A stretch of 7,280 nt of DNA. It comes from a virus. Its lineage: Duplodnaviria; Heunggongvirae; Uroviricota; Caudoviricetes. Positions within the stretch are counted from its first letter, which is position 1; the number at the start of each line of letters is the position of its first letter. Positions 1 to 7,280 of this stretch are shown here, piece after piece. The position numbers and the translations under genes are program-made. The DNA is taken from IMG/VR virus record IMGVR_UViG_2541047771_000008, positions 1-7,280 of that record; one strand, given 5' to 3'. The notes below the pieces were generated by a model that was given only the letters and a program-made list of their open reading frames with translations, was not told where the DNA came from and searched no databases.

Positions 1-1239
1 ATGAGCAGGGCAATTCATAGACTTAGCGACACTCTTTTACGAAAATTAAGCGGATCACCAACCACAAAAAACACCTTTTTTAATGATGGTGGCAACCTTA
101 GCGTAAGGCATTCAACCAATGGCCTGTTAACCTGGTATTTCACTTACAGGGCCGGAACTGGCAGGCAGGTATCACCGGAACGCCTGAGACTGGGCAACTA
201 TCCCGATCTGAGCCTGAAAGCAGCCAGAGAAAAAGCGGCACAGTGTCGCGCCTGGCTGGCGGAGGGGAAAAATCCACGCCATGAGCTTAATCACACAGTG
301 CAGGAAGCGTTAGCACCTGTAACGGTTAAGGACGCGATCACTTACTGGCTTGAGTCATACGCGAAGGAAAAGCGCACTGACCACGAATCACTGAAAAGCC
401 GGATCAATAAGCACATAATCAGCCAGATTGGTGCTATGCCGCTGGATAAATGCGAGTTACGCCACTGGCTGGCCTGTTTTGACCAGCTTGCTAAGCGTAA
501 TCCGGTATCAGCCGGCTTTTTGTTGCAGGTATGCAAGCAGGCGCTTAAGTACTGCCGTAAACGTCGCTACGCCGTCAGTAACGTTCTTGATGATATGGTC
601 GTAGGTGATGTGGGAAAAAAAGCAGAAATAAGCGAGCGAGTGCTAACAAACAAGGAGCTTGGCGAGCTACTCCGCGCACTGGATGAAAAAATTTTCCCGC
701 CGTACTACAGCGCCTTAATTCGCCTTCTGATTGTCTTTGGATGCCGTACCACTGAGCTAAGACGCTCCGAGGTTCAGGAATGGGATTTTAAAGAAATGCT
801 CTGGACTGTGCCGAAAGAACACAGCAAAACGAAGGTAGCAATATTCAGGCCAATACCGGAAGCGATCTTGCCGTTTGTCATGAAGCTGGTGGAGAAGAAC
901 AGGCACACGGGCTTATTGCTTGGAGAACTGAAAGGGCAATCATCCGTAGCAGAGTACGGAAGAACGGCACACAGACGCATTAATCAAGCCCCCTGGTCGT
1001 TGCATGACATCCGGCACACATTTACAACCATGCTGAACGATTTAGGCGTGGATCCGCATATTGTCGAGCAGCTTACCGCCCACCAGATGCCGGGGATGCA
1101 ACGAGTCTATAACCACTCCCGTTATCTTGATGCAAAACGTGATGCTCTTAATCTATGGGTAGACCGTCTCGAGCTTCTCCAGAACAATGATGAAAAAATC
1201 GTTGTTATGACCCCGCGAATTTACCCCCAAAATTCTTGA
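1..1239 (+). CDS. int: site-specific tyrosine integrase, P4-type
   Basis: Complete 412-aa ORF starting at window position 1 with stop TGA at 1237-1239. The C-terminal half carries tyrosine-recombinase signatures (LHDIRHTFTT box, RVYNHSRYLD tyrosine region, upstream conserved Arg region). Length and N-terminal domain fit P4-like integrases. The RBS and att site would lie left of the window and cannot be seen. Confidence 0.92.
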   Translation: MSRAIHRLSDTLLRKLSGSPTTKNTFFNDGGNLSVRHSTNGLLTWYFTYRAGTGRQVSPERLRLGNYPDLSLKAAREKAAQCRAWLAEGKNPRHELNHTVQEALAPVTVKDAITYWLESYAKEKRTDHESLKSRINKHIISQIGAMPLDKCELRHWLACFDQLAKRNPVSAGFLLQVCKQALKYCRKRRYAVSNVLDDMVVGDVGKKAEISERVLTNKELGELLRALDEKIFPPYYSALIRLLIVFGCRTTELRRSEVQEWDFKEMLWTVPKEHSKTKVAIFRPIPEAILPFVMKLVEKNRHTGLLLGELKGQSSVAEYGRTAHRRINQAPWSLHDIRHTFTTMLNDLGVDPHIVEQLTAHQMPGMQRVYNHSRYLDAKRDALNLWVDRLELLQNNDEKIVVMTPRIYPQNS

Positions 1240-1290
1240 CAAATTACGGCTGTTTTTTCTTTAAGAGATTACAGCCGTGAATAAATCGTA

Positions 1291-1320
1291 GAATATCGGA
1301 AAATATCTGCAAATATCTTC
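1291..1320. repeat. three tandem 10-bp phased repeats (GAATATCGGA / AAATATCTGC / AAATATCTTC) in the int-alpA spacer
   Basis: Read directly: the AATATC core recurs at exact 10-bp periodicity, placing the copies on one face of the helix. The spacer 1240-1658 is strongly AT-rich. Function (regulator, IHF or recombination-directionality binding) is inferred only. Confidence 0.4.
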
Positions 1321-1658
1321 GCTTTATATATGTCAACCATCAAAAAATTGGAATGTCTTCTTCTGAACTTTTATTCTCTGTTTCTTGATTGTTCCAACAC
1401 TTGATGGTTTATCTATTTGTTTTTAATGAGATAATTCAAGCGCAATGCCAAGTAACGACATTTTTTGTTGCATCGCTTAAAAACTCGTGACACGATTTTA
1501 AACACTAACGAGCTTCTACGAACCTTAGCGAACAAAGCCTTTAGCAAGGTTGTGTTTTTAATTTAAGAGGTGAAAAAAGAATCTAAGTAATATCCGATCT
1601 CATATATCTACAGCTAAGAGAAAAGTTTATATACGTAATTTTTTATGTAGGTTTTTGT

Positions 1659-1868
1659 ATGCGTGAAATAAATGAAGATCGCGTAATCCGTGAGGATGAA
1701 TGTCGTAAGTTAACTGGAGTGTGTCGCACTACACGCTATGAACTGGAGAAAAAAGGGAATTTCCCGTCACGCCGTAATCTGGGCGGTCGTTCTGTAGGTT
1801 GGCTGCTGTCCGAGGTTATGGAATGGGTTAAAAGCCGGGATCGCATTAATTCAGGCAAGGCAGCGTAA
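1659..1868 (+). CDS. alpA: AlpA/Vis-family helix-turn-helix regulator (prophage transcriptional activator / excision regulator)
   Basis: 69-aa ORF; the segment CRKLTGVCRTTRYELEKKGNFPSRRNLGGRSVGWLLSEVMEWV matches the AlpA family pattern (HTH followed by FP-x-P...G-x-RSV-x-W...EV-x-W). A weak AGG lies 8 nt upstream of ATG 1659. The position just after int is typical for P4-like elements and PICIs. Confidence 0.88.
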   Translation: MREINEDRVIREDECRKLTGVCRTTRYELEKKGNFPSRRNLGGRSVGWLLSEVMEWVKSRDRINSGKAA

Positions 1869-1895
1869 AGGGGAGCATATGACATATAAAACAAA

Positions 1896-1915
1896 GGCGA
1901 CCGGGGGCGGTCGCC
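1896..1915 (-). terminator. intrinsic terminator hairpin for the minus-strand mini-operon (possibly also a weak stop for alpA)
   Basis: Perfect 8-bp GC stem GGCGACCG / CGGTCGCC with loop GGGG. On the minus strand the hairpin is followed by a U-rich tract (complement of 1879-1895 gives UUUGUUUUAUAUGUCAU). On the plus strand no U-tract follows. It lies about 70 nt past the stop of the minus-strand gene ending at 1983. Confidence 0.5.
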
Positions 1916-1982
1916 AATGGATACACACTAAACTTGAACGCATCACCAACAATGCCACATTTGCGGCTGGTGGGCAATGTGA

Positions 1983-2156
1983 TCAGTCAGATTTGGTTCG
2001 TTCCAAGGTTTGCAACGAGAGCTTTTTCCTGTGCTCTTTAAGGAATTTCTCAAGAGCAAAAGCACATGGCGCGAATCTTTCTGATTCATGCTCTATCTTT
2101 CTGCGCCGTCTTTTCCGTGCCGGTGATAATGTTTTGGTCAATTCTTTATCGGTCAT
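1983..2156 (-). CDS. small highly basic protein (57 aa), unknown function
   Basis: Minus-strand ORF; the start is chosen at the second ATG (2156) because AGGA sits 7 nt upstream, whereas the ATG at 2171 has no SD. Translation MTDKELTKTLSPARKRRRRKIEHESERFAPCAFALEKFLKEHRKKLSLQTLERTKSD is K/R/E-rich and predicted helical. It sits second in an operon after the RHH gene. No family recognised by eye. Confidence 0.5.
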   Translation of the reverse strand: MTDKELTKTLSPARKRRRRKIEHESERFAPCAFALEKFLKEHRKKLSLQTLERTKSD

Positions 2157-2213
2157 TGTGTTGTCCTGCATAGCAATGCGCCGTAGTTACTCACACCACG
2201 GCGCTGGTGATGG

Positions 2214-2393
2214 TTACTCCTGCTCTTTGGCCTTGCGGCGCTGGCGGCGTTTGATCTCGCCTTTAACGGCAGTAACTATAAATTGCGCCTTGCTTTCACC
2301 TTCATCTAAATTTTTTTCTAAGTCTGCAACAACATCATGCGGGAATCTGGCATTTAACTGTTGCGACTTATTATTTGTTGAACCTGTTGCCAT
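2214..2393 (-). CDS. ribbon-helix-helix (Arc/Mnt/CopG-like) DNA-binding protein, 59 aa
   Basis: Minus-strand ORF starting at ATG 2393 with SD AGAGAGGA 7 nt upstream; the longer 117-aa version from the ORF track has an implausible N-terminus. The segment QQLNARFPHDVVADLEKNLDEGESKAQFIVTAVKGEI follows the RHH layout and resembles P22 Arc (QFNLRWPREVLDLVRKVAEENGRSVNSEIYQRV, recalled from memory): beta-strand, helix A, G-x-S turn, helix B. It is followed by a basic tail. Confidence 0.72.
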   Translation of the reverse strand: MATGSTNNKSQQLNARFPHDVVADLEKNLDEGESKAQFIVTAVKGEIKRRQRRKAKEQE

Positions 2394-2414
2394 TACTGAA
2401 TCCTCTCTAAGTTG

Positions 2415-2504
2415 GTGCGATTCAGTATACACAAAAAAAATTTCAGAGAAAGGCTTGAAGTGCGATTCACTTGCTGATAGGTTAAAAACGAATGGTGCGA
2501 TGCA
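2415..2504. promoter_or_regulatory. divergent promoter/operator region with three direct repeats GTGCGAT(T/G)CA
   Basis: Repeats at 2415-2424, 2460-2469 and 2495-2504; the third is embedded in the palindrome GGTGCGATGCACC (2494-2506). On the minus strand a near-consensus -10 TATACT (complement of 2424-2429) abuts repeat 1, just upstream of the RHH SD. On the plus strand a candidate TTGAAG (2455-2460), 17-bp spacer, TAGGTT (2478-2483) overlaps repeat 2. The promoter hexamers are weak and this is inferred. Confidence 0.4.
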
Positions 2505-2748
2505 CCAAGCAACAACGCCCCGCAGTGGTGGCACACATGCAGGGCGTCTAACCACCAACGATAGCAACAGTATCGAGGCAGCTATGAGAAATTATACCAG
2601 ACACCCGCAAGGGCGGGACTCGCACAACCTGAATAAAGCGGGTGTAAAAAACCAGTTGATCGCCACTGCAAGCCAGGGCTATGATTTATCCGCACCAGCA
2701 AAATCTGGTGCCGGGATTGGCGTCCTGGAAATGTCAAAGGCGATATAT

Positions 2749-2768
2749 GACGCGCCAGCGTCTTTTTT
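2749..2768 (+). terminator. weak intrinsic terminator-like hairpin inside the long leader
   Basis: GACGC-GCCA-GCGTC (5-bp GC stem, 4-nt loop) followed immediately by TTTTTT (2763-2768). No plus-strand ORF with a start codon ends here. It could mark the 3' end of a small RNA or an attenuation point before the Icd-like operon. The stem is short, so confidence is low. Confidence 0.3.
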
Positions 2769-2934
2769 ATCGTCCGCATTCGCTCACATCAAAGTTATGG
2801 TGGGCTGGGCGGGGGCTTCTTCGGAAGCGCCGGTTCCCTTTGACGCCGGTTACGCCAACCCCGTTCAGTCCACCGCCAGCGAAATTGGCGTTTCCTGCGG
2901 TGGAAATTCTTCACTGTCAAAGGAGGCTGCCAAC

Positions 2935-3123
2935 ATGGCTACTATCCCTACCCTTGTACATTCTCAAACCGCCTTTCTCTGGCGCTTTATCATCTTTGGC
3001 GCGTCAGACCATCAAATCATCCACGTCACCGCCTGGACGGAACGTGAAGCGCGTAACCGCTGCCCGTCCGGTTGTGTTGCTGTATTCGCCGCCCGTATTC
3101 GCCAGGGGGTGTGCCATGCCTGA
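2935..3123 (+). CDS. small Icd-like protein (62 aa; prophage cell-division-inhibitor-like), first gene of the replication operon
   Basis: ATG 2935 is preceded by a perfect SD AGGAGG (2921-2926) at 8-nt spacing. Translation MATIPTLVHSQTAFLWRFIIFGASDHQIIHVTAWTEREARNRCPSGCVAVFAARIRQGVCHA resembles the short Icd-like proteins I recall being annotated beside P4-type integrases (memory only, not searched). It is the in-frame C-terminal end of the 414-aa shadow ORF; an alternative upstream start at 2584 (GAGG SD) cannot be excluded. Confidence 0.68.
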   Translation: MATIPTLVHSQTAFLWRFIIFGASDHQIIHVTAWTEREARNRCPSGCVAVFAARIRQGVCHA

Positions 3124-3436
3124 TATGTCAAATTACCAGTACCTGATTAATCCGCATTTTAACTGTGAGCATGATATTGCTAAAAAGGTTTATTCCGCTG
3201 CGGATGGGGCTACTGACAATATATCAATGGGTATTGCGTCAATTGGTAGCCTGATGTGGCATGCGTCAGAAAATGAGGACTATGACGAAAAGGCCATGCG
3301 CATTGATATGGGTAATATCGGTTTGTTACTGGCAATGCTTGGGCAGTTTGATATTTCGTTACGGTGCACCATTGAAAATGCCACAGATGCATTAAATGCC
3401 ATAAAGAAAGCGAATACTGATTCAAATCGGGGATAA
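3116..3436 (+). CDS. hypothetical protein (106 aa)
   Basis: ATG 3116 overlaps the upstream stop (ATGCCTGA, 3116-3123), indicating translational coupling. SD AGGGGG (3104-3109) precedes it. The N-terminal 145 codons of the annotated 251-aa ORF are Pro/Arg-rich junk, so the start is trimmed to 3116. The retained part has balanced composition. No family recognised. Confidence 0.68.
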   Translation: MPDMSNYQYLINPHFNCEHDIAKKVYSAADGATDNISMGIASIGSLMWHASENEDYDEKAMRIDMGNIGLLLAMLGQFDISLRCTIENATDALNAIKKANTDSNRG

Positions 3437-3442
3437 ATAATC

Positions 3443-3742
3443 ATGAGAACATATATATCTGGCTTGACTGCCAGCGGTTATGCACACCCCAAAATTATCC
3501 CCGGCGCTATTTATCTGGATAAGAACGGTAACAGAGTAACGGTAAAAGAACTGATGTTTGACCGTGTGTATTTTATTCGTGATGGCTATTCATTTCATAG
3601 TTCGCTGAACGTGGAGATCTTTATTTGCAGATTCCGGCGGGAAATCCCGCCTTCCAGAAATAACCATGTGTCATGTATGGATGTTGATAAAAAACTACAG
3701 GAGCTGAAAAACATGATTGCCGCGTGGAGAGAGCAGAAATGA
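3443..3742 (+). CDS. hypothetical protein (99 aa), coupled to the helicase/primase gene
   Basis: ATG 3443 lies 6 nt after the upstream stop, with GGGGA upstream. Its stop TGA (3740-3742) overlaps the next start (ATGA at 3739-3742). It occupies the position held by small early genes such as epsilon in P4; that is positional analogy only, with no sequence recognition. Confidence 0.68.
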   Translation: MRTYISGLTASGYAHPKIIPGAIYLDKNGNRVTVKELMFDRVYFIRDGYSFHSSLNVEIFICRFRREIPPSRNNHVSCMDVDKKLQELKNMIAAWREQK

Positions 3743-5556
3743 AAAAAGCGCCAAATTTAAAACACCAGCCGCGTGACAAAATGACGGAAGTCATCATTTT
3801 TGCGGGTAGTAATGCGTGGGCACATGCGAAGCAGTGGCAGGAACAGGACGGGCGACTGGCTGGCGATAACGTGCCTCCTGTCTGGCTTGGAGAGCAACAA
3901 CTTGCCGAACTGGACAACCTGCAAATCGTACCGGACGGACGCTATCGCGTGCGTCTCTATCAGGCGGGGTTATTGCGTCCGGGGCTTGTTAATACCATCG
4001 GGCAGAAACTGGCAGCGGCAGGTGTCAGGGATGCTGATTATTACCCTGAAGGAATGCACAGCCAGAAACGGGAGAACTGGCGCGAATATCTGGAACGTGA
4101 ACGGGCAGAGCTGGCGGAAAAGAAAAAGGTAGTTGAACTGCCTGTAAAGAAAAAAGAGCGGGTAAAAGACGATAACGCTTCATCACTGGCGCTTAACCAG
4201 ATGGGAGCAAGTCAACGCGGCGAAGTTCTCCTGGCACATTATGGCGGTGAACTGGCGATTCATGCTGACTCTGACACTGTTCACCATTACAACGGCGTTG
4301 TATGGGAGCCAGTACAGGATAAAGAATTACAGCGAGCTATGGCACAGATTTTCATTGATGCGGAGATCAGCTATTCGCAGAACGCCATTAAATCGGCGGT
4401 CGATACCATGAAGTTAAGTTTGCCTGTTATGGGGAATACAGCCCGTAACCTGATTGGATTCAGTAACGGGGTATTTGATACCAGAACAGGTAATTTTCGG
4501 GAGCATAACAAAAACGACTGGTTGTTAATTGCCAGTGAATTACCTTTCAGCCCACCAGCAGAGGGGGAAACGCTGGCAACACATGCGCCGAATTTCTGGA
4601 AGTGGTTACGCCGTTCGGTGGCTGAGAATGACTGCAAGGCGGATCGCGTACTGGCTGCATTATTCATGGTGCTGGCGAACAGGTACGACTGGCAGTTATT
4701 CATTGAGGTAACAGGTCCAGGAGGAAGTGGTAAAAGCGTGATGGCGGAGATTTGCACCATGCTGGCGGGTAAGGCCAACACAGTATCGGCAAGCATGAAG
4801 GCGCTGGAAGATGCAAGGGAACGCGCGTTAGTGGTTGGCTTTTCGCTGATTATCATGCCGGATATGACCCGCTACGCTGGTGATGGGGCAGGAATTAAGG
4901 CCATTACAGGCGGTGACAAGGTGGCAATTGACCCGAAACACAAAGCCCCCTACTCAACGCGTATTCCGGCAGTAGTGCTGGCGGTTAACAATAACGCCAT
5001 GTCATTCAGTGACCGCAGCGGGGGGATCTCACGTCGTCGGGTGATATTCAATTTTTCGGAAGTTGTACCGGAGGACGAACGCGATCCGATGCTGGCGGAA
5101 AAAATAGAAGGTGAGCTGGCGGTAGTGATTCGCCATCTGCTTACACGGTTTGCTGACCAGGACGAAGCCAGACGCCTGTTATATGAGCAGCAGAAATCTG
5201 AAGAAGCACTGGCGATAAAGCGAGAGGGGGATTCGCTGGTGGACTTCTGCGGCTATCTCATGGCGTCGGTAATGTGTGATGGCCTGTTAGTGGGTAATGC
5301 TGAAATTGTGCCATTCAGCCCACGCAGGTATCTCTATCATGCCTATCTGGCTTATATGAGGGCACATGGGTTTGGTAAACCTGTAACACTGACGCGCTTC
5401 GGTAAAGATATGCCGGGGGCAATGGCGGAATATGGCAGGGAGTATATGAAACGGAAAACGAAGCACGGTTTGCGTTCAAACGTGACACTGACGGAGGAAT
5501 CAGAAGACTGGATGCCATCATGTGTATCGGTCACTAATGACGACAGCAAAAATTAA
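3739..5556 (+). CDS. replication protein: P4 alpha-like primase C-terminal (D5_N-like) plus SF3 helicase
   Basis: 605 aa from ATG 3739 (SD GGAGAGAG upstream; the ORF track's GTG at 3724 is a less likely start). Walker A is VTGPGGSGKS, a Walker B-like stretch is FSLIIMPDM, and motif C is VLAVNNNAMSFSDRSGG. The block upstream of the P-loop (NLIGFSNGVFDTRTG) is typical of phage/plasmid primase C-terminal regions. The matching iteron array lies immediately downstream. Confidence 0.9.
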   Translation: MKKAPNLKHQPRDKMTEVIIFAGSNAWAHAKQWQEQDGRLAGDNVPPVWLGEQQLAELDNLQIVPDGRYRVRLYQAGLLRPGLVNTIGQKLAAAGVRDADYYPEGMHSQKRENWREYLERERAELAEKKKVVELPVKKKERVKDDNASSLALNQMGASQRGEVLLAHYGGELAIHADSDTVHHYNGVVWEPVQDKELQRAMAQIFIDAEISYSQNAIKSAVDTMKLSLPVMGNTARNLIGFSNGVFDTRTGNFREHNKNDWLLIASELPFSPPAEGETLATHAPNFWKWLRRSVAENDCKADRVLAALFMVLANRYDWQLFIEVTGPGGSGKSVMAEICTMLAGKANTVSASMKALEDARERALVVGFSLIIMPDMTRYAGDGAGIKAITGGDKVAIDPKHKAPYSTRIPAVVLAVNNNAMSFSDRSGGISRRRVIFNFSEVVPEDERDPMLAEKIEGELAVVIRHLLTRFADQDEARRLLYEQQKSEEALAIKREGDSLVDFCGYLMASVMCDGLLVGNAEIVPFSPRRYLYHAYLAYMRAHGFGKPVTLTRFGKDMPGAMAEYGREYMKRKTKHGLRSNVTLTEESEDWMPSCVSVTNDDSKN

Positions 5557-5567
5557 ACTTATGGAAT

Positions 5568-5800
5568 AACTGTTCACCACTGTTCACCCTGTCATAAATA
5601 TCTTTTATATCAGTATATTATAGGGTGAACAGTTATTTATGAACTGTTCACCAAACTATTCACTGTTCACCTTTTTGATTGTTTATTGAGCTTCAAGGGT
5701 GAACAGTGGTGAACAGTTGGTGAATAGTTTTTGTGAAACTGTTCACCCCTTAACATTATGAATTAAAAGATAAAATATCAAAAGGTGAACAGGTGAAGGG
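5568..5800. repeat. replication origin (P4 ori/crr-type): iteron array of TGTTCACC octamers with AT-rich spacers
   Basis: Perfect TGTTCACC at 5571-5578, 5581-5588, 5645-5652, 5664-5671 and 5740-5747. Reverse-complement GGTGAACA at 5624-5631, 5698-5705, 5708-5715 and 5784-5791. Degenerate copies at 5719-5726 and 5792-5799. AT-rich stretches (for example 5591-5623) lie between copies. The octamer matches the type I iteron bound by P4 alpha protein as I recall it. Confidence 0.82.
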
Positions 5801-5843
5801 TTAAAACGCAAAAATTTTAATTTACTGCTGTGAGATAAAGCCT

Positions 5844-6089
5844 ATGACAGCGAAGCACACAAAAAAATCACAATCGCACGCCCTTGATTTGACGGAACAC
5901 TGGTTAAGGGTGTCGATAAAAATCATCGACCGCAACGCCGGGGAAGGATATGCGAAAGCACATCCAGAACTGATTAGCGCATTCATGACAACGGCAGCTG
6001 CAAACTTTGCCACGCTGACAGAACGGGAGATTGCCGAAGCGGAACAGGTGACAACCATCAACGTTAAAACCGGAGAGCAGACAGCATGA
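5844..6089 (+). CDS. hypothetical small protein (81 aa)
   Basis: The ORF has a weak SD (GAGAT). Its stop overlaps the SSB start (ATGA at 6086-6089), which supports it being real and co-translated with ssb. Minus-strand ORFs over the same region are Cys/Trp-rich and look like antisense artefacts. No family recognised. Confidence 0.5.
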   Translation: MTAKHTKKSQSHALDLTEHWLRVSIKIIDRNAGEGYAKAHPELISAFMTTAAANFATLTEREIAEAEQVTTINVKTGEQTA

Positions 6090-6508
6090 CAGCACAGATA
6101 GCGGCTTACGGGCGGCTGGTGGCTGACCCGCAGTTAAAGACCACCAGCAAGGGTACACAAATGACGATGGCTAGTATGGCAGTCCCCCTTCCGTGCAGCC
6201 AGGCAGATGACGGAACGGCGACGATGTGGTTATCCGTCCTGGCGTTTGGCAGACAGGCCGACGCACTGGCAAAACACCACAAAGGCGAACTGGTGAGCGT
6301 GGCGGGTAACATGCAGGTAAGCCAGTGGACAGGCCAGAACGGCGAAACGCGGCAGGGCTGGCAGGTTATCGCAGACAGCGTGATCAGTGCGCGAACAGCG
6401 CGACCGGGCGGCAAAAAAGGCCAGCAGGGGCAGGCCACTGACGCACTGAACAGGGCAAAACAACAGTCGGGGAATGATGATCCGTACGGCGATAATATAC
6501 CGTTTTAA
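6086..6508 (+). CDS. ssb: single-stranded DNA-binding protein (SSB family, OB fold with acidic C-terminal tail)
   Basis: 140 aa with SD GGAGAG 8 nt upstream. The OB-fold core aligns by eye to E. coli SSB (GRLVADPQL...WLSVLAFGRQADALAKHHKGELVSVAGNMQVSQWTGQNGETRQGWQVIADSV versus VGNLGQDPEV...[51 protein letters not shown]). A Gly/Gln-rich linker follows, and the C-terminus ...DDPYGDNIPF matches the SSB tip motif (E. coli ends DDDIPF). Confidence 0.85.
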   Translation: MTAQIAAYGRLVADPQLKTTSKGTQMTMASMAVPLPCSQADDGTATMWLSVLAFGRQADALAKHHKGELVSVAGNMQVSQWTGQNGETRQGWQVIADSVISARTARPGGKKGQQGQATDALNRAKQQSGNDDPYGDNIPF

Positions 6509-6525
6509 ATTCTGCAAACAAAAAG

Positions 6526-6554
6526 ATGCCGGAAAAAAATAGATTTTCCGGCAT
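6526..6554. terminator. perfect 11-bp hairpin, probable transcription terminator between ssb and the capsid gene
   Basis: ATGCCGGAAAA-AAATAGA-TTTTCCGGCAT at 6526-6554. A clean U-tract follows only in the minus orientation (complement of 6511-6525 gives CUUUUUGUUUG). On the plus strand the hairpin is preceded by an A-tract with no U-tract after it. It may be bidirectional or protect ssb from leftward read-through. Confidence 0.45.
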
Positions 6555-6725
6555 GCTACATAAATCCCGACCAAAGGAAGTAAATACATTAACACGAATT
6601 ATCAGCACTGAAGTTGTCACGGCATATTTTATACAACATTGCACTTGGTTGCATGTATTCGCATAGCAGACATCGGTAATAGAATATATTCACAATTATT
6701 TGTAATGAATGTAAAGAGGATGAGT

Positions 6726-7280
6726 ATGGTTGACTTATATTCGCCTACACAGCTTGTGCAGGTGGCTAATGCTGAAGATGTGCAAAAAAAATTAAATGCG
6801 TTGTTTACCAGTTTGTTTTTCACTCGCTCGGTAATGTTTGAATCGAGAGACATTATTCTTGATACGATCGACGATCCAAATATCCCGATCGCGGCGTTTT
6901 GCTCTCCTATGGTGGGCAGTAAAGTTTCACGAGATGAGGGATACGAATCAAAAACAATTCGCCCTGGCTATATGAAACCGAAAAGCAGCATTGATCCAAA
7001 TAAGTTAGCTGTGCGCCCTGCTGGTGTATCACCTGAGCAATACAATGCTTTTGGAGCGCGTAATATTAAAGTTAAACAGGCGATTGTAAATCAGGCTAAA
7101 GCTATTCGTGCACGTATTGAATGGCTTGCCGTTCAGGCAATCACAACGGGGAAAAATATCATTGAGGGCGATGGTATTGAACGTTATGAGCTGGACTGGA
7201 ATATTAAACCACAAAATATCATCACTCAGTCTGGCGGTGCTGAGTGGTCAGGTAAGGATAAAGAAGCTTTTGATCCAAAT
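6726..7280 (+). CDS. major capsid protein, lambda gpE family (5' portion; gene continues beyond the window)
   Basis: Open frame from ATG 6726 to the window end (185 codons, no stop), with SD AAGAGGA 5 nt upstream; an in-frame ATG at 6720 would give MSMVD..., mirroring the lambda E N-terminus MSMY. Recalled lambda gpE blocks match: IRPGYMKPK versus FTPGYVKPK, and NIITQSGGAEWSGKDKEAFDP versus NITQSGGTEWSKRDKSTYDP. Not in the ORF track because it has no stop in the window. Confidence 0.82.
   Translation, partial: MVDLYSPTQLVQVANAEDVQKKLNALFTSLFFTRSVMFESRDIILDTIDDPNIPIAAFCSPMVGSKVSRDEGYESKTIRPGYMKPKSSIDPNKLAVRPAGVSPEQYNAFGARNIKVKQAIVNQAKAIRARIEWLAVQAITTGKNIIEGDGIERYELDWNIKPQNIITQSGGAEWSGKDKEAFDPN

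What the first reader, a model, noticed from the sequence alone, without database searches (positions are those of the whole stretch)
1879..2393. Self-contained minus-strand mini-operon: Arc/Mnt-like RHH protein plus 57-aa basic protein, convergent with alpA
Two tiny genes (59 and 57 aa), each with its own SD, are transcribed leftward from the divergent promoter region and stop at a strong GC hairpin at 1896-1915. They sit between alpA and the replication operon. The first has a clear Arc-like beta-helix-helix signature (QLNARFP...GES...). The second is very basic (RKRRRRK) and matches nothing I recognise. The layout recalls P22 immI, where the RHH repressor Mnt is divergent from Pant-arc-ant, so this could be the element's immunity/maintenance repressor with a co-factor. 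Alternatively it could be a miniature toxin-antitoxin-like or abortive-infection pair carried by a satellite.
Basis: partly seen in the sequence, partly recalled or inferred. Interest (0 to 1): 0.6.

Follow-up and report, generated by a model that had tools for sequence, protein, structure and literature searches.

The report
Island repressor operon embedded antisense
A leftward two-gene operon in an E. coli phage-satellite island encodes what is very probably the island's own operator-specific repressor plus an Escherichia-only 57-aa protein of unknown role, and both genes lie antisense inside a long leader reading frame that selection keeps open.

Summary
Both minus-strand ORFs (2393-2214, 59 aa; 2156-1983, 57 aa), their Shine-Dalgarno sites and the terminator at 1915-1886 are real, and both ORFs show purifying selection.

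The window is an EcCICFT073-type PICI. ORF1 belongs to the YlcI/YnfO (DUF3950) family and has a ribbon-helix-helix (RHH) sequence pattern. It sits between alpA and the replication operon in satellites across Enterobacterales.

Three sites of the form GGTG-N5-CA(C) overlap its own promoter and the divergent rightward promoter. Their 5-nt core changes together with the RHH beta-strand residues in more than 15 specificity classes, independently of AlpA and ORF2. ORF1 is therefore very probably the island's operator-specific repressor. This is inferred from sequence comparison; nothing was tested by binding or reporter assay. The literature I could search names no such repressor for Gram-negative PICIs.

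ORF2 is an orphan confined to Escherichia (21% of complete E. coli genomes). It is a fixed cassette behind any type of RHH gene. It is not a recognisable toxin or defence gene, and its function is unknown.

Both genes lie antisense inside a 414-codon plus-strand ORF (1879-3123). This ORF is the counterpart of P4 eta, and selection keeps it open.

The toxin-antitoxin and abortive-infection readings are not supported.

The parts
1659..1868 (+). alpA (AlpA/Vis-type activator-excisionase), convergent with the operon
   Evidence: Pfam Phage_AlpA 2.9e-16. AlpA is the activator of EcCICFT073 (PMC6092414).
1879..3123 (+). 414-codon eta-like leader ORF. It starts 11 nt after the alpA stop behind a GGGGAG Shine-Dalgarno site, runs antisense through ORF2, ORF1 and the operator region, and ends as the Icd-like protein.
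   Evidence: The frame is open for 291-628 codons in all 16 E. coli loci and in nearly all other loci. NNT|CAN codon pairs are avoided in ylcI: 2/191 against 38% elsewhere, p = 5e-34. The P4 eta precedent is described in PMC10111431.
1886..1915 (-). Intrinsic terminator of the leftward transcript (stem 1915-1896, T-run 1895-1886)
   Evidence: The same kind of terminator follows ORF2 in the related loci.
1983..2156 (-). ORF2: 57-aa basic, predicted helical protein with the conserved core ESERFAPCAFALEKFLKE
   Evidence: Its only family match is phrog_21027. PGAP annotates it as a hypothetical protein.
2164..2167 (-). Shine-Dalgarno site (AGGA) of ORF2, 7 nt before the ATG at 2156
   Evidence: Sequence. 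The AGG motif and the ATG are conserved in 11 distinct loci.
2178..2204 (-). Conserved intercistronic hairpin (10-bp stem, no U-tract) between ORF1 and ORF2
   Evidence: z-score -2.1. It is conserved in all ORF2 loci, with G-U variants.
2214..2393 (-). ORF1: 59-aa RHH protein of the YlcI/YnfO (DUF3950) family, the putative island repressor
2401..2407 (-). Shine-Dalgarno site (GAGAGGA) of ORF1
   Evidence: Sequence. The motif is conserved across loci.
2414..2425 (.). Operator O1 (GGTGCGATTCAG), directly downstream of the leftward -10 element
2424..2429 (-). -10 element (TATACT) of the leftward promoter P_L, conserved as cagTATAC in almost all loci
   Evidence: Inferred from conservation; the consensus scan did not report it.
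2455..2483 (+). Rightward promoter P_R, TTGAAG-N17-TAGGTT, the counterpart of P4 PLE. It lies inside the eta-like ORF.
   Evidence: The -35 TTGA(A/C/G)G and -10 TAnnnT keep the same spacing across all loci. This is an inference: the match is 7 of 12, below the threshold.
2459..2470 (.). Operator O2 (AGTGCGATTCAC), filling the spacer of P_R
2494..2506 (.). Operator O3 (GGTGCGATGCACC), at the predicted start site of P_R
2638..2973 (+). 336-nt in-frame insertion relative to the near-identical TCM3e1 element. It carries a promoter-like site (2656-2685), isrK/seqA-like RNA (2692-2768) and C4/CI-like RNA (2793-2880). This is context, not part of the operon.

Best explanation
This is the leftward arm of the regulatory switch of an EcCICFT073-type phage-inducible chromosomal island (PICI).

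Shown from sequence and comparison:
- A transcription unit runs from a conserved -10 element (TATACT, 2429-2424), through ORF1 and ORF2, to the terminator at 1915-1886.
- ORF1 is a YlcI/YnfO-family protein with an RHH pattern.
- Three sites GGTG-N5-CA(C) lie at 2414-2425 (O1), 2459-2470 (O2) and 2494-2506 (O3).
- Their core covaries with the ORF1 beta-strand residues.

Inferred:
- ORF1 binds these sites as a dimer or a higher oligomer.
- O1 covers the start of its own transcript, which gives autoregulation.
- O2 fills the spacer, and O3 covers the start site, of the rightward promoter TTGAAG-N17-TAGGTT (2455-2483). That promoter drives the Icd-like and replication genes.
- ORF1 therefore keeps the early operon off while the island is resident, and it sets the island's immunity specificity. 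It would do the job that Stl/Rpr does in Gram-positive PICIs.

ORF2 is a real, Escherichia-restricted, basic helical protein. It is carried as a fixed cassette (hairpin, Shine-Dalgarno site, ORF, terminator) exactly 58 nt behind whatever RHH gene is present. Its function is unknown. My best guess, held at low confidence, is an accessory nucleic-acid-binding factor made together with the repressor, not a toxin.

Both genes lie antisense inside the 414-codon plus-strand ORF 1879-3123. This ORF is the counterpart of P4 eta: coupled to alpA, kept open by selection, and ending in frame as the Icd/Kil-like protein.

Inferred switch: when the helper phage turns on alpA, AlpA-driven transcripts are translated through this ORF. 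That would protect them from Rho, let them reach the replication genes, and let them collide with leftward transcription, so that repressor synthesis falls.
For: Family and fold of ORF1:
- NCBIfam YlcI_YnfO_N 1.5e-17.
- Weak RHH Pfam hits in A2 members: PSK_trans_fac in 10 members, CB_ParB_C in 9.
- hhalign against Arc gives P = 7.7e-4, aligning the strand and helix A.
- The AlphaFold2 model has helices at 19-30 and 35-58 and an unmodelled N-terminal strand, as expected for a monomer of an obligate dimer.

Conserved position:
- ORF1 sits between alpA and the Icd/primase operon in E. coli PICIs including EcCICFT073 itself.
- It sits in the same place in P4-like satellites carrying psu/delta and in most of the 48 loci from other genera. 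The Pectobacterium/Dickeya-type loci L015-L022, which have no alpA downstream of ylcI, are the exception.

Operators:
- All three copies lie in the intergenic region and nowhere else in the window.
- The architecture is the same in all loci.
- The operator core is identical for the same beta-strand across genera. QQLNARFP pairs with GTGCGATTCAC in Escherichia, Citrobacter, Morganella, Proteus, Pectobacterium, Dickeya, Xenorhabdus and the P4-like loci L004-L008.
- The core differs for other beta-strands: QMTTVRIP with GTGTATTTCAC, QKLQARAP with GTGGAGTCCAC, QALKARVP with GTGGGCCACAC, and so on.
- All three copies change together.
- Mantel p is about 2e-4. The partial correlation is 0.35 after controlling for the helices and the flanking DNA.

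Natural swaps:
- Window against L009: AlpA 99% identical, RHH 51%, operators different.
- L003 against L010: AlpA and ORF2 100% identical, RHH 59%, operators different.
- L009 against L010: AlpA 57%, RHH 100%, operators the same.
- An Arc-like replacement RHH in L011 comes with its own palindrome, GGTAATTACC, present twice.

Coding evidence:
- Nucleotide diversity by codon position in ORF1 is 0.30/0.25/0.56.
- pN/pS values are.
- The ORF2 core varies almost only at third codon positions.

Eta-like ORF.

Literature:
- AlpA-dependent expression of the gene after alpA in EcCICFT073, and the statement that a global repressor in Gram-negative PICIs is 'unclear', are in PMC6092414.
Against: - No binding, transcript or phenotype data exist. 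P_L and P_R are inferred from conservation only, and the consensus scan did not report them.
- The gene and its operators are adjacent, so part of the covariation could reflect shared descent. The concerted change of three separate sites and the swaps argue against this.
- ORF2 shows only moderate constraint outside its core, and its role is a guess.
- In Pectobacterium-type loci the long antisense frame is not continuous with Icd, so the eta-like coupling is not universal.
- In EcCICFT073 the island cycle is known to depend on AlpA. No derepression phenotype has been reported for this gene.
Confidence: 0.7

Rival explanations
1. A miniature type II toxin-antitoxin or abortive-infection pair: ORF1 is an RHH antitoxin that autoregulates the operon, and ORF2 is the toxin or effector.
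For: The order RHH gene then small gene, with autoregulatory operators at the promoter, is the usual type II TA layout. Some ORF1 homologues hit the RHH antitoxin family PSK_trans_fac weakly. The spot downstream of ylcI holds a BrnT/BrnA cassette in L026.
Against: - ORF1 occurs without ORF2 in every non-Escherichia locus and is followed there by a terminator.
- At 59 aa, ORF1 is only the DNA-binding domain plus a basic tail. It has no toxin-binding extension.
- ORF2 pairs with at least 8 YlcI specificity classes, with 100-aa variants, with a DUF3950-type protein and with unrelated Arc-like RHHs, all at the same 58-nt junction.
- ORF2 has no Pfam, NCBIfam or PADLOC match.
- ORF2 is not hydrophobic.
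- Two of the three operators lie on the divergent promoter, not on the operon's own promoter.
Confidence: 0.07
2. The minus-strand ORFs are non-coding shadows of the long plus-strand ORF. The real gene is the 414-aa eta/Bro-like protein, and PGAP annotates that strand in many genomes.
For: The plus-strand frame is open over the whole region in nearly all loci. Third codon positions coincide, so conservation of one frame mimics conservation of the other. PGAP calls BRO-N or Icd-like pseudogenes over ORF2.
Against: - pN/pS is lower in the minus-strand frames: 0.39 against 0.50 for ORF1 and 0.455 against 0.67 for ORF2.
- In ORF1, diversity at codon position 1 exceeds that at position 2.
- ORF1 matches a curated protein family.
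- The start codons, Shine-Dalgarno sites and terminators of the minus-strand genes are conserved.
- The beta-strand of ORF1 covaries with the operators.
- ylcI persists in Pectobacterium-type loci, where the plus-strand frame is short.
- The N-terminal 235 aa of the plus-strand ORF match no family and are rich in Cys and Ser.
Confidence: 0.03
3. ORF1 is a DNA-binding protein whose main job is not repression of the island's early operon. It might act on helper-phage DNA (interference or derepression), or on packaging as a cos-region factor, because K-12 ylcI sits next to cos/nohD. It might also activate P_R.
For: The family namesake YlcI lies divergent from cos and the terminase gene nohD in DLP12. 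Satellites commonly encode proteins that target the helper. No experiment links ORF1 to P_R.
Against: All three cognate sites lie on the island's own divergent promoters, and there are none elsewhere in the window. O2 sits between the -35 and -10 elements and O3 at the start site, positions typical of repression. Diversification into many specificity classes, each matched to its own cis sites, is the signature of an immunity repressor and not of a factor aimed at a conserved helper target.
Confidence: 0.1
4. ORF2 is selected mainly for being translated. Translation would keep the leftward transcript from Rho termination, so that it extends antisense across the 5' part of the eta-like ORF up to the alpA stop. 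On this reading it acts as an antisense or transcriptional-interference arm, and the peptide matters little.
For: The N- and C-terminal thirds of ORF2 vary freely, and the C-terminus is replaced in the 64-aa variants. The terminator lies within about 10 nt of the eta-like start codon. In other genera the gap between ylcI and alpA is short and no ORF2 is needed.
Against: An 18-residue core is conserved with almost only synonymous change. pN/pS is 0.455. The cassette is kept intact in 1153 genomes.
Confidence: 0.1

Closest known systems
P22 immI region (Mnt and Arc RHH repressors at the divergent Pmnt/Pant promoters)
   Same: A small RHH repressor is transcribed divergently from the operon it controls. 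Its operators overlap both promoters, and it autoregulates. The ORF1 strand QLNARFP resembles the Arc strand QFNLRWP. The 100-aa variants carry an extra helical segment, as Mnt carries a tetramerisation domain (inference).
   Different: Membership of the Arc/Mnt Pfam family was not reached. There are three single GTG-N5-CAC sites, not one 21-bp operator. The controlled operon is the satellite's Icd/replication operon, not an antirepressor gene. The gene lies antisense inside another ORF. Details of P22 are from my own knowledge.
P4 immunity/left-operon control (vis - eta/kil - PLE - seqA - CI RNA; Forti et al. 1999 as summarised in PMC10111431)
   Same: The plus strand has the same layout. An alpA/vis homologue is followed by a coupled long ORF with an internal promoter and an in-frame short C-terminal product. 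In this window it also carries isrK/seqA-like and C4/CI-like RNAs.
   Different: P4 has no antisense gene and no room for one: vis ends at 8764 and seqA starts at 8692. No YlcI homologue was found by tblastn in the phage collection. Here about 700 nt holding the RHH operon and three operators are interposed. Thirteen related islands, including EcCICFT073, gave no isrK/C4 match at Rfam's gathering thresholds.
Stl/Rpr master repressors of SaPIs and Gram-positive PICIs
   Same: The genomic logic is the same. The repressor gene lies between the int side and the replication side and is divergent from the operon it silences (PMC6092414).
   Different: The protein is unrelated: a 59-aa RHH against a large HTH protein. 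No evidence exists for inactivation by a helper-phage protein. In Gram-negative PICIs induction is known to go through AlpA.
YlcI (DLP12) and YnfO (Qin) of E. coli K-12, DUF3950
   Same: Same NCBIfam family. The size is the same and so is the N-x-R-F-P strand motif. A sister variant in L067 reaches Pfam DUF3950.
   Different: K-12 ylcI sits at the right end of a lambdoid prophage, divergent from cos/nohD. It is not in a satellite switch, and its function is uncharacterised.
P1/P7 immI (c4 RNA - icd - ant)
   Same: The rightward operon of the window starts with C4-type RNA and an Icd-like ORF.
   Different: In P1 the operon is controlled by C1 at Op51. Here an RHH with its own operators takes that place. 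P1 details are from my own knowledge.

Membership tests
YlcI/YnfO family (NCBIfam NF041551; Pfam DUF3950) | Score above the curated cut-off of the family model | tested here: met
   NF041551 scores 63.3 bits against a cut-off of 30, E = 1.5e-17, covering residues 9-50. Pfam DUF3950 is not reached by the window protein, but it is reached by the positional equivalent in L067 (28.3 bits against 25).
Ribbon-helix-helix (Arc/MetJ/CopG) superfamily | Strand - helix A - G-x-S/T turn - helix B topology | tested here: inconclusive
Ribbon-helix-helix (Arc/MetJ/CopG) superfamily | Detectable sequence or profile relationship to established RHH families | tested here: inconclusive
   hhalign against Arc gives P = 7.7e-4 with 33% identity over 36 columns (probability 25%). 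Against Mnt the result was not significant. Sub-threshold Pfam hits to the RHH families PSK_trans_fac (best 0.0011, 10 of 42 members) and CB_ParB_C (9 of 42). No PDB sequence hit.
Ribbon-helix-helix (Arc/MetJ/CopG) superfamily | Binds repeated short operators through the beta-ribbon, so specificity residues lie on the strand | tested here: met
   This holds at the level of sequence covariation only. Three repeated sites are present, and their core tracks the strand residues across more than 15 classes and across natural swaps. Physical binding is not testable here.
Type II toxin-antitoxin system | Antitoxin and toxin genes conserved as a pair | tested here: not met
   ORF2 is absent from all 48 loci from other genera and from L004-L008. 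In E. coli it follows unrelated RHH types.
Type II toxin-antitoxin system | Second gene belongs to a known toxin family; antitoxin has a toxin-neutralising extension | tested here: not met
   ORF2 has no Pfam, NCBIfam or PADLOC match. ORF1 is 59 aa and has no extension beyond the RHH domain and a basic tail. Toxicity itself is not testable here.
Known anti-phage defence systems (PADLOC) | Match to a defence-system protein model | tested here: not met
   No match for either protein at E <= 0.1.
P4 eta/kil-type nested leader gene (applies to the overlapping plus-strand ORF 1879-3123) | Long ORF starting next to the alpA/vis stop, containing the internal early promoter, in frame with a short C-terminal product | tested here: met
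   The ATG at 1879 lies 11 nt after the alpA stop and has a Shine-Dalgarno site. P_R lies inside the ORF. The ATG at 2584 and the Icd-like end are in the same frame. The first start codon lies -70 to +90 nt from the alpA stop in 16 of 17 loci where alpA is nearby. P4 layout.
P4 eta/kil-type nested leader gene (applies to the overlapping plus-strand ORF 1879-3123) | Translation of the long ORF prevents Rho-dependent termination of transcripts from the upstream promoter | not testable with these tools
   Only indirect evidence is available. Selection keeps the frame open, and a 336-nt indel is in frame.

The most novel reading that the evidence does not exclude
The YlcI-type RHH would be the missing master repressor of Gram-negative PICIs and of many P4-like satellites. 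Its complete antisense embedding in the alpA-coupled eta-like ORF would form a convergent-transcription toggle. In the resident state, repressor transcription and binding at O1-O3 block the early operon. In the induced state, AlpA-driven, translated read-through silences the repressor gene and overrides its operators. The many operator and beta-strand classes would be heteroimmunity groups that let several islands share one cell. ORF2 would be an Escherichia-specific modulator of this toggle, for example by acting against AlpA or on the antisense RNA duplex.
Probability: 0.3. Interest if true: 0.8.

Novelty: new variant of a known kind. Interest (0 to 1): 0.62.

Why it matters
Gram-negative PICIs and P4-like satellites are present in a large share of enterobacterial genomes. 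They move virulence and defence genes. [quoted passage not shown] I found no later description of such a repressor in the library I could search.

This work gives a concrete candidate. It is a conserved small RHH gene with three cognate operators on the divergent early promoter, with specificity classes that can be read from the sequence. That makes the question directly testable by EMSA, reporter fusions and cross-immunity assays between natural swap pairs.

The complete antisense overlap also gives a clean natural case for studying how two strands co-evolve. One strand encodes a protein under purifying selection. The other is kept open as a reading frame, with a 38-fold avoidance of NNT|CAN codon pairs.

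The result has an annotation consequence. ORF2 is in about 21% of complete E. coli genomes and is annotated inconsistently: as a hypothetical protein, as a BRO-N or Icd-like pseudogene on the wrong strand, or not at all.

Tried and rejected
- Profile searches of both families against PDB sequences found nothing.
- Pfam gave no hit for either window protein. PADLOC gave nothing.
- DNA and tblastn searches of the phage collection found nothing, so P4 itself has no detectable homologue.
- An exhaustive profile search for ORF2 in 1.8 billion representative proteins found only 9 clusters. One of them (P0172) is a eukaryote-like repeat protein and looks spurious.
- I considered an arginine-rich, N-protein-like RNA-binding motif for ORF2. 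I dropped it because the basic run is not conserved in variants such as P0174 and L064.
- I considered that IsrK-locus biology (AntQ upstream of isrK in Gifsy-1) might explain the divergent genes. The layouts differ.
- I checked whether the 'putative repressor' of EcCIMP1 was this gene. It is a PerC-family protein.
- I expected the antisense frame to be continuous with Icd everywhere. It is not in the Pectobacterium-type loci and a few others: frame class 1 in 18 of 33 loci.
- The idea that K-12 ylcI would have the same three-operator architecture was not borne out on reading its upstream region.
Full report
**What the window is.** The genes, in order, are:
- a tyrosine integrase (1-1239)
- alpA (1659-1868)
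- the two minus-strand ORFs
- an Icd-like ORF, a 106-aa ORF, DUF4222 and a D5/primase-type protein (3739-5556)
- an iteron field
- an 81-aa ORF and SSB
- the start of a major capsid gene

A 99.9% identical element lies between cspD and clpS in E. coli TCM3e1. It continues with capsid, decoration and small-terminase-like genes. The prototype Gram-negative PICI, EcCICFT073, has the same layout and the same two small minus-strand genes. The window is therefore an EcCICFT073-type phage-inducible chromosomal island.

**The observation.** ORF1 (2393-2214, 59 aa) and ORF2 (2156-1983, 57 aa) are present. Each has a purine-rich Shine-Dalgarno site 7 nt before its ATG. The unit ends at a canonical intrinsic terminator: an 8-bp stem with 7 G-C pairs followed by UUUGUUUUAU, z-score -3.4. 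A conserved 10-bp hairpin without a U-tract lies between the two genes. PGAP annotates both genes in RefSeq genomes.

**ORF1 is a real, widespread, RHH-type protein.**
- It matches NCBIfam YlcI/YnfO and phrog_949.
- It has homologues in Klebsiella, Salmonella, Enterobacter, Citrobacter, Morganella, Proteus, Hafnia, Yersinia, Pectobacterium, Xenorhabdus and other genera.
- Across 52 distinct gene sequences, nucleotide diversity by codon position is 0.30/0.25/0.56.
- pN/pS is 0.39, lower than in any antisense frame.
- The alignment shows N-x-K-S, a strand ending in R-x-P, a helix, an invariant G/E-S turn and a second helix with a basic tail.
- The monomer model has the two helices and an unmodelled N-terminus.
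- Profile comparison with Arc aligns the strand and helix A at P = 7.7e-4.
- Family members give sub-threshold hits to two RHH Pfam families.
- Fold searches were uninformative.

I treat the RHH assignment as probable but not proven.

**Conserved position.** In E. coli PICIs, in P4-like satellites with psu, delta and an alpha-type primase, and in most of the 48 loci from other genera, the gene lies in the same place. It is convergent with alpA and divergent from the Icd-like/replication operon. The Pectobacterium/Dickeya-type loci L015-L022 are the exception: no alpA lies downstream of ylcI there. Outside Escherichia the gene is monocistronic, usually followed directly by a terminator or by cargo genes.

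**The operators.** The roughly 190-nt intergenic region has one architecture in all loci. Reading away from the ORF1 start, it contains:
- the Shine-Dalgarno site
- site O1
- the conserved TATAC motif (the -10 element TATACT on the minus strand)
- an A-rich tract
- TTGA(A/C/G)G
- site O2
- a TAnnnT motif 17-18 nt after the -35 element
- site O3
- conserved 5'-UTR hairpins

In the window the sites are GGTGCGATTCAG, AGTGCGATTCAC and GGTGCGATGCACC. Nothing similar occurs elsewhere in the window. The frame GTG-N5-CAC is constant, and the five central bases are class-specific:
- QQLNARFP pairs with CGATT. This holds in Escherichia, Citrobacter, Morganella, Proteus, Pectobacterium, Dickeya, Xenorhabdus and the P4-like loci L004-L008, although the surrounding DNA has diverged.
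- QMTTVRIP pairs with TATTT.
- QKLQARAP pairs with GAGTC.
- QALKARVP (EcCICFT073) pairs with GGCCA.
- QTVAARVP pairs with TTCAA.
- LQLSVRLP pairs with GTGTT.
- QSVTVRVL pairs with TAAGA.
- Further classes follow the same rule.

All three copies in a locus change together, and O3 may lie in either orientation. Similarity of the strand predicts similarity of the operator core: r = 0.48, Mantel p about 2e-4, partial r = 0.35 after removing the effects of the helices and the flanking DNA.

Natural swaps decide which protein the sites follow:
- The window and PA45B (L009) share 99% identical AlpA but have different RHH proteins and different operators.
- CFT073 and EcPNK004 share identical AlpA and identical ORF2 but differ in RHH and operators.
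- PA45B and EcPNK004 have 57% identical AlpA but identical RHH and identical operators.
- Where the YlcI-type gene is replaced by an Arc-like RHH (strain 155, L011; weak Pfam Arc hit), the operators are replaced by a different palindrome, GGTAATTACC, present twice.

This is strong comparative evidence that ORF1 binds O1-O3. From their positions I infer autoregulation (O1 covers about -7 to +5 of the leftward promoter). I also infer repression of the rightward promoter (O2 lies in its spacer and O3 at its start site). Both promoters are inferred from conservation. The window's rightward promoter matches the consensus at only 7 of 12 positions, and the scan missed it.

**ORF2.**
- Its family is tiny. 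There are 51 clusters at 90% identity, all Escherichia or Shigella. Only 9 representatives turn up among 1.8 billion proteins.
- It is common: the ORF2 region plus spacer is in 1167 of 5426 complete E. coli genomes, with up to four copies per genome.
- It always starts 58 nt after the stop of the preceding RHH gene. This holds whether that gene is a YlcI type of any specificity, a 100-aa variant, a DUF3950-type protein or an Arc-like protein.
- The conserved DNA block begins in the last codons of the RHH gene and includes the hairpin, the Shine-Dalgarno site, ORF2 and the terminator.
- The core ERFAPCAFALEKFLKE changes almost only at third codon positions. Overall pN/pS is 0.455. The termini vary, and one variant has a different C-terminus.
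- The model is helical, with pLDDT about 89 in the core.
- It matches no curated family, solved structure or defence model.

These facts argue against a toxin-antitoxin pair and against a specificity-linked co-repressor. I can only say that ORF2 is a real accessory gene co-transcribed with the repressor. A nucleic-acid-binding modulator of the switch is my best guess, held at low confidence.

**The other strand.** The plus-strand ORF 1879-3123 (414 codons) starts 11 nt after the alpA stop behind GGGGAG. It runs antisense through ORF2, ORF1 and the operators, and it ends as the Icd-like protein.
- The equivalent frame is open for 291-628 codons in all 16 E. coli loci, whatever RHH type they carry.
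- It is open for 100-568 codons in nearly all other loci.
- Where alpA is within 800 nt, the first start codon lies -70 to +90 nt from the alpA stop in 16 of 17 loci.
- Third codon positions of the two strands coincide, so synonymous sites are shared.
- Within ylcI, a T at the third position before a CAN codon would create an antisense TGA. It occurs 2 times in 191, against 38% elsewhere (p = 5e-34). Control genes of the window show 15% against 31%.
- Tyrosine is almost absent from the family (0.19%).
- The N-terminal 235 residues of the plus-strand product match no family.

This arrangement is the known P4 one. According to PMC10111431, citing Forti et al. 1999, P4 eta has these properties:
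- It is translationally coupled to the alpA homologue vis.
- It contains the constitutive promoter PLE and the seqA and CI RNAs.
- It has a truncated in-frame product, Kil.
- Its translation prevents termination of transcripts from the upstream late promoter.

I confirmed the P4 layout. P4 has no room for an antisense gene and carries no homologue of one. The island family has therefore interposed a repressor operon and three operators inside the eta-like leader while keeping that leader open. I could not read the Forti paper itself.

**Model.** In the resident island, ORF1 is made from its autoregulated promoter and holds the early promoter off. In EcCICFT073 the helper phage induces alpA, and AlpA activates its own promoter and the gene after alpA (PMC6092414). 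Transcripts are then translated through the eta-like frame into the replication genes. They run head-on into the repressor operon, which should lower repressor synthesis. The binding, the repression and the interference are all inferences.

**The RNA immunity module is extra.** The window's isrK (75 bits) and C4 (82 bits) RNAs, with their own promoter-like site, lie on a 336-nt in-frame insertion. This insertion is absent from the otherwise near-identical TCM3e1 element. None of 13 related loci, including EcCICFT073, has either RNA at Rfam's gathering thresholds. The RHH-operator module is the conserved layer of control, and the RNA layer is optional.

**Comparison and novelty.** RHH repressors at divergent promoters are a well-known kind (P22 Mnt/Arc), and so are eta/kil-type leaders. 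What I found no description of:
- the assignment of the YlcI/YnfO family to this role in satellites
- its many operator specificity classes
- its complete antisense embedding in the leader ORF

The 2018 PICI paper calls a global repressor 'unclear'. A 2023 survey describes this zone as holding Bro-network genes and immunity RNAs, and its discussion notes that all non-hypothetical genes of one such island are unidirectional. I rate the finding a new variant of a known kind.

Noticed in passing
window 1879-3123 (+): A 414-codon ORF is coupled to the alpA stop, is antisense to both small genes and the operator region, and ends as the Icd-like protein. It is the counterpart of P4 eta. Selection keeps the frame open: NNT|CAN codon pairs occur 2/191 in ylcI against 38% elsewhere. 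Its N-terminal 235 aa match no family.
   Followed up: yes
window 2638-2973: A 336-nt (112-codon, in-frame) insertion relative to the 99.9% identical TCM3e1 element. It carries the promoter-like site TTGATC-N18-TATGAT (2656-2685), isrK (2692-2768) and C4 RNA (2793-2880). Thirteen related islands, including EcCICFT073, gave no isrK/C4 match at Rfam's gathering thresholds.
   Followed up: yes
window 2511-2583: Two hairpins (2515-2547 and about 2555-2572) sit in the 5' UTR downstream of O3, followed by GAGG and the ATG at 2584. The motif GCCCGG...CCGGGC-TTCTAACCA is conserved across genera. It may be a translational control element for the short Icd/Kil-like ORF.
   Followed up: no
window 5565-5802: At least 11 copies of GGTGAACAG(T) in both orientations lie between the primase gene and the 81-aa ORF. 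This is the iteron-type replication origin typical of PICIs.
   Followed up: partly
L072 (NZ_CP148328.1, 10,790 bp circular record): A record deposited as a plasmid is in fact a circular PICI. It carries int, alpA, a 101-aa YlcI/YnfO variant, Icd-like, DUF4222, primase and a capsid-protease fusion. ORF2 is present but not annotated. The record may be an excised island.
   Followed up: partly
L010 3272-3799, L011 3307-3900 and many E. coli genomes: PGAP annotates the plus strand over ORF2 as a BRO-N or Icd-like pseudogene, or annotates nothing. Annotation of this region is inconsistent across the 1167 genomes that carry it.
   Followed up: partly
L026 4246-4828; L019 and L022 4595-6075; L044 4192-4455: In other genera the space downstream of ylcI holds cargo on the same strand. 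L026 has a BrnT/BrnA toxin-antitoxin pair. The Pectobacterium loci have kinase- and phosphatase-like genes. L044 has an 87-aa ORF that abuts the ylcI stop codon. This looks like an accessory-gene hot spot.
   Followed up: partly
L064 2141-2443, L066 2138-2443, L032 3998-4303: These 100-aa YlcI variants carry an inserted helical segment (ENPLVSSLDALAQVEKIG...) before the conserved basic tail. It may be an oligomerisation domain like that of Mnt.
   Followed up: no
L070 6252-6446 (K-12 ylcI) and 6447-6834: The family namesake ylcI in DLP12 is divergent from the lambda-like cos site and nohD. Its product has a clear RHH pattern (RNIRFP...GSGNFS...). I did not see the three-operator architecture upstream of it.
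   Followed up: partly
L013 7057-7125: An Rfam int-alpA RNA motif (RF02996, 52 bits) lies between int and alpA in the Morganella locus. The window's 420-nt int-alpA spacer gave no such match.
   Followed up: no

Follow-up and report, generated by a model that had tools for sequence, protein, structure and literature searches.

A probable P4-type RNA immunity cassette inside a long conserved open frame of a satellite-like island

The window, by which we mean the whole 7,280-nucleotide stretch of viral DNA analyzed here (IMGVR_UViG_2541047771_000008, positions 1 to 7,280), very probably carries at 2655-2940 an intact P4-type RNA immunity cassette with an escape route through upstream translation, a reading that draws on sequence comparison and on analogy with known systems. 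As far as its sequence tells, the cassette is real, intact and of an already described kind. The original prediction had placed a C4/CI-type antisense-RNA region ahead of an Icd-like gene, and this is borne out by a match of 82 bits to Rfam family RF01695, by co-variation and by colinearity with P4. The coordinates given for the start of the RHH gene (2393, minus strand) and for the ATG of the Icd-like gene (2935) were right as well.

Two RNAs ahead of the Icd-like gene

The C4/CI antisense RNA occupies 2793-2880. The Rfam C4 search that had been envisaged for this region gave a full-length match on the plus strand (RF01695, model positions 1-87 of 87) at 82.0 bits (E 1.7e-15), where the gathering score is 45 bits, and zero non-canonical pairs were flagged. 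The RNA consists of a 17-bp basal stem around two hairpins, with the recognition sequence b' (CCTTTGAC, 2837-2844) in the loop of hairpin 2 and a second, a' (ACGCCAA, 2852-2858), in a single-stranded junction; a CCA tail (2876-2878) stands directly after the basal stem. Covariation analysis, likewise foreseen, backs the fold with compensatory changes in 13 of the 24 pairs (RNAalifold, 26 homologs including P4). Between the window and the homologous locus L001, hairpin 1 is altered through compensatory substitutions.

The 3' arm of the basal stem has a second potential partner. In an alternative hairpin at 2869-2904 (plus strand), this arm (TCCACCGC, 2869-2876) pairs with GCGGTGGA (2897-2904), so that the hairpin and the C4 basal stem are mutually exclusive. 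The evidence for it is co-variation of the arms among the 58 variants listed, for example GCTACCACC/GGTGGTAGC and CCATCACC/GGTGATGG; the counterpart arms in P4 are CTATCGCC/GGCGATAG. Its loop presents the target site a2 (TTGGCGT, 2885-2891).

Upstream of C4, a small RNA of two hairpins at 2692-2768 (plus strand) matches RF01394 (isrK, the homolog of P4 seqA) at 75.1 bits, where the gathering score is 50 bits. The RF03163 (c4-a1b1) model reached 43.8 bits at 2679-2731, under its gathering score of 46.7, in a region that the isrK match covers. A P4 control returned the same three Rfam matches in the same order, at 74.9, 60.8 and 44.1 bits, the last of which is likewise just under the RF03163 gathering score. 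The IsrK-like RNA holds the site a1 (TTGGCGT, 2717-2723) in the loop of its hairpin 2 and the site b1 (GTCAAAGG, 2733-2740) further on. It ends in an intrinsic terminator, a stem-loop at 2749-2762 followed by a run of six T residues (2763-2768); the hairpin with a T6 tract previously noted at 2749-2768 is thus real and is the terminator of this RNA.

A consensus scan places a constitutive-type, sigma-70-type promoter for the RNA module at 2656-2685 (plus strand), with a -35 element TTGATC, an 18-nt spacer and a -10 element TATGAT that ends 6 nt upstream of the isrK model start. In the alignment with P4, TTGCCT/TATAGT occupies the same place ahead of seqA, and the promoter is, by sequence, the counterpart of P4 PLE. 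The original description of the region between the RHH and Icd-like genes (2394-2934) as structured was accurate, since it folds better than its shuffles (z = -5.06). Its description as GC-rich applies only mildly: GC content is 47.1% in the window and 51.6% in the region, rising to 56% over 2692-2934.

Target sites, co-variation and related systems

Pairing between the C4 RNA and its target sites is predicted on strong evidence of loop/target co-variation. The a' sequence (2852-2858) is complementary to both a1 and a2, and b' (2837-2844) to both b1 and b2 (2916-2923), with perfect matches at both sites of 7 nt for a and 8 nt for b. Pairing and alignment with P4 place b2 (GTCAAAGG) in a translation start region at 2916-2937 (plus strand), where it overlaps the Shine-Dalgarno (SD) sequence GGAGG (2922-2926) ahead of the Icd-like ATG (2935-2937); the start of P4 kil shares the conserved block AGGAGGCTGCCAnCATGGCTAC. 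Judged on the one sequence, these duplexes span no more than 8 and 7 bp, and their observed energy is reached by 2 to 128 of 500 shuffles. Because this is only marginally better than shuffles, the case rests on comparative data. When L001 is set against the window, b', b1 and b2 change in concert. Among 39 distinct b' loops, complementarity of at least 7 nt within the own locus is found to b1 in 26 and to b2 in 34, whereas cross-locus comparisons reach it in 34 of 1482 (b1) and 30 of 1482 (b2). The same holds between the window and P4, in which a' (ACGCCAA versus TTCTCAC) and b' (CCTTTGAC versus CCTGTGAA) each differ, with matching changes in both targets. Since both recognition sequences are unlike those of P4, a different immunity specificity is expected.

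In other respects the P4 immunity region (PLE - seqA - CI RNA - seqC) is colinear with the window through the -35/-10 elements, a1, b1, C4, a2, b2 and the SD plus ATG. Both have a near-identical terminator, two-site (a, b) recognition and a 12-nt b' loop, and in both an alpA homolog is followed by the start of a long ORF in which a Kil/Icd-like gene of about 62-65 aa lies in frame. The equivalent P4 ORF (8812-8168) has in-frame methionines that give products of 197-199 aa and a terminal Kil of 65 aa. Both P4 and the island carried by the window are helper-dependent satellites with a D5/P4-alpha-type primase. P4 differs in having about 76 extra nt between terminator and CI; the window, for its part, has about 700 nt between alpA and the cassette, with two antisense genes (RHH and a hypothetical) and operator repeats. 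The island has capsid and terminase genes, unlike P4, and no sid, psu or delta was found in the stretch examined.

Published work already links these elements. IsrK corresponds to seqA and C4 to CI in P4-like prophages (PMC3632133), and the eta/kil/CI model of P4 places its RNAs inside the nested eta/kil genes (PMC10111431). Matches to C4 and isrK are also described for Gram-negative PICIs and helper-embedded PICIs, where they fall in the 'Bro zone' (PMC10111431). Those PICIs and the present island share integration, Bro, replication and late zones, and in both the two Rfam families lie inside a Phage_ASH-containing gene. The PICI matches were briefly reported, without target co-variation, frame conservation through an antisense RHH gene or presence/absence polymorphism of the cassette.

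The immI c4 RNA of P1/P7 belongs to the same Rfam family as the RNA in the window (RF01695), which matches it at full length. We take the P1/P7 arrangement to be like that in the window, with a'/b' loops, a1/b1 sites upstream and a2/b2 sites over the ribosome-binding site of an icd-type gene. In P1/P7, c4 imposes a translational block and then polarity on downstream genes, and the same mechanism is expected here. The downstream operon differs, encoding the Ant antirepressor in P1/P7 and replication and packaging functions in the window.

The host resembles a satellite island of the Gram-negative PICI type, situated beside cspD in E. coli, with the gene order int-alpA-RHH-icd-DUF4222-primase-SSB-capsid. 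A near-identical island, L002, is entirely without the cassette, which is therefore dispensable for the island, and the region is mosaic, with a recombination junction at 2637/2638 relative to L002. At least 15 complete E. coli genomes contain the 286-nt cassette with 100% identity and 35 with 99% or more, and in the two genomes inspected it sits in the same island family. The cassette appears to be a portable in-frame module whose recognition sequences, both of them short, diversify (39 variants of b' in a single sample); this presumably sorts satellites and lambdoid prophages into incompatibility groups.

The open frame from alpA to the Icd-like gene

A long eta-like ORF of 414 codons (1879-3123, plus strand) stands out in the ORF list and in frame conservation. 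It starts 11 nt past the alpA stop codon (1866-1868), behind the SD-like AAGGGGAG, and passes antisense through two minus-strand genes and then through the whole RNA module to the end of the Icd-like protein. The frame is without stops in the window, L002, L127 and L001. In its alpA-side segments (705, 750 and 648 nt, those of the window and L127 being about 50% identical), the other two plus frames have 11-17 stops; shuffles have a mean of 8.5, with a probability of none below 1/2000. Antisense to 21 RHH alleles, the frame has 0 stops, compared with 61 and 62 in the other frames, and about 38 of 43 island variants have the same translation chain from alpA to icd. Across the RNA module there are 0 stops in 99 codons among 40 variants (median identity 69%); the other two frames contain 105 and 177 stops, each set spread over 29 positions. 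The region had been called ORF-poor, with a shadow ORF only; this does not hold, as the plus frame through it is stop-free in all divergent homologs examined. An AlpA scan was productive on viral contigs; on genome contigs it reached two distant loci only, in unrelated bacteria (Kiloniellaceae and Deltaproteobacteria metagenome assemblies).

Openness is not matched by constraint on the peptide. The pooled pN/pS across the RNA module is 0.92 in the ORF frame and 0.80 and 0.85 in the other two, and purifying selection on the ORF amino-acid sequence was not found there in the 147 pairs compared. Over the RHH overlap the plus frame has a pN/pS of 0.48, which is uninformative because the overlapping gene constrains the frame. 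The conservation supports selection for openness only, not for the peptide, in an arrangement that resembles eta/kil of P4.

A second possible entry point lies at 2575-2586 (plus strand), where the ATG at 2584, in frame with the long ORF, follows an SD sequence GAGG (2575-2578). L002, L127 and L001 conserve this site. PGAP starts the Icd-like CDS of L001 and L002 at the same ATG, which lies upstream of the -35 element at 2656. A conserved longer ORF from near 2584, which had been named as grounds for abandoning an RNA here, is thus present, yet it does not refute the RNA because the P4 RNAs themselves lie inside nested eta/kil genes (PMC10111431).

We put the chances at about even that 1879-3123 is a selected, translated 'ribosome track' by which alpA is coupled to the icd-like operon, overriding Rho and RNA immunity. 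Such a track may run antisense to the RHH repressor gene and continue across the operators and the whole of the IsrK-C4 cassette. If so, the P4 eta mechanism would extend to many Gram-negative PICI-like islands and lambdoid 'Ash' genes, and translation-driven anti-termination would offer a simple rule for how an island escapes its own RNA immunity upon induction. A frame kept open from alpA to icd without peptide constraint, even antisense to a repressor gene, goes beyond the literature that we found.

That RHH gene, of the YlcI/YnfO family (2214-2393, minus strand; NCBIfam NF041551, 63.3 bits), is divergent from the Icd-like operon and has a pN/pS of 0.37 across alleles. Next to it are three direct repeats TGGTGCGATTCA (2413-2424, 2458-2469 and 2493-2504). 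In L127 another RHH allele stands beside three other repeats (GTGTTCAACAC) in the same place. Since the repeats change along with the RHH allele they behave like protein operators, and they look like candidate RHH operators rather than RNA targets. The sequence weakly suggests a regulated promoter reading rightward at 2455-2483 (plus strand), TTGAAG-17-TAGGTT; it matches 7 of 12 consensus positions, which is below the scan threshold, is overlapped by the second repeat and aligns with a stronger TTGACG-17-TACATT in L127.

At the other end of the frame, the presumed regulated target is an Icd/Kil-like gene for 62 aa (2935-3123, plus strand), with which the long ORF ends. Its product matches NCBIfam phage_ICD_like (NF033153) at 59.2 bits and is alignable with P4 Kil. 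By C/G ratio, 2926-3000 is the most C-rich, G-poor stretch within the window, which makes the first ~60 nt or so of icd a candidate Rho loading site. Pfam PF10554 (Phage_ASH) matches residues 34-127 of a 179-aa ORF at 68.1 bits (gathering score 26); these correspond to nt 2683-2964, spanning the isrK and C4 matches up to the icd start, and the resemblance to P4 Eta follows the RNA elements. PF10554, which serves as a P4 'epsilon' marker in satellite surveys (PMC8628076), may therefore be in essence two Rfam RNAs read as protein, as would follow if the frame is a track for ribosomes. RefSeq/PGAP labels are inconsistent (Icd-like of 62, 179 or 246 aa; an 'ash family' pseudo fragment), and the RefSeq annotation leaves unmarked both of the RNAs that define mutually immune elements.

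Proposed mechanism and competing explanations

We propose a model, by analogy with P1 and P4, in which transcription would start from the promoter at 2656-2685, the IsrK-like RNA would end at its terminator and read-through transcripts would include C4. RNase P would excise C4 from the precursor, for which the CCA tail is present, and C4 would then pair with a2 and b2, keeping ribosomes from the icd-like gene. Left untranslated, the C-rich RNA would next be terminated, probably by Rho, so that the downstream replication and packaging operon would be silent in a resident island. The IsrK-like RNA and its site would aid the control of termination or titrate C4. Escape, in analogy with P4 eta, would come from transcripts begun farther upstream, at the alpA promoter or an RHH-controlled one, that are translated through the cassette in the frame 1879-3123, with 2584 as an alternative start. 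The passing ribosomes would unfold the terminator, C4 and the target sites and keep Rho off the RNA, and expression from upstream promoters would therefore be insensitive to immunity.

The isrK - orf45 (STnc1160) - anrP region of Salmonella Gifsy-1 suggests another use for the same parts. It shares with the window an IsrK-type RNA that has a promoter of its own, and a C4-like RNA downstream. In Gifsy-1, IsrK transcripts read through the terminator, an ORF spanning the C4-like region undergoes translation and STnc1160 is a processed RNA (PMC4825925); a leaky terminator and a processed C4-like RNA are predicted for the window likewise. IsrK activates rather than represses in that prophage, as demonstrated experimentally (PMC4825925), and its role is disputed in the literature. 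Transferred to the window, the IsrK-like RNA would be a trans activator that base-pairs to the read-through transcript and opens a translationally silent fold, making the cassette an induction trigger, a proposal that we consider unlikely here; we are equally doubtful that the opened fold would allow translation of the C4-crossing ORF and so turn the downstream gene on. The isrK match of 75 bits would agree with such a scheme, as would the alternative partner of the C4 3' arm, which is conserved and resembles structures A and B (PMC4825925). So would the in-frame ATG at 2797 on the 5' edge of C4, placed like that of orf45; in both systems an ORF from this conserved ATG crosses the RNA, with nucleotides conserved and the peptide not. 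The window nevertheless belongs to the 12-nt-loop P4/SfV class and not to the 8-nt b' loop class of Gifsy-1, and its b2 site lies over the downstream SD as in P1 and P4, with colinearity to P4 down to the kil start. In Gifsy-1 the ORF has 45 codons and meets the antirepressor gene at an ATGA, and the Gifsy-type loci L007, L053 and L115 likewise have 45 codons ending in ATGA. The ORF from 2797 instead reads on into icd (108 codons), and it is because of this in-frame fusion that the window has no stop or ATGA junction. The two models are not mutually exclusive.

Other explanations do without antisense immunity. Long PGAP coding sequences, the Phage_ASH match of 68 bits and the conserved open frame would all suit an ordinary protein-coding gene without RNA function, an 'Ash family' or 'Icd-like' protein of at least 179 aa in the PGAP style. 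This is highly improbable, for the covariance scores are far over threshold, the stems carry compensatory pair changes and a protein cannot explain three-way loop/target co-variation; moreover, the pN/pS of 0.92 is not below that of other frames, the PGAP calls disagree and the loop lengths of other classes (8-13 nt) shift the frame. The original prediction had pictured a leader structured by a stem ACACCCGC (2601-2608)/GCGGGTGT (2638-2645) with a 29-nt loop and regulated through complements to the GTGCGAT repeats, which lie at 2415, 2460 and 2495. The stem is present and appears in the minimum free energy fold; as a leader structure it finds no support, being broken in L001 and straddling the recombination junction with L002. 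Among dinucleotide-shuffled versions of the region, 23% contain one or more perfect 8-bp stems whose loop does not exceed 40 nt. The complements CTCGCAC (2619-2625) and ATCCGCACCA (2688-2697) are there, too, and yet are mismatched, and their pairing to GTGCGAT is without comparative support; ATCCGCACCA is the 5' end of an IsrK-like hairpin, and the repeats switch with the RHH allele. That picture of the leader is scarcely credible, and neither the stem nor the supposed pairing to the repeats has anything to do with the C4 RNA, whose targets are a1/b1 and a2/b2. An inert remnant, gained by recombination and unused by the island, would fit the mosaic region and the absence of the cassette from L002. 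We regard it as very unlikely, given that promoter hexamers, terminator, stems and target matches are intact, the frame is open, and the cassette is identical across at least 15 E. coli genomes and recurs in the same island family in both genomes inspected.

Elsewhere in the window, weak Rfam matches (miRNA, RUF2, SR1) at 5561-5730 and 6667-6732 were rejected as chance. Those at 5561-5730 fall on iteron inverted repeats.

The C4 and IsrK RNA cassette upstream of icd

As the original prediction proposed, the region 2394-2934 carries a C4/CI-type RNA. An Rfam scan covering both strands of the whole window gave three ordered matches there, all on the + strand: c4-a1b1 at 2679-2731 (43.8 bits, slightly below the threshold of 46.7), isrK at 2692-2768 (75.1 bits, threshold 50) and a full-length C4 antisense RNA at 2793-2880 (82.0 bits, threshold 45) with zero non-canonical pairs flagged. 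The minus strand of the region had no Rfam match. Phage P4, scanned likewise, yields the identical order (c4-a1b1 44.1, isrK 60.8, C4 74.9 bits), and the P4 RNAs seqA and CI are the structural homologs of IsrK and C4 (Barquist et al., PMC3632133).

The cassette, entirely on the + strand, opens with a sigma-70-type promoter, TTGATC-18-TATGAT (2656-2685), that ends 6 nt 5' of the IsrK model start. Both upstream targets are in the two-hairpin IsrK-like RNA (2692-2768): the loop of hairpin 2 holds a1 (TTGGCGT, 2717-2723), and b1 (GTCAAAGG) is at 2733-2740. The sequence of this RNA also includes a terminator, a stem-loop at 2749-2762 followed by T6. In the C4 fold (2793-2880), a 17-bp basal stem encloses two hairpins; the loop of the second exposes b' (CCTTTGAC, 2837-2844), a single-stranded junction exposes a' (ACGCCAA, 2852-2858), and a CCA tail (2876-2878) lies 3' of the stem. 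Downstream of C4 lie the second targets, a2 (TTGGCGT, 2885-2891) and b2 (GTCAAAGG, 2916-2923), the latter overlapping the Shine-Dalgarno GGAGG (2922-2926) of ATG 2935, the start of the Icd-like gene (2935-3123; NCBIfam phage_ICD_like, 59 bits). The sequence of the 5' arm of the C4 stem recurs downstream at 2897-2904, where it also pairs with the 3' arm (2869-2876) and places a2 in the loop. This conserved, co-varying hairpin (2869-2904) stands as an alternative to the basal stem of C4 and could present a choice between C4 maturation and target presentation.

The individual sequence features first listed for this region are all present, namely a stem pairing 2601-2608 with 2638-2645, a hairpin with T6 at 2749-2768, three GTGCGAT copies and short imperfect complements to them. 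The region is indeed structured, folding better than shuffles (z = -5.06), and its GC enrichment is modest only (51.6% vs 47.1% for the window). The 8-bp stem does not hold up as an RNA feature: it is broken in L001, an 87% identical locus, it spans a recombination junction, and 23% of shuffles of the region contain at least one perfect 8-bp stem. We also rejected the GTGCGAT repeats as RNA targets. They are part of three 12-nt direct repeats, TGGTGCGATTCA (2413-2504), adjoining the RHH allele (2214-2393, minus strand), and L127, an otherwise identical island with a different RHH allele, has three GTGTTCAACAC repeats in the same place (5781-5836). Since the repeats differ with the RHH allele, they are best read as candidate operators of the neighboring YlcI/YnfO-type RHH protein, and such repressor/operator co-variation points to several regulatory specificities within the island family.

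Co-variation of C4 loops and their targets

Single-sequence duplex energies are barely above chance, being equalled by 2 to 128 of 500 shuffles; for the predicted loop/target pairing, the question of chance is settled by comparative data. Relative to the window, L001 differs jointly at all three elements, the b' loop and both of its targets, b1 and b2: the loop changes from TTCCCTTTGACG to GTTCTTCGTTAA, b1 from GTCAAAGG to TTAACGAAG, and the second target is TAACGAAGAGG. C4 hairpin 1 carries compensatory substitutions between the same two loci. A scan of viral contigs with the conserved 3' portion of C4 returned 82 cassettes with 39 distinct b' loops. A complement of at least 7 nt occurs at the loop's own b1 for 26 of the 39, against 34 of 1482 cross-locus loop/target pairs, and at its own b2 for 34 of the 39, against 30 of 1482. 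The C4 fold shows compensatory changes in 13 of 24 pairs, and between the window and P4 both the a and the b specificity have changed, each of them in step at all three places.

A conserved open frame from alpA to icd

The region had been described as ORF-poor, which it is not. The + frame from ATG 2584 (Shine-Dalgarno GAGG, 2575-2578) to 3123 is open and is annotated by PGAP in L001 as an Icd-like protein, and in L002, a near-identical island of E. coli ECL27829 that has no RNA cassette, the same ATG directly begins a 67-aa Icd-like protein. Pfam Phage_ASH (PF10554) matches residues 34-127 of the 179-aa ORF, or nt 2683-2964, a span that comprises the isrK and C4 matches and reaches the icd start. 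Across 40 variants of the 12-nt-loop class (median identity 69%, minimum 51%), none of the 99 codons of the cassette frame is ever a stop; the remaining two frames have 105 and 177 stops, each at 29 positions. An in-frame ATG precedes the promoter in every variant. With pN/pS at 0.92 in the cassette frame and 0.80 and 0.85 in the others, the frame is held open and the peptide is not conserved. Phage_ASH, which has served as a marker for P4 'epsilon' (PMC8628076), appears to be translated RNA, and a review of the family may be worthwhile. PGAP labels the same DNA in L001, L127 and L128 (E. coli CREC-629, NZ_CP024815) variously as an Icd-like protein of 62 aa, 179 aa or 246 aa (a 741-nt CDS) or as a partial 'ash family' pseudogene, and leaves the C4 and isrK RNAs unmarked; both are annotated in one GenBank Stx phage record, LC710661.

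The frame extends further upstream. It is open from 1798, and its first ATG, at 1879, lies 11 nt past the alpA stop and is preceded by AAGGGGAG. The segment from there to ATG 2584 is stop-free in the window (1879-2583), L127 (5180-5929), L001 (3043-3690) and L002 (2986-3690), and its lengths in the first three (705, 750 and 648 nt) are all multiples of 3, with mostly ~50% identity between window and L127. The other + frames of those three loci have 11-17 stops, and shuffled segments average 8.5 (0 of 2000 had none). Within it, the frame runs antisense to two minus-strand genes, a hypothetical gene (1983-2171) and RHH (2214-2393). Among 21 distinct RHH alleles, the antisense frame has 0 stops and the other + frames 61 and 62; the RHH protein itself is under purifying selection (pN/pS 0.37). 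One ORF runs from the alpA stop to the Icd-like C-terminus in 27 of 43 distinct alpA islands, and in ~11 others there are two ORFs, which overlap or abut where icd begins. This conservation is beyond the literature we found, and mainly because of it we infer that 1879-2583 is likely an alpA-coupled, eta-like translated track.

The window's frame arrangement is that of P4. The P4 ORF 8812-8168, whose in-frame methionines give 197-199 aa, likewise holds seqA and CI, ends as a 65-aa Kil-like peptide and aligns colinearly with the window ORF. Transcripts from a constitutive promoter within P4 eta are rapidly terminated and processed to CI, and Kil is a truncated Eta; full-length Eta is translated solely from an upstream promoter, coupled to an alpA homolog, and its translation blocks termination (PMC10111431).

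To the parts, order, complementarities, co-variation and open frame, all evident at the sequence level, we add a model drawn from P1 and P4 (in part from PMC10111431, PMC3632133 and PMC4825925). C4 would be cut from read-through transcripts and would pair with a2/b2, blocking icd translation. The naked, untranslated RNA would then be terminated, and the primase-to-capsid operon would consequently be silent. Transcripts from the upstream promoter, with the cassette translated through, may escape. On the + strand, no 60-nt stretch of the window is richer in C and poorer in G (21 C to 7 G) than the one at 2926-3000, at the start of the icd-like ORF; once translation is blocked, it would lie exposed as a candidate Rho loading site. 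A Gifsy-1 logic, with IsrK as an activator, might be overlaid on this P4-like scheme, but we consider it unlikely, as the ORF layout in the window is of the P4 and not the Gifsy type.

An exchangeable module in a PICI-like island

The window DNA is from E. coli assembly GCA_000458035.1 (contig KE700170.1), and the element is an int-alpA-RHH-icd-DUF4222-primase-SSB-capsid island adjoining macB-cspD, a layout similar to Gram-negative phage-inducible chromosomal islands (PICIs). C4 and isrK matches inside Phage_ASH 'Bro network' genes of such PICIs are already published (PMC10111431), and the window cassette is therefore a real, intact example of a described type. Our additions are the catalogue of target co-variation, the presence/absence mosaic, the reading of Phage_ASH as translated RNAs and the conserved alpA-to-icd frame.

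At least 15 complete E. coli genomes carry the 286-nt cassette at 100% identity, and 35 carry it at 99% or more; in both genomes inspected it sits in the same island family. Cassettes related to it are present in 638 of 5426 genomes, and SfV and Stx phages have them too. L002 (3501-3900, compared with window 2394-3130) is 99.6% identical up to 2637, then unrelated, continuing directly into a different, shorter icd allele, with identity returning near 3084. Because L002 is cassette-free with near-identical flanks, the cassette and icd core behave as an in-frame module that can be exchanged.

The motif CTGTTCACC occurs nine times at 5571-5791, in both orientations (0.22 expected for the whole window). 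The copies make up a nested set of inverted repeats lying between primase and the following ORF, and this is probably the island replication origin, with the copies as iterons. Weak Rfam miRNA and RUF2 matches at these repeats are spurious, explained by the inverted repeats. In L128, six chromosomal places match the cassette, and island late genes (capsid, decoration, terminase) lie directly 5' of a further copy of int-alpA, suggesting that the island is present in tandem or in several copies.

Follow-up and report, generated by a model that had tools for sequence, protein, structure and literature searches.

The three short repeats between ylcI and the rightward genes of this element are very probably operators, here named O1, O2 and O3, of the adjacent Arc-like protein YlcI, which would use them to shut both its own promoter and the early operon of a phage satellite. 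The repeats lie at conserved elements of two divergent promoters, keep their positions among relatives and covary in sequence with YlcI, and these observations suggest how YlcI may fold and bind, in which direction it would regulate and in what order the sites would be filled. The window, as the term is used below, is the whole stretch of DNA that was analysed, with a length of 7,280 bp.

Genomic context of the repeats

The window follows the gene order of PICIs, with int, AlpA, primase, SSB and iterons. E. coli loci that are 98% identical to the window continue beyond it with genes for the major capsid protein, head decoration and the small terminase (TerS), and thus indicate that the element is a capsid-encoding PICI-type phage satellite. 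The features of the region are presented in Table 1.

Table 1. Genes, proposed promoters and operators, and RNA elements of the window, listed by position.
Feature	Position	Strand	Remarks
int	1-1239
AlpA (PF05930)	1659-1868
62-aa ORF	2171-1983	-
ylcI, YlcI/YnfO-family protein	2214-2393	-	59 aa; proposed Arc-like RHH repressor; SD GAGAGGA at 2407 to 2401
O1 operator	2415-2425		GTGCGATTCAG, differing from O2 at one position; takes in the final 2 nt of the ylcI -10 and the inferred start of leftward transcription (~2417)
ylcI -10	2424-2429	-	TATACT; no convincing -35; A/T-rich tract upstream
Rightward promoter P_R	2455-2483	+	-35 TTGAAG at 2455-2460, 17-bp spacer, TG at 2475-2476, -10 TAGGTT at 2478-2483; inferred start at ~2490
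O2 operator	2460-2470		GTGCGATTCAC, consensus; occupies the P_R spacer, its first base being the final one of the -35
O3 operator	2495-2505		GTGCGATGCAC; roughly +5 to +15 relative to the rightward start, within the inverted repeat 2494-2506
Structured 5' leader of the rightward operon	2515-2583	+	Hairpins at 2515-2547 and 2559-2575; SD GAGG at 2575-2578
First rightward ORF	ATG at 2584	+
Promoter-like site	2656-2685		TTGATC-18-TATGAT, just upstream of isrK
c4-a1b1 target and isrK-like RNA	2679-2768	+	With terminator (2749-2762 plus T run)
C4 antisense RNA	2793-2880	+	Upstream of icd; 82 bits, E 1.7e-15
icd, Icd-like protein	2935-3123	+	62 aa
ORF downstream of icd	ending at 3436	+
DUF4222 gene	3443-3742	+
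Primase gene	3724-5556	+
SSB gene	after primase	+

Repeats and divergent promoters

Reading of the sequence together with a pattern search located exact copies of GTGCGATTCA at 2415-2424 and 2460-2469 and a third copy with one mismatch, GTGCGATGCA, at 2495-2504, with start-to-start spacings of 45 and 35 bp, all in agreement with the original prediction; a repeat finder returned the same three-copy family. The third copy had been placed inside a palindrome, and it is indeed held by the inverted repeat GGTGC-GAT-GCACC (2494-2506), which has a 3-nt centre. Elsewhere in the window, a single further copy with at most one mismatch was found, at 5308 within the primase gene. The 192-bp intergenic region was shuffled 2000 times with preservation of its dinucleotides, and any match with at most one mismatch was counted as a copy: none of the 2000 shuffles contained three copies including an exact pair, and 5 contained three inexact copies. 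The comparative data revealed that the real repeat unit is not the 10-mer but an 11-mer of the form GTG-N5-CAC. Compared to the 11-mer GTGCGATTCAC, O2 is exact, O1 reads GTGCGATTCAG and O3 reads GTGCGATGCAC.

The two promoters were assigned by comparison with 115 unique relatives. The block CAGTATAC, which holds the leftward -10, showed a per-position conservation of 81-94% in these sequences and of 0.93 across classes. The family-wide rightward -35 is TTGA(A/C)G, with its first four positions conserved at 100, 100, 97, and 97%, respectively; the spacer is 17 bp in 91 of the 115 relatives and the -10 is TAnnnT, with conservation of 99, 97, and 99%. A simple consensus promoter scan of the window called neither promoter at the repeats, the rightward one because its -10 matches the consensus at only three of six positions, and the promoter assignment therefore rests on the family-wide conservation, which is an acknowledged weakness. 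At the promoters so inferred, the sites overlap the core promoter on both sides, with O1 on the -10 and start of P_L, O2 in the spacer of P_R and O3 at about +5 to +15. Repeat 1 had been described as abutting the -10 TATACT; it does lie beside this element but goes further than abutting it, since the two share 1 nt when the 10-mer is considered and 2 nt with the 11-mer. The placement of repeat 2 over the rightward spacer holds, as it begins at the last base of TTGAAG. In the leader of the rightward operon, compensatory changes were found at 8 of 14 pairs in 18 sequences, and a search of Rfam with the leader (2515-2583) gave no match.

Conservation of the probable operators among relatives

A distant DNA search with positions 2200-2700 against complete E. 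coli genomes detected a homologue in 1593 of 5426, nearly all of them annotated as YlcI/YnfO next to Icd-like. Six diverged E. coli copies carry the three sites at unchanged positions; the core varies from element to element, but all three sites of any one element share it. The cores among them are GTGTATTTCAC, GTGGGCCACAC, CTGGAATCCAG, GTGTAAG.CAC, and GTGTGTTTCA. A further 145 loci were obtained from one-genome-per-species and viral collections, of which 144, spanning about 30 enterobacterial genera, were usable and were reduced to 107 non-redundant in-register intergenic sequences.

Conservation of the repeats in related elements had been named beforehand as a check, and the three sites proved to be positionally kept in the 107 relatives. 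The spacing between O1 and O2 was 45 bp in 93 of the unique sequences, and that between O2 and O3 was either 22-23 bp (42 sequences) or 35 bp (55 sequences). O3 was identical to O2 in 57 of the 107 and one base off in 32 more, so that 89 had at most one mismatch; O1 showed at least one mismatch to O2 in every one of the 107. The orientation of O3 relative to O2 was the same in 60 sequences and inverted in 47. In a control stretch taken from the same loci, the best match had 4-6 mismatches in 105 of the 107, with a minimum of 3.

The information profile of the sites showed that T2, G3, C9, and A10 are invariant, and that the centre (positions 4-8) is variable. These central 5 bp change concertedly across all three sites, and at least 25 classes were found. 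The window's own class, GTGCGATTCAC, comprises 35 unique intergenic sequences, the most distant pair being 57% identical, and its members come from Escherichia, Citrobacter, Morganella, Proteus, Pectobacterium, Dickeya and others. The blocks conserved within this class coincide exactly with the three sites, the -35, the -10 and CAGTATAC. Between classes, the variable block of DNA runs from 2304 to 2513 and comprises the N-terminal ~30 codons of YlcI and the operators, while the right flank from 2544, with the leader and the first rightward ORF, has an identity of 0.9-1.0. Members of one specificity class thus keep the same sites, and from one class to another the sites change along with YlcI.

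Two other elements near the sites were considered and set aside. A possible fourth, inverted copy, GTGCGAGTCCC (2615-2625, two mismatches), does not covary with the operator core, since GGGACTCGCACAACC is kept in the six diverged E. coli relatives that have other cores. The O3 palindrome was also called as a terminator-like element on the minus strand (2507-2493), which was judged incidental; in other classes O3 is non-palindromic.

Family and predicted fold of YlcI

The 59-aa protein matched NCBIfam model NF041551 with 63.3 bits (cut-off 30), residues 9-50 aligning to model positions 1-42; the name of this family is a placeholder that carries no function. Among the 120 named homologues listed, all but one were YlcI/YnfO or hypothetical, and one homologue cluster also bears the UniRef name 'CopG family transcriptional re…'. 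Searches of the literature on YlcI/YnfO, on RHH proteins with PICIs and on cf-PICI regulation found no functional study of the protein or of the sites, and subscription journals may hold some.

YlcI has predicted beta-strand residues at about 11-17 (QQLNARF), a G32-E33-S34 turn and a basic C-terminal tail. In this turn, which separates the two predicted helices, position 33 is always E, G32 is at least 90% conserved and position 34 is S, T, or N; the G-x-S/T/N turn that opens helix B, a trait of RHH proteins, is present in YlcI. The AlphaFold monomer (pLDDT 70) showed an extended N-terminus, a helix at 19-30, the G-E-S turn and a helix at 35-58, which is the layout of an RHH protein minus the intersubunit ribbon. 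Alignment of the family profile to Arc with hhalign placed Q12, N14, R16, and P18 on Arc Q9, N11, R13, and P15, respectively (pairwise E 7.4e-4, probability 25.7%). In the crystal structure of Arc with its operator, Q9, N11, and R13 make base contacts. The Arc sequence used for this alignment matched PDB entries 1arq, 1arr, 1bdt, and 1par over the full 53 residues with 108.7 bits, as high as an essentially identical sequence would score.

The same family profile gave no significant alignment to Mnt (E 0.099). Sub-threshold Pfam matches were obtained to the RHH families PSK_trans_fac and CB_ParB_C (E at least 0.0011), and the Pfam search with the window protein itself returned zero matches. A PDB sequence search with the family profile returned only a spurious match to ribosomal protein S20, and Foldseek against PDB returned nothing. 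YlcI/YnfO is most probably an Arc/Mnt-like ribbon-helix-helix dimer; the fold is graded as probable rather than proven because the fold searches were indecisive and the Pfam hits were below threshold.

Covariation of YlcI with the core of the probable operators

Residues 9-18 of YlcI predict the operator core almost one-to-one, as in the strand and core pairs KSQQLNARFP/CGATT, KSQMTTVRIP/TATTT, and KSQALKARVP/GGCCA; within this stretch K9, S10, R16, and P18 are invariant. Mutual information between the protein columns and the operator peaked at residues 12 (excess of 4.15 bits) and 14 (3.85 bits), with 2.63 bits at the next column, and the signal fell on operator positions 4-8. Because a phylogenetic background is present in all protein columns, pairs of loci were stratified by the identity of residues 19-51, and the mean core distance, in mismatches, was compared according to the sharing of residues 12 and 14. 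Pairs that share both residues and pairs that differ had core distances of 0.17 and 2.22 at an identity of at least 80%, 1.05 and 3.15 at 60-80%, and 2.14 and 3.47 at 40-60%, respectively; co-inheritance as a cassette can partly yield covariation between neighbours, and the stratified control lessens this confound and does not eliminate it.

The covariation and the alignment to Arc suggest that the alternate beta-strand side chains at 12 and 14 set the DNA specificity of YlcI. An exception was found in variants of 101 aa, which combine the strand KSQQLNARF and Q37N with the core GTATT instead of CGATT, and thus indicating that residues 12 and 14 are not the whole code and that residues outside the strand contribute to specificity. 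At the level of sequence, the positional conservation of the sites and their covariation with these two residues support the original prediction of an autoregulated RHH repressor acting on its own operators.

The sites might instead be operators of a different protein, be it AlpA, another satellite regulator or a factor of the helper phage or the host, with YlcI merely linked to them. Linked genes of an immunity cassette can covary without interacting, the binding of YlcI is a prediction, and AlpA is a known activator of Gram-negative PICIs (PMC6092414). This explanation is nevertheless improbable, as the N-terminal third of YlcI is the sole coding sequence inside the variable block, and its signal peaks at the alternate strand positions that align to the base-contacting residues of Arc. 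AlpA and the 62-aa ORF are both uncoupled from the operator class and were rejected as specificity determinants: in 22 of 43 loci that share the window's class the 2.5-kb flank lacks AlpA, copies of AlpA that are 96-97% identical to the window AlpA occur with four other operator classes, and the 62-aa ORF is missing in 33 of the 43. The first rightward ORF was likewise rejected, since it and the leader are nearly invariant across classes and cannot specify them. The existence of at least 25 classes within the same species is not explicable by a host factor.

Less probable again is that YlcI is the RHH antitoxin of a TA operon formed with the 62-aa ORF, the repeats serving autoregulation only. 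Most loci, the 33 of the window's own class among them, lack the 62-aa ORF, which has no family match; moreover, the best-matching sites, O2 and O3, lie on the rightward promoter and not on that of ylcI. A TA module is very unlikely because its supposed partner is usually absent and its best sites belong to the other promoter.

RNA elements downstream of the probable operators

The rightward operon also carries RNA elements. The isrK match scored 75.1 bits and the c4-a1b1 model (RF03163) matched 2679-2731 with 43.8 bits, below its gathering score of 46.7. The C4 antisense RNA may form a second, RNA-based layer of control upstream of icd.

The original prediction had offered, as an alternative, that the repeats are RNA-level targets of an antisense immunity RNA of the C4/CI type encoded downstream. 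In P1 and P4, short repeated sequences are the known targets of such antisense RNAs, and a C4 RNA and an isrK/a1b1 element do occur in the same operon here. Nonetheless, this alternative was rejected as scarcely credible, because C4 has targets of its own elsewhere, at the a1b1 model and in the motifs ATTGGCGT and TGTCAAAGG, which are repeated at 2716/2884 and 2732/2915 and are complementary to C4 (a1b1 and a2b2 targets). C4 and isrK contain zero complements of the repeat, even with two mismatches allowed; O1 and O2 are upstream of the rightward start and so outside the rightward transcript, and O3 flips its orientation in the 47 relatives noted above. In addition, a C4 match was found in only one of 18 scanned relatives, and the others scanned retain the three sites.

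Equally negligible is the reading of the repeats as a functionless chance repeat or as replication iterons, a role conceivable for direct repeats close to a primase gene. About 11 GGTGAACAGTT iterons form an array of their own at 5568-5802, past the primase gene and where PICI origins usually lie; the repeats covary with YlcI, when iterons would be expected to be independent of neighbouring regulators; and chance is excluded by the shuffles and by conservation in the 107 relatives.

With YlcI as the most probable reader of the sites, the earlier claim that they gate the replication operon may hold in part: P_R does bear O2 and O3, but the gating would be less direct here than in most relatives, where P_R runs straight into the icd-like, DUF4222 and primase genes. 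The similarity of the window to most relatives breaks near 2637, and the a1b1/isrK-C4-icd module lies downstream of this break. Because P_R is separated from the icd and primase genes by the isrK terminator, a second promoter-like site and C4, the control of replication genes through the operators may be partial. In the window, this control would be layered, with the protein acting at P_R and RNA control downstream.

Proposed mechanism

In the proposed mechanism, each YlcI dimer would insert a two-stranded beta-ribbon into the major groove, where Q12 and N14, together with the invariant R16, would read the central CGATT, and the GTG and CAC flanks would be read by invariant residues. Dimers on O2, in the spacer beside the -35, and on O3, at +5 to +15, are expected to block RNA polymerase sterically at P_R, the promoter that would drive the leader, isrK/C4, icd, and the DUF4222 and primase genes of the satellite. 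O1, a weaker site on the -10 and start of ylcI, would be bound at higher repressor concentration and would give negative autoregulation; we infer this order of occupancy from the mismatch pattern of O1 compared to O2. The N-terminal ~30 codons of YlcI and the operator region would then form one exchangeable immunity (specificity) cassette, with at least 25 versions in enterobacterial satellites.

Comparison with known systems

The closest analogue of the module is the immI region of P22, with its repressors Arc and Mnt. These are likewise small RHH proteins in which alternate beta-strand residues read the DNA, and the Arc motif Q-x-N-x-R-x-P-x-E/D-V is common to the window protein. Mnt is divergent from the operon that it represses, and its operator overlaps back-to-back promoters, which results in autoregulation; single beta-strand substitutions change specificity. 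The systems differ in that a single 17-21-bp operator of two adjacent half-sites is occupied by a tetramer of Arc or Mnt, whereas the window has three dispersed 11-bp sites, each apparently the site of one dimer and with an asymmetric core. The sequence similarity to Arc is marginal (hhalign probability 26%), and the regulated genes are the icd and replication genes of a satellite here compared to the antirepressor in P22.

Other RHH proteins, namely omega of pSM19035, CopG, and ParG, also bind as dimers to short (7-13 bp) promoter repeats, direct or inverted, and are autoregulated. Their repeats are contiguous and adjacent dimers are cooperative, whereas the sites of the window are spread across 90 bp, each one linked to a specific promoter element. 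The spacings of 45 and 35 bp far exceed those of classical RHH operators, on which adjacent dimers cooperate, and this counts against the model.

Among satellites, the Stl and Rpr repressors of SaPIs and Gram-positive PICIs share the arrangement of a repressor gene divergent from the excision and replication operon, between the int and primase sides. The Stl proteins differ in being large helix-turn-helix proteins without homology to YlcI, and their derepression by helper-phage proteins is demonstrated. Compared to the immI of P1/P7 and the CI RNA of P4, the window has c4-a1b1/isrK, C4, and icd in P1-like order, located downstream of the repeats. Control in P1, P7, and P4 is RNA-RNA, on a1b1/a2b2 targets and not on GTGCGATTCA repeats, and the P1 promoter is under the C1 repressor, whereas the promoter of the window has operators of the YlcI type.

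The mechanism would be an ordinary one; the protein family, its operators, the many specificity classes and the presence of the module in a model PICI appear to be undescribed in the searchable literature. For Gram-negative PICIs, AlpA was shown to be an activator and the global repressor was called 'unclear' in the study that used EcCICFT073 as its model element (PMC6092414). A subsequent survey places C4/isrK immunity RNAs in this zone, with no mention of a YlcI/YnfO protein (PMC10111431), and the cf-PICI preprint makes no mention of a repressor.

A broader proposal, which is put forward tentatively and may well prove wrong, is that YlcI/YnfO proteins are the missing master repressors of Gram-negative PICIs and P4-like satellites, including EcCICFT073. 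The three operators would hold the icd-to-primase operon off, and dozens of immunity types would arise largely through two beta-strand residues, as a natural RHH recognition code. At helper infection, the repression might be overcome by antirepressors of the helper or the satellite, or by AlpA-activated antisense read-through of ylcI and the operators. If the assignment of the repeats to YlcI is right, the YlcI/YnfO family would gain a function and Gram-negative PICIs a candidate repressor. The assignment would also provide at least 25 natural pairs of protein and operator, whose main differences lie at two residues and five base pairs, and such matched pairs would be useful for deriving rules of RHH-DNA recognition and for orthogonal repressors.

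The presence of the module in EcCICFT073 makes the repressor idea testable in existing strains. In this element, a YlcI/YnfO protein (WP_000190587.1; NC_004431.1, 1380473-1380652) is encoded divergently from the Icd-like, DUF4222 and primase genes, and the operators GTGGGGGACAG, GTGGGCCACAC, and GTGGGCCACAC are found in the standard positions.

Structured leader and Icd-like reading frame

The region directly following O3, the third of the proposed YlcI operators, was found to contain a conserved structured 5' leader (table below). Its predicted pairing is accompanied by compensatory changes at 8 of the 14 pairs among 18 diverse sequences, and the DNA at window positions 2544-2633 showed an identity of 0.9-1.0 across operator classes, which exceeds the conservation of the coding regions. 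The leader (2515-2583) had no match in Rfam.

In most relatives, the ORF starting with MRN(H/Y)T.HPQGRDSHNLNK runs straight into the Icd core (YIWRF...); the related locus L002 (1088-1291) served as the comparison. In the window (2584-3123), the N-terminal part and the Icd core are parted by approximately 300 bp containing isrK and C4. The frame is nonetheless open from 1879 to 3123, and this continuity accounts for the implausibly long 'Icd-like' CDS assigned by PGAP in near-identical loci (L001 8428-9168).

The isrK/C4 module

A promoter-like site and an intrinsic terminator were located here. The isrK/C4 module of the window probably carries a promoter of its own and also yields a short isoform through termination, as has been described for Salmonella IsrK (PMC4825925). 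Two motifs, ATTGGCGT and TGTCAAAGG, are duplicated with one copy on each side of C4, in an arrangement resembling a1b1/a2b2 of P1. The C4 segments CCTTTGAC and ACGCCAA (2838-2863) are complementary to these duplicated motifs (2716-2740 and 2884-2923), the second pair of which closely precedes the icd start (2935).

Features located in the window, with their positions and surroundings
Feature	Position	Strand	Remarks
62-aa ORF	1983-2171	minus	highly basic; downstream of ylcI, same strand
Structured 5' leader	2515-2583		directly 3' of O3
Leader hairpins	2515-2547; 2559-2575		followed by SD GAGG and ATG 2584
Promoter-like site	2656-2685		TTGATC-18-TATGAT; ends 7 nt 5' of isrK match start (2692)
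Intrinsic terminator	2749-2762 plus T run		3' of promoter-like site and isrK start
ATTGGCGT	2716; 2884
TGTCAAAGG	2732; 2915
GGTGAACAGTT array	5568-5802	both	about 11 copies

YlcI variants and the EcCICFT073 module

In the viral contigs L107 and L112-L148, the YlcI variants have 101 amino acids and an additional C-terminal helical domain. Those combining the KSQQLNARF strand with Q37N are associated with the core GTATT, not CGATT, and a site at an offset of about 46 replaces the usual O1 position. These variants suggest that specificity has a second determinant, close to where helix B begins, and that their operators follow an alternative arrangement.

The YlcI/YnfO gene is also present in the model Gram-negative PICI EcCICFT073 of E. 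coli CFT073 (L154 9474-9853, corresponding to NC_004431.1 1380473-1380852), where it is divergent from the Icd-like-to-primase operon and accompanied by three putative operators of a class other than that of the window (GTGGGGGACAG, GTGGGCCACAC and GTGGGCCACAC). The locus tags of the module genes (C_RS30120 and C_RS30125) have high numbers that do not fit the series of the surrounding genes, suggesting that a later re-annotation introduced these genes.

Other neighbours and candidate replication origin

The 62-aa ORF had no family match and was found only in a minority of related loci. The int-alpA RNA of Rfam (RF02996) had no match in the window, even at E <= 1; it was detected in five relatives (L011, L020, L046, L052, and L131), about 2.1-2.6 kb from ylcI. 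The GGTGAACAGTT array, which lies between the 3' end of the primase gene and the ORF that follows it, is likely the replication origin of the satellite.

Follow-up and report, generated by a model that had tools for sequence, protein, structure and literature searches.

A probable RNA-gated early operon of the P4/P1-immI type in front of the primase-helicase gene of a PICI-like phage satellite in Escherichia coli

The three small open reading frames (ORFs) that precede a primase-helicase gene in the window (the whole stretch of DNA analysed, 7,280 nucleotides, positions 1 to 7,280 of IMG/VR record IMGVR_UViG_2541047771_000008) probably lie closest to the promoter in the early (replication) operon of a phage satellite of approximately 10 kb in E. 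coli. The operon seems to be homologous to the left operon of P4 and the immI operon of P1/P7, and both its sequence and the homologous systems suggest that it is controlled by a C4 antisense RNA and by coupling of its genes; for this explanation as a whole we estimate a probability of about 0.65. The P4 ORF upstream of epsilon has a similar make-up and the same 8-nt overlap with the following gene, which, together with the complementarity between a C4 loop and the Shine-Dalgarno sequence of the leader, points to an RNA-gated early operon of the P4/P1-immI type in a PICI-like island. The order of the operon is isrK/seqA-like RNA, C4/CI antisense RNA, a2/b2 target, Icd-like (Kil-type) leader, ORF106, ORF99, primase-helicase and iteron origin, and its protein-coding part comprises the following genes:

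2935 to 3123, + strand: Icd-like/Kil-like leader ORF, 62 aa, basic (pI 9.3), ATG at 2935-2937 and TGA at 3121-3123, matching NF033153 (59.2 bits)
3116 to 3436, + strand: ORF106, acidic (pI 4.6), in the position of P4 epsilon, ATG at 3116-3118 and TAA at 3434-3436, matching phrog_15327
3443 to 3742, + strand: ORF99, DUF4222/RgdR family, basic (pI 9.6), ATG at 3443 and TGA at 3740-3742, overlapping the primase gene
3739 to 5556, + strand: primase-helicase (D5_N, DUF5906, Pox_D5; P4-family primase C-terminal region), ATG at 3739-3741, from family profile matches

A sequence-only reading of this DNA had placed three small genes ahead of a helicase/primase gene, and their coordinates are borne out, as is the link to a D5/P4-type primase-helicase, which is confirmed by domain matches. 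The leader and ORF106 share the 8 nt ATGCCTGA (3116-3123), ORF106 and ORF99 are separated by a gap of 6 nt (ATAATC, 3437-3442), and ORF99 overlaps the primase gene by ATGA (3739-3742). The starts of all four genes are preceded by purine-rich Shine-Dalgarno sequences located 6-12 nt upstream (AAGGAGG, AGGGGG, GGGGA and GGAGAG), and no terminator-like site was found when the + strand was scanned from 2935 to 5556. The 8-nt overlap ATGNNTGA is kept in 80 of 80 loci with an ORF106 relative, namely 77 loci from IMG/VR, the E. coli locus L001, the window itself and a Superficieibacter genome (42% identity); in a distant ORF106 subgroup (approximately 27% identical, alignment A2), the junction reads ATGNNTAA in all four inspected loci out of six. 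Pairwise dN/dS values are 0.36 for ORF106, 0.32 for ORF99 and 0.075 for the primase, and third codon positions are enriched for variable sites in ORF106 and ORF99, which indicates that both are real coding genes under purifying selection. The overlaps and the gap had also been taken as a sign of stoichiometric co-expression with the replication protein; however, while the arrangement points to co-transcription and, probably, to translational coupling, it shows nothing about stoichiometric output.

The proposal that the first ORF is Icd-like holds, since its score against NF033153 lies well above the cut-off of 25 bits; P1-like Icd and the Kil region of P4 reach 49.8 and 73.9 bits, respectively, against the same model. 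Alignments of the leader were obtained with P4 Kil and with the Icd protein from a P1-like phage, to which it is 46% identical in one alignment and 35% in another. It forms the end of a longer candidate frame, which is comparable to the eta/kil nesting of P4:

1879 to 3123, + strand: open frame of 414 codons whose end is the Icd-like ORF, from the ORF list

This frame contains a Phage_ASH domain (aa 269-362) followed by the Icd-like domain (aa 366-409), and the same pair is found in the P4 ORF upstream of epsilon, which also ends in an 8-nt overlap (P4 8168-8175; window 3116-3123). The analogy to P4 is thus closer than had been claimed, and ORF106, as the first gene after the kil/Icd-like ORF, is located exactly in the position of epsilon. 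A tblastn search of 50,697 phage records with the Icd-like ORF yielded a single match, in a 16.5-kb record described as 'induced prophage'. The Icd-like ORF may mainly act as a regulatory leader and possibly as a division inhibitor.

Judged by its sequence, an isrK/C4 antisense switch (2679-2880) upstream of the leader is probably the main determinant of how the small genes are expressed. Its elements and their surroundings are:

2656 to 2685, + strand: candidate sigma-70-like promoter for the isrK/C4 transcript, TTGATC-18-TATGAT, 9/12, a consensus match only
2679 to 2768, + strand: c4-a1b1/isrK (P4 seqA-like) RNA element, Rfam isrK 75.1 bits (gathering score 50), c4-a1b1 43.8 bits
2793 to 2880, + strand: C4/CI-type antisense RNA, Rfam RF01695, 82 bits (gathering score 45), full length, model positions 1-87
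2885 to 2932, + strand: downstream target with a2 (TTGGCGT, 2885-2891) and b2 (GTCAAAGG, 2916-2923), exactly complementary to C4

The sequence-only reading did not mention this switch. The isrK element contains a terminator hairpin (2749-2762) followed by a T-run, as detected by a terminator scan, and the target copies a1 (2717-2723) and b1 (2733-2740), which are complementary to C4. The loops of C4 are b' (CCTTTGAC, 2837-2844) and a' (ACGCCAA, 2852-2858), which pair with two copies each of GTCAAAGG and TTGGCGT, respectively. Target b2 overlaps the Shine-Dalgarno sequence of the leader (AAGGAGG, 2920-2926), which is furthermore covered by a predicted hairpin of -24.6 kcal/mol (z -2.4; 2 of 200 shuffled sequences fold as well). 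Five different b'/b2 sequence pairs are found across loci at a constant offset within the C4 loop (43-45) and with a spacing of 75-80 nt, which amounts to compensatory covariation in trans. In P4, the CI RNA matches the Rfam C4 model and seqA matches the isrK model, and the leader begins 55 nt after the end of C4 in P4 and the window alike. In 9 of 13 sampled islands carrying ORF106, neither C4 nor isrK was found at gathering score, nor was either found in Superficieibacter, which indicates that the switch belongs to the immunity module of this island rather than to ORF106 and ORF99. C4 control as a general trait of ORF106 operons was therefore rejected.

By analogy to P1/P7, P4 and isrK of Gifsy-1, C4 would block translation of the leader in the resident island, and the untranslated transcript would be terminated or remain silent, thereby keeping ORF106, ORF99 and the primase gene off. 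After induction, ribosomes would cross the leader, re-initiate at ORF106 via ATGCCTGA and continue to ORF99 and the primase gene; induction itself might be triggered by relief from C4 or by transcription and translation that come in from alpA and cross the long eta-like frame. In the P1 operon, which consists of c4, icd and ant1/2, C4 antisense RNA is needed for full repression of ant (PMC8198154). It has further been shown for Gifsy-1 that translation of anrP requires translation of orf45 via an AUGA overlap (PMC4825925), and termination in P4 is controlled by translation of eta/kil (PMC10111431). Folding does not support sequestration of the ribosome-binding site of ORF106 (z +1.9), and ORF106 may therefore also be initiated independently.

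The left operon of P4 (seqA, CI RNA, seqC, eta/kil, epsilon, orf151, orf106 and alpha) shares with the island RNAs of the C4 family and the isrK/seqA type, a Phage_ASH and Icd-like ORF with an 8-nt overlap into the next small gene, a string of small genes in front of a P4-family primase-helicase, and alpA/vis upstream. The small genes themselves, however, are unrelated, as ORF106 is not epsilon and ORF99 is neither P4 ORF151 nor P4 ORF106/DUF5375. The immI operon of P1/P7 resembles the island in its C4 a'/b' pair with a1/b1 and a2/b2 targets (PMC8198154), in the location of b2 over the ribosome-binding site of icd and in an Icd-family leader that overlaps the next gene, but this overlap comprises 4 nt in P1/P7 and 8 nt in the island, and an antirepressor is encoded downstream where the island has ORF106, the DUF4222 gene and the primase gene. 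In the isrK-orf45-anrP locus of Salmonella Gifsy-1, isrK RNA and its terminator are likewise followed by a small leader ORF whose ribosome-binding site is hidden in RNA structure, and the overlapping downstream gene depends on translation of the leader (PMC4825925), as may be the case in the island; the downstream gene of Gifsy-1, however, codes for an antirepressor that switches on antQ.

In E. coli, the island is integrated between cspD/yljB and clpS. The near-identical E. coli locus L001 carries int, alpA, the primase-helicase gene, a ClpP-like protease/capsid fusion gene and DUF1441. Upstream and downstream of the operon genes, the window contains:

1659 to 1868, + strand: alpA (AlpA-family regulator/excisionase), upstream of the module, PF05930, 59.5 bits, in the same position as P4 vis/orf88
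5565 to 5802, intergenic, no strand assigned: iteron array with approximately 11 copies of GGTGAACAG(T) in both orientations, from a repeat search
5844 to 6508, + strand: orf81 (phrog_1231) and SSB, distal part of the replication zone, from family profile matches

The iteron array is probably the origin of replication; it is located immediately 3' of the primase gene, as are the origins of Gram-negative PICIs (PMC6092414) and unlike that of P4. P4-like satellites are defined by the co-location of int, psu, delta, sid and alpA together with epsilon and alpha, with no more than two of them missing (PMC8628076), and psu, sid, delta and epsilon are absent from the annotation of the L001 island, which instead has the protease/capsid fusion gene and DUF1441 and so lies outside this definition. 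The definition of Gram-negative PICIs comprises int, alpA, a primase/replication gene with an iteron origin behind it, a size of around 10-15 kb and unidirectional transcription (PMC6092414), and the island has this gene content as judged from genes and sequence alone. Gram-negative PICIs are organized into the four zones Integration, Bro, Replication and Late (PMC10111431, PMC6092414), to which int, alpA, a variable zone, here with the C4 and isrK RNAs, the primase gene with SSB and iteron origin, and the late genes of the island correspond; size (about 10 kb) and unidirectional transcription agree as well, whereas the variable zone of the island lacks a protein with a Bro, KilA or Ant domain. 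The primase has a separate N-terminal domain of approximately 140 aa, which is 70% identical to that of the primase of prophage Sp7 of strain Sakai, while the remainder of the two proteins is unrelated.

The 106-aa and 99-aa proteins had been said to match nothing recognisable. This is true for ORF106, whose family, phrog_15327 (1e-71), has no assigned function, whereas ORF99 belongs to the known DUF4222/RgdR family and is collinear with RgdR. Homology searches assigned neither of the two proteins to housekeeping families of replication accessory factors. A profile search of 1.84 billion proteins returned only 21 representatives of the ORF106 family, none of which is annotated. Of the searches for further loci, the scan of the genome collection gave one locus, and two scans with a single protein each gave none. 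The AlphaFold2 model of ORF106 is a low-confidence two-helix hairpin (helices 13-51 and 58-105, pLDDT 62), and a Foldseek search of the PDB with this model gave nothing with an E value below 1. No match to ORF106 or ORF99 was obtained by tblastn in the 50,697 phage records, neither protein has an antirepressor domain of Pfam or PHROG (Ant, Bro-N, KilA-N or Rha), and the PADLOC-DB defence models, at E values of up to 0.1, matched none of the Icd-like ORF, ORF106, ORF99 and orf81. The Pfam model of the epsilon family (PF25738), to which P4 epsilon itself scores 170 bits, likewise matched neither ORF106 nor ORF99; hhalign gave a probability of 0.1% for the ORF106 family and P4 epsilon, and the ORF106 family profile showed no similarity to P4 ORF151 and P4 ORF106. 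Roles of ORF106 as derepressor, anti-defence factor or division inhibitor, as proposed earlier, thus follow from its position alone, and the position of epsilon does not make ORF106 a member of the epsilon family. We infer, with lower confidence, that ORF106, small, acidic and helical, binds other proteins and acts in trans on a target of the helper or host, and that it is not a permanent subunit of one particular replicase type.

ORF99 matches DUF4222 (PF13973) with 61.7 bits at residues 16-67, compared to a gathering threshold of 27, and phrog_285 (1e-21). It aligns without gaps from residues 1-99 to residues 1-99 of RgdR (ECs1581; O-island 51/prophage Sp7 of E. coli O157:H7), with 30% identity and an E value of 2e-12, and RgdR is likewise a basic DUF4222 protein of 99 aa whose gene overlaps by ATGA a satellite primase gene with the same N-terminal domain. 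Both islands contain int, alpA, an Icd-like gene, SSB and capsid genes; however, three other small ORFs are located between the Icd-like gene and rgdR in Sp7, where the island has ORF106. The small ORFs in this slot of Sp7-like islands were rejected as ORF106 homologs (best E value 0.033, probability 1.5%, for ECs1579). RgdR binds DNA non-specifically, acts as an activator of LEE1 and has a repressive effect on motility (PMC3378721); this published role in the control of motility and of type III secretion from the LEE provides some support for the idea of host manipulation as far as the DUF4222 family is concerned. The predicted fold of ORF99 is an SH3/Tudor-like barrel with a C-terminal helix, to which structural matches are generic (Z <=6.4; Foldseek E >=0.03), and a sequence search of the PDB returned nothing below an E value of 1. 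ORF99 may be a small basic Tudor/SH3-like modulator of transcription or of the replicase, and is probably not an essential replication factor.

Other explanations place the small genes closer to replication or to the host. ORF99, and possibly ORF106, could regulate or assist replication via the primase-helicase or the iteron origin, as does P4 Cnr, a regulator of copy number that acts via the alpha protein. This is a possible, though not the favoured, role: ORF99 and its relatives are always encoded directly in front of the replicase gene and overlap it, the protein is basic and its relative RgdR binds DNA, the iteron origin directly follows the primase gene, and loci L070 and L079 change the type of DUF4222 together with that of the primase while ORF106 is unchanged. 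In addition, the cnr gene is located between epsilon and alpha, an interval in which a family that includes cnr is found in 90% and a 75-aa protein without assigned function in 61% of P4-like elements (PMC8628076), and gut metagenome loci have DUF4222 versions of 72-73 aa in front of P4-alpha-like primases. However, the DUF4222 profile and the ORF106-family profile have no similarity to P4 ORF106 (DUF5375), which we take to be Cnr, with hhalign probabilities of <=0.2%. Moreover, type-A DUF4222 proteins occur with replicases that differ in their catalytic parts, an unrelated protein of 112-122 aa precedes some replicases with the same N-terminal domain, ORF106 relatives are paired with four types of replicases (D5/P4-type, DUF927-type, AAA_25 and Zn-ribbon/Toprim/DUF927), and Sp7-like islands retain DUF4222 and the primase N-terminal domain but have other small ORFs in place of ORF106. 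Replication of a plasmid can be driven by rep and ori of EcCICFT073 alone (PMC6092414), so the small upstream gene is not essential for initiation in that relative. It is somewhat doubtful, too, that ORF99 mainly serves lysogenic conversion by shifting the transcription of motility, adhesion and secretion genes in an RgdR-like manner, possibly by docking of its Tudor-like barrel to RNA polymerase. RgdR, expressed from its native locus, and its CFT073 ortholog activate type III secretion and repress motility (PMC3378721), E. coli and Shigella hold more than 500 clusters of the family at 90% identity, the majority of them exactly 99 aa in length, and the best matches in the fold search with ORF99 include the RNA polymerase-binding Tudor/KOW domains of UvrD/PcrA (C-terminal domain), CarD/CdnL, Mfd and NusG/RfaH. 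These matches are modest in score to a generic fold, though, and the identity to RgdR is low. The RGD motif (residues 20-22), which is reported to be important for activation of type III secretion by RgdR, is replaced by P20-G21-A22 in ORF99, with R20 also missing in many family members, and location in an RNA-repressed early operon argues against expression of ORF99 in an uninduced lysogen.

For ORF106, a function analogous to that of P4 epsilon or P1 Ant would fit its exact epsilon position with the same 8-nt overlap, the annotation of a Roi-type DNA-binding protein after icd in P1-like phages where P1 has ant, and the antirepressor-annotated genes at the C4 region of Stx and SfV phages. The protein is acidic and, as modelled, helical like many small protein inhibitors, its dN/dS is higher than the primase's by a factor of 4-5, and a scan of neighbouring small ORFs in three ORF106-family loci gave no match to PF25738. 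Such a function is nevertheless improbable, as ORF106 has no sequence or profile similarity to epsilon or antirepressor families and no informative fold match, relatives from gut metagenomes are preceded by another ORF of 59 aa and thus come second, and PICI-type islands are normally induced by the helper and not the reverse (PMC6092414). In addition, ORF106 is 91-100% identical across islands with differing integrases and late modules, unlike a helper-tuned factor in an arms race. An acidic protein encoded behind a basic Icd-like peptide, with an 8-nt overlap that is typical of toxin-antitoxin-like pairs and a junction that is invariant in all 80 loci, might also be an antidote that neutralises a toxic Icd-like/Kil peptide, but this is very unlikely: Icd-like genes occur without ORF106 in P4, P1 and Sp7, the leaders in front of distant ORF106 relatives are not Icd-like, and the identity of the Icd-like body varies from 45 to 100% across loci while that of ORF106 stays above 91%. 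In a speculative extension, which as a whole is again improbable, ORF106 may represent a new family of small acidic satellite effectors that occupies the slot of epsilon in P2-independent satellites and binds a regulator of the helper or host as derepressor or anti-defence factor, and RgdR/DUF4222 proteins may be Tudor-like RNA polymerase dockers, a property that would account for the pleiotropic action of RgdR on genes for virulence and motility.

An RNA-gated early operon, the reading preferred here, implies that the island shares with P4 the whole RNA-based immunity and leader module, beyond integrase, AlpA and primase, and this shared module helps to link PICI-like and P4-like satellites. 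To our knowledge, RgdR has been known only as a virulence regulator of EHEC; it can now be placed as the product of a gene directly coupled to a satellite primase gene, in an operon that should be silent until induction, which prompts one to ask at which stage, and for what reason, lysogens express RgdR-type proteins. ORF106, which is compact, highly conserved and encoded at the position of the helper derepressor of P4, is a reasonable though unproven candidate for a factor in interactions between satellite and helper or host. Among 5426 complete E. coli genomes, the ORF106 and ORF99 pair is found in 474, with the two together in 471, so that this type of island is present in approximately 9% of them, and in 40 sampled genome rows the pair is always flanked by an Icd-like gene on one side and a replicase gene on the other.

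All coordinates that the sequence-only reading gave for three translationally coupled small genes in front of the primase gene proved correct when re-read from the sequence. That reading overlooked an antisense-RNA switch directly upstream of the Icd-like ORF, the leader of the chain. Switch and chain comprise the following features, with gene positions read from the sequence.

2679-2731, +: c4-a1b1 element (Rfam)
2692-2768, +: isrK RNA (Rfam, 75 bits), with a terminator hairpin and T-run at 2749-2768
2717-2723 (TTGGCGT) and 2733-2740 (GTCAAAGG): upstream target pair
2793-2880, +: full-length C4 antisense RNA (Rfam, 82 bits)
2885-2891 (TTGGCGT) and 2916-2923 (GTCAAAGG): downstream target pair
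2935-3123, +: Icd-like ORF
3116-3436, +: ORF106 (106 aa), overlapping the Icd-like ORF at 3116-3123 (ATGCCTGA)
3437-3442: gap between ORF106 and ORF99 (ATAATC)
3443-3742, +: ORF99 (99 aa)
3739, +: ATG of the primase gene, with an ATGA overlap with ORF99 at 3739-3742

Every start in the chain is preceded by its own purine-rich Shine-Dalgarno sequence, and no terminator-like sites are found on the + strand from the chain through the end of the primase gene. The 8-nt overlap of ORF106 with the preceding ORF is kept in all 80 loci with an ORF106 relative (77 IMG/VR loci, the near-identical E. coli genome locus L001, the window and one Superficieibacter genome at 42% identity); in a distant subgroup of the family, the overlap reads ATGNNTAA in the four loci inspected. 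The overlaps and their conservation make translational coupling probable, as the sequence-only reading proposed; its 'stoichiometric co-expression' is a hypothesis beyond that. Of 5426 complete E. coli genomes, 474 carry the ORF106-ORF99 pair, flanked in the sampled rows by an Icd-like gene on one side and a replicase gene on the other; the gene arrangement is no accident of a single sequence. With dN/dS values of 0.36 (ORF106) and 0.32 (ORF99), both are genuine genes under purifying selection; the primase, at 0.075, changes 4-5 times more slowly in protein sequence. The ORF106 frame is open for 145 codons 5' of its ATG, over the C4 region (window 2681-3436), which explains public gene calls of 166-171 aa or 324 aa (family proteins P0001, P0002 and P0057); these versions are probably over-extended.

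C4 contains ACGCCAA (2852-2858) and CCTTTGAC (2837-2844), the exact complements of both target pairs. The downstream GTCAAAGG overlaps the Shine-Dalgarno sequence of the Icd-like ORF (AAGGAGG, 2920-2926), which lies inside a stable hairpin (-24.6 kcal/mol, z -2.4, equalled by 2 of 200 shuffles). Among C4-carrying related loci, the sequences of the C4 loop and the leader Shine-Dalgarno vary with complementarity retained: five loop/target pairs were found (GTCAAAGG, CAATCAAGG, TAACGAAGA, CACTACAGGA and TCATCTGG), and the position of the loop copy is constant (C4 offset 43-45, 75-80 nt upstream of its target). Five differing complementary pairs represent compensatory covariation of a trans pairing, the strongest computational evidence here for a functional switch that would define immunity types. 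Two tandem isrK/C4/Icd-like units precede ORF106 in five related loci (L057, L060, L075, L078 and L079), each with a separate b'/b2 specificity, that is, its own pairing of C4 loop and leader target (for example, L057 2720-3605).

The geometry of a target placed over a Shine-Dalgarno sequence is the same as in the c4-icd-ant operon of P1/P7 (Citron and Schuster 1990, as cited in PMC8198154), and the buried leader Shine-Dalgarno recalls the long, translationally inactive isrK transcript of Gifsy-1 (PMC4825925). In P4, the old 'cI' ORF, the 3' end of eta with kil included, lies directly upstream of epsilon and has a Phage_ASH region in front of an Icd-like domain (NF033153, 73.9 bits); a 414-codon open frame in the window (1879-3123, +), which begins 10 nt past alpA, has the same composition. 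The P4 CI RNA is a member of the Rfam C4 family, and the P4 seqA region matches isrK. The end of C4 and the start of the leader are separated by 55 nt in both P4 and the window, and the P4 leader shares 8 nt (8168-8175) with epsilon, as epsilon does with ORF151. These shared leader domains, RNAs, spacing and overlap argue that the region is homologous to the P4 immunity and left-operon junction. The earlier analogy with P4 was correct, and ORF106 occupies exactly the slot of epsilon. According to the summary in PMC10111431, CI-dependent termination in P4 is counteracted by translation of the nested eta/kil frames. By this homology, and by likeness to P1 and Gifsy-1, C4 would prevent translation of the leader and keep the operon silent, and ribosomes entering the leader would open up ORF106, ORF99 and the primase gene. 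The 414-codon frame is uninterrupted through the isrK/C4 region despite lying antisense to a YlcI-like gene (2205-2384, -); comparable long frames are present in many related loci, and part of the frame is annotated by PGAP as an incomplete 'ash family protein'.

The small genes form a module separable from the RNA switch. Across the islands with ORF106, at least four variants of the Icd-like ORF body occur (45-100% identity), all of which terminate in ARIRQGVCHA, while ORF106 is 91-100% identical in the same islands, which points to a recombination breakpoint within the leader. At gathering score, C4/isrK had no match in 9 of 13 sampled ORF106-carrying islands, and neither RNA was matched in the Superficieibacter locus (L002). 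In the latter, the interval that separates the Icd-like leader from a divergent YlcI-like gene (L002 5640-5790) contains inverted repeats (GTGTAAGACAC/GTGTCTTACAC) together with a GC-rich hairpin, which suggests control by a protein and its operator. A symR-like match on the - strand of this locus is sub-threshold (35.9 bits vs 61).

The sequence-only reading recognized no relatives of either small protein. For ORF106, this holds for Pfam, NCBIfam and PADLOC, none of which gave a match, but along its entire length the protein matches phrog_15327, a family without assigned function. When 1.84 billion representative proteins were searched exhaustively with a profile, 21 relatives emerged, mostly of about 100 aa, with the motif G-x-S-x-I-G-x-L-M-(F/W)-x-A ... 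(E/D)-x-Y ... D-M-x-x-(I/L)-G. ORF106 is acidic (pI 4.6) and predicted with low confidence to form two long helices; a fold search with this model was uninformative. What evidence there is on its function comes from gene context: its relatives are invariably located within an overlapping chain of small ORFs from leader to replicase. The leader can be Icd-like or not, the following gene encodes DUF4222 or an unrelated 112-122-aa protein, and the replicases are of D5/P4 type, DUF927 type, AAA_25 or Zn-ribbon/Toprim/DUF927; some islands retain both DUF4222 and the N-terminal domain of the primase but lack ORF106. ORF106 is thus not bound to one replicase and is dispensable for the DUF4222-primase pair, and a trans-acting early factor is therefore favoured over a replicase subunit on comparative grounds. 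Homology assigned neither ORF106 nor ORF99 to a housekeeping replication family, the outcome that would have counted against the sequence-only reading. ORF106 shares the slot of epsilon and resembles neither epsilon nor P4 ORF151, nor P4 ORF106, nor the small ORFs occupying its slot in Sp7-like islands. That either protein derepresses a helper prophage is a positional hypothesis and unlikely. The anti-defence or division-inhibitor roles proposed for the two proteins are likewise positional hypotheses.

ORF99 does have known relatives, as its match to DUF4222 (61.7 bits; also phrog_285) shows. Another member of this family is RgdR (ECs1581) from E. coli O157:H7, a basic 99-aa protein that binds DNA without specificity, represses motility and activates both type III secretion and the LEE1 promoter (PMC3378721; PMC10877973). 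In the Sakai genome, ECs1581 belongs to the prophage-like element Sp7, whose genes include int, alpA, an Icd-like gene, primase, SSB, pchE and a capsid/terminase set; there it immediately precedes the primase gene ECs1582, with an ATGA overlap. ORF99 and RgdR align gap-free over all 99 residues (30% identity, E 2e-12), and the primases of the window and Sp7 share a 70% identical N-terminal domain of ~140 aa, the remainder being completely different. ORF99 lacks the RGD motif (PGA at positions 20-22). An N-terminal motif, S-G-x-T-A-S-G with L or F as x, is invariant in an alignment of 30 diverse 99-aa DUF4222 proteins; in ORF99, it lies within residues 1-20 (window 3443-3500). AlphaFold predicts disorder here, followed by a four-stranded SH3/Tudor-like barrel (21-66, pLDDT about 87) and a C-terminal helix (78-98), and the motif may be a docking peptide. 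In other satellites, replicases of several types have a DUF4222 gene (72-73 aa or 99 aa) immediately in front of them, and in two loci the DUF4222 type changes with the primase type while ORF106 is unchanged. A DUF4222 protein is unlikely to be an essential initiator component, since rep and ori alone sustain plasmid replication in the model PICI EcCICFT073 (PMC6092414). DUF4222 proteins may have a modulatory role, by analogy with P4 cnr, which is situated between epsilon and alpha (PMC8628076). Gut-metagenome satellites with the ORF106 family (L165-L211) encode, further upstream, a conserved ~269-aa protein followed by a short 57-60-aa protein that resembles the DUF4222 core by eye only (for example, L167 2021-2996 and L184 2010-2991); these elements appear to carry two DUF4222-like genes each.

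The regulatory design is already known from P1, P4 and Gifsy-1, C4 and isrK have been reported in Gram-negative PICIs (PMC10111431), and RgdR itself has been published. Added here are the point-by-point homology of the island leader region to P4 eta/kil, part of which is that the P4 ORF preceding epsilon is itself Icd-like; the placement of the RgdR family in its native context, as a primase-coupled gene of satellites; and the definition of the ORF106 family with its conserved coupling.

The window is part of an E. coli island: positions 2601-3800 are 99.5% identical to APEC O1:K1:H7 strain E16002 and other strains. In E16002, the island extends from an integrase adjoining cspD/yljB to just short of clpS, with the gene order:

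int
alpA
two small opposite-strand genes, one YlcI/YnfO-like
Icd-like gene, hypothetical gene (ORF106), DUF4222 gene (ORF99)
primase, small ORF, SSB
ClpP-like prohead protease/major capsid fusion, DUF1441, one further ORF

By comparison, its size and layout match a PICI-type phage satellite of Gram-negative bacteria, in which Integration, variable 'Bro', Replication and Late zones are distinguished (PMC10111431; PMC6092414). In the intergenic stretch 5565-5802, directly after the primase gene, GGTGAACAG(T) occurs ~11 times, with copies in both orientations. This array, whose layout resembles that of Gram-negative PICI origins (PMC6092414), is very probably the replication origin of the island. 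Residues 1-140 of the primase (window 3739-4158) form a separate ~140-aa module (phrog_2850), common to replicases with unrelated catalytic parts (471, 582, 605 and 710 aa; 70-95% identity). A type I-F CRISPR array with cas1f/cas3f is located ~3.6 kb from the E16002 island, beyond clpS-clpA (L001 25105-29200).

Follow-up and report, generated by a model that had tools for sequence, protein, structure and literature searches.

The window, meaning the whole 7,280-nt stretch analysed here, ends inside a reading frame that is open on the plus strand from an ATG at 6726 to the last nucleotide (7280), which gives 185 codons. A Shine-Dalgarno (SD) motif, AAGAGG, read from the sequence at 6714-6719 on the same strand, precedes the ATG with a spacing of 6 nt, and 217 bp separate the ATG from the stop codon of ssb, which ends at 6508. 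The 185-codon fragment matched the Pfam family PF03864 (Phage_cap_E) with 65 bits (E=7.9e-18; profile positions 4-167 of 329), where the gathering cut-off is 22.9 bits. It also matched the PHROG major-head families phrog_29 (E=3.6e-39) and phrog_2353. A 99.9 %-identical copy has the same start, and RefSeq annotates its product as a 346-aa major capsid protein (WP_000228102.1). This full-length protein covered positions 4-327 of the 329 of Phage_cap_E (141 bits) and was collinear with lambda gpE (PDB 7VI9; E=6e-76) over residues 5-345. Its best relative in the PDB was 3BQW (E=1e-121), a protein of 351 aa entered as "putative capsid protein of prophage"; over the aligned residues it reads the same as the translation of c1499, the capsid gene of the satellite EcCICFT073. 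The match over the whole profile and the HK97-type-fold relatives of solved structure place the protein in the lambda gpE family, with 55 % amino acid identity to c1499 and 42 % to a lambdoid prophage E protein. An earlier note on this DNA had proposed a gpE-family capsid gene with a strong SD 217 bp after ssb, and no terminase, portal, protease or decoration gene in between. The family assignment, the SD and the gap were all confirmed, and the gene and profile matches likewise placed none of these genes in the gap. The note's worry that the homology might vanish on proper alignment proved groundless. The capsid homology and the gene layout are real and not due to chance.

The upstream part of the window is filled with integration, regulatory and replication genes. 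First, a tyrosine integrase gene (1-1239, plus strand; Pfam Phage_integrase, Arm-DNA-bind_3 and Phage_int_M; phrog_1) forms the integration zone; measured on the copy L001, the integrase is 77 % identical to that of EcCICFT073. It is followed by the gene of an AlpA regulator/excisionase (1659-1868, plus strand; Pfam Phage_AlpA, 59.5 bits), which is 57 % identical to the EcCICFT073 AlpA. On the minus strand, a small gene of the YlcI/YnfO family (2214-2393) was recognised by phrog_949 on residues 58-116 of a 117-aa ORF. In relatives, RefSeq gives a 59-aa YlcI/YnfO protein at this place, and the real gene is probably just the 3' ~60 codons of the ORF. The plus strand from 2692 to 2880 holds an isrK RNA (2692-2768) and a C4 antisense RNA (2793-2880), both found as gathering-level Rfam matches (75 and 82 bits). 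Together they make up an immunity RNA cassette like CI/seqA of P4, placed in the regulatory ("Bro") zone, which is variable. The isrK and C4 RNA families have been reported in the PICIs (phage-inducible chromosomal islands) of Gram-negative bacteria (GN-PICIs; PMC10111431).

Further along lies a DUF4222 gene (3443-3742, plus strand; Pfam DUF4222, 61.7 bits) 5' of the primase, and EcCICFT073 has such a gene in the equivalent position. The primase/helicase gene (pri-rep; 3739-5556, plus strand) encodes a D5/P4-alpha-like protein with the Pfam domains D5_N, DUF5906 and Pox_D5 and matched phrog_864 (E=1e-190). Its ORF opens with a GTG at 3724, the RefSeq start is the ATG at 3739, and the product is 48 % identical to EcCICFT073 Pri. 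Directly 3' of pri, a repeat search found the iterons of a replication origin (5568-5802), ~11 copies of ACTGTTCACC/GGTGAACAGT in both orientations, a position that matches the PICI ori organisation described in PMC6092414. A conserved hypothetical gene of the replication zone (5844-6089, plus strand; phrog_1231; 88 % identical to its EcCICFT073 counterpart) and ssb, for a single-stranded DNA-binding protein (6086-6508, plus strand; Pfam SSB, 59.3 bits; phrog_44; 71 % identical to the EcCICFT073 SSB), complete this part. Just 3' of ssb, at the boundary of the replication and late zones, a hairpin with an 11-bp stem (6526-6554) has a T-run on the minus strand only. The GC content drops from 0.58 to 0.38 at the ssb/capsid boundary, and the capsid gene is the first gene of the late zone. 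A promoter scan of the ssb-capsid gap gave a single weak site (TTCGCA-16-TAGAAT, 6658-6685), which did not rise above shuffled sequences. The earlier note had placed a module boundary in this gap. The change in GC agrees with this, and so does EcCICFT073, where two extra genes (perC and a small ORF) stand between ssb and the capsid gene; the studied island lacks them.

The complete island and its packaging end

E. coli CE0032f matches the last 1.7 kb of the window with 99.9 % identity, and 80 % or more of this part is present in at least 316 genomes of the species. The window is a mosaic relative of the CE0032f copy, being 99.0 % identical over 3082-7280 and 91 % over int/alpA and differing at 2248-3081. 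The best match to the whole window was strain TCM3e1, in which the island context is the same as in CE0032f. The parts 3' of the window were read from the copies L001 and L013, which are 99-99.9 % identical. The E. coli chromosomes concerned (identity over this part 99–99.9 %) have the island at the yljB 3' end, flanked by cspD and clpS. Comparison with the empty site in K-12 revealed a 22-bp att core duplicated at both borders and an island size of 10.34 kb, so that the far att site, which the earlier note had wished to see located, is defined. The note had also allowed for a prophage of normal size downstream. Instead, the island ends after 10.34 kb at clpS, and the satellite-type element that the note had suggested as one option is what this size and the absence of tail and lysis genes from the island gene lists describe.

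The order of the island is int–alpA–(isrK/C4 RNAs, icd-like)–DUF4222–primase–ori iterons–hyp–ssb–capsid E–decoration D–AlpA-like HTH–cos–TerS–hyp. Reading on from the 346-aa capsid gene, both genomes show a decoration gene of the lambda D family (113 aa; Pfam HDPD) and then the second AlpA-like gene, which codes for an HTH protein of 127 aa. After a gap of 200 bp come a TerS gene of the Nu1 family (180 aa) and one small gene, beyond which lies the host clpS. Among the 14-15 genes of the island in the two E. coli genomes, no portal, protease/scaffold, TerL, connector or HNH gene was found by Pfam, PHROG or annotation. The expectation that the rest of a head module would lie beyond the window therefore fails: only E, D and Nu1 homologs are there, with no portal, protease or connector.

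Between the HTH and TerS genes, the island holds a perfect copy of the lambda cosN 12-mer, GGGCGGCGACCT (L001 18970-18981). By our own arithmetic, chance would produce ~0.004 such exact 12-mers over the two strands of 33.7 kb. Alignment with the cos of EcCICFT073 and of a CFT073 lambdoid prophage showed that cosQ, cosN and the next ~30 bp are conserved. Thereafter cosB diverges and is island-specific; it differs between the studied island and EcCICFT073, and its sequence (GGTGGTGGTGGTGG…) is common to the TerS-carrying islands of Kosakonia and Superficieibacter. The TerS matched the Nu1-like Pfam profile with 81 bits and phrog_57 with E=1e-51, and its tblastn alignments covered residues 5-163 with N15 gp1 (47.5 %) and residues 6-176 with lambda Nu1 (37.6 %). 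A PDB sequence search with this protein returned only noise, and the assignment rests on Pfam, PHROGs and tblastn. By these alignments, the 180-aa protein is a full-length TerS and not an Rpp. Rpp proteins have 139-154 aa and no TerL-binding tail (PMC9026076). The packaging end of EcCICFT073 consists of c1501 and RppA (144 aa), whereas that of the studied island consists of the AlpA-like HTH protein and TerS, and blastp of the island TerS against RppA gave no similarity.

From the work on EcCICFT073 and the anatomy of the island, we infer that a lambdoid cos helper would induce it. The induced island would then excise, replicate from its own ori and form concatemers. Judging by homology, its TerS would bind the island cosB and recruit the helper TerL to cut at the shared cosN, and the DNA would be packaged in heads that use the helper portal, scaffold/protease and tails. 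The packaging mechanism is thus likely to be as in pac-type SaPIs, with satellite TerS, satellite cosB and helper TerL. EcCICFT073 achieves the same result through Rpp-TerS heterodimers, Rpp being a different protein at this position.

Relation to EcCICFT073 and other satellites

We compared the island with EcCICFT073, taken from the CFT073 chromosome (L004 36931-47655), in which the order is int-alpA-YlcI/YnfO-icd-like-DUF4222-primase-hyp-SSB-(PerC, hyp)-capsid-decoration-c1501-rppA-hyp. Island-versus-island blastp paired the genes one to one. The two islands are similar in size (10-11 kb) and syntenic gene by gene, with 35-91 % amino acid identity of the shared proteins. Besides the blastp values given above for int, alpA, pri, the first hypothetical protein, ssb and capsid, the identities were 61 % for YlcI, 91 % for the icd-like protein, 35 % for DUF4222, 54 % for the decoration protein and 71 % for the last hypothetical protein. 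Both islands have a lambda-type cosN and an ori between pri and hyp/ssb. They differ in the integration site, which is the yljB 3' end for the studied island and lies between roxA and phoQ for EcCICFT073. EcCICFT073, the prototype of the Gram-negative PICIs (Fillol-Salom et al. 2018 ISME J; 2019 Mol Cell), carries the capsid gene c1499 and the decoration gene c1500, and cos helpers of the lambda/phi80 type mobilise it (PMC6092414). It is the only such island for which a helper phage has been shown to bring about induction, packaging and transfer at high frequency (PMC6092414).

The SatelliteFinder model of a PICI has a core of integrase, AlpA-type regulator, primase-replicase, capsid homolog and small terminase (PMC10085698). 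Portal and connector genes are "forbidden" in it, and "Type A" PICIs with all five core genes were found in E. coli (PMC10085698). In the studied island, the integrase and AlpA-type regulator genes are co-oriented at the left end (1-1239 and 1659-1868), and the primase-replicase gene has its iteron ori directly 3'. A capsid-morphogenesis component is provided by the Phage_cap_E protein, and the packaging-specificity gene stands beside cos, with TerS 134 bp downstream of the exact lambda cosN. The island falls within the ~10-15 kb of PICIs, with defined att sites and without tail, lysis, portal or connector genes. Thus, every sequence-testable feature of a Gram-negative PICI ("PICI Type A" of SatelliteFinder) was present, and those that define cf-PICIs (capsid-forming PICIs) and P4 were not. 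The element is a classical PICI, and neither a cf-PICI, a P4-like satellite nor a prophage. Very probably, the reading frame at the window end encodes the capsid homolog with which the late zone, the zone of capsid morphogenesis and packaging, begins in classical Gram-negative PICIs like EcCICFT073.

The module order had struck the earlier note as unusual. It is in fact the standard Gram-negative PICI order of replication zone, capsid E, decoration D, cos and TerS/Rpp, found in EcCICFT073 and in the published PICI models. A major capsid gene occurs in 21 of 29 reference Gram-negative PICIs and is their commonest "late zone" gene (Tommasini et al., PMC10111431). The layout is ordinary because a capsid homolog is usual in PICIs of the EcCICFT073 type. 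The feature is already known and belongs to a known family, and the island type is common and annotated in E. coli.

The note's label "P4-type" is loose. The island shares with P4 the integrase, the AlpA-type regulator, the D5-type primase/helicase, the CI/seqA-like (C4/isrK) RNAs and packaging at a helper cos, and the types of int, alpA and primase are indeed common to P4. However, as far as the Pfam and PHROG assignments go, the island has no sid, psu, delta or epsilon, and it carries the capsid E and D homologs that P4 lacks, and its cos and TerS are lambda-type and not P2-type. General Pfam and PHROG profiles assigned no island gene to sid, psu or delta, and no unassigned ORF was of suitable size.

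The helper-embedded PICIs (HE-PICIs, e.g. Eco567.11capE; Tommasini, Mageeney and Williams 2023) have the same four-zone organisation and the same late zone, and in them, as in the studied island, a short motif is doubled inside both island ends. This motif is GGTGTAGTyAAT in the studied island and TGTATTGC in the embedded ones. Relatives in Cedecea and Kosakonia, with capsids 79-85 % identical, interrupt a lambdoid E gene near codon 90 and carry a capsid gene of their own, whose product is only 36-48 % identical to that of the helper E gene interrupted. The studied island, in contrast, is chromosomal, so that its interaction with a helper would be in trans, and its integrase groups with that of EcCICFT073 (77 %) and not with those of the embedded islands (44 %). 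Finally, the Ccm of SaPIbov5, a cos-packaged staphylococcal PICI, is likewise a satellite homolog of a helper HK97-fold capsid protein and is the only precedent with a known mechanism, namely co-assembly that redirects capsid size and shape. It differs in that it belongs to an unrelated sequence family and has no decoration partner; in addition, small capsids have not been seen with the EcCICFT073 type.

Divergence, selection and role of the capsid and decoration genes

A nucleotide search with 6500-7280 against 50,697 phage records gave no match. At the protein level, which the earlier note had proposed to check against phage capsids, the top phage match was lambda gpE; the homology stood, yet no phage capsid among the 50,697 records was more than 41.5 % identical. 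Both members of the pair were closer to satellites (capsid 55 %, decoration 54 %) than to phage E and D (42 % and 46 %). The capsid and decoration genes were intact in all seven islands compared, with an omega of 0.014-0.07 in the former and of 0.07-0.12 in the latter; the unsaturated pair L001/L013 had a dN of 0.004 and a dS of 0.077. The two genes are therefore under strong purifying selection (ω about 0.01–0.1). A scan of genome contigs across genera with two peptide patterns, which yielded four loci and speaks to presence in four genera and not to frequency, found capsid orthologs 79-86 % identical in Superficieibacter, Kluyvera, Cedecea and Kosakonia, and in every case the decoration and HTH genes came next. 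In these four other genera, blastp with lambdoid portal, protease, TerL, W, FI and FII proteins found matches only in flanking helper prophages and never inside the satellites. The capsid/decoration pair is an old, selected satellite lineage, and neither a relic nor a fresh capture.

The divergence from phage was strongest in the N-terminal third of the capsid protein, with 35 % identity as compared with 42 % overall, and the first ~20-30 residues of the decoration protein did not align with phage D. In lambda capsid structures, the N-terminal part of the capsid protein and the N-terminus of the decoration protein contact each other. That the divergence is focused on the contacting parts points to E and D being a cognate pair, and with it to patches of lattice built from satellite E. 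Satellite E may co-assemble into procapsids nucleated by the helper portal and scaffold, or replace helper E in them. The cognate satellite D would stabilise the lattice patches formed by satellite E, and the pair may adjust the capsid in size or in its compatibility with natural helpers. In the helper-embedded relatives, satellite E may also cover for the interrupted helper E gene.

Deletion of c1499 or c1500 in EcCICFT073 left transfer and lambda interference unchanged (PMC6092414). Its packaged DNA was all phage-sized, and small capsids were not seen with those helpers (PMC6092414). Given these results, our confidence in a structural co-assembly role of the pair is moderate to low. With the laboratory helpers used so far, the pair is dispensable in EcCICFT073. 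A literature search on the function of c1499/c1500 or on PDB 3BQW found no relevant follow-up, although subscription papers were possibly missed.

A bolder version of the structural model, which we regard as unlikely, is that with a natural helper the shells consist wholly or largely of satellite E and D and are built on the helper portal, scaffold/protease and terminase motor, possibly with a smaller T number and one or two 10.3-kb genomes. In that case, the laboratory helpers with which the outcome was negative (lambda, phi80 and CFT073 prophage 4) would not have been the cognate ones.

We also considered whether the role of the pair is non-structural, or conditional on natural helpers, for instance as a backup for helper E, as a dominant-negative poison of head assembly or as a decoy for capsid-sensing defence. 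The backup idea was raised in PMC10111431. Such a role would accord with the close late-zone relatives that lie inside the E gene of lambdoid prophages (L007 and L008) and with the lack of a transfer phenotype in the c1499 and c1500 deletions. However, the studied island is chromosomal (yljB site), and yet both of its genes are under strong purifying selection. Moreover, the deletion of c1499 or c1500 did not relieve lambda interference, and it would be difficult to see why a cognate decoration protein is kept if satellite E formed no lattice. We therefore hold a non-structural or conditional role to be doubtful.

Other origins of the capsid gene

The sharp GC drop at the ssb/capsid boundary could also mark a recent mosaic junction, at which a P4/PICI replicon lately captured part of a helper lambdoid head module, so that the capsid gene is an unadapted passenger. 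The late zone is dynamic and does capture helper late genes (PMC10111431), and in L005-L008 the same capsid-dec-HTH-terS late zone is joined to different integrases and replication modules. A recent capture is nevertheless improbable. No phage capsid exceeds the identity given above, and there is no nucleotide match to phages. The capsids of the embedded satellites are far more similar to other satellite capsids across genera (79-86 %) than to the helper E protein whose gene they interrupt (36-48 %). An omega of 0.01-0.07 is at odds with an unadapted passenger, and the E-D-x-cos-terS/rpp order is conserved with EcCICFT073 at 55 % identity. Taken together, the low identity to phages, the cross-genus identity among satellites, the low omega and the conserved order show that the acquisition of the capsid gene is ancient and that the gene has been maintained.

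The earlier note had also suggested a capsid-forming satellite, which makes complete capsids of its own and steals only tails from its helper. The cf-PICIs (Alqurainy et al. 2022/2023) resemble the studied island as int/alpA/pri satellites with an HK97-fold capsid gene and terS, and the full-length HK97-fold capsid protein, the decoration protein, TerS and cos site of the island, with its capsid and decoration genes under strong purifying selection, would suit such an element. But the att-bounded 10.34-kb island has no portal, protease/scaffold, adaptor/connector, TerL or HNH gene, and the orthologous islands in the four other genera equally lack the genes that define cf-PICIs, the same genes that are "forbidden" in the PICI model (PMC10085698). 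An HK97-fold shell without portal and TerL cannot package DNA, and the island can neither build nor fill a capsid of its own. The suggestion was thus not borne out over the whole island, and we consider it very improbable.

Lambdoid prophages of ~40-60 kb have the order Nu1-A-W-B-C-D-E-..., as compared with E-D-x-cos-Nu1 in the 10.34 kb of the island. Two CFT073 lambdoid prophages formed the contrast set and were also the blast references for portal, protease, TerL and tail genes; of the genes of a functional lambdoid prophage, only E, D and Nu1 homologs were found in the island. That the island is the degraded remnant of such a prophage, most of whose head, tail and lysis genes were deleted, is scarcely credible despite the lambda-family E, D, Nu1 and cos, given the precise att borders with an empty site in K-12, an integrase/AlpA/primase/ori set of its own that is typical of PICIs, E before D and cos-terS last, unlike same-species prophages, and the same compact architecture with intact genes in at least 316 E. 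coli genomes and four other genera.

Gram-negative PICIs normally have a capsid gene of the lambda E type straight after their replication genes, and the layout matters little as a finding. The capsid layout of EcCICFT073 was described in 2018 and is built into satellite-detection models, and annotated examples of this island type exist in hundreds of E. coli genomes. The window by itself brings no new evidence on the role of PICI capsid homologs. If shells of satellite E and D on helper parts were true, PICIs of the EcCICFT073 type would stand between classical PICIs and cf-PICIs, both in evolution and in mechanism. The question raised is why a capsid homolog is retained by most Gram-negative PICIs, and in the studied island together with an apparently cognate decoration protein, under strong purifying selection, when deletion had no phenotype in the only model studied. 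The TerS-type island, its cross-genus relatives and its helper-embedded cousins are reasonable material for this question.

Variable zone of the window

By comparing the window with the island copy in the chromosome of E. coli strain CE0032f (L001), we found 99% identity from position 3082 onward and 91% identity across int/alpA; no alignment was obtained at 2248-3081 except for one 96-bp piece. Among the E. coli complete genomes in the collection searched, none showed >98.5% identity with 94% coverage over the whole window. As judged from these alignments, the window is a mosaic of variants already known. This mosaic make-up, with the unalignable 2248-3081, is consistent with the reported fast turnover of the 'Bro zone', the variable regulatory zone of PICIs.

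Rfam matches at gathering level were obtained for isrK RNA (window 2692-2768, + strand) and C4 antisense RNA (2793-2880, + strand), and the pair (2692-2880) lies upstream of the icd-like region. Together, isrK and C4 make up a P1/P4-type RNA immunity cassette inside the variable regulatory zone of the satellite. The long ORFs 1879-3123 and 2681-3436 overlap these RNAs and are probably spurious. C4/isrK matches are already known from Gram-negative PICIs (PMC10111431).

Doubled motifs at the island ends

The 12-mer GGTGTAGTyAAT is doubled (GGTGTAGTTAAT) just inside both ends of the island, at L001 10685-10708 (24-47 nt before the first position of the window) and, at the far end, L001 20795-20818. 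In this chromosomal island, each doubled 12-mer separates an att core from the genes, and the set resembles arm-type sites for the integrase. A doubled attP motif has been described as unique to helper-embedded PICIs (PMC10111431). The chromosomal PICI here carries an analogous doubled motif of different sequence. In the embedded island of L008, TGTATTGC is doubled at both ends. This satellite (L008 2659-14522) and that of L007 (2948-14248), from Cedecea/Kosakonia relatives, match the published helper-embedded class (HE-PICI), and the capsid protein encoded by the satellite itself shares only 36-48% identity with the helper gene that is interrupted.

Late zone and cosB

A second AlpA-family HTH gene (L001 18530-18913; 127 aa; phrog_2790, E=2e-48) is flanked by the decoration gene on one side and cos on the other, with 64-72% conservation in four other genera. 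EcCICFT073 carries at this position c1501, which is unrelated to the 127-aa HTH protein. The latter may serve as a regulator of the late zone or as an accessory factor in packaging.

Two lambdoid prophages of CFT073 (L004 7729-31821 and L002 34933-49001) lie within 50 kb of EcCICFT073, and both have the canonical Nu1-A-W-B-C-D-E order. The TerS of the potB-side prophage (L004) matches the island TerS at 45% identity over the C-terminal 110 residues of the latter.

In the island cosB (L001 19013-19088), a block of GGT repeats, GGGTGGTGGTGGTGGTTTTGTTGTTTG, is followed about 30 bp later, after an A-rich stretch, by an ACC-rich block that runs in the opposite sense, AACACCAACACACCAACC. This layout resembles R3-I1-R2. 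At the corresponding place in EcCICFT073 (L004 about 46600-46640), the island cosB repeat is found inverted (CACCACCACCAC). Recognition of related repeats may be common to islands of the TerS and Rpp types.
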